From positions 14,496 to 78,495 of the forward strand of contig JALHMV010000002.1 of the NCBI GenBank assembly GCA_022843855.1: DNA of 64,000 nucleotides, given 5' to 3'. The notes below the pieces were generated by a model that did no database searches, was not told the origin of the DNA, and was given only the letters and a program-made list of their open reading frames with translations. The stretch comes from Patescibacteria group bacterium. Lineage in GTDB: Bacteria; Patescibacteriota; UBA1384; 2-12-FULL-50-11. Of the stretch, positions 1 to 64,000 are shown piece by piece. The translations under genes were made by a program, and so were the position numbers. Positions within the stretch are counted from its first letter, which is position 1. Each line of letters begins with the position of its first letter.

Positions 1-690
1 CTGGCCACCAACGTCATCCAGCACTCGCATCTCCATGCTGTACGCCTCGACCTCTTCGAGGAAGTGATCCAGCTCACTATCCGGAGGCGGTGGACCGAAC
101 GCGGTAAACCGCGCCCAATGGAGCCCTTCGTGCAATGCCAGTACGCCGAGCCAGAGCAGGCTGAACTGGTCAGGATCACCCAAACCGATGGCGTTAACCT
201 CCGGTATATACGACGCGACGGATCGATGCGTCCCGTACACCTTACGCCAAGGTTCCGGGTCTTCTTTGAGGACGGGGACGAGCAGAACCCACGGTTCATT
301 CTCAAGACGATCGCCCCGAACGGTCGTTGGCGACGCAGCCAACTGCCCCTCGTAGATAAGCGGCGCACTGAGGATATAACCTCGGTGGAGCAACTCCCCA
401 ACTCGCCGAGCTTCGACGTCGTCTGTTCGCTTCAACACCGCATCGACCGAGGCCAGCACCTTCTTCATGACCTGCCGGCGCTTGGCCTGATGCGGATCGG
501 GCGGCGCCTTCGGCAGCGTTGATTGCGCCGTGTTGGACGAAGGAAGAGGACTGGGCTCTTTTTCTTGAGACAAGTTGCCTTTCGATCGGGAAGCCGAGTC
601 GGCGTTGGGCGGTTGGCTACCACAACCAACACCGCTCAGGCTGAGGACGAACGCGACGATGGCCGCGACACAAACCGGGATACTCTTCAT
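1..690 (-). CDS. Secreted HExxH (zinc metallopeptidase-like) protein, N-terminal 230 codons; the gene continues past the window start
   Basis: Stop-free minus-strand frame from an ATG (rc of 688-690) to the window edge. Translation starts MKSIPVCVAAIVAFVLSLSGVGCG, a signal-peptide-like N-terminus, and contains an HEGLH motif. The + strand ORF 64..522 is Arg-rich, typical of antisense. Absent from the ORF track because it is truncated. Confidence 0.5.
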   Translation of the reverse strand, partial: MKSIPVCVAAIVAFVLSLSGVGCGSQPPNADSASRSKGNLSQEKEPSPLPSSNTAQSTLPKAPPDPHQAKRRQVMKKVLASVDAVLKRTDDVEARRVGELLHRGYILSAPLIYEGQLAASPTTVRGDRLENEPWVLLVPVLKEDPEPWRKVYGTHRSVASYIPEVNAIGLGDPDQFSLLWLGVLALHEGLHWARFTAFGPPPPDSELDHFLEEVEAYSMEMRVLDDVGGQ

Positions 691-788
691 GTAAACCTGC
701 AAGGCTGCCTGATGCAGTCACGCGAATTCTAGCAGTCGGTCGGAGACAGGTCAAGTACGCAGACGGCGCTAAAATAGGTATTGAGCGC

Positions 789-818
789 TTGTTCAGGTAC
801 AACCCTTTAGGGTAAAAT
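789..818 (+). promoter_or_regulatory. Sigma70-like promoter candidate (TTGTTC-18-TAAAAT) upstream of the intron-containing tRNA
   Basis: Hexamers read directly from the sequence. The -10 ends about 28 nt before the tRNA 5' end. Confidence 0.25.
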
Positions 819-846
819 TCACTGTAGTTTCGCATCTTATTTACAT

Positions 847-1146
847 TCCGGAGTAGCTCAGCGGTAGAGCAGTGCGCTGTAGACTTAATTTGCAGCCCGC
901 GAGGGAAACGTCGCGGTGAACATTGGGAGGATTGCGGGAAGCCTAAAGTCTGAGAATGGCGATGGTAATCCGCAGCCGAGCCTTGTTCCATACGTCATAT
1001 ATGTCTTATGGTCGGGGAAGGTTCAGAGGCCATGCACCCAACAGCTAAGGCGAAAGCTAAGCTGAAGAGATGGTCCACGCCATTTGGAAACAAGTGGGTT
1101 GCGTGTAACGCATTGGTCGTCGGTTCGAATCCGACCTCCGGAGCCA
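847..1146 (+). tRNA. tRNA with an interrupted anticodon loop, most parsimoniously tRNA-Asn(GUU). Exon 1 is 847..880, the intron 881..1105, exon 2 1106..1146; CCA is encoded
   Basis: The 5' part is canonical: acceptor TCCGGAG, U8 A9, D-arm GCTC/AGCGGTA/GAGC, anticodon-stem 5' strand GTGCG, loop start CUGU. The 3' part is canonical: loop end UAA, CGCAU (closes the stem with one G-U pair), a 5-nt variable loop TGGTC, T-arm GTCGG TTCGAAT CCGAC, acceptor CTCCGGA, discriminator G, CCA. The acceptor strands pair perfectly. Confidence 0.6.
881..1105 (+). ncRNA. Putative group I self-splicing intron (225 nt) between anticodon-loop positions 35 and 36
   Basis: The 5' exon ends in U, the intron ends in G (omega G). 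The intron segment GCAG at 892-895 can pair with exon CUGU, giving a P1 helix with the U-G wobble at the splice site. GAAA-capped hairpins are present (CCGCGAGGGAAACGTCGCGG) and the sequence resembles the P7/P9 regions of known bacterial tRNA introns. No coding capacity; ORF 1008..1199 lies inside it. Confidence 0.5.
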
Positions 1147-1443
1147 AACAAAAAATCTTCTTAATGGCGGGTTCTTTGTTTTGTTTGGGAGACGATTGAG
1201 CCGACCAGCCGAAGGCTTTGTCGGTGCGGATTCAAGCGAGTAGTAGCGAGCGAGAATCTAGTCGCCTTAGCGACGATCCTCCGACCTCCAGAGCAAATAA
1301 ATCTAGTGAATTCAGTGCCGGGCACAGACCGACCCCTGCGTGACAAGCATCGGTGTTTCGTCTATGGCTCTTTTTGCCTTGGGGGGTCAAGGCCATGGTG
1401 GCACCGACCTTGGTCATTTTGCGAAAGTATCTATAGTTAAGAC

Positions 1444-2763
1444 ATGCGCAATAAACTTTTGATTGTTCTTGGTGTTGTCGGTACCCTGATCGTTATTGGG
1501 ATCGTAATCGCCATAACCGCGAAAAAAGATAAATCGACGACTAACTCCCCAACCGGGACTGAAGCAACGGGGTCATCGGAGAATTCAGATTTTGTCGGCA
1601 TGACTGGCGACTGTAAACCGCTCGACAGCAATCAATGGTACCGAACAGATGCCACCCTGACCGTTAGTCCGACTAACGACCAAATCATCGGTGTCTTTGT
1701 TGAGAAACGAGGCTTCTTCCGCTCGATCGATGGCGGCCAAACCTGGAAATACCTCTCGAAGGGCATTAAGGGCTTTCAATCTTCAGACACGCCTGAGGGG
1801 CGACCATGCTACCTCGAGTTCCGAGCCGCCCACATCGGCGACACCAACCCAGAGCGCTTACTGCTTGGGGCGCTTGGTGACTTTGGAACGATCACTTCGG
1901 CCTTCAACAAAGCCGGTGGCTTGCTCGAGAGTACAGATGGAGGTACTACTTGGAACCAAATCCTCACCGACGGCCTCAATGCGTACGTACACGGCATCGC
2001 TGTTGACCCAACCAACCCAGACGTTATCTACTACGTCACTTCCAACCAAAAAGGAATGAGCCAAACCGAATCACTATTAAAAAAAGGCCTGGTCTACAAG
2101 ACAACCAATGGCGGCAAGACCTGGGAAGAGCTACCAACCGGATTGGCCGAGAATACGGCTGGACAAGAAATATTTATTGACCCGGCCAACCCAAGCCGTC
2201 TGGTCGTTGCGACTGCGACTTTTAGTGGCGTGCCCGGCAGCCGAACAGCGGCAGAGCAGGCACTCGGTATTTTAGTCACCGAAGATGGCGGCCTAACGTG
2301 GCAAAGCTTTAAGAGTATTCCGACCGGGGAAGCAATCTTAGAGAGCTTCGCTGCGCCAACCAAAATTGAGCATATGTACTTCTCAATTATGAGCGATGCT
2401 GGGTCCAAGAGTTACTACTCCAAGGACATGGGTAAGACCGTGACCAAATCCGGTATGGCGATGGACGTAGTTGCCTACGACCCAAGCGACACTACCGGCA
2501 ACAAAATGCTCGGATATTCCTGGCAATCGGGTAGTAAAAGCATTTTTGAAAGCACTAACGCCGGTGCGACTTGGCAAGTAAAGGGGGCGATTCCGACGGA
2601 TATCACTAACATCCAAGATCCCAAGCAACGTATTTCGAAGATTGTGATCAGCAAAACCAACAGTAAGACTGTGTACATGTCTGGAGCTGACGCTAAAGTC
2701 TGGGGCTCTACAGATGGTGGCTTAACGTGGACGAGCCTCTTGTCGCTTGAGAAGCTCCCCTGA
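1444..2763 (+). CDS. BNR/Asp-box repeat beta-propeller protein with an N-terminal membrane anchor
   Basis: N-terminal hydrophobic helix. At least six S/T-x-D-G-G-x-T-W Asp-box motifs (SIDGGQTW, STDGGTTW, TTNGGKTW, TEDGGLTW, STNAGATW, STDGGLTW). Paralog of 9950..11281. Confidence 0.75.
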   Translation: MRNKLLIVLGVVGTLIVIGIVIAITAKKDKSTTNSPTGTEATGSSENSDFVGMTGDCKPLDSNQWYRTDATLTVSPTNDQIIGVFVEKRGFFRSIDGGQTWKYLSKGIKGFQSSDTPEGRPCYLEFRAAHIGDTNPERLLLGALGDFGTITSAFNKAGGLLESTDGGTTWNQILTDGLNAYVHGIAVDPTNPDVIYYVTSNQKGMSQTESLLKKGLVYKTTNGGKTWEELPTGLAENTAGQEIFIDPANPSRLVVATATFSGVPGSRTAAEQALGILVTEDGGLTWQSFKSIPTGEAILESFAAPTKIEHMYFSIMSDAGSKSYYSKDMGKTVTKSGMAMDVVAYDPSDTTGNKMLGYSWQSGSKSIFESTNAGATWQVKGAIPTDITNIQDPKQRISKIVISKTNSKTVYMSGADAKVWGSTDGGLTWTSLLSLEKLP

Positions 2764-2830
2764 ACCGGACTTAACAAACTCACCATCATCAGAACTCGAC
2801 AGAACAACACGCGACGTGTAGATTCTGCCT

Positions 2831-3178
2831 ATGCGATTCATCGATCGGCAGCATCCGGTTTCGCTCGCCCAACTTCAAGACCTAGCCAACGAGCATTTTG
2901 CCGGAGAGTTAGTCAAGGCGGTTGTCGATATCGAGAAGGGCGTGATGGGTATCGGCGGATCCATGCACGCCGACGTGGTTGCGCTGCTCCTCGAGCAAAG
3001 ATCAGCGCAACCGAATCTCTGGGGAATCAACCTCCGTCCGAACGACGAGGAGTTTATCGAGTTTGACTCGATGATCAATATTCGCCCCACTCAGAACAAT
3101 CGATCACGCGGGGTAGAGGACGAGAAGATCCAACGACAAATCAGAGCAATTGTGGCGGAGTTGGTAAGCGATGCATGA
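2831..3178 (+). CDS. Hypothetical protein (resembles the DUF5674-type family, from memory); first gene of a coupled three-gene unit
   Basis: 115-aa ORF. Its stop overlaps the next start in ATGCATGA. The GIGGSMHAD and EFIEFDSMINIRP motifs are recalled from a conserved hypothetical family. Confidence 0.55.
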   Translation: MRFIDRQHPVSLAQLQDLANEHFAGELVKAVVDIEKGVMGIGGSMHADVVALLLEQRSAQPNLWGINLRPNDEEFIEFDSMINIRPTQNNRSRGVEDEKIQRQIRAIVAELVSDA

Positions 3179-3494
3179 TTGGCAGACCAAATCTATCCAC
3201 TACCAGCTGGGCAATATCGGCAGCGAGATCGGACGGGCGCTGAAGTGGCAACAGACCGCCCCTCAAAAAGCAGTCGCCGCCGCGGAGCGAGCGCTCGAGT
3301 TGATCGATTGGTCACTCGCTGACCGACGTAATACGGCCTTTCTTAAGGAGTTAGCGCGGATTCGAGAGGTGTTTGCCGATTCATTTTTCGGCACCAACCA
3401 ATATGACCAAACCCAAGAAAGTTGGGATCGGTATTTTTTCCCGTACGCATTGGTAGCCAATCAACGGTTACCGAACGCATCGATCGAGCAATGA
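3171..3494 (+). CDS. Hypothetical protein, middle gene of the coupled three-gene unit
   Basis: 107-aa ORF. Start overlaps the upstream stop; its own stop overlaps the downstream ATG (ATGA). Confidence 0.5.
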   Translation: MHDWQTKSIHYQLGNIGSEIGRALKWQQTAPQKAVAAAERALELIDWSLADRRNTAFLKELARIREVFADSFFGTNQYDQTQESWDRYFFPYALVANQRLPNASIEQ

Positions 3495-3817
3495 AAAAAA
3501 TCTATAACAAATTAGTGCGAGACAAAATCCCAGAGATATGCCGCGCCAACGGCGCCGAACCTGAAATACGGATCCTTCCGCAAAAAGAATACCGTCTCGA
3601 ATTGCGTAAGAAACTAGCCGAAGAGGTGGCAGAATACCGAACGGACGGGACGCTCGAAGAGTTGGCCGACATCCTGGAGTTGGTTATCGCCAACGCCGAA
3701 GCCAACGGCGATTCTCTGGCAGCGCTTGAGAAGATTCGCCTCAAGAAAGCCGAGCAACGGGGCCGTTTCAAGAAAAGGATCTTCCTTATCGCAACGGTAG
3801 AAGATAGAATCAAATAA
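3491..3817 (+). CDS. MazG-like/HisE-like nucleoside triphosphate pyrophosphohydrolase (YpjD-like small family)
   Basis: N-terminal MKKIYNKLVRDKIPEI is the hallmark of this small pyrophosphohydrolase family, together with an acidic EELADILE helix. The start is chosen at the ATG overlapping the upstream stop, not the longer 3422 ORF. Confidence 0.65.
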   Translation: MKKIYNKLVRDKIPEICRANGAEPEIRILPQKEYRLELRKKLAEEVAEYRTDGTLEELADILELVIANAEANGDSLAALEKIRLKKAEQRGRFKKRIFLIATVEDRIK

Positions 3818-3834
3818 TAGAAAGGGGATTGCTT

Positions 3835-4116
3835 ATGAGTTGTCCTGTTTGTAACGAAAACTTGCTGATGAGCGAACGCCACGGGGTAGAGATCGACTAC
3901 TGTCCGAAGTGTCGCGGTATTTGGCTCGATCGCGGTGAGCTTGACAAGCTGTTGTCGCTCTCCGAACAGCACGGTCAATCGCGTACTAAAGAGTTCGAGT
4001 CAGAGGCGCCGCCGACCCCTCGAGATCACGGCCACAGAGACGACAGCGACGATCGTCATCACCGACGACCGCAGCGCAAGCGCGAATCGTGGCTTGGCGA
4101 TATTCTTGATTTTTAG
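3835..4116 (+). CDS. Zinc-ribbon protein (zf-TFIIB-like CPxC...CPxC, GxWLDxGEL) with a His/Arg/Asp-rich tail ending in an LGDILDF-type C-terminus
   Basis: Motifs CPVC...CPKCRGIWLDRGELDKL. RBS AAAGGGGA lies 7 nt upstream of the ATG at 3835. Confidence 0.6.
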   Translation: MSCPVCNENLLMSERHGVEIDYCPKCRGIWLDRGELDKLLSLSEQHGQSRTKEFESEAPPTPRDHGHRDDSDDRHHRRPQRKRESWLGDILDF

Positions 4117-4155
4117 TCGTTTCGGTTGATCGACATCAAACCGCCCAGACCTAGC

Positions 4156-4281
4156 CTAAGCCTCGGCGGCGGCCGGTCGTCGAACTACGCAATGCTCGCA
4201 ATCGATACAGACGCCGTGATCGCAAGTACAATGCAGCGTGTGATCGCCGTGGGCTTCACAATCGGTGCACTCGCACGTCAT
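4156..4281 (-). CDS. Candidate 41-aa Cys/His-rich small protein (MTCECTDCEAHGDHTLHCTCDHGVCIDCEHCVVRRPAAAEA)
   Basis: 9 Cys and 6 His in 41 residues, with a purine-rich GGAAGAAAAG stretch ahead of the ATG. A 35-aa hydrophobic ORF (4191..4298) lies antisense on the + strand. Neither is in the ORF track because both are under 60 aa. Confidence 0.25.
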   Translation of the reverse strand: MTCECTDCEAHGDHTLHCTCDHGVCIDCEHCVVRRPAAAEA

Positions 4282-4407
4282 TTTCTTTTCTTCCATGCAT
4301 GAAGCGTAGCAGTTGCTCGGCTGATCGCAAGCGGACGCGTCACCAAATCAACGAAGCGGTCGTCAAAGCTAGTTGTCAGCCCTTACCAGGTGCTAGAATA
4401 GACGGAG

Positions 4408-4710
4408 ATGATCAGACAGTCGATCGCCGGCGGGACCGCCCATAGACTTCCGGTCGATCTCAAAAAAGTCCTCGCCGCCGACAACGCGGCACTGACCAAG
4501 TGGGAAAGCCTGACACCGCTCGCTCGCAACGAGTGGATCTGCTGGGTCGAATTCGTCAAACAAGAAAAGACCCGCCAAGAGCATCTCGCCCGCGTCGTCC
4601 CGGAGCTCAAAGCCGGCAAGCGCCGACCGTGCTGCTGGATCGGCTGCACTCACCGCACCGATAAGCCGCTCAACCCGACGCAGCAACGCCTGACCAACGC
4701 CGGTCGTTGA
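4408..4710 (+). CDS. YdeI/OmpD-associated family protein (short form)
   Basis: Pattern W-x-SLTP-x-ARNEWI-x-WV-x-KQE-x-TR is typical of that family. TAGAAT -10 and a GGAG RBS lie upstream. Confidence 0.55.
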   Translation: MIRQSIAGGTAHRLPVDLKKVLAADNAALTKWESLTPLARNEWICWVEFVKQEKTRQEHLARVVPELKAGKRRPCCWIGCTHRTDKPLNPTQQRLTNAGR

Positions 4711-4804
4711 CTTGCTATCGACCGTCGAGAGCGAACTATCCCTGGTGAGGCTGTCTGACCTCCGCCGGAGCGGCCGAGCCACGCTCGACTCCTGATCATT
4801 GATT

Positions 4805-4835
4805 TTGACAGGTATCGCGGGTTCGGCCTTAATAG
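4805..4835 (+). promoter_or_regulatory. Promoter candidate TTGACA-19-TAATAG upstream of the giant beta-helix gene
   Basis: Read directly. The spacing is slightly long. Confidence 0.2.
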
Positions 4836-4858
4836 AAGTATGTCCTCACGCCAAACAA

Positions 4859-7800
4859 ATGGATAAACAGCTACTCAATCGAAAGCGCCTTCGCGTTCTG
4901 GCCGGAGCGGCAGGCGGCGCGTTAGTCGTGATCCTTGTCGCGACCGGGCTATGGTTTCGGGGCGACCAAGAGAACAACAACCTCGCCCAGATCGGAGCCC
5001 CGATCGTCTTTCGAACCAACACTAGCGTTGAGCCAGGTGACACCATCAACGTTATCGGCTCGTTTAACGAGACGGCGCGCGTCTTTTTTCAGGTCATTAC
5101 GAACACCGGTCAGCGAGGGCCTGAACAGAGCTTATCGATCAATAATCAGAGCGGATCGCTTATCCAAGCCGTTCTCCCAGCAGACATTGACGGTTCGTTT
5201 CTTGGCGTGGTCAAGGTAAGGCAAACCGTCGGGTCGGTTGAGAACGTTGAGAGTAACGAACTACTGATCAACGCCCCTCAAGTCAACCACTTTATTACCG
5301 AAGACGTCGCCCCAGGCGAGACGCTTGATATCTTTGGTCGGGATCTCGTTCCCGATCGGGTCAGTACCAAGCGCTTCAGCGCCAGTCGTGTCTATTTTGA
5401 GCGAGACGGGCGACGATACGAAGCGCCGGTCATCAGCGGTGACTGGCTCCACCTTACGGTTCGCGTACCGAACAACCTTCCGCCAGCGAACGACTATCGT
5501 CTGATTATCTCAAACGGTTTGGGCGGCTCGGCAGGAGAAGTGGCAACCACCCGACCGTTATCGGCTGTCCGCGCTGGCACCGATGATAGTCTCGGGCTCG
5601 GAGTCAATTGGGCACGGGAGCTTGATTTTATCAACGATCAGAGTCGAACGATTAACGTCAAGACGGATGGACGCCTCATTGTCAGGGCGATCGGTGACGG
5701 CGTTGCCAACGATCTGCCTGCGTTGCAGGCGGCGATCGATCTTGCGAGCCAACTCGGTGGTGGCGTTGTGTTTGTTCCAGAAGGAACCTATCGTCTTGAT
5801 CTTAACGCCGGTAGTACGATCAGCCTCAAACAACGCGTCGTCGTGCGCGGCAGCGGTAAGGAGAAAACCCGGCTGGTCTACGGCAGCGTCGATCAACCCG
5901 ATAATAAGCGCCTCCTAACCTTCAACCAAGACGCTGATGGCGGACACGCGGGTCTGACAAGTCTGACAATCGAAAACATTAATCACCAAAACCCGAACCC
6001 CGCGCTCCGGGGGCTACCGTGGGCAACCGGCATCGATCTCGGAACCGCTGACTATATCTTTCTGCATCAGGTTCAATATCTGATGGGTAGTAACGACGGG
6101 CTTGGATCTGACTTTGTCAGCCGACTGTTGATTGCTGAGAGCGAATTTATTAATCGCCTCGCGCTCGATCGGAACGTCTTCAATTTTCGTGGCCATATTC
6201 CGCTACAGGCCGTCTCACCAGAACGCCAAAAGAGCGCTGGGCGCTACAACCTCATACGTAACAGCCGATTTGTCTATATCAACGACCGGTTTACCACGCT
6301 CGGTTGGCAAGATAGCGCGCTTATCGGCAACGAAATCACTCGCGATCTTCAGGCAAAGCCCGATCTCCAACGGCACACCGGCTGTTGCAGCGGCGGCTTG
6401 TCGTTCAACTTCAGTAACGATGCGTCGTTTATCGGCAACACCGTTCAGACGATTAACGGCTTCAACCGGCACGGCAATAACGACGGCGAAGGCATCGGCA
6501 GCGAACAGTGGACCGATTATCTCTGGCACCGAGGAACCGTCACGACAGCGACAGCGACGACGCTCGGTGACGCGTCGAGAAAATGGGACACCAGCAATCG
6601 CTGGCCGACGTACAACAACGGCAAAAACTTCGGCCAACCGAAACGAATCGGCACACCCGGATACAATCCGAGCACGGATTACAACAGCGATGGGATCGAC
6701 AGCGATATACCTGCCGATCTCCCGCCCGGTAGTCGGATCGTTCCGTGGGCGCACTACCAACAAGTGATCGTCGCAATTACCGATGGGCATGGCTTCGGCC
6801 AGTGGCGTCGCGTCGTAGGCCATAGTCCAACCGAGCTAACCGTCGACCGGCCGTGGGATGTGATACCTGACAAAACTAGCTCATACAAAGTACTAGTGGC
6901 GACCAATCTCGGTATCACTGTCGCCAATAACCAAGTCCGCGGCAGCGCTGTTGGGATTAATTTCTACGACGGAGTGATCGACTCGCTGATCGCCAATAAC
7001 ACGGTGATTGACGGCGGAGAGATTAGCATCCTGGCCAAAGACCTCCACGGCGGTTACGCGCACAAATCGTGTGACTTTATGGGACACGTTGACGGACCAT
7101 ATTCCCCGCTTCGACAAGCCGGTTTGCGGACCGAACTTGAAAACGTGCCGGCCGCCTACAACGATTGTACGATGCAATCGCTTTCCTGGGACAACGATTT
7201 GATCGGCAACCGAACAGAAAATACTACCGGCCTCTACGTTTCGAGAATCTTTCTCTTGGCGAACAATTTTATCAACGGGAGCGATCACGACGACCAGGAC
7301 TACGTGACCGACTGCAATAGCGACGGGCGCGTTGATTGGGCTGATGTACCGTGCAGCAACGATTATAAAAAGGACCTGCCGGCGCCGTCACACGGAAACG
7401 CGATACTCAATACGACGCTGCGACGTAACACAATCGTCGCTCACCCAACCGCGCTGATGGATAATAACTATCTGCGAAATATTCCGGGGAACGCCGCCAA
7501 GAACGCCGATATCGACTTTGCTTCGCGCGAGCGATTTTATATCGTCGCCGGCGGTTCGGCGCAAGGGATGGTACAAAACGTGCAAGCCGGCGCCAAGCAC
7601 ATCGTCGGGACAGTCCTCGACGACAACGTGATCACCAACTTCAGCGTCTCTGCTGACGACAGTGCCTACAGCTTTTCGCTTGGCACGGCTCAGACCTCCC
7701 TCAAAAGCGACCAACAGCCAGCTCAGTCGTACTGTTACCGAACTAATCTCGGTCGTTCGGACAATCGGGCGTCATCGATTCGATTGATCGTCACCGACCC

Positions 7801-8320
7801 GAGCCGAAAAAACAGTTATTACAAAGTGAGTCAGCCGTTTGTGACCGAATCCAACACGCTCGTTGCAGACGGATCTGGGATAATGATTGAACGCGACCCG
7901 GCGCACAATTTTCGTCTACGCTATCGGTACCAAATTTCCGACCGTCAGGATAACGGGGTCAACTGGTCGTATCAGCGCTGGGTACCTATCAATACTGGCC
8001 AAACGTACGACGTCTGGCAGAAAGTTCCAGGCTTTCTCTCTCGGAAGGTCACCAATGTTAACGCGGCCGAACTGATGGCGCCAGACAACTGTCAGAACAT
8101 CGCCCTGCGCCAGCCGCTCCTCCCCGGCGACTTTGATGGCGATGACAGTATCACCCGCGCCGACACCACGACCCTTATCAGTCAGTATCGTCGGCGCGGC
8201 AGCATCGAAGGTAACCACGTCGTATACAGGACGTACAACGGCCCGCCGACACTGAAAAACGTGGCCGACTTAATCCGTTTCCACAATAATCGCGCAACGG
8301 GCGACTCGTTCGTTCCGTGA
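4859..8320 (+). CDS. Very large secreted/surface protein (1154 aa): N-terminal anchor, right-handed parallel beta-helix (pectate-lyase-like) repeats, dockerin/EF-hand-like calcium-binding segments near the C-terminus
   Basis: ORF 4799..8320; the start is preferred at the ATG at 4859 (MDKQLLNRKRLRVLAGAAGGALVVILVATGLWF, a transmembrane segment). GGGVVFVPEGTYRLD and many NNxVxGS/IGNxI beta-helix repeats. DFDGDDSITRADTTTLISQY and DCNSDGRVDWADV are dockerin-like. Confidence 0.8.
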   Translation: MDKQLLNRKRLRVLAGAAGGALVVILVATGLWFRGDQENNNLAQIGAPIVFRTNTSVEPGDTINVIGSFNETARVFFQVITNTGQRGPEQSLSINNQSGSLIQAVLPADIDGSFLGVVKVRQTVGSVENVESNELLINAPQVNHFITEDVAPGETLDIFGRDLVPDRVSTKRFSASRVYFERDGRRYEAPVISGDWLHLTVRVPNNLPPANDYRLIISNGLGGSAGEVATTRPLSAVRAGTDDSLGLGVNWARELDFINDQSRTINVKTDGRLIVRAIGDGVANDLPALQAAIDLASQLGGGVVFVPEGTYRLDLNAGSTISLKQRVVVRGSGKEKTRLVYGSVDQPDNKRLLTFNQDADGGHAGLTSLTIENINHQNPNPALRGLPWATGIDLGTADYIFLHQVQYLMGSNDGLGSDFVSRLLIAESEFINRLALDRNVFNFRGHIPLQAVSPERQKSAGRYNLIRNSRFVYINDRFTTLGWQDSALIGNEITRDLQAKPDLQRHTGCCSGGLSFNFSNDASFIGNTVQTINGFNRHGNNDGEGIGSEQWTDYLWHRGTVTTATATTLGDASRKWDTSNRWPTYNNGKNFGQPKRIGTPGYNPSTDYNSDGIDSDIPADLPPGSRIVPWAHYQQVIVAITDGHGFGQWRRVVGHSPTELTVDRPWDVIPDKTSSYKVLVATNLGITVANNQVRGSAVGINFYDGVIDSLIANNTVIDGGEISILAKDLHGGYAHKSCDFMGHVDGPYSPLRQAGLRTELENVPAAYNDCTMQSLSWDNDLIGNRTENTTGLYVSRIFLLANNFINGSDHDDQDYVTDCNSDGRVDWADVPCSNDYKKDLPAPSHGNAILNTTLRRNTIVAHPTALMDNNYLRNIPGNAAKNADIDFASRERFYIVAGGSAQGMVQNVQAGAKHIVGTVLDDNVITNFSVSADDSAYSFSLGTAQTSLKSDQQPAQSYCYRTNLGRSDNRASSIRLIVTDPSRKNSYYKVSQPFVTESNTLVADGSGIMIERDPAHNFRLRYRYQISDRQDNGVNWSYQRWVPINTGQTYDVWQKVPGFLSRKVTNVNAAELMAPDNCQNIALRQPLLPGDFDGDDSITRADTTTLISQYRRRGSIEGNHVVYRTYNGPPTLKNVADLIRFHNNRATGDSFVP

Positions 8321-8326
8321 TCGACG

Positions 8327-9409
8327 ATGAAGCGGCTTCGAGGTATCGGTATTGGCCTGCTAATCACGGTCGGGCTTGTTGGTAGCCTCTCGACTGAGCT
8401 GCGCGCCCAACAATCAAACTCCGGCGTCAATCAGACAGACCGGCTGTTCTTTTCGCCCAGCAGCCTCTCGCCTCTGCTTAGTCAACCGAGCACGACAACG
8501 ATCCGCCTCGACAGCGCCCAGGGAGTGAGTATCGTTTCGCTCGTCCTCAACTACCCGGCCGAACGACTGCGAGTGACTGCGGTTGACTTCTCTGGCTCAG
8601 TCTTCGAAGAAGAAGTTGAACCGGTGACTGATACCAACGGCGAACTGCGCTTTAGCCGCGCTACTTTCCAGGAGAATGGCTATCTCGGCGGCGACGGTCT
8701 TGTCGGTCGGATCAGCTTTGAAGCGATAGCGACCGGTGAGAGCTCCGTAACGGTTGCGGTCGATCAGTCAGAAGTGCTCCACTACATTACTGGCGACAAC
8801 GTGCTTGCCTCGGCTGATAGGCTGACGATCGCCGCCCAGGCGAGCGGCCAAAGCGGATCCGGCAATAACCAATCCGGTGGTGGCGGGGGCGCTGGCTCTA
8901 ATCAAAGCTCGAACAAAAAAACCTCAAAGCGCTCATCGACTATCACGCCGATCGAAATACCGCTGCCGCCGAGCGGTCGTTTGAGCGACATTCGGGCAAC
9001 GGTCGACCAGACTGAGGCGACGATCGCCTGGCAGACCAGCGAAGCGTACGGTTACCGCTTGCTGTTTGGGCCGGATCAAACGGACCTGCAGCCGGAGCGA
9101 CGGCTCGAGCAAAAAGTCGCGCTAACCGAGCACTCAGCCCGTCTCAGTCAACTGACCCCGTGCACAACGTATCGTTTCACACTCAATCTCCTCACCGCCG
9201 TTGATTGGAGCGTGATTGACGAGCCGTATCAAGCCAGCTTCCGGACGCTCGGCTGCGACCAATCAGACGACGCCGTGACGTTGCCGGCGATCGATCGAAA
9301 CTCGGACGGACGTCGAACAATGGCTCTATTCTTGCTTGGACTCTTTATCCTGACCGCCACAACGACCTATCTGATGATCCGCCGCCGGCATCGGGGCGTA
9401 GCGCGCTAG
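8327..9409 (+). CDS. Membrane-anchored surface protein: signal peptide, cohesin-like beta-sandwich region, Ser/Gly/Asn-rich linker, FN3-like domain, C-terminal transmembrane anchor with a basic stop-transfer sequence
   Basis: MKRLRGIGIGLLITVGLVGSLS signal. VSLVLNYPAERLRVTAVDFSG...GLVGRISFEAIATGESSVTV resembles cohesin. TEATIAWQTSEAYGYRLLFGP...TPCTTYRF resembles FN3. C-terminus LFLLGLFILTATTTYLMIRRRHRG. Confidence 0.7.
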   Translation: MKRLRGIGIGLLITVGLVGSLSTELRAQQSNSGVNQTDRLFFSPSSLSPLLSQPSTTTIRLDSAQGVSIVSLVLNYPAERLRVTAVDFSGSVFEEEVEPVTDTNGELRFSRATFQENGYLGGDGLVGRISFEAIATGESSVTVAVDQSEVLHYITGDNVLASADRLTIAAQASGQSGSGNNQSGGGGGAGSNQSSNKKTSKRSSTITPIEIPLPPSGRLSDIRATVDQTEATIAWQTSEAYGYRLLFGPDQTDLQPERRLEQKVALTEHSARLSQLTPCTTYRFTLNLLTAVDWSVIDEPYQASFRTLGCDQSDDAVTLPAIDRNSDGRRTMALFLLGLFILTATTTYLMIRRRHRGVAR

Positions 9410-9654
9410 CGAGTCATCGGCTCCAGGCGCTGTTTGATCCGGCTTCCCAGCGTGGGGTGACTGACGCGCTGGACAGCGAGACGAAGACGGCGGCCATCAT
9501 CACTGCGGCCAAGGTCATGGTGGCCAGTCGAGTCGGAGTCTTCATTTTCTTGCCTCGAACCACTACACCGCTTGAGCTCAGCAGTTCAAGCCCACAACAC
9601 ACCCGCTCAGGCACTAGAAGCAAGAGAGAACGCTCTGATTTATTTTATTGGGAA

Positions 9655-9677
9655 AGCCCCCGCCAATCTGGCGGGGG
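9655..9677. terminator. Perfect 10-bp inverted repeat (GCCCCCGCCA atc TGGCGGGGGC) in a 540-bp intergenic region; possible terminator or protein-binding site
   Basis: Read directly. Flanked by A/T-rich sequence on the 5' side. Confidence 0.25.
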
Positions 9678-9949
9678 CATGGGGATGGACTCGGTCCGAT
9701 CAGGACCGGGTCGTGATCGGCTCTTGCTGCCTCGTTGGCAGCCTCAAGATTACACGCGCGGTCCGCGGACCCGCCCGACATCGGGCAAAGTTGTCTGACA
9801 TGATTGTCCTTGATCTTACCGGCACGGTCGCTGGCTAGATCAAGTGAAGAATACCATTTATCTTTGGATTAGTCAACAATTACGAGCACAGTTTTCGCTG
9901 AGTTATTGTGCGACTAGACAACCACCACGGCGCTCGGTAGCCTGAAAGT

Positions 9950-11281
9950 ATGAGCTCGACGCGCCGGATCTTTCTCTTCATCGCCCTGCCGCTGGTAGCG
10001 GTGTTTCTATTGATCGGCTACTTCTGGATAACGGACGTTGACAATAGCGGTCAACGAAAGACCGGCGACGGTCGCACGCAATACACGATCGACTGCCAAC
10101 CGCCCGACGAGCATCAGTGGTACCGCACCGATAATACTTTCCTCATCGATCATAAGAATCCAGACACCCTCTATGTCAGTGTCGAGTGGAAGGGCTTCTT
10201 CAAGTCAGTTGACGGCGGCGAGACCTGGACAAAAGTAGTGAACGGCATCTTCAGCGACCATATTGATAAAGTGACGAAAGAGAACTGCTACGGCGAGTAC
10301 CCAGCGGCGGTTATGGATCCAGAAAATCCCAACAGAATACTGCTAGCTACTTCCGGCTCTCCGGGTACTTTGAAAGACATTAACTCACAAGGCGGTGGCA
10401 TCTACGAAACTACCGACGGCGGCGAGAGTTGGACGCAGAAGATTCGCAACGACATGAACGTCTACTCGACCCGACTCGGGCTCGCGTTTAAACCTGGCGA
10501 CACTCAGACGTACTACTACGGCACCAGCGCTGCGCCGGCATCATATAACGAGGCCGATCAAACTAAGATATTCGTAACGAAAGGGATCATCTATCAGACA
10601 ACCGACAACGGGCAGACATGGACTGAACTTGAAACTGGTTTCATAAAGAACGCCCGACTAATGAGTATCATGGTCCACCCATCTAAGCCGGATACAATCA
10701 CGGCCGCAACAGCGGTCATCAACCGAAATATCGAGGGTCCGAACGATATCGCCGCCCAACAGATGGGTATCATCCAAACCACAGATGGCGGCAAAACGTG
10801 GAAGCGTGTCGACAACCTGCCGGTCGGCTACGAAGGCTCACAAGAAACAAAAGCGGCTCCGTCTAACGGTGACAATATGTTTCATATCCCCATGATCCAA
10901 GGCGACGACAATCTGCCGAAAGCTTTCTACTCACTTGACGGTGGGAAGACGTGGCTGGAGTCAGCTAAACATATGGACTCTGTTTCATACGACCCCCACG
11001 ATCTGAGCGGTAAGCGTCTACTCGGCTACTCTTGGCAGTGTATGGGTGAATGTCAAAAGACGCTCTGGCAAAGTCTCGACGCCGGTAAGTCCTGGCAGTC
11101 GTTCGGAACACTACCCAGCGAGATTAAGAACATCATGGATCAGAAAACTCGTGTACAGAACATCGTCTGGCATCCAACCAACAAGAGTACTTTCTTCATG
11201 ACTGGCGCCGGTGGTTTAGTCTGGAAGACAACTGACAACGGTTCGAGCTGGAACAAACTGCTCGACTACGGTCAATTATAG
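9950..11281 (+). CDS. BNR/Asp-box repeat beta-propeller protein with an N-terminal membrane anchor (paralog of 1444..2763)
   Basis: Asp-boxes SVDGGETW, TTDGGESW, TTDNGQTW, TTDGGKTW, SLDGGKTW, SLDAGKSW, TTDNGSSW. Shares the C-x-P-x-D-x-x-QWYRTD motif with the paralog. Confidence 0.75.
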   Translation: MSSTRRIFLFIALPLVAVFLLIGYFWITDVDNSGQRKTGDGRTQYTIDCQPPDEHQWYRTDNTFLIDHKNPDTLYVSVEWKGFFKSVDGGETWTKVVNGIFSDHIDKVTKENCYGEYPAAVMDPENPNRILLATSGSPGTLKDINSQGGGIYETTDGGESWTQKIRNDMNVYSTRLGLAFKPGDTQTYYYGTSAAPASYNEADQTKIFVTKGIIYQTTDNGQTWTELETGFIKNARLMSIMVHPSKPDTITAATAVINRNIEGPNDIAAQQMGIIQTTDGGKTWKRVDNLPVGYEGSQETKAAPSNGDNMFHIPMIQGDDNLPKAFYSLDGGKTWLESAKHMDSVSYDPHDLSGKRLLGYSWQCMGECQKTLWQSLDAGKSWQSFGTLPSEIKNIMDQKTRVQNIVWHPTNKSTFFMTGAGGLVWKTTDNGSSWNKLLDYGQL

Positions 11282-11329
11282 GCCGGGTCTCGACTCCCAG
11301 GCTAACAGCAGTTACAATTACCGATAACT

Positions 11330-12307
11330 ATGCCAAATGGAAACGCCATTATCGTCAAAGGTTTGCGTAAATCGTACGGCAAGACCGAAGTCTTGAAGGG
11401 CGTTGATCTTGTCGTCGAAAAGGGAACGATGCTCGCCTTGCTTGGACCCAACGGCGCCGGTAAAACAACGGTCGTTCGGATCTTAAGCACCCTCCTTTCT
11501 CATGACGGCGGCGAAGCTTCGGTCAACGGCTACGACACCGCTACCCAATCCAACGAAGTTCGCAGCGTCATCGGCCTGACTGGTCAGTACGCCGCTGTCG
11601 ACGAATACCTAACCGGCCGCCAGAATCTCCTAATGATGGGTCGGCTGTATCGCCTGAGCGCTGCTGGCGCCAGACAGAGAGCCGAAGAGTTGCTCGAGCA
11701 ATTCGACCTCGTCGACGCTGCCAACCGCGTTGTTAAGAAGTACTCCGGCGGCATGCGGCGCCGTCTCGACCTGGCGATCAGCCTCATTGCGACGCCGCCG
11801 ATCATCTTCCTGGACGAGCCGACCACCGGCCTCGACCCACGCAGCCGCTTGGCGATGTGGGACGTTATCCGCAAGCTAATGGATTCCGGCGCGACGATCC
11901 TATTAACCACTCAGTATCTCGAGGAGGCTGATCAGCTCGCCGACAAGATCGCGGTCATTGACCAGGGTCGAGTTATCGCCGAAGGAACAGCCGACGAGCT
12001 CAAGCAGAAAGTCGGGAGCGACCGGCTCGAACTTACAATGGCAACCGACGCTGATTTCGCCAAGGCCGAAAAAATCGTCAGCGGAGATAATAAACAGACC
12101 CACCCGAAACGACGCGTTATTAGTATCGCCACATCGGGCGGTGTTTCGGGCTTAAACGCTGTCCTCTCTAGCCTTGAGAATGCCGGCGTAACCGTCGAAA
12201 CGCTCTCACTTCACAAGCCAACGCTCGACGACGTTTTCTTGCACCTAACCGGCCACGGCGCCGAGGCCGAAGAGCACGAGCCCAACATCGAGGAAACCCA
12301 TGTCTAA
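11330..12307 (+). CDS. ABC transporter ATP-binding protein (DrrA-like, ABC-2 type exporter)
   Basis: Walker A GPNGAGKTT, ABC signature YSGGMRRRL, Walker B IIFLDEPTTGLD. Confidence 0.85.
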   Translation: MPNGNAIIVKGLRKSYGKTEVLKGVDLVVEKGTMLALLGPNGAGKTTVVRILSTLLSHDGGEASVNGYDTATQSNEVRSVIGLTGQYAAVDEYLTGRQNLLMMGRLYRLSAAGARQRAEELLEQFDLVDAANRVVKKYSGGMRRRLDLAISLIATPPIIFLDEPTTGLDPRSRLAMWDVIRKLMDSGATILLTTQYLEEADQLADKIAVIDQGRVIAEGTADELKQKVGSDRLELTMATDADFAKAEKIVSGDNKQTHPKRRVISIATSGGVSGLNAVLSSLENAGVTVETLSLHKPTLDDVFLHLTGHGAEAEEHEPNIEETHV

Positions 12308-13106
12308 CGCTACCGTTTCAACGAAGCCAGTCCAAAGCAGTGCGCTTGGACGGATCTTTTCCGACTCCGCCACGCTTATCAAGCGCAACCTGACTCATAT
12401 AAAGAACAACCCCGATCAGCTGCTCTCAATGGTTTTGCAGCCGGTGATGTTTATGTTGCTCTTCCGTTACGTCTTTGGTGGCGCCATTAACACCGGTGGA
12501 ACAAGTTACGTCAACTTCTTAACCGCCGGTATATTGGTCCAGGGCGCAGCCTTCGGCGCCACCACCACCGCGCTTGGCGTCGCGACCGACTTGCAACGCG
12601 GTATTATCGATCGCTTCCGCTCGCTACCGATGTTTAGTTCAGCCGTCTTAATCGGCCACGTCACAGCCGACCTTGTTCGTAACACCGTCTCCTCCGCGAT
12701 CATGATTGGAGTCGGTTTGATGGTTGGCTTTCGTCCCGAAGCCAACCTTGTCGAATGGTTAATGGCAGCCGGTATCCTCCTGCTCTTTACCTTCGCCATC
12801 TCCTGGCTCTCCGCTATTCTCGGCCTCCTGAGTAAGAGTATCGAAGCGGTCCAGTGGTTTAGCTTTATCGCCATCTTCCCCTTAACATTCGCCTCAAGCG
12901 CTTTCGTTCCAACCGACGGGATGCCGGCCGGTTTGCGATGGTTTGCCGAGAATCAGCCGATTACCCACGTCATCGAAGCCTTACGTGCACTCTTAGTTGG
13001 CACGCCGATCGACAATCACGGGTGGCTGGCCGTTGTCTGGTGTCTTGGTGCGATCGCCGTCTCGGTCCCGCTGACTGCCTACCTCTTCCGCCGCTATTCA
13101 AAGTAA
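12300..13106 (+). CDS. ABC-2 family transporter permease
   Basis: Overlaps the ATPase gene by 8 nt. Six predicted transmembrane helices with an ABC-2-like layout. Confidence 0.75.
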   Translation: MSNATVSTKPVQSSALGRIFSDSATLIKRNLTHIKNNPDQLLSMVLQPVMFMLLFRYVFGGAINTGGTSYVNFLTAGILVQGAAFGATTTALGVATDLQRGIIDRFRSLPMFSSAVLIGHVTADLVRNTVSSAIMIGVGLMVGFRPEANLVEWLMAAGILLLFTFAISWLSAILGLLSKSIEAVQWFSFIAIFPLTFASSAFVPTDGMPAGLRWFAENQPITHVIEALRALLVGTPIDNHGWLAVVWCLGAIAVSVPLTAYLFRRYSK

Positions 13107-13144
13107 GCGGTCGACAATAGGCATCGAGGGCGTACAATACCGCT

Positions 13145-13375
13145 ATGGACTATACAAAATTTGTGAACCTCAGCGGCTTTGAGTTCTCTGGAGCTAGCCT
13201 TGTTATCTTTGTCCTTTTGGCAATCTGGGAGCTGGCATGGAAAGGCCTAGCCTTATGGCGCGCGGCTGGGTTACGACAGAGCGGTTGGTTTGTCGCAATC
13301 CTCATCCTCAATACGTTCGGCGTTCTGCCGATTCTATATCTATACGTTTTCTCTAAGAAAAGTGTCACGCAGTAA
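13145..13375 (+). CDS. Small two-TM membrane protein (conserved hypothetical)
   Basis: 76 aa. Hydrophobic helices FVLLAIWELAWKGLALW and WFVAILILNTFGVLPILYLYVF. Confidence 0.5.
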   Translation: MDYTKFVNLSGFEFSGASLVIFVLLAIWELAWKGLALWRAAGLRQSGWFVAILILNTFGVLPILYLYVFSKKSVTQ

Positions 13376-13887
13376 TGCCCCAGAAGATATCGACTTGTCT
13401 CTGGTTTGATAGCGAAGCCGAGGAAGCCGCCGCGTTTTACACATCGGTTTTTCCCAACTCTAAAGTTGTGAGCACCCAGCGCTACCCCGAAGGTGGCGAA
13501 GGGGTAACCGGCAAACCAGCCGGATCGGTGATGACGGTTAGCTTCGAGATAGAAGGTCGCGAGTTCTTGGCCTTAAACGGCGGCGACGACTTCAAGTTTA
13601 ACGAATCCGTCTCCTTTATTATCGACTGTAAGGATCAGGAAGAAGCAGATCATTACTGGAATACCCTCACCACCAACGGCGGACAGGAGAGTATGTGCGG
13701 GTGGCTGAAAGACAAATACGGCGTTTCTTGGCAGATTGCCCCTCGACGACTTAACGAACTCCTGGCTGATCCCGATAAAGAAAGAGCGAAACGCGTGATG
13801 CACGCGATGCTACAAATGCGTCGCATCGATATCGCCGCGTTAGAAGAGGCTGCTAATGGAGCTTCCAAAAACCAGTCAGCCGGCTAG
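13375..13887 (+). CDS. VOC-superfamily protein of the PhnB / 3-demethylubiquinone-9 3-methyltransferase-like family
   Basis: N-terminus ISTCLWFDSEAEEAAAFY and overall length fit that family. Confidence 0.65.
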   Translation: MPQKISTCLWFDSEAEEAAAFYTSVFPNSKVVSTQRYPEGGEGVTGKPAGSVMTVSFEIEGREFLALNGGDDFKFNESVSFIIDCKDQEEADHYWNTLTTNGGQESMCGWLKDKYGVSWQIAPRRLNELLADPDKERAKRVMHAMLQMRRIDIAALEEAANGASKNQSAG

Positions 13888-14038
13888 CCGAGCGCTGGCC
13901 GCTATCGGGGTAAAGTCGCTTGAGGACTTAACTAGATTCACCAGAAAAGAAATTGCCGACCTACACGGTATGGGGCCAAAGGCGCTCGATATTTTGTCGG
14001 CCCATCTGCGCACGGCTCATCTTGATTTCAGACCATGA
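13856..14038 (+). CDS. Small helix-hairpin-helix DNA-binding protein (RpoA-CTD-like)
   Basis: LEDLTRFTRKEIADLHGMGPKALDIL HhH motif. Overlaps neighbours on both sides. Confidence 0.4.
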   Translation: MELPKTSQPASRALAAIGVKSLEDLTRFTRKEIADLHGMGPKALDILSAHLRTAHLDFRP

Positions 14039-14391
14039 CGAAACCAAAAACAGTTGAGGCCTACATCGCCAGTTTTCCGCCAGACACTCAAACAAAGCTC
14101 ACTGCAATACGCACGATCATCAAGAAGACCGCCCCCGAAGCCGAGGAGGGTATTAGTTACGGTATCGCCGGCTATACGCTTAACGGTCCGCTCGTCTATT
14201 TGGGCGGCTACAAGCAACATGTCAGCCTGTTTGCGACCGCGAGCCAACGGGTGGCCACAAAGTTTGCTCATGATCTCGCACCGTACAAACAATCGAAAGG
14301 AACCATTCAGTTTAAACTTAGCGAACCGCTCCCAACCGAACTAATACGCCGGATTATTACCGAACGAGTCCTGGAAAATACTGGCCGCTAA
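14035..14391 (+). CDS. DUF1801 (YdhG-like) domain protein
   Basis: VEAYIASFPPDTQTKL...ISYGIAGYTLNGPLVYLGGYKQHVSLF is the family pattern. ATGA overlap with the upstream gene. Confidence 0.6.
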   Translation: MTKPKTVEAYIASFPPDTQTKLTAIRTIIKKTAPEAEEGISYGIAGYTLNGPLVYLGGYKQHVSLFATASQRVATKFAHDLAPYKQSKGTIQFKLSEPLPTELIRRIITERVLENTGR

Positions 14392-14424
14392 GACGGTGAG
14401 TCCTTTTATTGCTACAGTTATTCT

Positions 14425-15216
14425 ATGAGTTCAACACGAAAACTTTTTACCTTCATTGCGCTCCCACTGGTTATTATTTTTGTCGTCGTTACGGTTTTGG
14501 CGTCTCGCACTGGCGGGAAGAGCGACGGACCGTCTGCTGCGGAATCGGAGACGGTAGAGAGCGAGGACTCTTCCGCGGCTCAACTCAAACTTCAAAACCT
14601 TGGCGGCATTACACTAGCTGCCTATAACGCCGCTAGCGGTCTAGCGGGTGATATTAAGTTCTCTAAGAATGGACTCGACACGGCTCGGGGCCTGGAAACC
14701 CCGTTCTTCATGTTCGGCCAGAACCTTCCCAAGAACAGCGTCGACGAACCGCAACGAATCAACCCGAATTTTGAGTTCCGTAATATTGCAACTCAAATCG
14801 ACATTATCGCGGCCATCGACGGCATCGTCGTTGACCTCAAACAGCAGCCGGGCAGTAACGATTACGAGATCTTTCTCATCCCAAACGACAATAGTCCGTG
14901 GGTAGTTGGCTACGACCACGTTGTCTCGCCAACAGTCAAGCGCGGCGAGAAAGTCAAAGTCGGTCAGAAACTTGGCCTTATCGCTCCGGAAAACTCCGGA
15001 GGCTATCGTTACGAACTGCAGATAAACAACAATAACGACGACACGATGCATTGCCCGACTGAATTGCTCGATGCGAGCGTGAAAGAGACGATTAGCGCAC
15101 AGATCACGCAACTCGCCGCTGACTGGGTGGCCTGGTACGGCAAAGACGTCTTTGGCACGCACACAAACGGCTGTCTCACACCAACGCTTACCGCCGCCAA
15201 ATCAGAAGGCCGCTAA
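14425..15216 (+). CDS. Secreted/anchored protein with a degenerate M23/LytM-like domain (no HxH); 2 Cys
   Basis: Signal-anchor MSSTRKLFTFIALPLVIIF, near-identical in type to that of the BNR gene at 9950. IDGIVVDL...VGQKLGLIAP...YRYELQI has an M23-like topology but lacks the catalytic His. Confidence 0.55.
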   Translation: MSSTRKLFTFIALPLVIIFVVVTVLASRTGGKSDGPSAAESETVESEDSSAAQLKLQNLGGITLAAYNAASGLAGDIKFSKNGLDTARGLETPFFMFGQNLPKNSVDEPQRINPNFEFRNIATQIDIIAAIDGIVVDLKQQPGSNDYEIFLIPNDNSPWVVGYDHVVSPTVKRGEKVKVGQKLGLIAPENSGGYRYELQINNNNDDTMHCPTELLDASVKETISAQITQLAADWVAWYGKDVFGTHTNGCLTPTLTAAKSEGR

Positions 15217-15255
15217 CCCCTTCGCAGACAAAGAACGTTGTAGTATGGTCGGACT

Positions 15256-15675
15256 ATGACTGCTCGCCAAACGCTGTACGCCCGCCTTGCTTTTGTCCTC
15301 GTTTTTTTCTCGGTTGTCGGCAGCCTGTATTTCAGTGAAGTTGCGGGCTTTCCGCCGTGCAAACTGTGTTGGGTTCAGCGCCTCGCAGTATTTCCATCAC
15401 TACTTATCCTGGGAGTCGGCCTGATACGGAAGGACTCACTGCTACACACGTATGTTTTACCGCTTGCTATCCCTGCGCTTTTGGTCTCGGCTTACCATAA
15501 TCTACTCTACTACGGCGTCCTCGCAGAATCCAAAGCAACCTGCGAAGCAGGCATCTCATGCACAACCAAATACATCGAGTGGTTCGGCTTTGTCACTATT
15601 CCGTTGCTAGCCCTGGTAGCCCTCGGTGGACTGACAACGTTAATGATTTTATTTCGACAAGAAGGAAGAAAGTAA
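15256..15675 (+). CDS. Disulfide bond formation protein B (BdbC/DsbB family)
   Basis: CKLCWVQR and a second Cys pair; four transmembrane helices; 139 aa. Confidence 0.75.
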   Translation: MTARQTLYARLAFVLVFFSVVGSLYFSEVAGFPPCKLCWVQRLAVFPSLLILGVGLIRKDSLLHTYVLPLAIPALLVSAYHNLLYYGVLAESKATCEAGISCTTKYIEWFGFVTIPLLALVALGGLTTLMILFRQEGRK

Positions 15676-15712
15676 TGATAGCCATTATATTTCGCAATGA
15701 AGGGAGAAAAGG

Positions 15713-16372
15713 ATGAGTTCGGATATGAAGTTCGTGAGCGTTATGATCGTCGTAGCCATCGCGGCGATTGCTGGCTTCTTTGTCTTTGGCCGCAACGGTG
15801 CCGAGACAAATGGCCCGATCGAACCAGCCGTATTGACTGACGCCGGTCAGCTCGTTCGAGAAGATTCGCCGGTGCGCGGTCCGGCTGATGCGAAGGTAAC
15901 AATCGTTGAGTTCGCCGATTTCCAATGCCCAGCCTGCAAGGCCGCCAAGCCAGTAATTCTGTCTGTTCTCGAAAAGAATCCAACGACCGTCAGGCTCGTT
16001 TTTCGTCATTTCCCAATCTCGTCAATCCACCAACACGCCGATCAAACCGCCCTATCGGCTGAAGCCGCCAAAAACCAAGGAAAGTTTTGGGAATGGTACG
16101 ACAAAATGTACGACGATCAAGAGGCTTGGAGCGCACAATCAAAGCGTAAGATTACCGAATTCCTCACTCAGATCGCCACAGATCTCGGGCTGAACACCGA
16201 GACGTTCACGACTGATGCAGCGGCGGCAGCGACTCGCGATATCGTCGCTCGCGACCTGGCTGACGCCGACGCGCTGGGCGTCAGCTCAACACCGACGTTT
16301 TTCGTCAACGGCCAGAAAATTGAGGGTACCAGCGCCCTCGAAGCCGCCGTTACCGCCGCGCTCGGACGGTAA
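15713..16372 (+). CDS. Thiol:disulfide oxidoreductase, DsbA/BdbD family
   Basis: N-terminal anchor, thioredoxin fold, CPAC active site (FADFQCPACKAAKP). Confidence 0.8.
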   Translation: MSSDMKFVSVMIVVAIAAIAGFFVFGRNGAETNGPIEPAVLTDAGQLVREDSPVRGPADAKVTIVEFADFQCPACKAAKPVILSVLEKNPTTVRLVFRHFPISSIHQHADQTALSAEAAKNQGKFWEWYDKMYDDQEAWSAQSKRKITEFLTQIATDLGLNTETFTTDAAAAATRDIVARDLADADALGVSSTPTFFVNGQKIEGTSALEAAVTAALGR

Positions 16373-16397
16373 CTTCGTTTTTGCTACGATTAACACG

Positions 16398-17219
16398 ATG
16401 AACACGAAAAGAGCACTGCTGATCGCTATCCCAGTGATTATTGTTGCGATAGGGGCGACGTACTACTTGATGGGCGGCGAGAGAGAGCCCGTTCAACCGA
16501 ACGATTCGGCCACGAACATCGAGCCAGAGCCAAAGAATACGGACGAGAAAGCGGTGACGTGGCAGTTTGACGGTCAGCGGTGGCAACCTTCCAATACACC
16601 GCCAGAGTGTGACGAGCCCCTGGTACTCCAAACCCCCGTTGATATCTCCAAAGTAACCGCCATCCTTTACCCGGGACAAACCCGTGGCCAATACAAGCCG
16701 CACGGAGGTTTTCGATTTGACGGTGCGCCAAACGAAATTACCGTGACCGCCCCATACGACGCAATTGTCACTCAGGCGAGTCGTTACATCGAAGGCGGAG
16801 AAGTTCAGTACCTCTTTGAATTTGTAAACGAGTGCGGCATCGCCTATCGCTTTGACCACCTCCTCACACTCTCTGACAAATTTCAGGCATTGGCCGAACA
16901 GCTTCCGGCAGCCAAGGCTGACGACTCCCGCACCACCCGCCTATCACCGGTCGCTGTGACAGCCGGCGAAACAATCGCCACGGCTATCGGCTTCGCCACA
17001 ACAAAAAATGTAACCGTCGACTTCGGCGTCTATAATCTCCGGACACCGAACAAAGCTTCAGAAAACGCAGCGTACAAGGCTGCTCACACAAACCAGTCCT
17101 CGCTGGCTTACTACGGGGTGTGTTGGCTCGATCTCTTACCAACAGATGATAAATTAACCGCCAAAGCCCTACCAGGTGGCGATGGCCAAGTCGGCAAGCA
17201 AAGTGATTACTGCGAGTAG
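16398..17219 (+). CDS. Secreted Cys-containing protein with a degenerate M23-like core
   Basis: Start taken at the first ATG (MNTKRALLIAIPVIIVAIGAT); the longer ORF 16215 overlaps dsbA. Cys at ECDEP, NECG, GVCW, DYCE. Confidence 0.55.
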   Translation: MNTKRALLIAIPVIIVAIGATYYLMGGEREPVQPNDSATNIEPEPKNTDEKAVTWQFDGQRWQPSNTPPECDEPLVLQTPVDISKVTAILYPGQTRGQYKPHGGFRFDGAPNEITVTAPYDAIVTQASRYIEGGEVQYLFEFVNECGIAYRFDHLLTLSDKFQALAEQLPAAKADDSRTTRLSPVAVTAGETIATAIGFATTKNVTVDFGVYNLRTPNKASENAAYKAAHTNQSSLAYYGVCWLDLLPTDDKLTAKALPGGDGQVGKQSDYCE

Positions 17220-17300
17220 AGCGAGCAGGAACCGAAGGATTACTGCGAGTAGAGCGAGCAGGAACCGAAGGATTACTGCGAGTAGAGCGAGCTCGCGATA
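17204..17300. repeat. 33-bp tandem direct repeat, about 2.7 copies (GATTACTGCGAGTAGAGCGAGCAGGAACCGAAG), which includes the stop codon of the upstream gene
   Basis: Read directly. The first copy overlaps the last codons and TAG of 16398..17219. It generates a repetitive antisense ORF (LLALLAVILRF repeated). Confidence 0.9.
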
Positions 17301-17383
17301 ACTGAAAGGTCGCTTCCCCAACCCCTCGCGATCATCTACTGAGCCCGTTCGCTTTTCCGCACACATTTTTGTACGGTTGGGGT

Positions 17384-17872
17384 ATGGAAAGAGCAACCTT
17401 TGGGGCTGGTTGTTTTTGGGGCGTGGAAGCCGCCTTCCGCATGCAGTCAGGCGTCACGAACACGGTAGTCGGCTATACGGGCGGCCAGACCGAAGATCCG
17501 ACCTACGAGCAGGTTTGTCGGGGCGACACCGGTCACATCGAAGCCCTCCAGATCGAGTTCGATCCAGCGACGATCTCGTACCAACGCTTGTTAGATATTT
17601 TTTGGCAGATTCACGATCCGACGCTCATCGATCGCCAAGGCAACGATGTCGGACCGCAGTATCAAGCCGTCATCTTTTATCACAACGACGCCCAGCGTCT
17701 TGCCGCTCAAGCTTCGAAAGAAGCATTAGAGAAGGCTGGACAGTACGACGAGCCGATCGCCACCAAGATCGAACCAGCTGGGCAGTTTTGGCCAGCTGAG
17801 CAAGAGCACCAACGCTATCTTGAACGTCACCCTGGCGGCTACTGCCACATCAACCTCAGAGCTATCCGTTAA
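17384..17872 (+). CDS. msrA: Peptide methionine sulfoxide reductase MsrA
   Basis: GAGCFWGVEAAF active-site motif and overall MsrA pattern. ATG at 17384 preferred over the TTG at 17369. Confidence 0.85.
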   Translation: MERATFGAGCFWGVEAAFRMQSGVTNTVVGYTGGQTEDPTYEQVCRGDTGHIEALQIEFDPATISYQRLLDIFWQIHDPTLIDRQGNDVGPQYQAVIFYHNDAQRLAAQASKEALEKAGQYDEPIATKIEPAGQFWPAEQEHQRYLERHPGGYCHINLRAIR

Positions 17873-17936
17873 CAAGCGCTTGGCCGGCGGACAACTTCTG
17901 CTGCTGATTTTGCTAAGATGGACTAAAAGGAGGGGA

Positions 17937-18158
17937 ATGTTTTTCCACAAGAGAGAAGATAAGTCGTTTGTGGCCGTGGCTATGACGATGATTATGATCG
18001 GTGCGGCGATTGTGGCGTTCGGACTGGTTGGGTGGCTGGTCAACGTATCGAACGCAGAAAATATCATTGCGTTTCCGTCGATGAAAGTTATCGGCGGCTT
18101 CGTCATCATCGCGCTCGGCTATATCCAGCTCGAGCTCGGTCTACTGCGACAGAAGTAG
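17937..18158 (+). CDS. Small two-TM membrane protein
   Basis: Strong RBS AAAGGAGGGG 7 nt before the ATG at 17937. Hydrophobic segments AVAMTMIMIGAAIVAFGLVGWLV and GGFVIIALGYI. Confidence 0.5.
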   Translation: MFFHKREDKSFVAVAMTMIMIGAAIVAFGLVGWLVNVSNAENIIAFPSMKVIGGFVIIALGYIQLELGLLRQK

Positions 18159-18182
18159 GCTAAATAACGTCTGGGTAGAAGT

Positions 18183-18208
18183 TGCGCCCGGCTGTAAGAG
18201 CCGGGCGC
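18183..18208. terminator. Perfect hairpin GCGCCCGGCT gtaaga AGCCGGGCGC between convergent genes (no U tract)
   Basis: Read directly. Confidence 0.3.
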
Positions 18209-18225
18209 TACGCTTGGAGAGCGAT

Positions 18226-18612
18226 CTACCGGGCGCCAGCCAGGACTGGCACCGGGATCGACGGCAGGTGCGACTGGGCGCCGGCCACCAGCGGCGGCGA
18301 TTTGGGCCGGTCGAGAACCGACTGGACGCTCGTCACTACCCCGACGAGGAAAGTCTCTGCGGCATCGTCCCCTCCGGCGATCTCGATGAGCGCTGGAGAG
18401 CCGCCCAAGACCACAGCCGTCAGCTGATTGGGACGGACGCTGAACCCTTTACCGAAGGGGATCGCCATCGGTTTGATTTCAACGTTGACGCCCTGCGCTT
18501 TGAGTCTTTGGCCCAGGGCATCAAACCAGGCCGTGGAATCGTCGACAGCCATTTCTGGCAAGTGCAGTTGCACAACCACTTCTTGTTGCATTATGTCCTC
18601 GCAGGCGATCAT
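18226..18612 (-). CDS. Hypothetical protein in a GC-rich segment
   Basis: 128-aa ORF with protein-like composition; the overlapping + strand ORF is Arg/His-rich antisense. An alternative start is the ATG at 18591. Confidence 0.45.
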   Translation of the reverse strand: MIACEDIMQQEVVVQLHLPEMAVDDSTAWFDALGQRLKAQGVNVEIKPMAIPFGKGFSVRPNQLTAVVLGGSPALIEIAGGDDAAETFLVGVVTSVQSVLDRPKSPPLVAGAQSHLPSIPVPVLAGAR

Positions 18613-18686
18613 CGCCTACCGTCGTATTGTCCGCCAGCCGCGATATTTTTTCAACCGTTCGTGACTTTTTTTAGAGAGGGTCTACA

Positions 18687-19766
18687 ATGACTGTTGTTAT
18701 GAATCCAGTTGTCTATGTCGCTATCGGTGGAGTTGTCGTCGGGGTTTTCATTGGAGTTGGGCTCGCCAACTACTTTTTCCGGGGCCGAAAGAACGACGCC
18801 TCACAAATCATCGCGCTCGCCAAAGAGAAGCTTTCAACCGACAAGGAAGAAATTAAAATCGACCTCGAGGGCAAGAAAGACGCGATCAAAACGCTCGTCG
18901 AAGAGATCCGCAAACAGCTTAACGACACTAACCGGCAATTCCTCGAAAGCGAAAAAGAGCGCGTCAGTCACTTTGCTGAGCTTAAAAAGGAGCTCGAGAC
19001 GCACAAGCAGTTGGCTGGGGAACTGCGTGGATCGACCGAAGAGCTCAAGAATGTCTTATCTAACAACCAAATGCGAGGGGCTTTTGGCGAGCGCGTTGCC
19101 GAAGATCTCTTAAAGATGGCGGGCTTCGTCATCAATCAAGATTACTTCGTCCAAGCCAATTTTGAAGATGGTCGGCCGGATTTCACCATTGTTTTACCGG
19201 ATAAAACCAAGGTTAATATCGACGTGAAGTTTCCGTATCAAAACTTGCAGAAGTTTACCGAGGCCAAAGATCCCGAAGAAAAGAAACGACATATCGCGCA
19301 GTTCCAACGCGACGTTCGAGAAAAGATTAAGCAGATCGCCACCCGTGGCTACATTAACCCCGACGACAATACTGTCGACTTTGCCGTTGCCTTTATACCC
19401 AACGAGATGATTTTTAGCTTTATCTACGAACAGAGCAACGACATTTGGGAAGAAGCAATGAGCAAGAAGGTTATTCTCGCCGGGCCGTACTCGTTTGTGG
19501 CGCTCTTGCGTCTGGTCAAACAAGCGCATTCCAACTTCCGGATGCAGTCCAATATTCACCAAGTCATTCAACTGGTCCAAAAGTTTCGCCAAGAATACGA
19601 GAAGTTTTCCGGTGAGCTGGATGTGCTGGGTGCGCGCATTGATTCGGCCGCCAAACAATTTCAGTCAGTATCCTCGACCCGCTCGCGCCAACTCGGCCGG
19701 GTGATGGATCAGATCGACAGCCAACAGGTCCTCGACGAGAGTGAACCGATTAAGTTGATAGATTAA
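18687..19766 (+). CDS. rmuC: DNA recombination protein RmuC
   Basis: N-terminal transmembrane segment, coiled coil, and a conserved RmuC core (GAFGERVAEDLL...ILAGPYSFVALLRLV). Confidence 0.8.
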   Translation: MTVVMNPVVYVAIGGVVVGVFIGVGLANYFFRGRKNDASQIIALAKEKLSTDKEEIKIDLEGKKDAIKTLVEEIRKQLNDTNRQFLESEKERVSHFAELKKELETHKQLAGELRGSTEELKNVLSNNQMRGAFGERVAEDLLKMAGFVINQDYFVQANFEDGRPDFTIVLPDKTKVNIDVKFPYQNLQKFTEAKDPEEKKRHIAQFQRDVREKIKQIATRGYINPDDNTVDFAVAFIPNEMIFSFIYEQSNDIWEEAMSKKVILAGPYSFVALLRLVKQAHSNFRMQSNIHQVIQLVQKFRQEYEKFSGELDVLGARIDSAAKQFQSVSSTRSRQLGRVMDQIDSQQVLDESEPIKLID

Positions 19767-19812
19767 ATCTGTACGTTTCCCCAACCCCTCTCTTCAGGTA
19801 GAATCTAGCTAA

Positions 19813-21273
19813 ATGACCGAGAACAAATCAGAGGCGGCGATCCGGCTGGAGAAATTGGAGTCTCTCAAGAAACTTGGCGTCGATCCGTACCCACCGGCGA
19901 TTCCCAGCCACCAAACTATCGATCACGTCCGCACTCAAAAGGAAGGTGAGGCCGCGGCGACGGTTGGACGTATTTCGGCGATTCGCGAACACGGCAAATC
20001 GACGTTTATCGACCTCGTCGATGAGCAGAACAAGCTGCAAATTTACTTCAAGCAGGACGTTATCGGCGAGGCATCGTACAGCCACCTTCCGCTTTACGAC
20101 ATCGGTGACTTTCTTTGGGTTGAGGGTGAGTTGTTCGTTACAAAAGCCGGTGAGTTGTCCTTAAAAGCCTCAAAAGTCCAGCTGCTCGCCAAATCCCTCC
20201 TCCCAATCCCAGAGCATTGGCACGGCTTGTCTGACGTCGAGACACGCTACCGCTCCCGCACACTTGACTTCAAGATCAACGACAACGCCTACAAAACGAT
20301 TCAAACGCGCAGCAAAATCGTCGAATCAATCCGGGATTTCTTTATCCGTCACGGCTTCATCGAAATCCATACCCCAATCCTCCAGCCGATTCCGGGCGGT
20401 GCCGCGGCCAAGCCGTTTACCACTCACTACAACGTGCTCGACGCCGACTTCTACCTCCGCATCGCTCCAGAGCTTTACCTGAAGCGCCTGGTTGCCGGCG
20501 GGTTCAATCGAGTCTTCGAGATCGGGCCGAACTTCCGCAACGAAGGCCTGTCCCACATGCACAACCCCGAGTTCTACTCGTGCGAAGCCTATTGGGCGTA
20601 CCAGGACTACAACGGCTTCATGAAGACGACGCAAGACTTGGTCCAAGAACTCGTCAAGAAAGTACACGGTTCGCTAAAGATCACGTATCAAAATCAGCCG
20701 ATCGATTTTTCTACAGCCTTCGCCGTTAAAAAGTACGCTGACATCATCAAAAAGGATACCGGTATCGATATTGAAGCGTCCGACACGTTCGAAGCGCTCA
20801 AGGCGGCGATCGATAGCGCCGGGATCTCATTCGAGGGGCAAAAGATTACTGTCTGGAGCGAGTTGGTCGACGAGTTATTCAAGAAAATTTCGCGGCCAAA
20901 GATCGTCCAGCCAACCTTTGTTGTCGATTATCCGCTCGTCACCACCCCGCTCGCTAAGCGTCACCGCGACAACCCGAAGGTAGCGGAACGATTCCAGCTC
21001 ATCGCCGCCGGGGGCTTTGAACTCGTCAACGCTTACACCGAGCTCAACGACCCGCTTGATCAGGAAGCGCGCTTCCGCGAGCAGATGAAGATGGGCGAAG
21101 CAGGTTGGGACGAGGCGCAGACGCTCGACGAAAACTTCATCGAAGCCCTCAAGTTTGGGATGCCACCGACATCCGGCTGGGGTATGGGCATCGAGCGATT
21201 TGTTATGTTGCTCACCGACCAGCACTCAATCAAAGAAGTAATTCCGTTCCCAACCCTACGACCAAAAAAGTAG
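19813..21273 (+). CDS. lysS: Lysine--tRNA ligase (class II)
   Basis: OB anticodon-binding domain followed by class II motifs (FIEIHTP, FRNEG, GFELVNAYTELNDP, GMPPTSGWGMGIERF). Confidence 0.92.
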   Translation: MTENKSEAAIRLEKLESLKKLGVDPYPPAIPSHQTIDHVRTQKEGEAAATVGRISAIREHGKSTFIDLVDEQNKLQIYFKQDVIGEASYSHLPLYDIGDFLWVEGELFVTKAGELSLKASKVQLLAKSLLPIPEHWHGLSDVETRYRSRTLDFKINDNAYKTIQTRSKIVESIRDFFIRHGFIEIHTPILQPIPGGAAAKPFTTHYNVLDADFYLRIAPELYLKRLVAGGFNRVFEIGPNFRNEGLSHMHNPEFYSCEAYWAYQDYNGFMKTTQDLVQELVKKVHGSLKITYQNQPIDFSTAFAVKKYADIIKKDTGIDIEASDTFEALKAAIDSAGISFEGQKITVWSELVDELFKKISRPKIVQPTFVVDYPLVTTPLAKRHRDNPKVAERFQLIAAGGFELVNAYTELNDPLDQEARFREQMKMGEAGWDEAQTLDENFIEALKFGMPPTSGWGMGIERFVMLLTDQHSIKEVIPFPTLRPKK

Positions 21274-21342
21274 AGAAAATCCCGTGACAGACGACTGATG
21301 TCGGTGTAAGCTACGGCTACCACGTTTTGGTGGAGGTACCTA

Positions 21343-21660
21343 ATGGCTGGATCTGGAATATGTGAAGTTGGGAGACCGGACGCAAGAGCCGGCACCGTCG
21401 CTGCCGTTGAGGCCCGCGCGAAAGCAATGGCCAACGGCGAGGAGCAGCTCGATCAGGAATGGCTTGAGGACAAGGCACGCACCGTCTGGTCGGTCTACGT
21501 CTCGTCGCTCGTTGGCCGATTGGCCTTCTTCGCCGGCAACTACGCCAAGGCGATTGAGTTTCTTCAACTCGCCGCCGAACGGGCCGATGAAGAGGAGAAA
21601 AAGAAACTTCTTGGGGAAATTGAGGAGGCCGAAGCCGCGCTCCGCGGCGAAACTCACTGA
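21343..21660 (+). CDS. Hypothetical acidic coiled-coil protein (uncertain)
   Basis: 105-aa ORF in a 426-bp gap. Alternative overlapping ORFs look antisense-like. Confidence 0.3.
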   Translation: MAGSGICEVGRPDARAGTVAAVEARAKAMANGEEQLDQEWLEDKARTVWSVYVSSLVGRLAFFAGNYAKAIEFLQLAAERADEEEKKKLLGEIEEAEAALRGETH

Positions 21661-21699
21661 TCGTGACCGAAGGCCCGTCGTGCTACACTTCGTGTACGC

Positions 21700-22461
21700 A
21701 TGGCGGGCCTTTTTCAATTCTCTTCATTTGCTCAATTCCCCTCGGTCGTTCACGGCGTTGCTACCGCTGATTTTGGCAACATGTCGTTTAATTGGGGCGA
21801 GCATGACCAAGTGCGGACTAATCGAAAAAGCTTTTTTGACGCCCTACAGGTTGAAGAGCAGAGCGTCGTCGTCGCTTCGTTGGTTCACGGCAACGGCGTT
21901 ATCGACGTTGTTGCCTCAGACCGGGGTCGCGGCGTCGCCGTACCGAAGGAGTCGCTCGAAGCCGACATTCTGGTCACCGCCGAACCAGATACTTTCCTGT
22001 TCATGGTAATGGCGGACTGTCTGGCGCTTTTTCTAATTGAACCTGAGAAACGGGTCAGTGCCCTGGTTCACGCTGGCTGGCGCGGCGTTGATGCCAGAGC
22101 CCCCCAGGTGGCAATCCGTTATCTTGAAGAGCGGTACGGCTGCCAGCCGGCCGAGCTCTGGGTCGGTCTCGGCCCGGCGGTTCAAGCGGATTCCTTCTGT
22201 TTTCCCACCCAAGAGATCGAGCAGCGCCACCTGCCCAACTGGAGACCGTATCTGAAGACAAACGGCTACCTGACCAAAATTGACTTTGTTGGCTACGCCC
22301 GTGACCAGCTGATCGAGGGCGGCATACCAGCAGCGCAGATCGAAAACTCCGGCATCGACACTCGGACCGACCGGCGTTTTTTCTCTCACCGCCGATCGGT
22401 CGAGACTCAAGAGCCGGAAGCTCGGTTCGGCTGTTTGATCGGTTTTCATTCTGAGGGGTAA
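21700..22461 (+). CDS. YfiH/PgeF family (Cu-oxidase_4, laccase-domain) peptidoglycan editing factor / purine nucleoside phosphorylase
   Basis: HAGWRG motif and the overall family pattern. Confidence 0.75.
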   Translation: MAGLFQFSSFAQFPSVVHGVATADFGNMSFNWGEHDQVRTNRKSFFDALQVEEQSVVVASLVHGNGVIDVVASDRGRGVAVPKESLEADILVTAEPDTFLFMVMADCLALFLIEPEKRVSALVHAGWRGVDARAPQVAIRYLEERYGCQPAELWVGLGPAVQADSFCFPTQEIEQRHLPNWRPYLKTNGYLTKIDFVGYARDQLIEGGIPAAQIENSGIDTRTDRRFFSHRRSVETQEPEARFGCLIGFHSEG

Positions 22462-22494
22462 GGATTTTCTCAAAAAAATAACTGCTGAACCGAT

Positions 22495-22522
22495 TGACTT
22501 TTAGCCTGTAGTCTGGTAGACT
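22495..22522 (+). promoter_or_regulatory. Strong sigma70-type promoter TTGACT-16-TAGACT
   Basis: Read directly, about 50 nt upstream of the collagen-like gene. Confidence 0.5.
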
Positions 22523-22574
22523 CGCCCCACAGTCTCGGGGTCAGGCAGGCCGCCGCCGAACCTGAGACAGGAAC

Positions 22575-23315
22575 ATGAAAATGTTGAACATGAAAGTTTT
22601 CGTCATCGTCGGCGCGCTCCTGGTGAGCTCGCCGACCTTCGCCCAACAAGTCGAGCGGGAGACCACTCCGCCGGAGACGACCCAATCCGCCGGAGACGGC
22701 GGCAACAACATCGACCAGCTGGGGCAGGACGACGCGACGACAACGTCGCAGTCCGGCCAGGCCGACCACGGCGTGGTTGACCCGCAAACGGGTCACCCGA
22801 CCTTCCCGGTCTCGGACGGGGGAGACCAACTCCCACGGATCGAGCCGCCGACCACATCGGTCGCGACGGTTGGTGGACCGCCGGGTTCGCGTGGCCACAC
22901 CGGTCCACCCGGTCCGGCCGGCCGCTCTGGCCGGGTGACGTACGTCCCGAAAGGGATGGTCACCCACGCCGAGTTGCAAAAGCTGCTCGGCGGGATGGAG
23001 GGTCGGCTGGCACGCCAAATCAGCGCGCTGGCCGCCCAAAACCGCGCCGGATTTGCCCGGGTGGACGGTCGCTTGACAGCGATCGACGCCCGAACAGGCG
23101 AAGTCCTGGCGCGAATCGACCATCTCCCTACGCGGGAGGAAATCGGAGCGCTGCTGCGAACTCCGCAGCCGGCGCCCACCGACCCGGCAAAAAAGCCGTC
23201 CGAGGGCGGAGCAACCCAAAAGGAGCCGACAACGGTCTCACCGATCGCCTGGGCGGTTCTCGCTCTCGGCGGTCTCGCCGTTGTCGGCGCGGCCATAGCC
23301 GCGCCAAGGAAGTGA
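22575..23315 (+). CDS. Secreted protein with a collagen-like G-x-y stretch and a C-terminal transmembrane anchor, in a high-GC islet
   Basis: Signal MKMLNMKVFVIVGALLVSSPTFAQQ. GPPGSRGHTGPPGPAGRSGR. C-terminus AWAVLALGGLAVVGAAIAAPRK. GC is clearly higher than in flanking genes. Confidence 0.6.
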   Translation: MKMLNMKVFVIVGALLVSSPTFAQQVERETTPPETTQSAGDGGNNIDQLGQDDATTTSQSGQADHGVVDPQTGHPTFPVSDGGDQLPRIEPPTTSVATVGGPPGSRGHTGPPGPAGRSGRVTYVPKGMVTHAELQKLLGGMEGRLARQISALAAQNRAGFARVDGRLTAIDARTGEVLARIDHLPTREEIGALLRTPQPAPTDPAKKPSEGGATQKEPTTVSPIAWAVLALGGLAVVGAAIAAPRK

Positions 23316-23322
23316 AAGAAAG

Positions 23323-23436
23323 ATGGAGACTACAGTTCTCATTCTCGGCGGCCTGCTCCTGCTGGCCGCCATCGTCGTCCTAGCCCGTTCGCTTCGGCGG
23401 CGGCCAACAGTCCACCAAGGCTGGTACAGCAGGTAA
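23323..23436 (+). CDS. Candidate 37-aa single-TM peptide (METTVLILGGLLLLAAIVVLARSLRRRPTVHQGWYSR)
   Basis: Starts 8 nt after the upstream stop with a purine-rich spacer. Lies inside the promoter-to-terminator unit. Confidence 0.3.
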   Translation: METTVLILGGLLLLAAIVVLARSLRRRPTVHQGWYSR

Positions 23437-23527
23437 CTGGCCGTCCGGTGATGGCGAGACCGTTGCCGGTGAAAGCGACGGGCAGGCCGTTCGGGTAACC
23501 GAGCGGCTGGAGTCACTCGTCACGGGG

Positions 23528-23767
23528 GTGGCCACCACGGGCGGCCCGGCTCGGATCCGGTGTCGGACCGGCCGGACCGAGGTATTGGTCGAAGTGGGCG
23601 AAGCCGCGCTCAGTCGTCCGACCGGGCCAGCCAGCGCAGGAGGGAACACCGGCCAACAACCGTGGCTGGTCCAGAACTTCTACGGCGGGTGGCCGCCCAC
23701 AAAGCCCGCCGCCGACCCACCGACCACGCCGCCGGTGCCTGAACCGGCCCCGGTTCCGGGCGGCTAG
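23528..23767 (+). CDS. Candidate Pro/Gly-rich ORF (GTG start)
   Basis: The frame is open from 23384. It ends 26 nt before a strong intrinsic terminator. Confidence 0.2.
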   Translation: MATTGGPARIRCRTGRTEVLVEVGEAALSRPTGPASAGGNTGQQPWLVQNFYGGWPPTKPAADPPTTPPVPEPAPVPGG

Positions 23768-23792
23768 ACCCTAGACCGCCGACCCGACATCC

Positions 23793-23827
23793 GCCCCCGA
23801 CACTATCCGTGTCGGGGGCTTTTTCTT
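23793..23827 (+). terminator. Rho-independent terminator (GCCCCCGACAC tatcc GTGTCGGGGGC TTTTTCTT)
   Basis: Perfect 11-bp GC-rich stem followed by a T-run. Read directly. Confidence 0.8.
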
Positions 23828-23829
23828 AA

Positions 23830-26800
23830 CTACTGCTTCACTAAACCGCTCGAGAGCAACTGGAAAAGCGAAACCTTGATCGACTTTTGCGGACTGATCT
23901 TGAGTGTCAGTGTGCGATCGGTTGTCTGACCGGCGCCATCAACTTCCCGACGATAGTTTTGGATTTCATAGCCGTGACCCAAAAGCGCGTCCTCCGACAG
24001 CTCGTTATCTCTGGCAAGGCCGCGCAAGAGAGTTTGCTGATCTTCGCTTAGTTGGTCGGCGGCCTGAAACGAGATGGTCCGACCAACGTCAAACGCATCC
24101 GGACCGCCGTACTCATTAATCAGATTCTCGAGCGGGCGATCGTCATCCCGGCGCTCGTCCTTAGCGCCAGGGTCAGGTTCGGGAGCCGGTGGAGCGGGCG
24201 GTTCCGGCGAGACAGCCGCCAACCGATCGTTCGCCTCCCGCAAGAATGCCACAACCTGACCAACTGTGAGTGGGTTTCTCTTGGTACCAATGATTGTGCC
24301 GTCGTAATCTTTGTATTTGACCGAGTAACCGCGATCTGACTCGGTAAATTTGAGTGAAGTCGTTACCCCGTCGGGAAAATGTAAATCGATATACTCGGCC
24401 GGCCGGCCGTTCGGATCTTTGTCTCTATCGATAACCACCAGATCGTTGAGGGAATCAGCTCCATCAGCGCCCGCCCATCGCTGGCGCAGCTGCTCAAAAT
24501 ACCGATAGAGCGTTTCGGCTGAGGCGGCGTTAATGCGCTGGCTGAGGATCGAATCGTCCACATCTTGGCCGCTCACAGCCAATTCGATCTGCTGTTGAAT
24601 GTCTGCCTTTTCCTTTTTGTTAGTTGGCTCGGGAGTCGGTGGCCTTTCCTCCTGGTCGGAAGCGCCACTACGCTGACCGACTTCCAGATGGCCGTGCGTC
24701 TTGAGGAAATTGGTGACCGTGTCCCGCTTAACCACGTACGGGCGATCTTTCTCTGAGCCGCTCGCCCGATAGGCGTAGACGATTTGATCGGACTCCGGAT
24801 CGGCCTCCAAGACAAAATCATAGATCCGGCTGCCGTCATCGGCGAGGACGAGGCGATCGCCCGAAGCGGTTCGGCGCGAATAGCCGGGCAGCTGCTGTCG
24901 ATTGAGCGCTTGGGCCAGGGTGGTCGGATCGCGATTCCACCAGTCGGGTTCGCGACCGCCGGGAGTCGACGGCAGGACCATCCCCAATTCTCGAGCGAGC
25001 TTCTCAAGATCGGCGCGGGTATCCCCTGGCTGCTGCTCTTTGGCAGCGGAGCCGACGTCTCCCTCTTTATGGAGTCGCAACGTAACCGCGTGCGCTTCGA
25101 GCGCGTCGATCAGCGGCTTATTGTCGGCCCGCAATTGGTCAGCGGAGATTCGGCGATCAGAATTTATTGTCGTTGCCGCTCCCTCGCTCAGGGCAGTGGC
25201 GGCGGCCATAGTTGCAGTTGTCAACGCGAGATTCTGCCACAATTGTTGTTGGATGAGGGTCGGGAGCGCGTCTGTAGCAGTAGCGATCTCCTTGACATGC
25301 AGAATCGGCCGGTCACCCGAGACAACATCCTCCAAACGGACTCCCGACATTTCCTTTATGTAATTTTGAAAATCGGGGCTAGCGAAGTAGGCTGCTTGAT
25401 CGGCCGGGCTCAGCCCGCTCAGCTCGGGATATTGATTAAGAACCGTCGTTTTGATTTGGTCGATCTGCTGCTCACTGAGATACTGGTGGTAGTGCTCGTG
25501 CCAGTTGTCGCCCAATCGAAGCGCGCTTTCGGTAAACTTAACATCGCCACCGCCGATGATGTCTTTTTGCTCGATGGCGTAGCGCCAAAGTCCGTCGTTG
25601 GTTTGGTAGACCTCGTGACCCAAGCTTGGGTCGCTTTGAAGAAAAAGATTGCCCGCATCGTCATGGTCAACGCGAATACCGTCTTCGCCGGCTCTTCTCA
25701 CGGCCTCGCCCTGAAAAATGCCTTCACTGAAAAACGAGCTAAGAGCCGTGGAGAGCGACGCACCGCCAACAGCCCCGAGGAAGCTGTATATAGCCTTTTT
25801 TTTCTGGTACTTCCGTTCGAGCTGCTGATATTTTACTCGGCGCTCAGACTCGCCCTCTAACCCTTGCTCCTTAGCGACCGCGATCATTAGTAGTTTATTC
25901 ATCGCCGCCGCCCGCTTATCTTGGTCGTCACCGGCCGACTCTAATAGCTGCTTGGCTTCACGCTGCATGAGCAGAACGCGGTAGAGCGCGTCCTCGATCA
26001 CTTTCTGACCGATTTCTTCGTGACCGAGCGCCCGATGACGGAAGTAATCAGCGCCCAACCGACCGAGCGCGCCGCCGACCACGCCGCCAGCCAAACCAAC
26101 CAACGAGATCGGGCCGCCAAGAACACCGATGACACCGACGGTTGCCGCCGAAATCCCGGCTGACACTGCCGTGCGGCGACTAAATATTTCCTTAAGCGCC
26201 GAGTAACGCCGGTCTCGCTCAAGCGTGACGTGCAGCGCCTCGCCGGCTTTTGTATCGGCTGAGATGGCCGAATCAACACGCAACCGGCTCATCGCGGCCT
26301 GAAATGTAGCGAACCCGAGTTGATTAACCACGAGCTCAGCTAATGCAGCGCGCTCGGCGTTGTGAGTAACATCAAGCGCCAGGATCGTCAGTTGTTCGGG
26401 ATCGACTTTCTCGCCGTGACGCAGTCGATCGAGAACCTGGTCGGCAATCAATCGGTAGTCGTTGCTGCGCTCGCGCTCTGCTTCTTGTAAAAGGTTTTGG
26501 AGACGGTCTTTGTCAGCATCCGGCTCGGCCAGCTCGGCCTCAATCTCCTTGATTCTCTGTTCGGTCTCGTCCAGTCGTTGCTGCGCTGCCTCGGCATTCT
26601 CCCGCATAGTATGCCGCTCCTTTTCTTGAACGCCCTTGCGACGCTCGGAGCCGGTCAGTCTCTGCCAAGCGCCGGTTAAAAAACCGAGGCGTTGTTTGGC
26701 CGCAGGCGACTCCGACAGATGATGAGCCGGAGTCTCTTTCTCAGACGAAGTACCTCCCGTAACCCCAGATGTGGGAGCTGACTTTAGCTCCGAATCAACA

Positions 26801-26880
26801 ACACCCTGATCAACGGGTTGTCGTTCAGCAGAAGATTGTGGATCGCTCTCTACTGACCGTGGGGGGCCCTCGCCAGACAT
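23830..26880 (-). CDS. Large (1016 aa) membrane protein of unknown function with two glycine-zipper transmembrane segments
   Basis: Long ORF with a coiled-coil N-terminal third. Transmembrane segments SAGISAATVGVIGVLGGPISLVGLAGGVVGGALG and AIYSFLGAVGGASLSTALSSFF. No recognisable catalytic motifs. Start lies 6 nt after the upstream small gene. Confidence 0.8.
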   Translation of the reverse strand: MSGEGPPRSVESDPQSSAERQPVDQGVVDSELKSAPTSGVTGGTSSEKETPAHHLSESPAAKQRLGFLTGAWQRLTGSERRKGVQEKERHTMRENAEAAQQRLDETEQRIKEIEAELAEPDADKDRLQNLLQEAERERSNDYRLIADQVLDRLRHGEKVDPEQLTILALDVTHNAERAALAELVVNQLGFATFQAAMSRLRVDSAISADTKAGEALHVTLERDRRYSALKEIFSRRTAVSAGISAATVGVIGVLGGPISLVGLAGGVVGGALGRLGADYFRHRALGHEEIGQKVIEDALYRVLLMQREAKQLLESAGDDQDKRAAAMNKLLMIAVAKEQGLEGESERRVKYQQLERKYQKKKAIYSFLGAVGGASLSTALSSFFSEGIFQGEAVRRAGEDGIRVDHDDAGNLFLQSDPSLGHEVYQTNDGLWRYAIEQKDIIGGGDVKFTESALRLGDNWHEHYHQYLSEQQIDQIKTTVLNQYPELSGLSPADQAAYFASPDFQNYIKEMSGVRLEDVVSGDRPILHVKEIATATDALPTLIQQQLWQNLALTTATMAAATALSEGAATTINSDRRISADQLRADNKPLIDALEAHAVTLRLHKEGDVGSAAKEQQPGDTRADLEKLARELGMVLPSTPGGREPDWWNRDPTTLAQALNRQQLPGYSRRTASGDRLVLADDGSRIYDFVLEADPESDQIVYAYRASGSEKDRPYVVKRDTVTNFLKTHGHLEVGQRSGASDQEERPPTPEPTNKKEKADIQQQIELAVSGQDVDDSILSQRINAASAETLYRYFEQLRQRWAGADGADSLNDLVVIDRDKDPNGRPAEYIDLHFPDGVTTSLKFTESDRGYSVKYKDYDGTIIGTKRNPLTVGQVVAFLREANDRLAAVSPEPPAPPAPEPDPGAKDERRDDDRPLENLINEYGGPDAFDVGRTISFQAADQLSEDQQTLLRGLARDNELSEDALLGHGYEIQNYRREVDGAGQTTDRTLTLKISPQKSIKVSLFQLLSSGLVKQ

Positions 26881-26885
26881 GACGA

Positions 26886-27215
26886 TTACGGTTGGTTTTC
26901 GGCCAATTTAATCAACTGGACGACTTCGATCCGGTGCTTGGTCGCCTCCTCGCTGACGATGCGGGGCAGATCGATCTCAGTCTCAACTAGAAAATCAGCT
27001 AGTTTCTGCGGGTCACCAGCTTCGGCAACTCGTTTGAATTCGTCCGCTTCCGTGTCCGATAACAGCTCAGCAACCCGATTGACAACCCGAGCCTCGACGG
27101 TTGTGACCATCGTCTGAATTAGTTGCTGTTTTCGCTCGTCTGAGGCGCCATCGATGTCTAATAGCTCAAAAATATCTTTCTCAAGTATCTCTTCGACCGA
27201 GGGAATAAGGCTCAT
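26886..27215 (-). CDS. Small acidic conserved hypothetical protein (109 aa) co-transcribed with the large membrane protein
   Basis: RBS GAGAGG upstream. Sequence MSLIPSVEEILEKDIFELLDIDGASDERKQQ... resembles a small acidic protein family recalled from Patescibacteria-type genomes (from memory only). Confidence 0.6.
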   Translation of the reverse strand: MSLIPSVEEILEKDIFELLDIDGASDERKQQLIQTMVTTVEARVVNRVAELLSDTEADEFKRVAEAGDPQKLADFLVETEIDLPRIVSEEATKHRIEVVQLIKLAENQP

Positions 27216-27222
27216 CCTCTCA

Positions 27223-27251
27223 AAGATAAGCTCTCAGTTAGAGGACGTCAA
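27223..27251 (-). promoter_or_regulatory. Promoter candidate TTGACG-17-TATCTT (minus strand) for the small-acidic/large-membrane gene pair
   Basis: Read directly. Confidence 0.25.
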
Positions 27252-27265
27252 CCTGAGAATTGGGA

Positions 27266-27293
27266 AAGAAAAAAGCGGCTGGGATACGCCGCT
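27266..27293 (-). terminator. Intrinsic terminator overlapping the sigma-factor stop (AGCGGC gtatccca GCCGCT TTTTTTCTTT on the minus strand)
   Basis: Read directly. Confidence 0.55.
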
Positions 27294-27958
27294 TATTGAT
27301 CGTCATGCAGTTGGGTTGCTTCGTCGGCCAGTCTTTTGAAGAGACGCTCCAGTTTGTTGTTCATCGCTTGTCGAGAGACGCCACGCTTGGCGGCGAGCTC
27401 AGCAACCGACTGGCCCGATCCACTCTCAAGACCAAATCTGTCAATGATTAACTGCCGCTCTTCTGTTTCAAGAGTCGCTAGTAGCTGGGAAACAAGTAGG
27501 CGATCGAGCGACGGGACATGAGTTGGGTCTCTATCAATCAGACTGTCGCCCACCGTCACAACCCGACCATTACCACCAACAACCGGTTGCTCAAACGACA
27601 TATTCAGATGAGGAGGGATGACGCTTTTGCGGCAAGCGTGGCGAATGAGACGAGCACACTGCCATCTCATTTGCGTGATGACAAAGCTTCGCCAGGACAT
27701 CCCACGATTCGGCTCATAGGCCCGGAAAGCAGCGACCACAACCGGTCGGAGCAGCTGCTCCCAGTTCAGCCGATCTTCCGAGGAGAGAAGCGGGAACATC
27801 TGAGCAAGGGTCACTTGGACATATCGCTCGGCATCGGCGACAACCTGTTCTTCTATGCTCATGCGCTCGACTGCCGAAGTGGCGGGGTCACGATGCCGGC
27901 GCAGCCGGACTTCAAAGTCATCCGGATTCTTCTTCAAGGTGCGCTCCAGATACCGCAT
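27293..27958 (-). CDS. Sigma-70 family RNA polymerase sigma factor (group 3, FliA/WhiG-like; regions 2 and 4)
   Basis: Region 2.2-like YEPNRGMSWRSFVITQMRWQCARLIR. Region 4 HTH LETEERQLIIDRFGL...SVAELAAKRGVSRQAMNNKLERL. The ORF extends to 27985; the ATG at 27958 is preferred. Confidence 0.7.
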   Translation of the reverse strand: MRYLERTLKKNPDDFEVRLRRHRDPATSAVERMSIEEQVVADAERYVQVTLAQMFPLLSSEDRLNWEQLLRPVVVAAFRAYEPNRGMSWRSFVITQMRWQCARLIRHACRKSVIPPHLNMSFEQPVVGGNGRVVTVGDSLIDRDPTHVPSLDRLLVSQLLATLETEERQLIIDRFGLESGSGQSVAELAAKRGVSRQAMNNKLERLFKRLADEATQLHDDQ

Positions 27959-28036
27959 CGTACTCGAAACAACGACGAAAAACAATCAGCAGCCGATTAT
28001 CGCCGGCGGAGACTGGGCAGCCGGATTAATAGTACG

Positions 28037-29149
28037 TTAGCTGAGGTAGTCCTTGAGGCGCGATGACTCTTCGTGTTTTTTGAGCTTCTGCAACGCTTTG
28101 GCTTCGATTTGCCGAATACGCTCGCGGGTAACGCCGAATTCTTTTCCAACTTCTTCGAGCGTGTGGGTCTTGCCGCCGTCGTCCAGACCAAAGCGCATCC
28201 GCAAGATCTTCTGCTCCCGGGGCGTCAGGATCGCCAGCGAATCCTGAACATGACCCTTCATGAGCTGGTAGATCGCCTGCTCCTCGGGCGACATCTGCTG
28301 TTTGTCTTCGATAAATTCACCGAGTGTTGAGTCGTTTTCCTCGCCAACCGGCGCCTCAAGCGAGACGATGTCCTGCGAAATCTTCATGATGTGTTCCAGC
28401 TTTTCGACTTCGATACCAAGCTTCTTAGCCAGCTCCTCGTAGGACGGCTCGCGGCCGAGCTCTTGTTGAAGCTCACGCTGAACGCGCATGTAACGGTTAA
28501 TCGTCTCAACCATATGAACCGGGATACGAATAACACGAGCCTGGTCAGCGATTGCGCGCGTAATCGCCTGCCGGATCCACCACGTCGCGTAGGTCGAGAA
28601 CTTAAAGCCTTTTTTATAATCAAATTTTTCGACAGCGCGCTGTAAGCCCAGATTGCCTTCCTGGACCAAGTCCAAGAGCGTCAGGCCCCGACCGATATAT
28701 TTTTTGGCGATCGAAACCACCAGGCGTAAGTTGGCTTCCGTGAGCCGGCGTTTAGCTGCTTTGTCGCCGCGTTCGATTCTTTTTGCTAACCGCACTTCTT
28801 CGCTTGAAGATAGGAGCGGGTACTGTCCGATCTCGCGCAAGTACATCCGGACCGAGTCGTCCGACATGCCTGTCAGATCGTCATCCTTGTCGGGCTTCTT
28901 TTTCATGTCTTCTTCGCTCGGGATTTCGAGAAGCGGTTTGGCGTCACGAATCTCGACACCAATCTGACCGAGGTACTTGGTAAACGAGTCGATCATCTCC
29001 AGATCCTCTTCCGGCTCCGGATAGGCTTGGATAATCTCTTTATACGTTACAAAACCGTGCTGCCGACCCTTGCGGATCAGATACATGAGTTCTTCCGGGA
29101 AACTTACCCCGGCGTCTTGTTTCAGTTTCTTGGGAACTGCTTTTGCCAT
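28037..29149 (-). CDS. rpoD: RNA polymerase primary sigma factor RpoD
   Basis: Regions 1.2 through 4 are strongly conserved ([64 protein letters not shown]). RBS AAAGGAG. Confidence 0.95.
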
Positions 29150-29270
29150 GTTTGTACTCCTTTAATTTAATCTAAACGACAATGCTTCTTCGGCTTTGCG
29201 GAGCGGGGTACGCGAGCAGAAGCGCAAAGGTGAGCACATTTTTGACGCGGCCGAAGAGGTATTGTCGTCA

Positions 29271-31013
29271 TCATCCTCGCTCCTTCGCAAGTTTGCTTAA
29301 TTCTTGCATTAGTTGTTTGACTTGGTTGATATCGCCTTTTTCCTGAGCGCGCCGAATATCCTGAGCGAGCGCTTCCTTGCGACGCTCGTAGCCCTTCGTC
29401 GCGAGTTGACCGAGTTTTTCGCGAAGCAATTCGCCCATGAGTTCGTCAGATATTTCTCCCCACTGATTGGAGAGCCAAAATTGCCACGAGTCGATCTTCT
29501 CACTTACACGTGAGTCAAGGTTGGTTTTTACCTGCGAAAGGAAGACAGACGGCGTTTTCGTCAAGGTCTTGTCAGTATACGCTTTTTTAACCTCGTCGGC
29601 AATCCGGCTAGCCTGTTCACTTTGCCAGACTACCTGCTCAAATTCCGGCTTCATTTTGACCGCGATATCTGGCCGAGCTAAAACGGCGGCAAGAAGCTGC
29701 TCCTCGTTCGTTAGATTTTGAACAGGTACCCGCTCCGGTTGAGTCCCTTGTGATTTTGAGTGAGCAGCAAGACCGGCTTTCTCAAGAGCAGCGTACACCG
29801 CATCATTTTTGACCCCGATCGATAACGCGAGACGCTGCACGTAGTGATCGAGTCGGGTCGGCTCAGTCACCAGCTGCAAGATCGGCAACATCGCTTTTAC
29901 CACTTTCTTTTTATTCTCAATGAACTGGAGGTCTCCAGCGGCTGCGACCTCTTGGCTGATCCACCACTCCAAGCCTTCCTTCGCTTGCTTAACACGCTCG
30001 GGCCAGGCCTTCGGATCCTTTTCCAAGAGCTCACCAGCGTCTTTGGCGCCGGCAAAATCAACAACCTTAACGTTGAGATCAAATCTCAGAAGCGCCTCGA
30101 TCACCTTTTTCGTCGTTGCAACCCCAGCCGAGTCAGCATCAAACGCCAGCAAAAAATTTGTTGTGTACTTCGAGAGAATTAGTAGTTGGGCGTCGGTAAT
30201 GGCTGTTCCCGAACTGGCTACCGCCTGGGTTGCCCCCGCTTGATGGAGCGCGACCACATCCATCTGGCCCTCAACGAGCACGACGTAATCGCGCTCTTTG
30301 ATGCCGGCCTTGGCAAAGTTCAGTCCGTAGATCGTCCTACTCTTGCTAAAAAGCGGGCTGTCGGGTGAGTTGAGGTACTTTGGCTGCGTGTCACCGAGGA
30401 CGCGCCCGGTAAAAGCGATCGTGTGGCCGAGCACATCTTGGATCGGAAACATAATTCGATCAAAGAACTTGTCCGGTGAGCCAGCTTTGACGATATCGGC
30501 AGCGCTAAAACCACGCTTGAGAAGGAAATCGCGCAAACTGAACGTACGCGGGACAAAACCAATGCCAAACTGTTTGATTGTTTCTTCGCTTAAGCCACGC
30601 TTCTTAAGATACTCAAGCGCAGTTTTAGCGACCGGCTGCTCGAGTAGTATCTTCTGAAAAACTTTCGCAGCTAGATTATTGATGCCGTAGAGCGTCTCTT
30701 TTTTGTCGCGAGTTTGGTGTTCGGCCTGGGTCCGCGGCTGAAGCGTCACGCCGGCTTTTTGAGCAAGGAGTCGCAAGGCATCGCCAAACTCGAGGTGCTC
30801 GGCTTCCATGATAAATTTGAAGTGGTCGCCGCCACGGCCGCAGCCAAAGCACTTCCAAATCTGCTTCTGGGGGCTGACCATCATTGACGGGGTTTTTTCC
30901 TGATGGAACGGACAAACGCACTTGTAGTTGGCGCCAGCTTTTTTGAGCGTGACGTACTGACCGATCAGATCCGTCAGATCCAGGCGCGATTTTACTTCTT
31001 CGACTTCGTTCAT
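29271..31013 (-). CDS. dnaG: DNA primase DnaG
   Basis: CHC2 zinc finger CPFHQEKTPSMMV...CFGCGRGGD and the TOPRIM motif LVEGQMDVVAL. The start is placed at the internal ATG (MNEVEEVKSRLDLTDLIGQYV); the ORF-track start at 31124 adds a non-conserved extension. Confidence 0.9.
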   Translation of the reverse strand: MNEVEEVKSRLDLTDLIGQYVTLKKAGANYKCVCPFHQEKTPSMMVSPQKQIWKCFGCGRGGDHFKFIMEAEHLEFGDALRLLAQKAGVTLQPRTQAEHQTRDKKETLYGINNLAAKVFQKILLEQPVAKTALEYLKKRGLSEETIKQFGIGFVPRTFSLRDFLLKRGFSAADIVKAGSPDKFFDRIMFPIQDVLGHTIAFTGRVLGDTQPKYLNSPDSPLFSKSRTIYGLNFAKAGIKERDYVVLVEGQMDVVALHQAGATQAVASSGTAITDAQLLILSKYTTNFLLAFDADSAGVATTKKVIEALLRFDLNVKVVDFAGAKDAGELLEKDPKAWPERVKQAKEGLEWWISQEVAAAGDLQFIENKKKVVKAMLPILQLVTEPTRLDHYVQRLALSIGVKNDAVYAALEKAGLAAHSKSQGTQPERVPVQNLTNEEQLLAAVLARPDIAVKMKPEFEQVVWQSEQASRIADEVKKAYTDKTLTKTPSVFLSQVKTNLDSRVSEKIDSWQFWLSNQWGEISDELMGELLREKLGQLATKGYERRKEALAQDIRRAQEKGDINQVKQLMQELSKLAKERG

Positions 31014-31067
31014 GGGTTGGATGAGTGAATTTAACCTTAAAAGCAGGTAGAATACAAAGGACTTTTT

Positions 31068-31216
31068 GGAAGAGTCGCCTTGATGGTCTATGTGAAGCCA
31101 GCTCCGCTGGCGGAAGAGGGCCACTTGGCAAAATGGAAGAGTCGCCTAGTGGCCTATCTTGAGCTTTGCGAAAGAAGGCCAGTTGGCAAAATGGAAGAGT
31201 CGCCTAGTGGCCTATG
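31068..31216 (+). repeat. Three tandem copies, increasingly degenerate upstream, of the 5' end of tRNA-Ser (GGAAGAGTCGCCTAGTGGCCTAT and flank) with a period of about 59-66 bp. The last copy is the real gene start
   Basis: The 38-nt blocks 31120-31157 and 31178-31215 match at 37 of 38 positions. A weaker copy lies at 31068-31091. Confidence 0.85.
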
Positions 31217-31279
31217 GCGCCGCCTTGGAAAGGCGGTTTACCCTCACGGGTATCGTGGGTTCAAATCCCACCTCTTCCG
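31193..31279 (+). tRNA. tRNA-Ser(GGA), type II with a long variable arm; CCA not encoded
   Basis: Acceptor GGAAGAG/CTCTTCC, anticodon loop TTGGAAA, variable stem-loop ACCC..GGGT, T-arm GTGGG TTCAAAT CCCAC, discriminator G. Confidence 0.85.
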
Positions 31280-31473
31280 CAGTACAAGGCAACTGCTCCC
31301 CGCACTTCTAGGATTCGTCCAGCGTGCCCGTTTCTCCCGTTGGTCGAAATCGTGGGTTCAAATCCCACCTCTTCCGCAGTACAAGGCAACTGCTCCCCGC
31401 ACTTCTAGGATTCGTCCAGCGTGCCCGTTTCTCCCGTTGGTCGAAATCGTGGGTTCAAATCCCACCTCTTCCG
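31280..31473 (+). repeat. Two identical 97-bp tandem units, each ending with the 3'-terminal 28 nt of tRNA-Ser (ATCGTGGGTTCAAATCCCACCTCTTCCG)
   Basis: 31280-31376 and 31377-31473 are identical. Each is an 69-nt spacer plus the tRNA 3' fragment. Confidence 0.95.
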
Positions 31474-31507
31474 CGATATTGGTAGACTAACAAGAGAAGG
31501 AGAAGGA

Positions 31508-31885
31508 ATGAAAAATCGTGTGGTGCATTTTGAGATTGGCTCGGAAAATCCGGGTAAGTTGTCGGAGTTTTATAAGAAAGCGCTCGGCTGGGAGATTAAC
31601 GAGTGGCCGGGGAGCGACTACTGGATGGTCGGTAAGGAAGAGGACCGCGCTGTTGGCGCCATCAACGGCGGCATCATGAAACGGTTTGAGAAAGAAGGGA
31701 CGATCAACACGATCGAGGTTGAGGATATCGAAGCCTCAATCAAAGACGTAATCGATGCTGGCGGCACGATCGCCAAACCACTCGCCGACATGGACTTCGG
31801 CGACGACCAGATTATGCGTTGGTGCTACTGCAAAGACCCAGACGGCAACGTCTTCAGCCTGATGCAGGTGGTCCCCAAGAAGTAA
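31508..31885 (+). CDS. VOC/glyoxalase-bleomycin-resistance family protein
   Basis: RBS GAAGGAGAAGGA. VHFEIGSENPGKLSEFYKKALGWE is a typical VOC N-terminus. The ORF-track start at 31421 runs into the tRNA repeats. Confidence 0.7.
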   Translation: MKNRVVHFEIGSENPGKLSEFYKKALGWEINEWPGSDYWMVGKEEDRAVGAINGGIMKRFEKEGTINTIEVEDIEASIKDVIDAGGTIAKPLADMDFGDDQIMRWCYCKDPDGNVFSLMQVVPKK

Positions 31886-32344
31886 TTACTGGCCTTCGCG
31901 CTTTTTGCGCGCTTCCATTAGTTCGACAGTGTCTTTAATGAGTCGGCGCAAGACTGACTCGTCGATGTCGGAGAGCTTGTTGAAATAAAGACAGACCTTG
32001 CTGGTCGTGTGCTTGCCGAGCTTCTTTAGGAGCGGTGTTGGGTCGTAGCCAGACGCGATCGAATACTCCTCAAAGCCGGTCATGATGTAAGCAGTCATGG
32101 ACTGGACTCGCGGCGAGAATCCAGTCAGCGGCATATCGCCCTCCCGACCGGAGGCGTACTTGTAGTGGTACGTCCCGAAGCCGATAATAGCCGGTCCCCA
32201 CATTTTGGCGGGGTAGCCCGTCTCCTCCTCAAAGATTTTCAAGAGCTTCAAGGCATCTTCACGGCGCTGCTTGTTGGGAACGCCGAGGATAAAGGCCTTA
32301 ACATCTCCATCGTTCTCGACGGTTTTGTTTTCGTTTCTGCTCAT
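31886..32344 (-). CDS. Conserved hypothetical protein (DUF1801-like family with an MWGPxIIGFGxYHYKY motif)
   Basis: 152-aa ORF. The motif MWGPAIIGFGTYHYKYASGREGD is recalled from a widespread family. Confidence 0.5.
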   Translation of the reverse strand: MSRNENKTVENDGDVKAFILGVPNKQRREDALKLLKIFEEETGYPAKMWGPAIIGFGTYHYKYASGREGDMPLTGFSPRVQSMTAYIMTGFEEYSIASGYDPTPLLKKLGKHTTSKVCLYFNKLSDIDESVLRRLIKDTVELMEARKKREGQ

Positions 32345-32391
32345 TAGGCAGATTCTAGCAAAATTGAGTCACTACCCGCATAATCCAAGCG

Positions 32392-32811
32392 ATGCGTCTT
32401 TGGAGCCTCCACCCGAAAAATCTGGACCGTCAGGGCTTGCTCGCCCTTTGGCGCGAAGGATTGCTCGCTAAGAAAGTCCTCAGAGGCGGGACGAAGGGTT
32501 ACGCCAACCACCCGCAGCTACAACGCTTTCGCTCTCACGCTGATAGTGGAGCAGCGATTAATCACTTCCTGCATGTAGTTGCTGACGAGGCCCAGCGGCG
32601 AGGCTATCGCTTTGACCGTAGTAAACTGCAAGCTGTCGATGGAGTCGAGCCTATTGCAGTGACAAGCGGTCAGGTTGAGTACGAATTTGAGCACCTTCGT
32701 AAGAAACTATCCGCTCGAGACCCGGCTCGCGTCGACACTCTCACCAACGACGTTCACCCGCTCTTTCGCGTCATCGACGGACCTGTTGAACGCTGGGAGA
32801 TTGTTAAATGA
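32392..32811 (+). CDS. Pyrimidine dimer DNA glycosylase family protein (T4 endoV-like)
   Basis: N-terminus MRLWSLHPKNLDRQGLLALWREGLLA is characteristic. Confidence 0.65.
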   Translation: MRLWSLHPKNLDRQGLLALWREGLLAKKVLRGGTKGYANHPQLQRFRSHADSGAAINHFLHVVADEAQRRGYRFDRSKLQAVDGVEPIAVTSGQVEYEFEHLRKKLSARDPARVDTLTNDVHPLFRVIDGPVERWEIVK

Positions 32812-33380
32812 ATCGCTGTAGCTGGCCGGGTAATAACGACCTAATGGTCAAGTACCACGACGAGGAGTGGGGTACACCCTGCCGGGACGACCGCAGATTG
32901 TTTGAGTACCTAGTTCTTGATGCGTTTCAAGCCGGTTTAAGTTGGGCTATTGTACTGAAGAAACGGGAAGGGTTCCGTGCGGCGTTTGAAGATTTTGACC
33001 CAATCAAGATCGCCCGTTATGACGAGACTAAGATCCAAGCACTCCTCCAAGACGCGGGTATAATTCGTAACCAGGCTAAGGTCCGCGGCACCGTCACCAA
33101 CGCCCAACAGTTCCTGGCGATCCAAGCAGAGCTGGGCAGCTTCTCGAACTATGTTTGGAGCTTCGTCGGTGGCAAGACGATTCAGAACAATTGGTCGAGC
33201 GACTCTGACATTCCGGCGACCAGCCCCGAGTCAGACGCCATGGCAGCCGATATGAAAAAACGCGGCTTCAAGTTCTGTGGCCGGGCGATCTGCTACGCCT
33301 TCATGCAAGCCGCTGGCCTCGTCAATGACCACGTCACCGACTGCTTCCGCTACCAAGCGGTCAAAGGTATAGTAAGGTAG
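32808..33380 (+). CDS. tag: DNA-3-methyladenine glycosylase I (Tag)
   Basis: Zn-binding C-x-W...H-D-x-E-W-G at the N-terminus, conserved Tag core, 4-nt overlap with the upstream gene. Confidence 0.85.
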   Translation: MNRCSWPGNNDLMVKYHDEEWGTPCRDDRRLFEYLVLDAFQAGLSWAIVLKKREGFRAAFEDFDPIKIARYDETKIQALLQDAGIIRNQAKVRGTVTNAQQFLAIQAELGSFSNYVWSFVGGKTIQNNWSSDSDIPATSPESDAMAADMKKRGFKFCGRAICYAFMQAAGLVNDHVTDCFRYQAVKGIVR

Positions 33381-33382
33381 TC

Positions 33383-34129
33383 ATGACCTGGCGAATCATC
33401 GCGGTACTCACCACCATCCTCACCCTTGTCGTCAACGGACTCGCCACAGCGCTGCCGCTCAATGGGCTAACCACTGCTGAGATTTCTGACAGCTTCAGCG
33501 TTTTCTTTGTACCAGCCGGTTATGTGTTTAGTATTTGGGGGGTCATCTATCTACTCTTAATCGCCTTCTCCGCCTACCTTTTCACCACGGAGGGTAAAAA
33601 CGATCCAGTCGCAACTCGGATCCTGCCGTGGTACGTCGTTAGCGCCTTTGCCAACTCAATCTGGCTGTTTTGTTGGCACTACCAACAATTCGGCCTCAGT
33701 GTGGTGGTTATGCTCGTGCTTTTAGCTACTTTACTGCGAATCTACACGCTTCTCCCCACCCCCACGACACGCGCTCAAACGTGGGCTCGTAACCTCCCTT
33801 TTAGTGTTTACTTGGGCTGGATCTCGGTCGCAACGATCGCCAACGTGAGCGCGTATCTCGATTTGATCAGCTGGAGCGCTTTCGGCTTAAGTGAGCGAAC
33901 CTGGGCGGTGATTATGGTTATCGTTGCTGGGCTACTCGGTTCACTGATGGCTATCCGTAAACGAGAGATCGCCTACCCGCTTGTGATCGCCTGGGCGCTA
34001 ATCGGCATTAGCGTTAACTTCCCTGAGCAAAGCACGATTACCAGAGCTGTTATCGTCTCGACGATCATGATTATGGTCGCACTCATCGCGAGCGTTCGAA
34101 GTAGTAGTACTCCGGCCCGGACAACGTAG
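33383..34129 (+). CDS. Multi-pass membrane protein, TspO/MBR-like (tryptophan-rich)
   Basis: Seven or eight hydrophobic helices. Trp-rich segments (WGVIYLL, LPWYVVSAFANSIWLFCWHY). Confidence 0.45.
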   Translation: MTWRIIAVLTTILTLVVNGLATALPLNGLTTAEISDSFSVFFVPAGYVFSIWGVIYLLLIAFSAYLFTTEGKNDPVATRILPWYVVSAFANSIWLFCWHYQQFGLSVVVMLVLLATLLRIYTLLPTPTTRAQTWARNLPFSVYLGWISVATIANVSAYLDLISWSAFGLSERTWAVIMVIVAGLLGSLMAIRKREIAYPLVIAWALIGISVNFPEQSTITRAVIVSTIMIMVALIASVRSSSTPARTT

Positions 34130-34276
34130 GATCCATCGGCGAGAGAATAACGCTCGAGGGAAGGAAATGGCTAGTGGTGCGCCCACTTTGATGCAGGCTC
34201 AGTGATCGGTCTCTGTACGAGGCTAGACGCTGACTCAATCTTTCGATAGAATGTCGGTGACCGAAGGACACGAACC

Positions 34277-35224
34277 ATGAAAACAAGTCAATTGTTCGTA
34301 GCTGTCATGGCTGCGCTCTGGATTCTTCTGGCTGGATGTCAAACCGCCGCCTCCAGAGACAATGACGCCGCCGGTGCGACGCCGCGATTCCCCCACCGAG
34401 ACAACGCCGAGCCGCCAACGAGCGACAAGATCGGTCAGAGTATCCGAGATGCCGTGGAAACCCACGAGATTGCCATCACGGATATCATCCGAACGACTGG
34501 CACTGAGAGAGTCCGAGTCTTGACGGATATCGTCAGCCTGACCGAGGAGCAAGTTGGGGAGATCGCGGACGAGATCCGGGAGATCTCGGTCGAGTCAGCG
34601 CCAGCGTTGACCGGACCGAAGAAGCACTCACTTGATCTCGCCAAAGCAGTCGAGGAATGGCACAAGCGATCTCGCGAGATGCTTGGTCGACAGGATGCGC
34701 TCTCCAAGCGCAACCTTGAGGACGCTACCGACCACCTTATCGCTGAGTTCGAAGGCTTCCAGGACCAACCGGGTAGCCCGCTTGAGCGCTTCGACGGCGA
34801 GCCAAGTCGACTTCGTCGAGCAACGGCGGTCATCGTTCAAGTCGCCGAGGCCGCTCGCAACGCCTCTGTGGCTCGGCCGACGAGCGCCGCCCAACGTCCC
34901 CGATCGTCAACCAGCCCGCCTGCGTCATCGGCGTCAAGCGGTCGTCCGGTTGCAGCTGTCGGACTGTTACCGGTGTCGGCGTTCCGTCTACTCACTGAGG
35001 CGGACCTGCGGTACTTCTCTCCGAGAGAGCTCACGCTTATCCGGAACGAGATCTACGCCCGGCACGGTCGGACGTTCCAGACAGCGTGGATTCAAGCGTA
35101 CTTCGACTCCCAGAGTTGGTACCAACGAGACCCGACGTACCGCGATTCCTGGCTGAGCCGGACTGAGGCTAGAAACGCTGCCTTCGTCGCCGACTATCAA
35201 CGTCGGACCGGGCAGACGTACTAA
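34277..35224 (+). CDS. Lipoprotein with a C-terminal YARHG domain
   Basis: Lipobox LLAGC and a C-terminal EIYARHGRTF motif. Confidence 0.7.
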   Translation: MKTSQLFVAVMAALWILLAGCQTAASRDNDAAGATPRFPHRDNAEPPTSDKIGQSIRDAVETHEIAITDIIRTTGTERVRVLTDIVSLTEEQVGEIADEIREISVESAPALTGPKKHSLDLAKAVEEWHKRSREMLGRQDALSKRNLEDATDHLIAEFEGFQDQPGSPLERFDGEPSRLRRATAVIVQVAEAARNASVARPTSAAQRPRSSTSPPASSASSGRPVAAVGLLPVSAFRLLTEADLRYFSPRELTLIRNEIYARHGRTFQTAWIQAYFDSQSWYQRDPTYRDSWLSRTEARNAAFVADYQRRTGQTY

Positions 35225-35273
35225 ATCAAAATGCCCCCGACCGTTGGTCGGGGGCGAAACATATCGCTCAACC

Positions 35274-36002
35274 CTACTGGCCGAGCAACGTCGTCTTGAG
35301 CGCTCGGACAACAGCGCTCGCGTAGGCTCGCTCATTGCCTGCTCGGTCAATCCAGTCAACGCCGGCCGCGTTCAGCGGCACCACTTCCAGGAGGACCACT
35401 GGTACCGTGGCGTACCGCGAACCCGTCAACAAGCCGTTCTGCCGGGCACCAACCGCCGTCTGTTCGTCAGAACGAACACCGCCGCGTCGAATCTGCGAGT
35501 CGAGCGTTGGTTCGATTGACTGCCAAATGACCCGAGCAAGCTCTTCGCTCCGGCCGGCCAGCTCTCGATCCGGATGTCGGCGAGGAACATAGAGCGCCGC
35601 TGCGCCGTTCGGGGCGTCGAACTGCAAACGCAGGAACAGCGCTGCCCCAACGCCGTTGGCAATCTCGGCTCGTCGACGGTTGTCCTCAACCTGGTTTTTG
35701 GCCCCGAGATCGTCGCGCGAACCGCGCCGCGTCACGACAACCCGGAACCCCGCCTCAACGAGCATTGGCTCGAGCACTTCGGCCAGTCGAAGCGCTCGAC
35801 TCGCCTCACCGACAGCACCCTCAGGGTTTGCGACGGTCCCGTGACCGGGATCAACGCAGATGACAGGAGCCGCTGCCAGAGGACGAACTGTGGGGTCGGC
35901 TAGGGATGACGAAAGAGACGATCCGGCCGTTACGGCCGCTGCTAGTAGTAGCGAAAGGAACATGGTTCTCCGTCGGAAGTTTAACTTACTTCGCTGCGTC
36001 AA
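35274..36002 (-). CDS. N-acetylmuramoyl-L-alanine amidase (Amidase_3 family)
   Basis: ICVDPGHG...EASRALRLAEVLEPMLVEAGFRVVVTR is the typical Amidase_3 N-terminal core, with a signal peptide. Confidence 0.75.
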   Translation of the reverse strand: MTQRSKLNFRRRTMFLSLLLAAAVTAGSSLSSSLADPTVRPLAAAPVICVDPGHGTVANPEGAVGEASRALRLAEVLEPMLVEAGFRVVVTRRGSRDDLGAKNQVEDNRRRAEIANGVGAALFLRLQFDAPNGAAALYVPRRHPDRELAGRSEELARVIWQSIEPTLDSQIRRGGVRSDEQTAVGARQNGLLTGSRYATVPVVLLEVVPLNAAGVDWIDRAGNERAYASAVVRALKTTLLGQ

Positions 36003-36160
36003 TCAAGAGACAGCCCGTCCCATCGCCAAATACGGAACCGGCCGTAGACGATCTGTTATTGACGGGCTTCTTCTGTTTGGCCAGTATTGAACAAGCAGCT
36101 TTGTGGTCTCTCCCAAATTAGGGAGAATTCTCCAATAACCAGCCATAGAACAGTCAATAG

Positions 36161-36541
36161 ATGCCAACACCTCACAATAACCCTGATCTCACCGACGAAC
36201 AGCGCCGGATACTATATGAAGGCGGCACCGAACCGCCCTTCAGCGGACAGTACGTCGACCATCACGAGGAAGGCATGTACGCCTGCGTTGCGTGCGGCAC
36301 CGAATTATTCGCCTCGGACACTAAGTTTGAGTCACACTCAGGCTGGCCGAGCTTTTACGACGTGATAAGCAAGGGCAATGTCGAGCTCAAAACCGACACC
36401 TCGCACGACATGACCCGCACCGAGGTCGTCTGCGCCACCTGCGGCGGCCACCTCGGCCACGTCTTTGACGACGGGCCGCGGGACAAAACAGGTTTACGCT
36501 ACTGCATTAATTCCGCTTGCTTGGATTTTAAGAAGAAATGA
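36161..36541 (+). CDS. msrB: Peptide-methionine (R)-S-oxide reductase MsrB
   Basis: Two CxxC pairs (CVACGTELF and CATCGGHLGHVF) and the RYCINS motif. Confidence 0.9.
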   Translation: MPTPHNNPDLTDEQRRILYEGGTEPPFSGQYVDHHEEGMYACVACGTELFASDTKFESHSGWPSFYDVISKGNVELKTDTSHDMTRTEVVCATCGGHLGHVFDDGPRDKTGLRYCINSACLDFKKK

Positions 36542-37194
36542 CTCGTAAACAGAGTCAAATAGTTACTGAAATTGCCGGTATTGTACGTGATAAGTTCACA
36601 AATGATACGAGCGGACACGATTGGTACCACATGGAACGGGTCTGGAAGATGGCGCGACAACTGGGTGAGGCTGAGGGCGCCGATCTCTTTATCGTCGAGC
36701 TTGCCGCCTTGCTTCACGATTGGGCTGACTGGAAGTTCTCAGCCGATCAGTCAAAAGATACGGAGGAGATGAAGCAGTTACTTCGCAATCATGGCGCTAC
36801 CGAGGATCAGATCGGCAACATTTGCGAGATTATCGAGAACGTTTCATTCAAGGGACTCGAGAAGCGTTCTACTCAATCGACGCTTGAGGGCAAAGTGGTC
36901 CAGGACGCTGACCGGCTCGATGCTATTGGGGCGATCGCGATCGCCCGAGTGTTTGCGTACGGCGGCCACAAAGGCCGTCCGATTTACGACCCAAGCATTC
37001 CGCTCAACGTCACTTTGACCAATGAGCAGTACCTCAAGAACGAGCGGTCGGGACTGGCTCACTTCTTTGACAAACTGCTTCACCTTAAGGATCAAATCAA
37101 TACCGAGTCAGCTAAAAAGATCGCCGAAGAGCGGCATCGGTATATGGAAGAATACGTTGAGCGATTCCTCGCGGAGTGGGATGGCAAACGGTAA
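36538..37194 (+). CDS. HD-domain phosphohydrolase
   Basis: H...HD...D motif (WYHMERV, LLHDWADWK, DADRLDAIGAI). 4-nt overlap with msrB. Confidence 0.75.
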   Translation: MTRKQSQIVTEIAGIVRDKFTNDTSGHDWYHMERVWKMARQLGEAEGADLFIVELAALLHDWADWKFSADQSKDTEEMKQLLRNHGATEDQIGNICEIIENVSFKGLEKRSTQSTLEGKVVQDADRLDAIGAIAIARVFAYGGHKGRPIYDPSIPLNVTLTNEQYLKNERSGLAHFFDKLLHLKDQINTESAKKIAEERHRYMEEYVERFLAEWDGKR

Positions 37195-37267
37195 AGGCCT
37201 CGTTCCAGAGAATGGGCTTACTTTGACTCGAGCAAACAACGTCGCTCGGTCTCAACGCTTGGGATAC

Positions 37268-38026
37268 TTATCGCAAGCGAAACACAACCGTCACTGAGTA
37301 AGTCACGGTTTCTTGCCCAGTCAGAAGGACGGGGGCGGTTGTTGGGCTGGGGCTCTCAAGCGCCATATTGCGGCTATCGGTGGCGGACATCGGGATAACG
37401 CCGCCCCATGATGGCTCGGAAACCGAAATAACACGACCGACCGACACCCCAAGCTGGTCGGCTGTCTGCTGGGATTTGTCACGAGCGTTACGGAGTGCCT
37501 CGGCGCGCGCTTCCGCCTCTAAGCGATCGCGTGTCCGAGCGCTGAAAGTGCTTTGCGGCGACAACCCGTAGAGCGGCTCGGTTGTCGCTAGGTAATCAAG
37601 AACTTTTTGGGCGAGCGTCTTGTCGTTGAGCGTAATCGTTAGCGAAAAGATCGCCCGGTAGCCGTCGGTCGTCGAACCACCAAGATCTGGCGCTGGCGCG
37701 ATTTCGTTGGAATATTCTGGAGAGCTGTTGGCCGACGTTTTAATCGCGCTCTCAGCAACGCCAAGCTCCTTGAGCTTGGCAACGACGTCGTTACCGACCT
37801 TGGATACCGCCGAGATCGCTTCGCTATTGGTGGCGGCCTCCCGCTGATACGTTGGGTAGAAGACAAACTCGTCCGGCGCCGCTTTGACTGACGCCTCACC
37901 AACGATGGAGATTGTCCGGTCGGCATCTGTTCGCCACGGCTGCCACAGGGCGAGCATAACAAGCACGACTCCGAAAAGAAGACCGCTGATGAGCTTGTAG
38001 TTCACCCGAAGGGTTGCCTCATGCAT
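37268..38026 (-). CDS. SIMPL (DUF541) domain periplasmic/secreted protein
   Basis: Transmembrane anchor followed by the SIMPL pattern (SIVGEASVKAAPDEFVF...TVTYSVTVVFRL). The start could also be 38059. Confidence 0.65.
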   Translation of the reverse strand: MHEATLRVNYKLISGLLFGVVLVMLALWQPWRTDADRTISIVGEASVKAAPDEFVFYPTYQREAATNSEAISAVSKVGNDVVAKLKELGVAESAIKTSANSSPEYSNEIAPAPDLGGSTTDGYRAIFSLTITLNDKTLAQKVLDYLATTEPLYGLSPQSTFSARTRDRLEAEARAEALRNARDKSQQTADQLGVSVGRVISVSEPSWGGVIPMSATDSRNMALESPSPTTAPVLLTGQETVTYSVTVVFRLR

Positions 38027-38134
38027 ACGGCTACTATAGCAGAATCCCGTCAAGCACAATGCTCAACGGGAGTAGGGGTATGTACCGCCCAACCACTGGA
38101 CAAGCCCGAGAAACAATCACCGGTCGCGCATAAC

Positions 38135-38434
38135 TTACGGCCGACGGCGCCGCATCTCTTCGAGCGTCCGACGCGCCGTCTCCTCCACCTCATCAGTCAC
38201 CGCTTCATTCGACGGCCGAGAGCCGCCCAGCTCTAACGCAGCGCCCGTCGACTCGATGCCAGCGGCGCGCAGCGTATCATCAACAACTCTGTCCAGATCG
38301 GCTCGTTGGTCTCTCTGGGCCGTTTTGGGCGGGGGCGACTTCGGTCGAAGGATGTGGTAGATGATGTAGGCGCCCGTCAGGAGTAGCGCCGCCATCAGAG
38401 CGTAGAGGGCAATTGGGTTGTCGAGCATGTGCAA
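38135..38434 (-). CDS. Small N-terminally anchored membrane protein
   Basis: MLDNPIALYALMAALLLTGAYIIYHIL followed by a charged tail. Confidence 0.45.
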   Translation of the reverse strand: MHMLDNPIALYALMAALLLTGAYIIYHILRPKSPPPKTAQRDQRADLDRVVDDTLRAAGIESTGAALELGGSRPSNEAVTDEVEETARRTLEEMRRRRP

Positions 38435-38515
38435 GTCTCCGGTTGCTTATGGTATCACCGACGATTGGGGGTGACAATAACCGGCAACTATCGTATAATC
38501 CGGCTGGAGGTTTCT

Positions 38516-38812
38516 ATGCCGGAACCAATACCAACCGACCCGCTCCTTGAAGCCCTAGAGAAGATCAAACTGTCAGGCAGATCACAGCCTCAACCCGTCG
38601 CCGCTCGACGGCCGGGCGCGCCCACCCTAGAACAGGCGGCGACGGCCAGGCCGCAGTCGCCAGTTTCGTCAGCTCTTCCGTGCGGCCAAGTCGACATCGA
38701 ACGGCTTGTCGATCTGGAACCCGAGGCTTTCAGTCGGGATCGTGAGGCCAACCACCTCAACCGTTGTCGCGGCTGTCGCGAAGAATACTGGCGGCAAAAG
38801 CAGGAGAAATAG
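38516..38812 (+). CDS. Hypothetical protein with a C-terminal H-x3-C-x2-C (zf-HC2-like) motif
   Basis: RBS GGAGG 6 nt upstream of the ATG. C-terminus HLNRCRGCREEYW. Confidence 0.45.
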   Translation: MPEPIPTDPLLEALEKIKLSGRSQPQPVAARRPGAPTLEQAATARPQSPVSSALPCGQVDIERLVDLEPEAFSRDREANHLNRCRGCREEYWRQKQEK

Positions 38813-38829
38813 AAAGGGCAAGCGTGAAC

Positions 38830-38866
38830 CACGACCCCGAGGCCCCGCACCGAGCGGGGCCTTCTC
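38830..38866. terminator. Terminator hairpin between convergent genes (AGGCCCCGC accga GCGGGGCCT, then a T-rich run on the + strand)
   Basis: Read directly. Confidence 0.5.
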
Positions 38867-38873
38867 AGTTCTT

Positions 38874-41207
38874 TTAATCAAGCGCTTGGCTGAGCAAAAT
38901 CTTTTTTTCAACGGAAGCGATGAGTTTACGGGTTGAGATGGCGACGTCAGGCGCAACCGAGACGCTCGTCGTCCCGGCTTTAACCATCGCTTCGGTAATT
39001 TCCGGGTAGACGCTTGGTGCCTGGCCGCAGATCGAGACCGTAACGTGATGCTTGCGACAGGTCCGGACAACGTGAAGGATCGAGTTCAAAACAGCTGGGT
39101 AGCGCTCATCAAATTCGGCAGCTAACTTAGCCGAGTCACGATCGATGCCGAGCGTCAGCTGCGTCAGGTCGTTGGAACCGATCGAAACGCCGTCGATCCC
39201 TTCTTTGATATATTCCTCGAGCTCCAGCACTGTTGACGGTACTTCAACCATAATCCACAGCTTAAAGTCTTTATCCTGACGCAAATTATTAGCGTGCATC
39301 AGGTCGCGAACCTTACGGAATTCGTCAACGGTCCGCACAAACGGAATCATGACATGAAGATTCTTGAGATCCATACCGTCGCGGACTTGTTTAATCGCCT
39401 CGATTTCGAGCGCAAACTCCTCGGGATCGGCGATGTAGCGCGAGGCGCCCCGATACCCGATCATCGGGTTACTCTCTGGTTCCTCAAACTTTTCGCCGCC
39501 CTTCAAAGATTTATATTCATTCGTTTTAAAATCGGTGAAGCGGTACACGACCGGTCGCGGGTTGAACGCCTGGGCGATCGTGCCGATCCCTTGCGCGAGT
39601 TTCTGAACATACTCTTTACTGGCACCGCGCGCCATCATCGCTTTCGGGTGCTCGCCGATACCAGCAATAATGAACTCCGCTCGAAGGAGGCCAACGCCAT
39701 CGACGGGTAACTCAGCGTACTCTTGAGCTTTTTCTGGTTCAGCCAGGTTCAAATAAACTTTAGTGGCGGTGATCGGTACTGTCGTCTGAGCGGTTGATCC
39801 AGCAACCCGCGCTTGTTTCATTTCAGCGGCTGGTACCTGCGCCGAGGCGACTTTTCCCTTATAGACCTTCCCGCCGGCGCCATCGACAGTCACTATCTGA
39901 CCGGTTTTGAGCGTCGCTGTGGCGGTACCGGTGCCAACAACACACGGGATGCCAAGTTCACGGGAAACGATCGCGGCGTGACTAGTTCGACCGCCGGTGT
40001 CAGTCACGATCGCCGCCGCCCGACGCATCGCCGGGACAAAATCGGGACTCGTCATCTCCGTTACCAGCACGTCGCCCTGCAATACTTTGTCGATCTCGCT
40101 CGGTTTATGAATGACCTTGACGGGACCGAACTGTAAACCGACGGAAGCGGCCGCTCCATGAAGCAGCTCTTCGGCCTTGCTGAGGTCAACAGTATCGCCA
40201 GCCGGAGCGTTACCGGCGGCCGGCGCCGATTCGGCGCCCTTCTTTTCATTCTTCTGCTCACCGAGCGTCGTTACTGGGCGGGCCTGAACCATATAGAAAC
40301 TACCGCCCTCAAACGCCCATTCTGTGTCTTGTGGCTTGCCGTAGTGATCTTCGACCTGTTTCCCTACCGTAGCGAGCGCAATGATTTGATCATCAGTCAG
40401 CTTCTGACCTTCTTTTTGTTCTTTGGTCAGGTTGACGTGCTTATTCTTACCTTCCTTGTCGCGAACGATCTGCCACGCTTGTGGGCCGATTTCTTTGGAG
40501 ACGATCTTCATCGTGGCTTTATCGACAACGTAGTGGTCAGGAGTAATCGAACCGGAAACAACCGCCTCGCCCAAACCAAGGCCGGCATCGATCGTAATCT
40601 TGCCGGTGTCTTCGCCAACGGGGTCGACGGTAAACATAATGCCGGAGACTTCGCTCTGAACCATTTTCTGGACCGGCACGGCGATACCCACCTTCATGTG
40701 ATCAAAATTATTGACCGTTCGGTAATAGATTGCCCGCGCTTCAAACAACGACGCCCAACACTCGCGAATTGCCTTAATCAGCTGGGTCTTGCCCTCGACG
40801 TTGAGGAACGTCGCTTGCTGACCAGCGAACGAGGCGTCGGGAAGGTCTTCCGCAGTCGCTGACGAGCGAACCGCGACTGGGCCGTGCTTCATCTGGTCGT
40901 AGGCTTTTTCGATATCACGCACTAATTCGGCGGGTAGCGAAAAACTTTTCATCGCCTTCTGCAACTCGTGGGCAATCTTATTAAGCTTTTTTGAATCCTC
41001 AGGATCCAGCCCCTTCGTCCACTTCAGAATATAGGCGTCGATCTTCTTCTCGCGAACAAAACGGAAATAAGCCTCTGAAGTGACGATGAAACCTTGCGGC
41101 ACCGGCAAACCGGCTTTTGTCATCTCGCCCAGGTTAGCACCCTTACCGCCAACTAACGGGATGTCGCCCTTACCGACTTCTGAAAACCAGACTACCTGTT
41201 TGGCCAT
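38874..41207 (-). CDS. ppsA: Phosphoenolpyruvate synthase (pyruvate, water dikinase)
   Basis: ATP-grasp N-terminus (VGGKGANLGEM), phospho-histidine domain (GGRTSHAAIVSRELGIPCVVG), C-terminal PEP-utilizing TIM barrel. 777 aa. Confidence 0.88.
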   Translation of the reverse strand: MAKQVVWFSEVGKGDIPLVGGKGANLGEMTKAGLPVPQGFIVTSEAYFRFVREKKIDAYILKWTKGLDPEDSKKLNKIAHELQKAMKSFSLPAELVRDIEKAYDQMKHGPVAVRSSATAEDLPDASFAGQQATFLNVEGKTQLIKAIRECWASLFEARAIYYRTVNNFDHMKVGIAVPVQKMVQSEVSGIMFTVDPVGEDTGKITIDAGLGLGEAVVSGSITPDHYVVDKATMKIVSKEIGPQAWQIVRDKEGKNKHVNLTKEQKEGQKLTDDQIIALATVGKQVEDHYGKPQDTEWAFEGGSFYMVQARPVTTLGEQKNEKKGAESAPAAGNAPAGDTVDLSKAEELLHGAAASVGLQFGPVKVIHKPSEIDKVLQGDVLVTEMTSPDFVPAMRRAAAIVTDTGGRTSHAAIVSRELGIPCVVGTGTATATLKTGQIVTVDGAGGKVYKGKVASAQVPAAEMKQARVAGSTAQTTVPITATKVYLNLAEPEKAQEYAELPVDGVGLLRAEFIIAGIGEHPKAMMARGASKEYVQKLAQGIGTIAQAFNPRPVVYRFTDFKTNEYKSLKGGEKFEEPESNPMIGYRGASRYIADPEEFALEIEAIKQVRDGMDLKNLHVMIPFVRTVDEFRKVRDLMHANNLRQDKDFKLWIMVEVPSTVLELEEYIKEGIDGVSIGSNDLTQLTLGIDRDSAKLAAEFDERYPAVLNSILHVVRTCRKHHVTVSICGQAPSVYPEITEAMVKAGTTSVSVAPDVAISTRKLIASVEKKILLSQALD

Positions 41208-41249
41208 TCGTTTCCCTCCATTCTTTTCAGTGTAACAATCGGTCGGAAA

Positions 41250-41708
41250 TTAGGAAGCTTTGTCGGCTTCGAGCACCGCTCGCACAACTCTTGCCGAAAA
41301 GCCACGACGCTGAAGTAAACTCGTCAGGCGAGCGCGCCGTTTCAACGGGTCGAGCGCCTGCCAGTTTTTTAATCGACTTTCAGCCAGACTCTGGGCCGCC
41401 GAGAGCTCATCTGCTTCTTCAACCTCGCCAAGCGCCTGATCAATCTGATCCCTGGCCACCCCTTTTCGAAGTAGATCCAAACCGATCCGAAACCGACCGC
41501 GCCGATAGATAGCAATCTTGTCACGTGCGTAATTGCTCGCAAAAACCGCGTCGTCGATCAGCTTCATCTCTCTCAGTCGTTCAATTGTCAGAGCGATGTC
41601 GTCGTCTGAGTACTTCTTCTCGGCTAGCTTGTCACGTAACTCACGTTCGGTGCGACCGCGACGACCAAGCAAGTAGAGCGCGTAAGCCAGAATAGGCCGT
41701 TTGCCCAT
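41250..41708 (-). CDS. recX: Recombination regulator RecX
   Basis: Three-helix repeat pattern typical of RecX, immediately downstream of recA. Confidence 0.8.
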   Translation of the reverse strand: MGKRPILAYALYLLGRRGRTERELRDKLAEKKYSDDDIALTIERLREMKLIDDAVFASNYARDKIAIYRRGRFRIGLDLLRKGVARDQIDQALGEVEEADELSAAQSLAESRLKNWQALDPLKRRARLTSLLQRRGFSARVVRAVLEADKAS

Positions 41709-41722
41709 CAGATGGGCGCGGA

Positions 41723-42784
41723 CTAGGCCGGTTCTTCAACCGGCGCTACTCCTAACTTGCCTTGTTCGGCCAGCTCGCGGATCTCTTTTTCCAACTTGAC
41801 CGCGAGCGCCTTGTCACCCTTGAGAAAAGCTTTGGCAGCCTCCCGTCCCTGCCCAAGCTTTTGCTCTCCTAACTGAAACCAGGCGCCAGATTTCTCGATG
41901 ATTCCTGCTTTGGTTCCGAGCTCGAGCAGGTCGCCTTCTCTAGATATACCCGAAGCAAACATTAAGTCAAACTCGGCCGTCCGAAACGGTGGCGCAACCT
42001 TATTCTTAACGATTTTAACCCGAACTCGATTACCGATCGCGTTGTCACCGTCCTTAATTTGCTCGGCCCGACGAATATCCATTCGGACAGAACAGTAGAA
42101 CTTCAACGCGTTACCACCCGGTGTTGTCTCGGGGTTACCAAACATCACGCCAATCTTCATCCGGATTTGGTTAATGAAAATAAGAACGGTTTTTGACTTG
42201 GCGACCGCGCCAGTCAGTTTACGAAGCGCCTGGCTCATGAGTCTAGCCTGAACACCCATCATCGCATCGCCCATCTCGCCTTCGATCTCGGCGCGAGGAA
42301 CCAGCGCCGCAACCGAGTCAACAACGATTACGTCAACAGCGTTCGAGCGAACCAAAGTTTCAACGATCTCGAGCGCCTGTTCACCGGTATCCGGCTGACT
42401 GATAAGGAGCGCGTCAAGATCAACGCCGAGCTTGGTTGCGTACGACGGGTCAAAAGCGTGTTCCGCATCAACAAGCGCGCCGAGCCCGCCGCTCTTTTGA
42501 GTAGCGGCGATCGCTGAGAGCGCCAGAGAGGTCTTACCGCTTGATTCCGGGCCAAAGATTTCGACGATCCGACCACGAGGCAGACCGCCGACCCCCAACG
42601 CAACGTCCAAAGCCAACGACCCCGTTGGTAACGCTTCGACGTTGAGATGAGTCTGTTGACCCATCACCATAATCGAACCGGCACCAAACTGCTTCTCTAT
42701 CTGACTAATAGCAGCTCGAAGCGCTGTTTCGCGACCGCCCTCCGAACTGGACTGCGGAGACTTCGATTCTTTCTCTTTGGCCAT
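41723..42784 (-). CDS. recA: Recombinase RecA
   Basis: [32 protein letters not shown] and the rest of the highly conserved RecA core. Confidence 0.97.
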
Positions 42785-42793
42785 AAACCTGTT

Positions 42794-43504
42794 TTACAGG
42801 CCGCCTGCCGCTTGTGCAAGGTTAGGATTGAACAGGATCTTGACGCTCTTCTGACTTTGCTTGCCCGCTCTCGATTTGGCGGCGATAACCACTTCGTTAA
42901 TCCCGGGGGAGAGCTGAACCTGTTGCGAAAACTGACCGGCGGGGGTTACGACGATCGGTTCGTTGTTCATAGTAACGATCGAGCCTTCGGTGGTGGCGCC
43001 TTGGATCTGGACGGTATCAGCTTCGCTGGTAAACTCTTCGGTGTGACTCGTAAGAACAATCGTTGGCGGCTGAGTAAACTGGTTGAGCTGGGCAGCGATA
43101 TACGCCACAACCCCGCCAAATAACAGCAGTGCGCTCGCAATACCGATGACTTTTGGCGTAATAAGAAAGCTCCAGTCGCTGGTTCGCACTGGAGCGAGAT
43201 TAACTTCGCGTGACGACGGAGTAAAACGCTGCTGGCTTCGCTCTTCTCGATACATCCGGATGATTTTTTCGGGATTGAGCTTGAGAAACTCTGCGTAACA
43301 TCTAACAAAACCGATGTTGTACGCGTCGGCGGGTAACGACTGATAGTCGCCGCTTTCTAACGCCTCGAGATGCTTGATACGAATTCTTGTCTTCGCCTCA
43401 GCGTCTTCGAGCGAATAATTTGATTTTGTGCGCGCCGCACGCAGGATAGATCCAAGCGTACGGGTTCGGCTTGGAGCAATTTTTTTCGTCACAAAACCCG
43501 TCAT
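42794..43504 (-). CDS. RodZ-like cytoskeleton protein (HTH, transmembrane segment, C-terminal domain)
   Basis: N-terminal XRE-type HTH (LGSILRAARTKSNYSLEDAEAKTRIRIKHLEALE), a single transmembrane segment, C-terminal beta domain. Confidence 0.65.
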   Translation of the reverse strand: MTGFVTKKIAPSRTRTLGSILRAARTKSNYSLEDAEAKTRIRIKHLEALESGDYQSLPADAYNIGFVRCYAEFLKLNPEKIIRMYREERSQQRFTPSSREVNLAPVRTSDWSFLITPKVIGIASALLLFGGVVAYIAAQLNQFTQPPTIVLTSHTEEFTSEADTVQIQGATTEGSIVTMNNEPIVVTPAGQFSQQVQLSPGINEVVIAAKSRAGKQSQKSVKILFNPNLAQAAGGL

Positions 43505-43761
43505 GTCTTTTCAGACTAGCCAAGCATCGACGCGTCGTCAAACCTCGGGCGGCCAAGAGTGAGCGGCGCTTCGTGTATGATGGTCTCGATGCCAAGCGGC
43601 GGAATCTGGTTTACGGCACTATTCGTCCTCCTTCTTGTTACCGGAGTCGCTTTTGGCATGTCTTCAATTCTCAACGGTCTTAAAGCCGATCCCCCGGTAG
43701 TAATCCCGGCAACGAACAACTACTCGTTAACTGTCCCGTATCCTGAGTTTCCGCTTTTGCC

Positions 43762-45804
43762 CTAACTCTCGTCGTAGTTTTCTTCGCCGCTGATTAAGAC
43801 GTCGCGCGGCTTTGCGCCATCAGCTGGACCGATAGACCCTTCCGCCTCGAGTAAGTCGAGCAAACGAGCAGCGCGGGCGTAGCCAACCTTCAGACGCCGC
43901 TGGAGAAGCGAGGCCGAGGCCTTGCCCGCTTGAACGACTAATTCTCGAGCATCGCCGAGTAGGTCGTCTTCGCCCTCGTCATGCGACCCCGCCAAACCAG
44001 GCTTCATTTGCGACCGGTAGGTGGTTATTGTTTCGTCGTATTGCGCCGGCGCCTGACTCTTTAAAAACTCTGTGACCGTCTTAATCTCTTTATCTTTGAG
44101 CATAACGCCCTGAATGCGTTTTGGTTGTGGCTGATCGCTCGCCAAGTACAGCATGTCGCCGCGACCGAGCAGTTTGTCGGCGCCGCCAGCATCAAGAATC
44201 GTCCGTGAGTCTGGCTGCGAAGCGACGGCGAAAGCAATGCGAGCCGGAATGTTGGCCTTAATCAAGCCAGTAATAACATCAACCGACGGTCGCTGGGTCG
44301 CAACAATCAGATGCATACCAACAGCCCGGGCCATTTGAGCGATCCGGACAATCGAAGTTTCTACCTCGTTAGCGGCTTGCGTCATCAGATCAGCCAGCTC
44401 GTCGACAACGACTACCATGTACGGCAGCTTCTGCTCACCCTCAGGGACCGACTCGTTGTACGCATCGATATTGCGCCGGTTATAGGTTGAGAGCAGTTGG
44501 TAGCGGCGCTCCATCTCGGCCACCGTCCAGCGCAACGCCGAGATGATCTTGTCGGTTTCAGTAATGACGTTGGTCAACAAATGCGGAATGCCGTTATATT
44601 CGGTGAACTCAACGCGCTTCGGGTCGATCAGGAGTAAACGCAAATCCTCGGGGGAGTTTTTATAGAGTAGGTTGACCAGGAGCGCATTCATACAAACGGA
44701 CTTACCCGAGCCAGTCGCGCCTGCAATCAACAGATGCGGCATTTTTTTGATATCAGCGATCGCTACGTTACCGGCAACGTCGCGACCCAAGCCGAGCGCC
44801 AGGTTAGAGTGAGCGTCTTTATACTCCGGCGCCTCCAACACTTCTCGAAGCGAAACCGTCGCAGCTACTTTATTAGGCACCTCAATACCAACCAGCGACT
44901 TACCGGGGATTGGGGCTTCGATACGGATCGGGTGAGCGGCAATTGCCAGCGCCACGTCGTTGGCTCGCGCCGTAATAGTATTGAGTTTGACGCCTTCAGC
45001 TGGCTTGAGGGTGTACTGCGTCAATGCTGGGCCAACATTAACCTCGTTCATCGAGACGTCAACGCCAAAGTCCTTCAAGGTTTTCTTGATCATCTCGACG
45101 TTCTTACCGATATCGCCGGCTTCGGCCTTGGTCGAGCTTGAGTAATCAAGTAAGTCGAGCGAAGGATAATCCCAACTGCCGCCGCTTGGCATGAGCGGCG
45201 CGGGTGTCTTTAAACGGTCGGGCGACATCGTTTTGACCGGCACTCGTGAGTTCTCGTTGATCTTGACGCCCTTGCCGTCACCTCGGTTAATCGGCAGACT
45301 GAAACGCTCTGTGAGCGACTTGAGCGAGACGCTAAAGGCTAACAAGACGGAGACGGCGGTTGCGCCGAGCAAGACGATATAGCCACCGACCGCCCCAAAG
45401 ACCGAACTAAATACCCCGCCAACGCCAACCCCGATCGAACCACCGGAAGCGCCAAACATCGCCGGAACCAGCAGGAATAACGCGATGATCCCCACGACGC
45501 CGGCCGCCCGCAAAACGTCGCTTTTCAAGAAGAGAAGCCGCACGCCAAGATAGACAAAGATAAACGGAACAACATACGCCAGCACGCCAAAAAGGGCTGA
45601 GGCGGCTTTAAAGAACGCCTCACCAAATCCACCTGCTAGGCGGAATAGCCCGAGAGCAAAGAGAAGGCCGAGGACCAACAAAATAATCGCGACAATTTCG
45701 CGCGCTGTGTCGGGGTCAACTGCCCAAACCAAATTGTCCCAAATGGTCGGCATGCGCTTGCGCCGCCGGCTGGAGTATCGCCTCCGCCTCCCAAAAAGTC
45801 CCAT
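43762..45804 (-). CDS. ftsK: DNA translocase FtsK/SpoIIIE
   Basis: N-terminal transmembrane helices, Walker A GATGSGKSVCMNALL, conserved motor domain. Confidence 0.92.
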   Translation of the reverse strand: MGLFGRRRRYSSRRRKRMPTIWDNLVWAVDPDTAREIVAIILLVLGLLFALGLFRLAGGFGEAFFKAASALFGVLAYVVPFIFVYLGVRLLFLKSDVLRAAGVVGIIALFLLVPAMFGASGGSIGVGVGGVFSSVFGAVGGYIVLLGATAVSVLLAFSVSLKSLTERFSLPINRGDGKGVKINENSRVPVKTMSPDRLKTPAPLMPSGGSWDYPSLDLLDYSSSTKAEAGDIGKNVEMIKKTLKDFGVDVSMNEVNVGPALTQYTLKPAEGVKLNTITARANDVALAIAAHPIRIEAPIPGKSLVGIEVPNKVAATVSLREVLEAPEYKDAHSNLALGLGRDVAGNVAIADIKKMPHLLIAGATGSGKSVCMNALLVNLLYKNSPEDLRLLLIDPKRVEFTEYNGIPHLLTNVITETDKIISALRWTVAEMERRYQLLSTYNRRNIDAYNESVPEGEQKLPYMVVVVDELADLMTQAANEVETSIVRIAQMARAVGMHLIVATQRPSVDVITGLIKANIPARIAFAVASQPDSRTILDAGGADKLLGRGDMLYLASDQPQPKRIQGVMLKDKEIKTVTEFLKSQAPAQYDETITTYRSQMKPGLAGSHDEGEDDLLGDARELVVQAGKASASLLQRRLKVGYARAARLLDLLEAEGSIGPADGAKPRDVLISGEENYDES

Positions 45805-45954
45805 GGGTCTACTCTATCAACAACCTGGAATCTGGAAAAGCGGCTCCGCCTCTTGAAGCCCGCACGCGAAAACCGTACAATTGCTATCCTGATTTTGAAG
45901 CTAGGCTTTGAGCCGCTTCGGGATTGGAGACTAGGCGAACCGCCCTTTAAGAAC

Positions 45955-46965
45955 ATGAGAAGAACGCTCAGCTTGGCCCTCGCCAGCGTCGTCATCGCTG
46001 GCCCGACCCTTCCCTCGAAAGACGAGGCAATGACCTGGGCCGCTGGCGTCGAAAGCGGTTCCGAACCCAACCCCATCCCGATCACCGCTGTCGGCCGCGA
46101 CGCCCTGGGCGACGAGACGATCCCCGAAGGGGTCAATGACCTGACGGCCGACCACCTTGACACGGAAGCCGGCGTCGCAGTCGACGCCTACCACCAGCTG
46201 CTCGGTGTCGAAGAAACAAGCGACGGCTGGCGAGCGATCATTCAGGCCGACATCCTGGCAGCCCCGCCGCTGCGCGAGCTTGATCAGGGGGCTACCGACA
46301 CTGTCCTGGTCGCAGTCTCTGGGTTTAGCAGTCCCGAAGAAGCTCGAGAGTGGTTCGGGCACATCGGTGAGCATGAACGGCGCTTCTTCCCAGATTTCGT
46401 TAGCATCGGTCTTGTGCGAGTGACCGATAGCAACTCGTCAGAGGATTACTACTCTGACGAGTCGGAGGTCGATCTCAACAACGGCGTCACAACGTTCGGT
46501 GTGGTGGATGACCTAGCCTGGCTTGGCCCCGTCGAAGAGCGAGGCGAAGAAGGTGGGTGGGGAATTATTTTCGTCGCAGCAGGCATCAGATACGCAATTA
46601 GGGTGCCAGCGACTGGGACGACTACGACTGCCGGTCAAAACTACCACGAGCGCGGTGTCATCTCCAGCCCGGTTCTTGCCGACGAGAGTACGGCGCAGAA
46701 CTGGCTCGAAGACCTCCGTAACGGCAACGTCGCGACGTTTGTGCCGCAGTTGGTCGGCCGGGCAGCCGTTGAAGCGTTGGGCAACGACACGCCGGAACTC
46801 GGCGAGTTCAACCATCTGCCGCACAACGTCGATTGGGCTAGCCCGATCAGGGTCACTGAAGTCAACGAACACTACGGGACGGTTCCGTTTGAGGGCGGCT
46901 TCGTCGTCGTTGTCAACGCCGACTTCACCTACACGGCGAAAGTGGCTGTCGGTGCTGCCGACTAG
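45955..46965 (+). CDS. Secreted acidic hypothetical protein (GC-rich)
   Basis: Start at the ATG at 45955 (MRRTLSLALASVVIAGPTLP signal). The longer ORF from 45853 overlaps the ftsK upstream region. Confidence 0.55.
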   Translation: MRRTLSLALASVVIAGPTLPSKDEAMTWAAGVESGSEPNPIPITAVGRDALGDETIPEGVNDLTADHLDTEAGVAVDAYHQLLGVEETSDGWRAIIQADILAAPPLRELDQGATDTVLVAVSGFSSPEEAREWFGHIGEHERRFFPDFVSIGLVRVTDSNSSEDYYSDESEVDLNNGVTTFGVVDDLAWLGPVEERGEEGGWGIIFVAAGIRYAIRVPATGTTTTAGQNYHERGVISSPVLADESTAQNWLEDLRNGNVATFVPQLVGRAAVEALGNDTPELGEFNHLPHNVDWASPIRVTEVNEHYGTVPFEGGFVVVVNADFTYTAKVAVGAAD

Positions 46966-46989
46966 CGACACATCGCCAACCCAAAACAC

Positions 46990-47014
46990 GCCCCGAGGCT
47001 TACCACCTCGGGGC
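46990..47014 (+). terminator. Hairpin GCCCCGAGG cttacca CCTCGGGGC after the upstream gene
   Basis: Read directly; no clean U tract. Confidence 0.35.
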
Positions 47015-47019
47015 AAAAC

Positions 47020-47048
47020 TTACCATTAATTGTAGTTTTTACTACAAT
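47020..47048 (+). promoter_or_regulatory. Promoter TTACCA-17-TACAAT with an 8-bp perfect palindrome (ATTGTAGT tttt ACTACAAT) overlapping the spacer and -10
   Basis: Read directly, about 50 nt upstream of the ATG at 47098. Confidence 0.35.
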
Positions 47049-47097
47049 ATTTCAACCGGTGAGTGTCACGCCGGTCGGTTCGTACAAGGAAATCGAT

Positions 47098-47256
47098 ATG
47101 GGAGTCAAACACGCAAGTCAGAAAAGGGTTGCCGCCAAGCGCAGCGAAAAGAAGCGCAACCGTCAGGCACGTCGGGCAAAACGGAAAGCCGAGCAAGAAC
47201 TGCGTATCGAAGCCGCTCGGGGTCAGCGACTAGGGGGGTCGTTCGCTCGGGGCTAA
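47098..47256 (+). CDS. Small (52 aa) highly basic protein, possibly ribosome- or nucleic-acid-associated
   Basis: RBS AAGGA; sequence MGVKHASQKRVAAKRSEKKRNRQARRAKRKAEQELR...; followed by an intrinsic terminator. Confidence 0.5.
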   Translation: MGVKHASQKRVAAKRSEKKRNRQARRAKRKAEQELRIEAARGQRLGGSFARG

Positions 47257-47285
47257 GGGCAGCCCCGCTCACAACTTCATCGGAT

Positions 47286-47320
47286 CCCCTCCGCCAGACA
47301 CGGCGCGAGGGGATTTTCTT
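47286..47320 (+). terminator. Rho-independent terminator (CCCCTCCGCC agacac GGCGCGAGGGG A TTTTCTT)
   Basis: Read directly. Confidence 0.6.
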
Positions 47321-47429
47321 TGCCTTAAATTTGTATGACTACAGGTATTACCATCGGCCGATGCTGCGTCTTACCACCAGCTAACGCCGGAGAAAAGCCG
47401 CAAATCTCATACGGACGCTTCCAATTTAA

Positions 47430-49160
47430 CTAGATCTGGATGACCACGGGAATAACCATGGGCCGACGCTGCGTCTTTTCAAACAAGAGGTCCCCGACCG
47501 ATTCGCGCAGTTCCTTCTTTAAGGATTCCCAGCTTGGCTTGCCGCGACTGGTCAGGCGGGTGTGAACGCGCTTAATCTCGGCACGAGCTTGCGAGATAAG
47601 ATCCTCCGATTCTTTCATATAGACAAAACCGCGGGAGATGATATCGGGACTGGTCAGCATCTGGCCCTTTTTGCCGTCGAGCGTCAGGATAACCAAGAAG
47701 ACGCCGTCAGCGGCCATCGTTTGACGGTCGCGCAAGACGATCTCGCCGACGTCACCGACACCGAGACCGTCAATTAATACCGAGCCGACATGAACTTTTT
47801 CGTCAGCAATTTTGCCGTTGCCCTTGAGGTCAAACTCTAAGACTTGGCCGTTTTCGATGATGAGGACGTCCTCTTCTTTAGTGCCAAGCTCGACGCAGAG
47901 CTTGCGCATCTCAACAAATCGGCGGTAATCACCGTGAATCGGAACAACGTATCTTGGCTTCACGATGTTTAAGATGTGCTTAATCTCTTCCCTGGAACCG
48001 TGACCAGATGAGTGAATGTCGAGCTCCGACTTGGTAATGACTTCAGCGCCCGCTCGGTACAAGTTGTTGATCGAGAGTTCGACGGCCCGCTCGTTGCCCG
48101 GAACGGTTGAGCTCGACAGAACGACGGTATCGCCTTTTTTGATCCGGACGTGGCGGTGTTCGCCGGCAGCCATTCGGGTCAGAGCCGAGCCTTCCTCACC
48201 CTGGGAGCCAGTACACATGACAACGATTTTATCGTCCGGCAAGCTGTTGATCGTTCGAATATCACTAATCAGGCCTTTTGGCACGTTGAGATACCCTAGA
48301 TCCATGGCGATATTGGTGTTGCGCTCCATCGAGCGACCGGCCAAAAACAGCTTGCGGCCGGTTTTGGCACAGGCATTGATGATGTGTTGAATCCGATCGA
48401 TTCGGGAAGCAAAACTCGAAACAATGACACGCCCTCGGATATCTTTGAGGACGTCTTCAAGCGACTTACTGACAACCGTTTCGCTGAGTGTGTGGCCCGG
48501 AACCAGGACGCCCGTTGAGTCAGTTAACATACAGAGCACACCGCGCTTGGACAGCTCAGCCAGCTTGTCGAAATCAGTTGGTTTGCCGAAGGCGGGGGTA
48601 AAGTCGACTTTCCAGTCGGTGGCGTGGTAAACCAAGCCAGCCGGCGTCGTAAACGCCAGGCCAAGAATATCTGGGATCGAGTGCGTCATCTGGACAGGTT
48701 CGAGCAGGAAGGCGCCGATCTGAATCTTTTGCCCCGGCAAGATGATGCGAAATTCGGCGTTGGTGATACCGTGCTCTTCAAACTTTGCCTTAATAAAGCC
48801 GGCGGTCAGCGGGGCGGTATAGATCGGGACTGGGAATTTTGGCCAGATGTACGGCATGCCGCCGATGTGGTCTTCGTGGCCGTGAGTGATGACAAAAGCG
48901 CGGATTCGGTCGCGGTTTTCTTCGAGATAGGTGGTGTCGCAGACAACGTAATCGATACCCGGCATGTCGGGGGTGGGAAACTTAACACCAGCGTCGACGA
49001 CGATGATATCACGGTCGTACTCGAAGACGAGCATGTTCTTGTCGCCGGTTTCACCGCTTCCGCCGAGCGGAATGATTCGTAGCTTCTCACCATGGCCTTG
49101 GCTGATAATTTTACCTTCGAATGGCTTGACCATCGGTTTGGCCTTAGCTGCTCGCTTCAT
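47430..49160 (-). CDS. rnj: Ribonuclease J
   Basis: Metallo-beta-lactamase HxHxDH (VITHGHEDHIGG) and beta-CASP domains. The start is set at the only in-frame ATG (MKRAAKAKPMVKPFEGK...LRIIPLGG). The ORF track extends the frame a further 128 codons to a TTG at 49544. Confidence 0.9.
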   Translation of the reverse strand: MKRAAKAKPMVKPFEGKIISQGHGEKLRIIPLGGSGETGDKNMLVFEYDRDIIVVDAGVKFPTPDMPGIDYVVCDTTYLEENRDRIRAFVITHGHEDHIGGMPYIWPKFPVPIYTAPLTAGFIKAKFEEHGITNAEFRIILPGQKIQIGAFLLEPVQMTHSIPDILGLAFTTPAGLVYHATDWKVDFTPAFGKPTDFDKLAELSKRGVLCMLTDSTGVLVPGHTLSETVVSKSLEDVLKDIRGRVIVSSFASRIDRIQHIINACAKTGRKLFLAGRSMERNTNIAMDLGYLNVPKGLISDIRTINSLPDDKIVVMCTGSQGEEGSALTRMAAGEHRHVRIKKGDTVVLSSSTVPGNERAVELSINNLYRAGAEVITKSELDIHSSGHGSREEIKHILNIVKPRYVVPIHGDYRRFVEMRKLCVELGTKEEDVLIIENGQVLEFDLKGNGKIADEKVHVGSVLIDGLGVGDVGEIVLRDRQTMAADGVFLVILTLDGKKGQMLTSPDIISRGFVYMKESEDLISQARAEIKRVHTRLTSRGKPSWESLKKELRESVGDLLFEKTQRRPMVIPVVIQI

Positions 49161-49610
49161 ATTACGGTTGCGTGCCGAACGAGTAACGCCGCCGCCGTTA
49201 TGGTGACGAGGCCGGTTGTCTATCGGTCGGCCAGTATTCTCCTTGGTTTGGCCATCCGGATTAGCCGGGGTAGTTGGAGCGTCGACAGTGGGGCGCGAGA
49301 GCGCTAGACCGTTATGACTGCGGTCGCGGTGCACTGGTCGTGGTCGATTATTGTGGCGGCGGTTACGCCCCCGGTTTTGGTCGCTGTTTGGTCGTGGGCC
49401 TCTCTTTTGAAAGTTGGGCTGCAGGACTGAACCAGCGTCGCTGATATCTACCAGATCGCGGTTATTAGTTGGCGCATCAGTAGCGTCGCTGTTAGTTTCG
49501 GTCAAAGTACATTCCTTTCTATGAATCTTTCTAAATGGTGACAACTTCGTGGGGAGTACAGAAGTAGTCCGCTTATGTACAAGCTATTATGCACGGAACC
49601 GCGCTGAAAG

Positions 49611-50183
49611 TCAATCGCTCGGCGCTATCTCGTCCATATACTCCGGGATTTTTGAAAAGTCGTCGAGAAGCGTCTGGCGCATACCGCCATTGTATAAAGC
49701 GGCAGCAGGGTGGTAGAGCGGCAGGTATTGTTGGCCGTCTTTTTCAATCAGTTGGCCGTGAATTTGACTGATCGTTTTACCTATGTCCCCCAAGAACGCG
49801 CCCATCGAATGCCGGCCTAAAAAGCAGATAAGCTTGGGCTGAATAATCGCAATCTGCTTTTTGAGAAACGGTAGCTGCAAGGCGATCTCATCTGGTTCGG
49901 GATCGCGGTTCCCCGGCGGTTGGTATTTAATAATATTGGCGATAAAGACGTCTTCGCGCTCCAACCCGATCGAATTGAGCATCTCTTCTAAGAACTTGCC
50001 GGCGGCGCCGACAAACGGCCGGCCAGTTTCGTTCTCTTTGGCACCAGGCGCTTCACCGATAAACATAATCTCGGCGTCCGGGTTGCCCTCGCCGGGCACC
50101 GGATTCTGATTAGGTACGTATTTGCACCGCTCGCAGGCAGCGATCCGTTTAGCAACTTCGGCCAACGCTTCTTCTTTAGTCAT
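49611..50183 (-). CDS. Uracil-DNA glycosylase, family 4
   Basis: CERCKYVPNQNPVPGEGNPDAEIMFIGEAPG...GRPFVGAAGKFL motifs. Confidence 0.85.
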   Translation of the reverse strand: MTKEEALAEVAKRIAACERCKYVPNQNPVPGEGNPDAEIMFIGEAPGAKENETGRPFVGAAGKFLEEMLNSIGLEREDVFIANIIKYQPPGNRDPEPDEIALQLPFLKKQIAIIQPKLICFLGRHSMGAFLGDIGKTISQIHGQLIEKDGQQYLPLYHPAAALYNGGMRQTLLDDFSKIPEYMDEIAPSD

Positions 50184-50293
50184 TCTTCGTTATTGCGAGC
50201 ACACCGCCAGAAAGCACGTCATACGGTGAGTATGTTGCTGGTATACCAAAAAGAAAACGAGGCGGGTAGCCTCGTTTCAAAAGAACGATCGCT

Positions 50294-51373
50294 TTACGGA
50301 CGGCGGCGCCTGGCGACAGCGATGAGGACCGCCAGTCCGATGAGCCCGCTCGGTTCGGGAACCGGTGTCATCAGGTACGGACGAACGAACCCCTCATACA
50401 CGCCGGTGCCGACGATCTGTCCGCGGTCGTTAACGTCGCTGGCCGCCAGGAGCCGCCAGCCCGCGCGCGGATCAATCAAGCTCTCGAGCGCGACGACCTG
50501 GCCAGATCGCCAGAGACAAGGGGTAGTGAGGCCACCCCAGTAGATCGTCTCACCGACGATCAGCCCACCCTCGTTGATCGCGTGGGCCCGAGATCCCACC
50601 CCGCCGGGCAGTAGACCGAGGTCGCCGCCGCTCCCGTCCTGCCACCAGAAAGCTCGATCGTAATCCCAGAGATACCACCCAACGACTCGGCCGGCTTCGG
50701 TAATACCCGTCGCGTGGTGCTCGCGACTACCGAACCCGAAACCGGTGATCGTTTGGCCGCGCCAAACGAAGGCTTCCAGTTCGTTGGTTGCTCGGTTTTC
50801 GTTCTGTCCAACGATATCGCCGTGATCGTTACTCCCACCGACGGTACTGGAGAGGAAGTCGTAGAAGTCCGCTAAGCGGAATCCGCCCTCTCGAGGCCAG
50901 GCGATCGCCCGACTGACGGTTCGCCAACCGCCGTGCGGATGCTGAACGGTATGCCAGCTATTGCCGGCGGCCTGACCGTCGCGATTGACGGTGACGGCTT
51001 CGCTGCCTCGGGGAAGCGGCCAGTTTGGTTCCGGCAGGTGAAAGGCAACGCCGCCTTCCCAGGCAACGGCGGCGCTCCGATCGGGAAAGGTGTATTGGGC
51101 GGCGCCGACGACGCGAGCGGCGTCATTAATGTCTCGAGCGAGCGTCCCGACGCTACCTGGGACAGTCAGCCAAGTCGTCCGACCGTTCTCCCAAACGAAA
51201 GCTTGTGGTCGACTGCCAACAGTCGCTTGACGATAGCCGACGACTTGACCGACGTTATTGACCGCCGTCGCGGCGCTCGACCAGCCGCCGACTTCAAGAC
51301 CGGTAACAACGTAGGCCTGCCCCCAAGAGATCAGCGGCCCCAGAACGAGGGTGGAGAGAAGGACTCGTCTCAT
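50294..51373 (-). CDS. PEP-CTERM sorting-domain protein with HAF-family extracellular repeats
   Basis: Signal MRRVLLSTLVLGPLISWGQA; at least seven repeats of the form N-x-x-G-Q-V-V-G; C-terminal VPEPSGLIGLAVLIAVARRRRP (PEP motif, transmembrane segment, Arg cluster). Start taken at the ATG at 51373. Confidence 0.7.
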   Translation of the reverse strand: MRRVLLSTLVLGPLISWGQAYVVTGLEVGGWSSAATAVNNVGQVVGYRQATVGSRPQAFVWENGRTTWLTVPGSVGTLARDINDAARVVGAAQYTFPDRSAAVAWEGGVAFHLPEPNWPLPRGSEAVTVNRDGQAAGNSWHTVQHPHGGWRTVSRAIAWPREGGFRLADFYDFLSSTVGGSNDHGDIVGQNENRATNELEAFVWRGQTITGFGFGSREHHATGITEAGRVVGWYLWDYDRAFWWQDGSGGDLGLLPGGVGSRAHAINEGGLIVGETIYWGGLTTPCLWRSGQVVALESLIDPRAGWRLLAASDVNDRGQIVGTGVYEGFVRPYLMTPVPEPSGLIGLAVLIAVARRRRP

Positions 51374-51608
51374 GATTGTGCTCCAGATTGACAAAGGGCA
51401 CGACCCCAAACGAACGGAATCGTCCTTCCACTCTAGCATCCGTCGCAGCAAGCGCGATATCCCAAACCGATACGAATCGGTAGCGCTCCTCAGCTCGAGC
51501 GGTGAGCGGGAACGTCGATCAACCAATTCGAACGAGTGAGATGCGTTCGGACGCTATCAAGCCCGTACCCAGATAGCCCGCCGCTCGCCAGAAAGCCACA
51601 GGATAAAC

Positions 51609-53714
51609 TTACCCGATACGCACTAACGAGATTCGACCCCTCTCTGAATCGACGTCCTTGATCCGAACCTTAATCCGGTCACCAATTTTGACCACATCAG
51701 AGACTTTTTGAACAAATTGGCCGTTCAAGCCAAGACTCGAGACGTGAACCATACCGTCGCGGTTTGGCCCAAGCGTAACGATCGCGCCGATCTCGTTGCC
51801 GCGGATCTTATCTTTCACGATCGAAACGACTTCCCCCTCAAACTCTTCGCCGACCTTCGGCGGAATACCGATCGATTCGACGATCTTTTTGACGCGCTCG
51901 GCTTTCTCAGCGTCAGCGGAGGTAATCATGACCGAGCCGTCGTCATCGATATCAATATTCAAGACTTCGCGGCCGCCCTCGGCGTCGATAATACCGTTAA
52001 TCATTTTGCCGCCTGGGCCGATCAGCTCGCCGATCTTCTCCGGATCGATTGTGGTGACGATAATGCGCGGCGCGAATTTGGAAAGTTCTTTTTTCGGTGC
52101 TGGTAGCGTCTTTTCGATCACGTCCATAATCTGCATCCGCGCTGTATAGGCTTTGGCAAACGTATCGCGAATCATCGCTTCGGTGAGGCCTTTGTTCTTG
52201 ACGTCAAGCTGAATCGCGGTAATGCCGTCGCGGGTGCCAGCGATTTTGAAGTCCATCTCCCCGGCAAAGTCCTCTAGGCCCTGAAGGTCAGTTAGCACCT
52301 GAAATTCGTCGTCGGTCTTTCCTGTCACCAAACCCATCGCGATACCAGCGACTGGCTTTTCGATCGGGACGCCGGCCGCCATGAGCGACAGCGTCGAACC
52401 GACAACCGCCGCCATCGAGGTTGAGCCGTTGGAGCCCATGATCTCACTGACAACCCGAATCGTGTACGGAAACTCGTCGCGAGCCGGGATAACGGGAACG
52501 AGCGCTTTTTCGGCTAAGGCCCCGTGACCGATCTCGCGGCGACCGGTGCCAAGGCGACGAACCTCACCCGTTGAGTACGGCGGAAAGTTGTAGTGGTGGA
52601 TGTAGCGCTTTTTCCAAAGCGAATCCAAGCCCTCAACCCACTGCTCGTCGCTTGGGCCGGCCAGAGTCGTGATCGTCAGCGAACTGGTCTCCCCGCGACT
52701 GAAGAGCGCGGAACCATGGACGCGCGGCAGAAGATCGATCTCAGCCGAAAGCTCGCGAACCTCATCCATTCCTCGGCCATCAGGACGTTTTTTGTCATCG
52801 ATAATCAACGACTTAATCGCTTTAAAGTACGCGGCTTCAACGGCGCTTTTAATCTCTTGGGCTTCAAACTTTTCGCCGAGTTCCTCGAGCGCTTGTGTTG
52901 TGATAGCTGACACTAGGTCTTCTCGCTTGTCGTAATCGGTCTCGGTAACAGCTTTGGCCAGATCTTTGCCGAATTTTTCTTTTACCAAGCCGTACGATTC
53001 TGGCTCAGTGTACTGAGAATCTTCTTTAGCCCCCCCGACAAATTCGCCCTGTGGAGCGTTGGCGGCCTTGAGCCCCTCGAGACCGACCATCATCGCCTCG
53101 ATCATCTCTTCTTCTGGCATCTCCAAGCTGGCAGCTTCGATCATGTTGATCTTTGTGTCCGAGCCAGCGACCAATAGGTCGAGTGTACTGTCTTCGAGCT
53201 GCGTGTTGGTTGGATTGAGAACGAGTGAGCCGTTGATCTTGGCAACTCGAACGGCAGCGATCGGACCTTCAAACGGCGCATCGGTCTGCAGTAGCGCACA
53301 CGACGCACCGACAACCGCTAGAGCCGACGGATCGTGCTCACCGTCGTACGACAGGGTCGTAACGATGATCTGAACGTCGCGACGGAAACTTTTCGGAAAC
53401 ATCGGTCGGATCGAGCGGTCGATGAGGCGGCCACGTAAGACAGATTCGTCAGATGGCTTATTTTCGCGCTTCATAAACTTCGAGCTCGAGATCTTACCAG
53501 CAGCGTAGAACCGCTCTTCGTAATCGACTGTTAACGGAAAGAAGTCCGTTCCTTCTTTCGCCGTTTTCGCGATTGTCGCCGTTACCAGCACAACCGTTTC
53601 CCCGTCCGTTACCGTCACTGCGCCGCTGGCGCGGCGAGCTAACTTACCGCTCTCCGCAATAATTTCGCGATCACCAAAAGGAATGGCGACGCGCTTGATC
53701 TTCGCTTCTTTCAT
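51609..53714 (-). CDS. pnp: Polyribonucleotide nucleotidyltransferase (PNPase)
   Basis: Two RNase PH domains followed by KH and S1 domains; 701 aa. Confidence 0.95.
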   Translation of the reverse strand: MKEAKIKRVAIPFGDREIIAESGKLARRASGAVTVTDGETVVLVTATIAKTAKEGTDFFPLTVDYEERFYAAGKISSSKFMKRENKPSDESVLRGRLIDRSIRPMFPKSFRRDVQIIVTTLSYDGEHDPSALAVVGASCALLQTDAPFEGPIAAVRVAKINGSLVLNPTNTQLEDSTLDLLVAGSDTKINMIEAASLEMPEEEMIEAMMVGLEGLKAANAPQGEFVGGAKEDSQYTEPESYGLVKEKFGKDLAKAVTETDYDKREDLVSAITTQALEELGEKFEAQEIKSAVEAAYFKAIKSLIIDDKKRPDGRGMDEVRELSAEIDLLPRVHGSALFSRGETSSLTITTLAGPSDEQWVEGLDSLWKKRYIHHYNFPPYSTGEVRRLGTGRREIGHGALAEKALVPVIPARDEFPYTIRVVSEIMGSNGSTSMAAVVGSTLSLMAAGVPIEKPVAGIAMGLVTGKTDDEFQVLTDLQGLEDFAGEMDFKIAGTRDGITAIQLDVKNKGLTEAMIRDTFAKAYTARMQIMDVIEKTLPAPKKELSKFAPRIIVTTIDPEKIGELIGPGGKMINGIIDAEGGREVLNIDIDDDGSVMITSADAEKAERVKKIVESIGIPPKVGEEFEGEVVSIVKDKIRGNEIGAIVTLGPNRDGMVHVSSLGLNGQFVQKVSDVVKIGDRIKVRIKDVDSERGRISLVRIG

Positions 53715-53743
53715 TACTTTCTCCCTAACTAGTTAGACTACCC

Positions 53744-54151
53744 TTACTTACGCAACCCCAGCTGAGCAATGAGGCTTTTGTAACGCTCGTTGCTTTTTTT
53801 CTCAAGGTAATTGAGTAGGCTGCGACGCTGGCCGATCATCTTCAGCAGGCCCATACGACTGTCATGGTCCTTTTTGTGCCCCTGAAGGTGCTTGGTGAGA
53901 GCATTAATCTTCTCGGTCAATACCGCAACCTGGACATCCGTCGACCCGGTGTCGTTATCGTGAGCTTGATACTTCTTAATAACCTTGGCTGTTTTGTTAT
54001 TGGCTTTCGGCGCTGCTTTCTTGGCAACGGCTTTAGGCGCAACCTCAACAGCTGGTTCGGCCGCGATCACCGGTTCGACGACTTCGGCCTCTTTTTTGGA
54101 GACCTTCTTGGCAACTGGCTTCTTAGCGGCTTTTTCTTTCTTCTCGCTCAT
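53744..54151 (-). CDS. rpsO: 30S ribosomal protein S15 with a roughly 50-aa Lys/Ala-rich N-terminal extension
   Basis: C-terminal 85 aa match bS15 ([50 protein letters not shown]). The N-terminus [20 protein letters not shown]... is in frame with no internal ATG. Confidence 0.8.
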
Positions 54152-54185
54152 GTGTGTTTTATTTTAACAAAGACGGGTCTGTTGT

Positions 54186-55373
54186 TCAACCAGTCGAACT
54201 GGTCCGTTGTTCACCCGGCAGCTTTTCGCCGTTGGGAACGCGCCAGTGGCGAATGGTATTAAGGATCGTTTCTTCTTTTTCTTGAATCGTCCCCTTCACT
54301 CGAAAACCGCTCGCCGCCGCGTGGCCGCCGCCGCCGAACAAACCGGCAATCTCGGAGACGTTACAGGTTGGGTTAATCGAACGCAGGTTGCCACGGACTT
54401 CGCCGTCACGATCGGTCAACAAGAGTGCAAAATCGGCGTCGCCGACGGACTTGGCCAACTCGTTTGCCAAACCAGAGCTCTCGCCAGCGCCGCCGCCGGT
54501 CTCGGCCATATCGGTTTCCGTGATCGTCGACCAGATGAATTTGTGCTTCTGATCCTGCTGAACTTTGGCGAGCATGCGACCCCATAGCCGCATTCGGGGC
54601 AGGGTGATAGAACGATAGATGCGCTCGATAATCTCCTGCTGACGCGCGCCCGCCGCTACCAACTGCGCCGCGACGGTCAGCGACTTAGGGGTCGGCCGAT
54701 GTTGGAAGCTCCCGGTATCAGTAATCAGCCCGGTTAGTAAGCAGGTGGCGATATCGGCATCAAGGAGCGGCTCGTCGCGACCGAGCGATTCAACGAGCGA
54801 AACCAGAATCTCACACGTCGACGTAGCGGTCAGATCGACCCAGTTAACCTTGGCGAAGTGATTGTTGTCGGCGTGATGGTCGATGCTAATTGTCGGTACT
54901 TCGTAAAACAGGTCAGCGAACTGATCTTTGAGCGGACCGATTCGGTCAAGGTTAGAACAGTCGAGCATGACGATAAGGTCGTACTTAGGAAGCGACGACT
55001 CGATCGTTACGTCTTCTGGCTTTAGGCTCCCGCGCGGTGGCGTCACAATAATCTTGATTCGGTGCTCGTCTGGAAGTTTTTTATAACCAAGCTGCAGCTC
55101 CTCACCTGTCTGGCGCGTATCGACGGTTAAAACAAGGTCGTTACTGCCAACCAGCTCGGTTTTTGCCTGGTCGTAGCCTGGCAAGTACGAGAAAACGTCG
55201 CCGATCGTACCCTGAAAAACGGTATCAACCGTTTTACCGAGCTTGAGAAGCGCTAAATGAAGCGCAAGCGCCGAGCCAAGAGCGTCGCCGTCCGGGTCTC
55301 GGTGCGTCAAAATCAGTACTGTTTTCGCCTGCTTAATTAGCTCTACCGCTTGGGCCTTGGGCGTTGTTTCCAT
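54186..55373 (-). CDS. nrnA: DHH-family phosphoesterase (NrnA-like bifunctional oligoribonuclease/pAp phosphatase)
   Basis: DPDGDALGSALAL, DHH (IDHHADN) and GGGH motifs. The start is set at the internal ATG (METTPKAQAVELI), because the longer ORF overlaps rpsT on the other strand. Confidence 0.75.
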   Translation of the reverse strand: METTPKAQAVELIKQAKTVLILTHRDPDGDALGSALALHLALLKLGKTVDTVFQGTIGDVFSYLPGYDQAKTELVGSNDLVLTVDTRQTGEELQLGYKKLPDEHRIKIIVTPPRGSLKPEDVTIESSLPKYDLIVMLDCSNLDRIGPLKDQFADLFYEVPTISIDHHADNNHFAKVNWVDLTATSTCEILVSLVESLGRDEPLLDADIATCLLTGLITDTGSFQHRPTPKSLTVAAQLVAAGARQQEIIERIYRSITLPRMRLWGRMLAKVQQDQKHKFIWSTITETDMAETGGGAGESSGLANELAKSVGDADFALLLTDRDGEVRGNLRSINPTCNVSEIAGLFGGGGHAAASGFRVKGTIQEKEETILNTIRHWRVPNGEKLPGEQRTSSTG

Positions 55374-55476
55374 GTCTTGTGCAGTATAGCGCCCAACAGA
55401 GAAAAAGCAAGACTCCAAAGACCGATAGTGAAAGGGTTTACAGGTAAGGCAGCGACCGGTATAATTCTTGCTAGAA

Positions 55477-55812
55477 ATGCCAATTTCTAAGTCCGCCAAA
55501 AAAGCCCTCCGCGTCGCCGAGAAGAAGACCGAAATCAACCGTCGCCGCAAAACTGCCCTCAAGTCCAGCTTGAAGGGTGTTTCAACCAGCACGATTAGCA
55601 AGGCTTTTTCGATGATCGATAAGGCTGCTAAGTGGGGCATCATCGAGCCAAATAAAGCTGCTCGGATGAAGTCCCAGCTCGCCAAGCAGGTTGGTTCGAC
55701 CCCCGCCGCTGACAAGTCAACCAAGGCTACTCCCAAGAAGTCGGCCAAGACAGCTACTCCAAAAAAGACCGCCACACCAAAGCCCGCCTCCAAGAAAACG
55801 ACCAAAAAGTAA
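55477..55812 (+). CDS. rpsT: 30S ribosomal protein S20 with a Lys/Thr/Pro-rich C-terminal extension
   Basis: MPISKSAKKALRVAEKKTEINRRRKTALKSSLK matches the bS20 N-terminus. The tail is ...KATPKKSAKTATPKKTATPKPASKKTTKK. A TATAAT box lies upstream. Confidence 0.8.
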   Translation: MPISKSAKKALRVAEKKTEINRRRKTALKSSLKGVSTSTISKAFSMIDKAAKWGIIEPNKAARMKSQLAKQVGSTPAADKSTKATPKKSAKTATPKKTATPKPASKKTTKK

Positions 55813-55849
55813 CGTGGCCGCCTCCGTCGGAATACCGTAGAGTAGATCT

Positions 55850-56410
55850 ATGCGATCGACGGGCTTTTTGGGCGCCTCAACAACTTTTTTCGAAATAACC
55901 AAATATCTCCTTCTGGCGGTTGTTCTAATCGCCGCTATCTTTACGCTCGTCGGCGTGCCGCTCCTTATCGAAGGTGTGAGCATGCAACCCAACTTTAAAA
56001 CCGGTGAGATCGTCGTCATCGAACGCCTCAGCTATCTGGGCGATAGGCCAGTAAAGCGCGGCGACGTTGTGGCCGCTACGTTTCCCGGCGACCCGAAGCG
56101 AACCCGCCTCATTAAACGCGTCATCGGCCTCCCGGGCGAAACGGTGACGCTTGTGAACGGTCGATTTAGCATCAACAACCAACCTCTGACAGAAATATAC
56201 GACATCACCCCCGGCACGCCGCCGTACCAGGAATTGGAGACGGTACTCCTCAAGGCAGACGAATACTTTCTATCTGGCGATAATCGGCCAGGTTCCTCAG
56301 ATTCACGCTTGTGGGGACCGGTCACCCGCGCCGATATACAAGGCCGCGCAAGCTACGTTGTTTGGCCGCTTCGGTCGGTCCGGTACGTTGATCGGTTGAT
56401 GCCACGTTAG
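55850..56410 (+). CDS. lepB: Signal peptidase I (S26 family)
   Basis: Transmembrane anchor, catalytic Ser (SMQPNF) and Lys (RLIKRVIGLPGE) boxes, C-terminal GDNRPGSSDSRLWG. Confidence 0.88.
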   Translation: MRSTGFLGASTTFFEITKYLLLAVVLIAAIFTLVGVPLLIEGVSMQPNFKTGEIVVIERLSYLGDRPVKRGDVVAATFPGDPKRTRLIKRVIGLPGETVTLVNGRFSINNQPLTEIYDITPGTPPYQELETVLLKADEYFLSGDNRPGSSDSRLWGPVTRADIQGRASYVVWPLRSVRYVDRLMPR

Positions 56411-56451
56411 CTGACAGGAAATACTGAAAGCTCTACTCAGGCGGCTCTTTG

Positions 56452-57954
56452 CTACCGTGATGACGGACCGGCGGTGATGGCTAGAGTATGGGAGACGTAC
56501 CCAAAGAGCGGAAAGACCTTATTGGCAAACTCGTCAATCGTCGTGATCCCCGCCGCCAGATACCAATTCGGTTGAGCAAACGGCAGGTCGTAAAAGCGCT
56601 TGGTCCACTCAACTTCAGTTTCCATCACGATGGCGTACGGCAAATACGCTAAAAATTTGTCCTGGCTGTGAGTAGCGAACGAAACCGGCCCAGAGGAGGC
56701 CAGATACCGTCCGAAAACCAGCCACCTGGCCAACTCACGGTCGCCGTAGACTGTCCGGCTCGGTAAGCCTCGAGAAAAAATGAAGATCAGAATCGCGGAG
56801 ATAAGCATACCAATCCAGAAGAGCAGAAAGAACGGTGCGTCAGTGAAGATGAAGAGAGAGAGAAAGAACCCAACTAGGCCGATGAAGAACAGCCCAACCC
56901 CGACTGCCTGGTATCTTCGGTGAAGGCGAAGCGGGTTGGTGTAGAAATAGCCAAGATCGTTGATCTTTTTATACGCAAGCATAAAAGCCTGGCTAATCCG
57001 CTTACTAAACAGCTCCTGGGCGAGCGTAAAGCTAATCTCCTCTGAATCAGTTCGGTCTGAAATCGGGCCGAAAATCTGATCGAGCAACACCTGCTCGAAA
57101 TCCTCAAGTCGGTCGTGAGCTGCCCGGCGAGAGAAACGGAAATCAGTAGCACTCACCTGGCGAATAACGAGATGTCCACGGCGGGCCAGATCGATCAGCG
57201 TCGCCGCCACGTCTCGGCTGTTGAGGTGACCACGCATCAGGATGCCAAGCAGTGCCGGCGCAAGTCGGGTTGGTGGATCGTCGATCTGGCCGAGATGCTC
57301 GGTGGGCGCTCGGCGGTTACGAGCGATCGCTATCATCAGCAGTAGTAACATCGTCAGTACCGGCAGGGCGATCGAGACGCTCGACCAGACTACTGGCGGC
57401 AAATCAGAAAGACGTTGCTGGAGCGCTCTCAATGCCGTAATCGAAAGGTAGGACTGCGGTACTTCGATCTCCCAAGTCAACTGCGCCTGGCTGCCGATCG
57501 AAGCAGCCTCGAAAAGAAGCGTCTGAGGATCGAGGAGCTGACTACGGACAACCGACGCGCCGCCGTTATTAATAAAGCGATGACCGATCGCCTGATCGTT
57601 GATCGGCTTTGGCAGAAAGAGGGCGACCGAAAACTGATCGAGAGCCTGGTTGGGTCGATCAACGACTTGGTAGCGAAATCGGTACGTTTGCTCGCCGGTG
57701 ATCGTTTCAACCGTTAGACGCTCGTTACCAAGAAAGAACGTGCCGCTTTCAGTCATTCGAATGGCGAGATCGTACGTTCGATCAGGATCGCCCGACGCAG
57801 CATCGGGAACGTCATCGGCTCGAAGCGGGCCAAAACTACTGATCCCAAAACCAACAGCAGCCAGCACGACAAAAAAGAAAAACGACTTCGAGTAAAACCC
57901 GACTGACCGCAGTAACGCGCCTACGACGCCATCTCCTCCCATGATTGTTCCCAT
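56452..57954 (-). CDS. Multi-pass membrane protein, DUF2207-like (low-confidence family call)
   Basis: N-terminal anchor, about 170-aa extracytoplasmic region, further transmembrane helices; overlaps the holA 3' end by 34 nt. Confidence 0.5.
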   Translation of the reverse strand: MGTIMGGDGVVGALLRSVGFYSKSFFFFVVLAAVGFGISSFGPLRADDVPDAASGDPDRTYDLAIRMTESGTFFLGNERLTVETITGEQTYRFRYQVVDRPNQALDQFSVALFLPKPINDQAIGHRFINNGGASVVRSQLLDPQTLLFEAASIGSQAQLTWEIEVPQSYLSITALRALQQRLSDLPPVVWSSVSIALPVLTMLLLLMIAIARNRRAPTEHLGQIDDPPTRLAPALLGILMRGHLNSRDVAATLIDLARRGHLVIRQVSATDFRFSRRAAHDRLEDFEQVLLDQIFGPISDRTDSEEISFTLAQELFSKRISQAFMLAYKKINDLGYFYTNPLRLHRRYQAVGVGLFFIGLVGFFLSLFIFTDAPFFLLFWIGMLISAILIFIFSRGLPSRTVYGDRELARWLVFGRYLASSGPVSFATHSQDKFLAYLPYAIVMETEVEWTKRFYDLPFAQPNWYLAAGITTIDEFANKVFPLFGYVSHTLAITAGPSSR

Positions 57955-58769
57955 TGTACCCGGTTCCTTCTGGGAGTGGGTAGGTGCGCGCCGATAATAG
58001 CCGCGGCGCTCTCCCCTTCGAGAAAACCGGTCTTTAGGCCAAGATCGATATCGATCAACAGCGCCGTCAAAGCTCGTTTTTCATCACTGGGACGCAGCTC
58101 TTTGCGAACAGCAGCGGCGAGCGATCCCATCGTTAGTTCCATCGGCTCCCCCTGACGAACTTTGCGCGCTAATTCTTGGCGAACCCCTGACCAATCTTGT
58201 TTGCGAACTAGATTAAAAAACACAAACGGCTCACTGGCCTGTTCTCTCGCTCGGCCACCGCTCAGCTCACCTCCGAGGCGACTCTGTAACTCGGTCTCCA
58301 ACCACCACAGATCGGTAATTGGTTCTGCCGCCAAGGCAGCAACTGCCTCTCCAGACAGCTCGAGGCCCAACTCGGTCGCTCGTTTCGCAATCCAGTGCGT
58401 CCGTGCTTTGCCGACCGGTGTCGTGACGGCGATTGTCTTACTGGCTCCCGCAAGGGCTTGCAGCAATTCCTGGTCAGCCACCGCTCTGCCGTCCCAGACG
58501 ACAACGACCGTCGAGGACGGAACATCTGCCAAAACTCTCGGAAGAATCTTTTGGACACTCAGCGGAAATAGGCCAAGCCGGCGAATGATTACTAGGCGCG
58601 TTGTAGCGAAGAGCGGCACAGCCTGCAGGTCGGCCCAGTTTGGAGCGCTGGTCGTCTCGTCAATTGCGACCAGCTCTGCGCCGTCGTTTTTGGCAAGATA
58701 CTTATCCTTAATCTGTTTTATCGCGTGGCCGGCCAGATACGAATCGTTGCCGGAAAGAAAGATCAGCAT
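57921..58769 (-). CDS. holA: DNA polymerase III delta subunit (HolA-like)
   Basis: Delta-subunit N-terminal pattern (MLIFLSGNDSYL...LFATTRLVIIR). Its start overlaps the polA stop. Confidence 0.65.
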   Translation of the reverse strand: MLIFLSGNDSYLAGHAIKQIKDKYLAKNDGAELVAIDETTSAPNWADLQAVPLFATTRLVIIRRLGLFPLSVQKILPRVLADVPSSTVVVVWDGRAVADQELLQALAGASKTIAVTTPVGKARTHWIAKRATELGLELSGEAVAALAAEPITDLWWLETELQSRLGGELSGGRAREQASEPFVFFNLVRKQDWSGVRQELARKVRQGEPMELTMGSLAAAVRKELRPSDEKRALTALLIDIDLGLKTGFLEGESAAAIIGAHLPTPRRNRVQWEQSWEEMAS

Positions 58770-61459
58770 CAGCCCTTTAGCTCGGCCCAGTTGGTGCCGT
58801 GATTGACGTCGACAACGAGCGGAACTTTCAGTTCGGCGACGGTACTCATCACTTTCTCAATGTGGGCTTCCGTTGCTTCGACTGCGTTCTTGTCCACTTC
58901 AAACAAAAGCTCGTCGTGAATCTGGAGCAGCATCGTTGCGCCTTCCGGAAGTTCGTCAACCACGCGAATCATCGCCATTTTCATCAGGTCAGCGACCGTC
59001 CCCTGACACGGCATATTGACGGCCATCCGCTCGGCGGCCGATCTCATCATCATGTTCGGCGAGTGGATATCTGGCAGATACCGACGGCGGCCAAACAACG
59101 TCGCCACGTAACCTTGCTCACGCGCCTGATTCTTCTTCGCTTCAATAAACGCCGCTACGCCGGGGAAGGTTGCAAAATACTTATCAATAAACGCTCGCGC
59201 TTCAGTCGCGCTGATCCCAAGATCGTTTCCGAGCGCTGAGGCACCGAGACCGTAAATAATCCCGAAGTTAATCGCTTTGGCGGCCCGTCGATCCACCCCT
59301 AACTGGTTGGCAACCGCCGCGTGAAAGTCCGCTTCTGACTGAAAAGCGTGAATCAACCCTGAGTCCTCCGATAGATGCGCCAAGACGCGCAATTCGGCTT
59401 GGGAGTAATCGGCCCCGATAAACACCTTCCCCTTCTCAGCGATAAATGCTCGGCGGACTTTATTGCCCAGCTCTGTTCGGATTGGGATGTTTTGGAGATT
59501 TGGGTTATTACTGTTCATCCGGCCAGTCGCTGCGCCGATTTGGCCAAAGGAGGTGTGAACCCGGCCGTTCTTATCGGCGAGTGTCGGCAGAACCTCAACA
59601 TACGTATTCAAAAGCTTACTCATCTCCCGAAACTCGAGAACCTTCTGAACGATTGGGTGGGCACCACCAAGCTTGGTCAGACTATCAGCGTCGGTCGAAT
59701 AGCCAGACTGAGTTTTTTTAATGCCGACAACGGGCAGGTTGAGTTTGGTAAATAAGATCTCTTGGAGCTGGGCCGGGGAAGCAACGTTAAAGTCCTGGCC
59801 GGCCAGTTTTTTGATCTCGGCTTCAATCTTGGCGATCTCTTTCTTGAGGTAGCCGCCCAAATCCTTGAGGTATTCGCTGTCGAGCTTGATACCGACCAGT
59901 TCCATCCGGGCCAGGATCGGGGTCAACGGCATCTCAATCTCGTAAAAAACCCGCTTGAGGTCAATCTCTTCGATCGACGGCATCAACTTCTCCCAGAGCC
60001 GCCAAGTAACAATCACATCTTCGCAGGCGTAAGCAGCCAGTTCGTCGAGCGAAGCATCCGTCATTTTGCCGGTCTTCTTGCCACCCAAGAGTTGGGTCGT
60101 CGGGATTTTTTGAATCCCCAGCTCAGAAAACGCCAGCGCATCGAGGCCATGAGCGTAGAGTCCGGTATTAACTAATTGGGAGGCGATCATCGTGTCGGCG
60201 CATACGTTTTTTACCTCAAAGCCAGCGCGGGCCAGAGAAAGAAGATCGTATTTGATGTTGTGACCGACTTTCTTGATCGAATCGTTACCGAGGATTGCCT
60301 GAAGGGAGTCCCGCACCTCCTCGAGCCGTAGGCCGCCATCGTACACCGGACCGACCGGCAGATAGGCACCCTGGTCAGCGCCCCAAGCAAACGCCAAGCC
60401 GATTAGCTCGCCATCAACGTCCACGGTTTCGGTATCGACTACTAAAAGCGGTTGTTTTTGCAGAATCGACACCAGCTCGCTCCACCTCTCGAGCGTCGTT
60501 ACCGCCTCCCAGGGGAGCGTTGGCTCGATCTTGGTCGCTTCTTTCTTCAAGCTGGTTGAGCTAAACAATTCGGCTTGACTACCGAGATTAGCGTGCGGCA
60601 GTTTCGTGAGGAGGGACTTGAAATCGAGCTCGTGAAAGAGCGTTACGACTTTACTGAAATCAAAATTAGTGACATCAGCTGCCTTGAGATCAAGATCGAT
60701 TGTGAGATCCTTGCGGATCGCCGCTAAGCGTTGGCTCATCATCACCTGTTCCTTATTGTCGGCCAGGATCTGTCGAGTTCGATCTTTTAGCTCGTCCAGG
60801 TGCTCGTAGATACCTTCGAGTGCTTGGTACTTATGGAGTAAGTCGGTAGCGGTTTTCGGCCCAATGCCAGGAGCGCCGGGAATATTATCCGAAGAGTCAC
60901 CAGCCAGCGCTTTATAGTCGATCACTTGTTCAGGGAAGATGCCAAGCTTCTCGTAGACCGCGCTGCGATTAAAGGTTAGGGTATCGGTAACGCCGCGACG
61001 CAGACTATAGACAGACGTGGTGTCGTTAACCAGCTGCAACGCGTCGTTGTCGCCGGTTACGATGACAGCGTGTAGGCCCTGTTGGGCGGCAACCACAGAT
61101 AAAGAGCCGATCAAATCGTCGGCTTCAACGCCTTTTTGGGCAAACAGCGGCATGTTTAAAACCTCGACAATCTGGCGAACGCGAGGGAACTGCAAGGTTA
61201 GAGCTTCGTCAGACTCCTTACGATGCGCCTTATAGCCGTCATAAATTTCGTTGCGAAACGTTTCCTTGCCGGCATCAAAACAGGCAACCGCGTACTCCGG
61301 CTTCTCGTCCTTAATCGCTTTTAGAAGCGCGGCTGCAAATCCGTACACAGCGTTGACCTGCTCGCCCGCCGGCGTCGAGAGCGGCGGCAGGGCATGGTAT
61401 GAGCGATGAACCAGCGCGTTGGCATCGAGTAACAGAATCTTCGGCGCCGCTTTACTCAT
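58769..61459 (-). CDS. polA: DNA polymerase I
   Basis: 5'-3' exonuclease domain, 3'-5' exo-like domain, polymerase motifs A, B and C (DYSQAELR, KAINFGIIYG, QIHDELLFE). Confidence 0.95.
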   Translation of the reverse strand: MSKAAPKILLLDANALVHRSYHALPPLSTPAGEQVNAVYGFAAALLKAIKDEKPEYAVACFDAGKETFRNEIYDGYKAHRKESDEALTLQFPRVRQIVEVLNMPLFAQKGVEADDLIGSLSVVAAQQGLHAVIVTGDNDALQLVNDTTSVYSLRRGVTDTLTFNRSAVYEKLGIFPEQVIDYKALAGDSSDNIPGAPGIGPKTATDLLHKYQALEGIYEHLDELKDRTRQILADNKEQVMMSQRLAAIRKDLTIDLDLKAADVTNFDFSKVVTLFHELDFKSLLTKLPHANLGSQAELFSSTSLKKEATKIEPTLPWEAVTTLERWSELVSILQKQPLLVVDTETVDVDGELIGLAFAWGADQGAYLPVGPVYDGGLRLEEVRDSLQAILGNDSIKKVGHNIKYDLLSLARAGFEVKNVCADTMIASQLVNTGLYAHGLDALAFSELGIQKIPTTQLLGGKKTGKMTDASLDELAAYACEDVIVTWRLWEKLMPSIEEIDLKRVFYEIEMPLTPILARMELVGIKLDSEYLKDLGGYLKKEIAKIEAEIKKLAGQDFNVASPAQLQEILFTKLNLPVVGIKKTQSGYSTDADSLTKLGGAHPIVQKVLEFREMSKLLNTYVEVLPTLADKNGRVHTSFGQIGAATGRMNSNNPNLQNIPIRTELGNKVRRAFIAEKGKVFIGADYSQAELRVLAHLSEDSGLIHAFQSEADFHAAVANQLGVDRRAAKAINFGIIYGLGASALGNDLGISATEARAFIDKYFATFPGVAAFIEAKKNQAREQGYVATLFGRRRYLPDIHSPNMMMRSAAERMAVNMPCQGTVADLMKMAMIRVVDELPEGATMLLQIHDELLFEVDKNAVEATEAHIEKVMSTVAELKVPLVVDVNHGTNWAELKG

Positions 61460-61477
61460 TGGCCGAGTATAGCAACA

Positions 61478-62827
61478 TTAACGCACCTGATATTTAACCA
61501 GCAGCTCTTCAAGAACACCCCGGTCTGACCAAGGGATGAAGCCGTCTTTGGTGACCATCACTTTTTCAGCACCTTTACCGAGCACTAGGATCACATCCTG
61601 CGGCCGAGCCATCGCTAAAGCTTTGGCGATCGCCTCTTTCCGGTCCGGAATTCGCCACCACCAGATGTCTTCGCCAGAATCTTTGTATTTGATCGGGATC
61701 TCCGACTCTTTGTTAACTCGGAGGCGACCGCCGCGGTTTGGCCGGCCACGAGGCACGCCCTCGGCAACTTCGTCGATAATCGCGTGCGGGTCTTCGCCGT
61801 ACGGATCGTCGGTGGTCAGGATAACGTAATCGGCGTACTTACCGGCCAGCGCCCCGAGAATCGGACGCTTAGCGCGATCGCGCTCGCCTGTCGCGCCAAA
61901 CACGACAATCATCTTGCCCCGCACGGTCGGCTTGACGGTTTCGTATACCTTCAGCATCGCGTCCGGCGTGTGGGCGTAGTCGACAATCACCGTAAACGCC
62001 TGGCCCTCATCAATCACCTCCATCCGACCCGGCACACCCGAAACTGATCGGAGACCGATGATAACTGTTTCGAGCGACAGGCCGGAAGCCAGCCCAACGG
62101 CGGCGGCGGCGAGGGCGTTGTAAACGTTAAAGGTACCGGGCAGCGGCAGGTTGACGGTCGCTTGGCGGCCCTCGATGAGCAAGACAAAATCGGTACCACC
62201 AGGTCGGGCGTAGATTTTTTTAGCCATCACATCGCCGCGGTTCTTAGTCGAATAAATAACGGTTCGGTTGGCGGTGTACTTCAAGAAATGCTCAGCGACT
62301 GGGTCGTCGCCGTTGACGATCGTCAGCGCCGGCCGACCCTCAAACAGCTTCTCTTTGGCCTTCCGGTAGTTCTCCATCGTGCCGTGATAGTCGAGGTGAT
62401 CGTGAGTTAAATTAGTAAAGACGGCGGTATCGAACTTGATCCCCCAGAGCCGATGTTGGACTAAACCGATCGAGGTCACTTCGAGCACCACGTCCTGACA
62501 GCCGGCGTCCGCCATTTGGCGCAGTAGCTTTTGCACCAAGAACGGGCTCGGTGTCGTCATCTTGAGATTGTTTTCGATGTAGCGACCGTTGATCTTGAAA
62601 CCGATCGTCGTAATCATTCCGACCGGACGGTGGGCGGCTTCCAGAACGGAAGTAATTAAGTGGCAAGTTGTTGTTTTGCCGTTCGTACCAGTCACACCGA
62701 TGATGCGCATCCTGCGAGCCGGGTGACCGTAGCGGTACGCCGCAATAACGCCACGCGTTAGGTGGTAGAAGTTGATGAGCCAGTCTGGGGTGGCTTGCCG
62801 GACTTTTTTCTTGAGCGTGCGGATCAT
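61478..62827 (-). CDS. murE: Mur ligase, UDP-N-acetylmuramoyl-tripeptide synthetase (MurE-like)
   Basis: GVTGTNGKTTT P-loop, DYAHTPDA, the three-domain Mur ligase layout. Confidence 0.8.
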   Translation of the reverse strand: MIRTLKKKVRQATPDWLINFYHLTRGVIAAYRYGHPARRMRIIGVTGTNGKTTTCHLITSVLEAAHRPVGMITTIGFKINGRYIENNLKMTTPSPFLVQKLLRQMADAGCQDVVLEVTSIGLVQHRLWGIKFDTAVFTNLTHDHLDYHGTMENYRKAKEKLFEGRPALTIVNGDDPVAEHFLKYTANRTVIYSTKNRGDVMAKKIYARPGGTDFVLLIEGRQATVNLPLPGTFNVYNALAAAAVGLASGLSLETVIIGLRSVSGVPGRMEVIDEGQAFTVIVDYAHTPDAMLKVYETVKPTVRGKMIVVFGATGERDRAKRPILGALAGKYADYVILTTDDPYGEDPHAIIDEVAEGVPRGRPNRGGRLRVNKESEIPIKYKDSGEDIWWWRIPDRKEAIAKALAMARPQDVILVLGKGAEKVMVTKDGFIPWSDRGVLEELLVKYQVR

Positions 62828-62830
62828 AAA

Positions 62831-63742
62831 TTAGAGTGCCCTCCGGCGTCGCTTCTGGGCGTACCGGTATATGGTATACCAGACCGGGCGATGAACCAAG
62901 TCCCAACTCCCCAACATCCTCACCGATTGGCCGCCGAACTGCGTCTTGAACCGGGTCAGACCAGCATGCACATGGTCTTCTTTTCCTTCTGGCGCGATTG
63001 CGAGCAAGTCGTACACCTGGCAACCTTCTTTCTTGGCCCGCTTGATCGCCGCCCAGTGCATCAGGTACGGCGCCATGAGACTCCGATCCCCGCCCGAGCC
63101 ACCGTAGAGATAGCTGGCTACATTACCGTAGAAAGTGACGAGCGCGGCCGCCAAAACCTCACCGTTACGACTCACGGTAACAATCTCACCAAGTCTATCG
63201 CCGCGGATTGCCTCAACGAGCGCCACAAAATAAGCAGAATCGCGTCCGGCAAAACCGGTCCGCTTAGCCGTTTCTTGGTACAGGCTAGCAAGCGCCTCAA
63301 CTTTTTCTGGCTCCAGTCCCCAGGCAACCTTCAGGTCGTGCTTTTCAGCTACCCGAATGTTGTAGCGACCTTTCGGCTTCATTTCCTTCAGAAGCTCGTC
63401 CTCGGTCTTGTCGAGCAGCACCCACTGCCGGTAATCCGGTTGAACATCCTCAAACGACTTGGTCAGTCCCAGCTCAACGAGACGCTTGGCGTTGTCAGCC
63501 GTCCAGACATTCAAAAATTCAAATCGCGTAAATATTCGATTACTTGGTACTGCCTGCTTAGCTTCGTGACGAACAAATCCTAGACTTTCCTCATTGAGCG
63601 GTAACTCCGGAAAATAGAGCATCGACTTGCCAAAGCCGAGCACCCGCTCGAGGCCGTAAAAGTCCCCTGTTTGCTTAACTTCCCAGCCAAACCGCTCCTT
63701 AAAACGGCTCCAAGCTTCAGTTTGAAAGACAGATCGCAGCAT
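62831..63742 (-). CDS. FemAB-family peptidoglycan interpeptide-bridge aminoacyltransferase
   Basis: Family pattern (RYNIRVAEKH, TFYGNVASYLYGGS, APYLMHWAAIKRAKKEGC). Confidence 0.75.
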   Translation of the reverse strand: MLRSVFQTEAWSRFKERFGWEVKQTGDFYGLERVLGFGKSMLYFPELPLNEESLGFVRHEAKQAVPSNRIFTRFEFLNVWTADNAKRLVELGLTKSFEDVQPDYRQWVLLDKTEDELLKEMKPKGRYNIRVAEKHDLKVAWGLEPEKVEALASLYQETAKRTGFAGRDSAYFVALVEAIRGDRLGEIVTVSRNGEVLAAALVTFYGNVASYLYGGSGGDRSLMAPYLMHWAAIKRAKKEGCQVYDLLAIAPEGKEDHVHAGLTRFKTQFGGQSVRMLGSWDLVHRPVWYTIYRYAQKRRRRAL

Positions 63743-63781
63743 TCATGTACTAGTATACGTCCAACCTGTAAAATTAACGAG

Positions 63782-63871
63782 ATGCGGATACTAGCGATTG
63801 AGACATCCTGTGACGCATTCGACTCGTCCGAAGGACGGGGGAGAATTACGAGCGGGGAGTTACACTTATGA
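63782..63871 (+). CDS. Candidate 29-codon upstream ORF whose N-terminus ([11 protein letters not shown]) copies that of tsaD; its stop overlaps the tsaD ATG (ATGA)
   Basis: 26 of the first 34 nt are identical to the tsaD start. In frame through to the TGA at 63869-63871. Confidence 0.3.
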
Positions 63872-64000
63872 GAATATTGGCAATCGAGACTTCCTGCGAC
63901 GAAACGGCGGCCGCAATCGTTGAGGACCACAACTATCAGCCAGTCGTCATTAGCAACATTGTCGCCTCGCAAATGGAGGTTCACGCCGAGACCGGTGGGG
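63868..64000 (+). CDS. tsaD: tRNA N6-adenosine threonylcarbamoyltransferase TsaD (N-terminal fragment; continues past the window end)
   Basis: [20 protein letters not shown] is the canonical Kae1/TsaD N-terminus. Confidence 0.85.

Follow-up and report, generated by a model that had tools for sequence, protein, structure and literature searches.

Organization of the tRNA-Ser(GGA) array

The window (the whole 64,000-nucleotide stretch of DNA that we analysed, from an uncultured member of the Patescibacteria, or CPR) carries a single tRNA-Ser(GGA) gene at positions 31193–31280 of the + strand, identified by ARAGORN and Rfam (56.2 bits) as an intact, 88 nt, class II tRNA with a long variable arm and no encoded CCA. 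Read from 5' to 3', the array around it comprises a promoter-like motif, leader unit 1, leader unit 2, the tRNA gene and two identical 97 nt trailer units. Translations and Pfam searches confirmed the location given for it in an initial annotation of this DNA, between dnaG (DNA primase; 29271–31013 on the − strand, divergent from the tRNA, with Pfam domains Zn_ribbon_DnaG, DNAG_N and Toprim, and followed by rpoD at 28037–29149) and a VOC/glyoxalase-family gene (31508–31885, + strand), the start codon of which is separated from the second trailer unit by 33 nt that include an RBS at approximately 31496–31501. The genes near the array (VOC, DUF1801, DNA glycosylases, TspO, dnaG and rpoD) include no integrase. 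A terminator scan found no terminator between the array and the VOC gene, and in two other loci (L015 and L174) a VOC gene directly follows the tRNA. An exact look-up returned no identical copy of the window's DnaG on record.

The promoter-like motif (31026–31053, + strand) faces the tRNA and consists of TGAATT (31026–31031) and TAGAAT (31048–31053) separated by 16 nt, with a small palindrome inside the spacer (31033–31048). It was not called in a strict sigma-70 consensus scan and is kept in 16 of 25 related loci; it is from this conservation that we infer its role as a promoter. The end of the −10 element lies 10–23 nt from the tRNA +1 position in relatives that lack copies of the tRNA ends, and 14–34 nt from the first 5' copy in leader-bearing relatives; the first 5' copy and the +1 position of the copy-less relatives are found at the same distance from the motif. 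Because the leader and trailer units are located between this motif and the next gene, they would form part of the tRNA precursor transcript.

Tandem Repeats Finder and a repeat search identified a 97 nt period at 31252–31474 (2.3 copies, 100% identity), corresponding to two full units and a third copy of the last 29 nt of the tRNA. This segment (tRNA nt 60–88, ATCGTGGGTTCAAATCCCACCTCTTCCGC), which had been described as 28 nt in length, starts at 31252, 31349 and 31446. On the upstream side, a perfect copy of tRNA nt 1–23 is present at 31135–31157, and in an outer copy at 31068–31090 the first 13 nt are exact and the D-part has diverged; the start-to-start distances of the 5' copies are 67 and 58 nt. 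The repeat and tRNA searches therefore agree with the initial annotation that the gene is bordered by copies of its own ends and followed by two perfect 97 bp units, whereas the three upstream copies that it counted are two copies and the gene's own 5' end. It had also described the upstream copies as degenerating outward, and the D-part of the outer one is indeed diverged, but this is not mere decay, the distal unit being of a distinct subtype that is common to relatives. A 12-mer with at most one mismatch would be expected by chance only about 0.0015 times per 700 nt, and the copies of the tRNA ends are therefore not chance matches. A split or permuted tRNA gene was considered and rejected, since an intact and colinear 88 nt tRNA-Ser(GGA) occupies the centre of the array.

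Anatomy of the leader and trailer units

The leader module (58–67 nt) consists of a copy of tRNA nt 1–23 and a hairpin formed with a downstream ‘anti-D’ segment, which is the 3' strand of the hairpin and is complementary to the D-arm part of the 5' copy; the 7 nt acceptor strand is left single-stranded. Leader unit 1 (31068–31134, + strand; GTGAAGC subtype) contains the outer 5' copy described above, an apical hairpin (GCCAGC/GCTGGC), an anti-D segment at 31118–31129 and the linker TTGGCAAAAT. It scores 65 bits against a covariance model of the leader units and has a predicted minimum free energy (MFE) of −24.3 kcal/mol (z = −1.7); its nearest relative is the unit of L186 (0.80 identity in the non-tRNA part). 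Leader unit 2 (31135–31192, + strand; CTTGAGC subtype) is made up of the perfect 23 nt copy, of which the first 9 nt (the acceptor strand) are unpaired, a hairpin and an anti-D segment at 31177–31187. It scores 68.7 bits, has a predicted MFE of −22.4 kcal/mol (z = −3.1) and is 97% identical in its non-tRNA part to unit A of L190.

The hairpin of the leader units is backed by alignment: 83.8% of the cells are paired, as compared to 37–50% when the partners are slid against each other. The apical stem covaries (GCTC/GAGC, GCCAGC/GCTGGC and GCCG/CGGC) within a set of 9 related sequences, with changes on both sides in only 4 pairs. The + strand is preferred, showing a lower MFE and 9 G-U versus 3 A-C cells. 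The covariance model had no matches in the 64-kb window beyond the two units, and in 94 other sources it found units only beside tRNA-Ser genes. Dispersed intergenic hairpin repeats (REP/REPIN or MITE) were rejected on the same grounds, as the model revealed no scattered copies.

In the trailer module, 97 nt in length at this locus, spacer hairpins precede a repeat of the T-arm and 3' acceptor strand. Trailer unit 1 (31281–31377, + strand) has a 68 nt spacer associated with hairpins GCAGT/ACTGC (31279–31296) and GGATTCGTCCAGCG/CGTTGGTCGAAATC (31311–31351), and ends in the T-arm and 3' acceptor copy at 31349–31377; its final ∼36 nt also occur in the only trailer unit of L191. Trailer unit 2 (31378–31474, + strand; 3' copy at 31446–31474) is 100% identical to it.

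Predicted fold of the precursor

The 426 nt precursor is predicted to fold into nested shells, in which the outer 5' copy pairs with the outer 3' copy; this nested structure is also the MFE structure of the whole array (−166.7 kcal/mol, z = −3.9). Each outer shell is predicted to present a 7 bp acceptor-like stem on a T-arm. The minimal substrate geometry of RNase P is an acceptor-like stem stacked on a T-arm, and the predicted shells have the minihelix-type geometry of RNase P and RNase Z substrates, with a T-loop and a single-stranded 5' leader. All three occurrences of the tRNA 5' end have a T at position −1, and each 3' copy is followed by a G in the discriminator position. The acceptor stem and T-arm are retained in two-piece cofolds. 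In two relatives (L186 and L191) the anti-D segment pairs, in the predicted MFE structure, with the D region of the real tRNA, and would misfold it.

Copy number and conservation in related genomes

The initial annotation had proposed a search of related genomes for empty sites or differing copy numbers, and had regarded identical arrays in all relatives as evidence against its reading. Among relatives with 68–86% DnaG identity, both empty sites and differing copy numbers (0, 1 or 2 units) were found, and the arrays are not identical. Synteny of dnaG and tRNA-Ser(GGA) is retained in relatives. The tRNA is intact and near-identical throughout, and the combination of leader and trailer units is 0+0, 1+1, 2+0, or one leader and a degenerate trailer, the window itself being 2+2. 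Three relatives (L189, L195 and L196) have no copies on either side of the gene, and the modules are dispensable at this range of DnaG identity. One leader each is present in L193 and L186, one leader together with one trailer homologous to that of the window in L191, and two leaders in L190, where the two subtypes of the window occur in swapped order. L190 and L191 have decayed acceptor copies, and homology reaches approximately 10 nt upstream of +1 in L186, L191 and L193. Elsewhere, L013 is 2+0 and many metagenome loci are 0+1. As the numbers of leaders and trailers can differ within a locus, the nested pairing described above cannot be obligatory.

The anatomy of the modules, the hairpin of the leader unit, the conservation of the units and their absence from some relatives are direct observations. 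Four-fold degenerate sites in dnaG are near saturation (0.37–0.48 identical, with a random expectation of 0.27), yet identity between lineages is 60–97% in the non-tRNA parts of the units (best 0.80–0.97), and the two unit subtypes are common to the window and L190. The 5' copy tracks the tRNA of its own genome (GGAAGAG versus GGAGAGG versus GGAGGCG), as does the anti-D segment (CACTAG versus CACTATGC versus CACTCTGGC). In the homologous leaders of L014 and L076, compensatory changes are present in two further hairpins that are not derived from the tRNA. The boundaries of the copies correspond in every case to tRNA domain and mature-end boundaries. The similarity of units between lineages could stem from lateral exchange rather than from purifying selection, and the perfect complementarity of anti-D and tRNA could persist through mutational quasi-palindrome correction. 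Such exchange would proceed by homologous recombination, with the conserved tRNA and promoter as anchors.

Similar modules at other Patescibacteria tRNA-Ser genes

Similar self-derived modules border tRNA-Ser genes elsewhere in Patescibacteria, including analogous trailers downstream of the gene, in which an inverted copy of the T-loop and then hairpins come before a 3' copy whose acceptor tail is free; the arrangement at L088 is again nested (1+1). Terminal self-copies were found at about 23 of 126 Ser tRNAs and at 0 of 19 non-Ser tRNAs, for which an estimate assuming equal rates gives P ∼ 0.02 (0.82^19), the control being too small for a claim of Ser specificity. Rfam E-value scans of positions 30000–32500 of the window and of four loci with leaders and nine with trailers detected tRNA and, beyond it, only chance matches below the threshold. 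The literature that we searched contained no account of leaders with self-copies at tRNA-Ser genes of Patescibacteria.

Interpretation and comparison with known systems

We consider the chances about even that the array is a locally amplified (2+2) form of two short kinds of module that border tRNA-Ser genes in this Patescibacteria clade. The best reading of the modules is that they are conserved, dispensable leader and trailer parts transcribed with the tRNA, rather than scars of integrated viruses. Unequal recombination probably changes their number: exchange, or replication slippage, between the tRNA-derived direct repeats would yield 0, 1 or 2 units. The modules probably act in precursor processing or folding, and would do so in cis and at the RNA level. 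Each leader acceptor copy of the window could pair with a trailer acceptor copy, which would create outer acceptor-like stems on the T-arm copies and thereby RNase P- and RNase Z-type sites; the precursor might then be trimmed shell by shell, with release of the downstream VOC mRNA. Points against this reading are the lack of modules in three relatives, the unequal numbers of leaders and trailers, the predicted mispairing of anti-D in L186 and L191, the small set of sequences behind the covariation, and the possibilities of lateral exchange and quasi-palindrome correction. Tandem duplication and small structured RNAs, which the initial annotation offered as alternatives to integration scars, fit the variable copy number, the aligned hairpin and the reuse of tRNA modules better than scars do.

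A further proposal, which we regard as improbable, is that the modules are the two halves of outer tRNA-Ser-like shells, paired after release of the inner tRNA by RNase P and RNase Z. The leader half would supply the acceptor 5' strand and a D-like hairpin; the T-arm, the acceptor 3' strand and a hairpin resembling the variable arm would come from the trailer half. Together they would make a tRNA-like RNA in two pieces that has no anticodon arm. SerRS does not use the anticodon but recognizes the acceptor stem and long variable arm, so that such two-piece RNAs could receive CCA and might even be serylated. If true, this would represent a new class of tRNA mimic, or a switch that controls the maturation of tRNA-Ser, with anti-D alternating between a decoy copy and the real D-arm.

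The closest precedent is provided by the E. coli tyrT/rttR repeats. At that locus (tyrT–tyrV; rttR/rtT/tpr), as in the window, tandem units directly follow a class II tRNA and each ends in the 3'-terminal segment of the tRNA. The E. coli units (three copies, spaced 178 nt, 95% identity) extend to a last unit that overlaps 19 nt of the tyrV 3' end and on which rttR is annotated, and a stable RNA is stated to come from one of them (Bosl and Kersten 1991, as cited in PMC3318445). Unlike those 178 nt units, the units of the window are 97 nt in length and include the whole T-arm, have no sequence or Rfam similarity to rtT RNA (Rfam scan of 30000–32500) and contain no small ORF like tpr. The E. coli leader, moreover, lacks copies of the tRNA 5' end, and nested pairing between leader and trailer is therefore impossible there.

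Other known RNAs share individual features with the array. As with the processing stems of rRNA operons and tRNA-like punctuation, complementary flanks of a stable RNA are predicted to pair; in the window, however, the flanks copy the RNA's own ends, the stems are only 7–8 bp, repeated and nested, and the cleavage sites are predictions. Minihelices, the tRNA-like domain of tmRNA and mascRNA-type 3' ends have in common with the outer shells the predicted 7 bp acceptor-like stem on a T-arm, a U at −1 and a discriminator G. A likeness to sRNA genes that lie within stable-RNA operons behind a first terminator (E. coli rrA/rrB/rrF and tRNA 3'ETS sponges) is seen in other Patescibacteria, where trailers follow a terminator-like hairpin right after the tRNA (an account of read-through-transcribed sRNAs in rRNA operons is given in PMC8144298); in contrast, the trailer of the window has no terminator-like hairpin, and its modules end in the tRNA acceptor tail. 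An RNA array of a type III toxin-antitoxin system was rejected, as the downstream gene encodes a VOC enzyme and not a toxin. Should the modules prove to be processed RNAs, they would constitute a new cis-acting element of tRNA maturation in a phylum with an almost unexplored RNA biology, and only the second case, after E. coli tyrT/rttR, of repeats bearing tRNA ends within a tRNA transcription unit.

Alternative explanations

It is possible, although we think it rather unlikely, that the array is a non-functional by-product, arising when template switching, or slippage during replication, partially duplicates the ends of a tRNA gene that is highly transcribed and rich in hairpins. Such duplications could persist because one intact tRNA remains, with hairpins kept only against interference with tRNA folding and with expansion and contraction as in a minisatellite. 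Several observations agree with this: the presence/absence and copy-number polymorphism in close relatives, the uncoupled numbers of leaders and trailers, the decayed acceptor copies, the homology that extends upstream of +1 (as tandem duplication predicts) and the complete identity of the 97 nt units, which indicates a very recent duplication. What it does not account for is the conservation of the non-tRNA parts of the units far above near-saturated synonymous sites, together with the subtypes shared by the window and L190, the regular coincidence of copy boundaries with those of the tRNA and the compensatory changes in hairpins of the L014 and L076 leaders. Simple tandem duplication, in addition, cannot make the anti-D segment and loop, both of which are absent from copy-less relatives.

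The initial annotation had compared the repeats to scars of integrase-mediated integration and excision, a history that now seems doubtful at best. It would require that elements integrated site-specifically at the T-arm, and others at the D-loop, leaving attL/attR duplications; the elements would then have been deleted to their attachment-site arms (CIME-like), and the 97 nt unit amplified between repeats. Integration-derived tRNA fragments are common in prokaryotes, and tRNA-Ser is a frequent target (PMC9897764). As in attL/attR fragments of prophages, ICEs and CIMEs, the 3' copies of the window are direct repeats that span the T-arm to the exact end of the tRNA, empty sites exist (which other models also expect), and the first 5' copy lies at the ancestral +1 position, as would follow from insertion with target duplication. 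Two viral contigs (L085 and L086) hold an integrase together with partial tRNA-Ser(TGA) junctions, and a decayed tRNA-Ser copy is located 2.3 kb downstream in L107.

Against such a history, there is no integrase or mobile-element gene within approximately 5 kb on either side of the array, nor at the tRNA locus of the relatives examined. The spacers are short (35–68 nt), structured and conserved across lineages in sequence and in their small, constant unit size, and have no similarity to phages, plasmids, viral contigs or other mobile DNA. Copies are found on both sides of the gene (5' end upstream, 3' end downstream) rather than on one, and circles of 58–97 bp are too small to serve as recombinase substrates. 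A BLAST search of the whole array against phage and plasmid records gave only tRNA matches, with a sensitivity limited by the few Patescibacteria phages known. In viral contigs, an exact trailer-spacer 30-mer and the type-B leader pattern were absent, the leader-junction pattern had one chance match within a recombinase CDS, and the tRNA 3' 26-mer matched tRNA-Ser(TGA) genes of phages as well as two integrase/att junctions that bear no relation to the window's spacers. In a search for distant (>800 nt) copies of tRNA ends with an intervening element, the decayed L107 copy, which lacks an integrase, was the sole case. The scar reading is thus not sustained by the short spacers, the missing integrase, the two-sided copies and the conserved non-tRNA parts. 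Partial tRNA copies are usually read as footprints of integrated elements and are used to delimit genomic islands; this locus points to a second source of them, namely short, conserved, structured modules of variable copy number, built from direct and inverted copies of tRNA ends and present in several Patescibacteria lineages.

We consider it very unlikely that the repeats operate at the DNA level, with the palindromes of D-copy and anti-D binding a regulator of tRNA (or dnaG–rpoD) transcription: although the units, being inverted repeats, fold equally well in either DNA strand and adjoin overlapping divergent promoter-like motifs, the leader stays with the tRNA both in L076, where dnaG runs in the same direction, and in L191, where another gene lies in between, G-U pairs exceed A-C pairs on the + strand, and the trailer copies are left unexplained.

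Mis-assembly of a short repeat, producing the perfect 97 nt duplication or the observed number of units, is similarly improbable. The complete identity of the units would be compatible with it, as would the 100-N gap in the leader of L003 and the break within the repeat of short-read assemblies from the same population. Two such contigs from other samples (L001 and L002), which encode an identical VOC protein, both end inside the trailer, reaching into unit 2. L002, however, independently carries 77 nt of the trailer unit next to the VOC gene, and L001 begins exactly at the 30-mer that opens the last copy, a break that in a k = 31 graph would require at least two trailer copies preceded by A. 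A homologous trailer unit is also present in L191, and the leader units are mutually diverged and are therefore not artefacts of collapse or expansion. In practical terms, these repeats interrupt short-read assemblies beside dnaG and are liable to be miscalled as hypothetical ORFs or pseudo-tRNAs.

Organization of the tRNA-Ser(GGA) locus

The sole tRNA gene of the window, a tRNA-Ser(GGA), lies at positions 31193–31280 on the + strand (ARAGORN; Rfam tRNA, 56 bits), between dnaG, which starts at 31013 on the − strand with rpoD next to it, and a VOC/glyoxalase gene that starts at 31508. The initial annotation had named the same neighboring genes and had described the tRNA as flanked by copies of its own ends; both statements hold, with corrections of detail. 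Downstream, Tandem Repeats Finder returned a 97-nt period with 100% matches across 31252–31474, and a repeat search resolved this tract into two identical trailer units (31281–31377 and 31378–31474), as first described, plus a third copy of the last 29 nt of the tRNA (not 28, as had been stated); this 29-mer starts at 31252, 31349 and 31446 on the + strand. Upstream, where three 5′ copies had been counted, there are two besides the gene's own 5′ end, both on the + strand: a perfect copy of the first 23 nt at 31135, which opens leader unit 2 (31135–31192), and a copy at 31068 with 13 exact nt followed by a diverged D-part, which opens leader unit 1 (31068–31134). A terminator scan detected no terminator-like site between the tRNA and the VOC gene.

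Two contigs from other samples (L001 and L002) encode a VOC protein identical to that of the window, and both end within the trailer. L002 contains 77 nt of the trailer unit at 100% identity. The first bases of L001 are exactly the 30-mer AATCG...CGC, and we infer from graph logic that this start fits a k = 31 node that branches only with at least two trailer copies preceded by A. In an 85%-identical relative, L003, a gap of 100 N stands in place of the leader. Given these contig ends and this gap, the repeat is not confined to one assembly.

Unit number varies among relatives

By DnaG-based retrieval the window falls within Patescibacteria (CPR), and its closest relatives are labelled Berkelbacteria or Saccharibacteria. 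Relatives were fetched via DnaG homologs, except for L186, which was taken from the metagenome scan. The adjacency of tRNA-Ser(GGA) and dnaG is conserved synteny, and the relatives' tRNAs are nearly identical to that of the window, with unlike flanks. Comparison with relatives, for which the initial annotation had called, revealed both empty sites and differing copy numbers: L189, L195 and L196 (DnaG identity 86%, 72% and 68%) have neither leader nor trailer units; L193 (86%), L186 (75%) and L191 (84%) have one leader unit each, accompanied by a degenerate, hairpin-type trailer, by none, and by one trailer unit whose last ∼36 nt match the window's, respectively; and L190 (81%) has two leader units and no trailer, as against two of each in the window.

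The stretch from tRNA-Ser to the VOC gene also differs in its genes (L189, L190 and L191 versus window 31475–31900), which are MscL and dihydroorotate dehydrogenase, DUF3466, CarS-like and MscL, or none, so that the 3′ side of the tRNA is a variable region among close relatives although without an integrase. At 53–68 nt past the tRNA, L003 and L193 share a conserved hairpin with the interior TGGGATTCCGC(A/G)GGTCGTATGACCGAG; its stem mimics an acceptor/T-stem minihelix in L003 (GAAGAG-TGGG ... CCCA-CCTCTTC) and is altered on both strands in L193 (GAGCGGG/CCCGCTC). One relative (L197, 1308–1979) carries a LAGLIDADG-type gene between tRNA-Ser(GGA) and dnaG, and one DnaG homolog of 979 aa (P0092) contains intein or homing-endonuclease domains.

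The leader unit is a conserved structured module

Nine leader units from six genomes align well and share four parts: the tRNA acceptor strand with nt 8–9, unpaired; a D-arm/D-loop copy that serves as the 5′ strand of a hairpin; a short covarying apical stem (GCTC/GAGC, GCCAGC/GCTGGC, GCCG/CGGC); and a purine-rich 3′ strand ending in the anti-D segment (the complement of tRNA nt 10–21), followed by an A/T-rich linker whose −1 position is T. Paired cells amount to 83.8% on this structure, compared with 37–50% when partners are slid by 1–3 columns. Folding is more favorable on the + strand than on the − strand, and there are 9 G-U cells to 3 A-C cells; both observations weakly favor an RNA of the same strand as the tRNA.

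The 5′ copies had been described as progressively degenerate away from the gene. That description does not suit them, since the window's two units belong to different subtypes: unit 1 is nearest to the units of L186 and L191, and unit 2 is 97% identical to unit A of L190, which carries both subtypes in reversed order. Apart from these two units, a covariance model of the unit found none in the 64-kb window, and its matches in 94 other sources lie only beside tRNA-Ser.

At 4-fold degenerate sites of dnaG, identity between the window and its relatives is 0.37–0.48 (random expectation 0.27), indicating that neutral sites are close to saturation; the non-tRNA-derived leader parts reach 0.80–0.97 identity between genomes. 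This conservation would reflect either purifying selection or exchange between lineages, in the latter case perhaps by homologous recombination for which the conserved tRNA and promoter served as anchors.

Of 25 related loci, 16 retain a promoter-like motif, TGAATT-N16-TA(A/G)AAT, whose −10 element ends 10–23 nt upstream of the tRNA +1 in relatives lacking copies and 14–34 nt upstream of the first 5′ copy in leader-bearing genomes; the first 5′ copy therefore occupies the ancestral +1 position, with the working tRNA displaced downstream, and all units would fall within the presumed transcript. The motif between dnaG and the tRNA (TGAATTTAACC-N-GGTAAAATACAAAGG; window 31026–31067, also L005, L009, L013, L014, L016, L189, L193 and other loci) has the form of a promoter directed at the tRNA and, on the opposite strand, of one directed at dnaG (TTGTAT-N17-TTAAAT), which would make a pair of divergent promoters that overlap. 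The spacer of the motif, a small palindrome with arms that covary from genome to genome (ACCTG/CAGGT, ACCCTA/TAGGGT), may be an operator. In L005 and L016, ∼150 nt without a recognizable self-copy separate the motif from the tRNA +1; these long leaders may represent leader modules that have diverged, or another kind of leader element.

Predicted fold of the array

The minimum free energy (MFE) structure of 31055–31480 is a set of nested shells (−166.7 kcal/mol, z −3.9), in which leader unit 1 pairs with the last 3′ copy and leader unit 2 with the middle one, around a central tRNA cloverleaf. In each predicted outer shell, an acceptor-like stem of 7 bp stacks on a full copy of the T-arm; a leader hairpin takes the place of the D-arm, and a trailer hairpin immediately 5′ of the T-arm takes that of the variable arm. 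An acceptor-like stem stacked on a T-arm is enough for RNase P and RNase Z by established substrate rules, and the outer shells are predicted to have this substrate geometry, with putative cleavage sites. Nesting is not the whole explanation, since leader and trailer numbers, equal in the window, L191 and L088, are unequal in L190, L013 and many trailer-only loci.

The diverged D-copy of leader unit 1 (GCCTTG, 31077–31082) could pair along its whole length with CAAGGC of the trailer spacer (31286–31291), as could CCTAG of leader unit 2 (31145–31149) with CTAGG of the same spacer (31308–31312). These would be additional leader–trailer contacts besides the acceptor stems, or possibly chance matches. 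In the predicted MFE structures of L186 and L191, the anti-D segment pairs with the D region of the tRNA proper, and the 3′ strand of the tRNA is taken up by the leader acceptor copy, possibly as a decoy/anti-decoy switch; the pairing could equally be a mere liability normally masked by the leader hairpin.

Similar modules at other tRNA-Ser loci

Scanning about 130 tRNA-Ser loci for self-copies revealed 5′-end copies upstream (L011, L012, L013, L014, L020, L062, L076, L088, L041) and 3′-end copies downstream (L003, L008, L049, L088, L107, L110, L128, L140, L143, L159, L167–L169, L177). Across these loci every copy lies on the same strand as the tRNA, is bounded by mature tRNA ends and tracks its genome's own tRNA.

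Two distant genomes, L014 and L076 (the latter with its tRNA co-directional with dnaG), have homologous leaders of ∼115 nt (∼3818–3931, − strand, and ∼1712–1831, + strand). In each, an 18-nt copy matches the genome's own tRNA (GGAGAGGTCGCATAGTGG versus GGAGGCGTGCCAGAGTGG), as does its complement (CACTATGC versus CACTCTGGC); these segments and two further hairpins differ between the two genomes in a compensatory manner. A conserved GAGGCTCCGCCGAG box is able to pair with a hairpin loop and may form a pseudoknot.

The metagenome trailer modules mirror the leader design, running from a terminator-like hairpin through an inverted T-loop-region copy and ∼90 nt of hairpins to the 3′ copy, a direct copy of the T-stem and acceptor 3′ strands closing in CCA. 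In Patescibacteria-like contigs (L107, L110, L128, L140, L143, L159, L167–L169, L088, L108) the module is ∼110–150 nt long and lies downstream of tRNA-Ser; in L049 it sits at tRNA-Ser(GCT). The inverted copy is GGATTCGAAC or GGATTTGAAC, each matching its own tRNA, and the Patescibacteria-like module has at least three sequence subtypes. L088, with one leader and one trailer copy, is predicted to fold nested. The leader and trailer modules of other lineages matched no Rfam family. L107 also contains a decayed second tRNA-Ser(GGA) (oriented ∼2725–2790, 2.3 kb downstream of the tRNA), which carries a deletion in its interior and mutations at its 5′ end; a 566-aa secreted-protein-like gene lies between it and the intact gene. 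This copy may stem from an old duplication or mark the boundary of an island.

The nearest precedent is the E. coli tyrT–tyrV operon, which has three units that are 95% identical and spaced 178 nt apart; the final one overlaps the 3′ end of tyrV by 19 nt. One unit is annotated with rttR, and one is described as giving a stable RNA in work cited in PMC3318445. The two systems share the principle on the 3′ side and a class II tRNA, but not sequence; the window's unit is shorter, includes a whole T-arm, lacks a small ORF and is accompanied by mirrored 5′ modules, for which we found no precedent in Rfam or the literature searched.

Origin and possible role of the modules

We favor the reading that the leader and trailer modules are conserved but dispensable parts of the tRNA-Ser precursor, that slippage or unequal recombination involving the tRNA-derived repeats alters their number, and that they would act in precursor folding or processing. 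Our confidence in this reading is evenly balanced, its descriptive part being much firmer than its functional one. The first module could go back to an integration long ago or to fold-back template switching.

If the array were purely a neutral by-product of duplication of the tRNA ends, this would account for the varying copy number and for the exact repetition of the 97-nt unit, but not for the conservation of the non-tRNA parts, for boundaries that fall exactly at domain limits, or for how the anti-D segment arose. A remnant of site-specific integration, which the initial annotation had weighed, is poorly supported: tRNA fragments left by integration are well documented in general (PMC9897764), but the window locus and the relatives' loci examined contain no integrase or element, the copies lie both upstream and downstream of the gene, and the spacers are 35–68 nt long, conserved, and without similarity to phage, plasmid or viral-contig DNA. 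In contrast to this array, two viral contigs (L085, ∼13000–13370, and L086, ∼6440–6795, oriented) display the classical attachment-site architecture of an integrase and a partial tRNA, with a tyrosine-recombinase C-terminus immediately followed by a tRNA-Ser(TGA) fragment extending from the anticodon loop to CCA.
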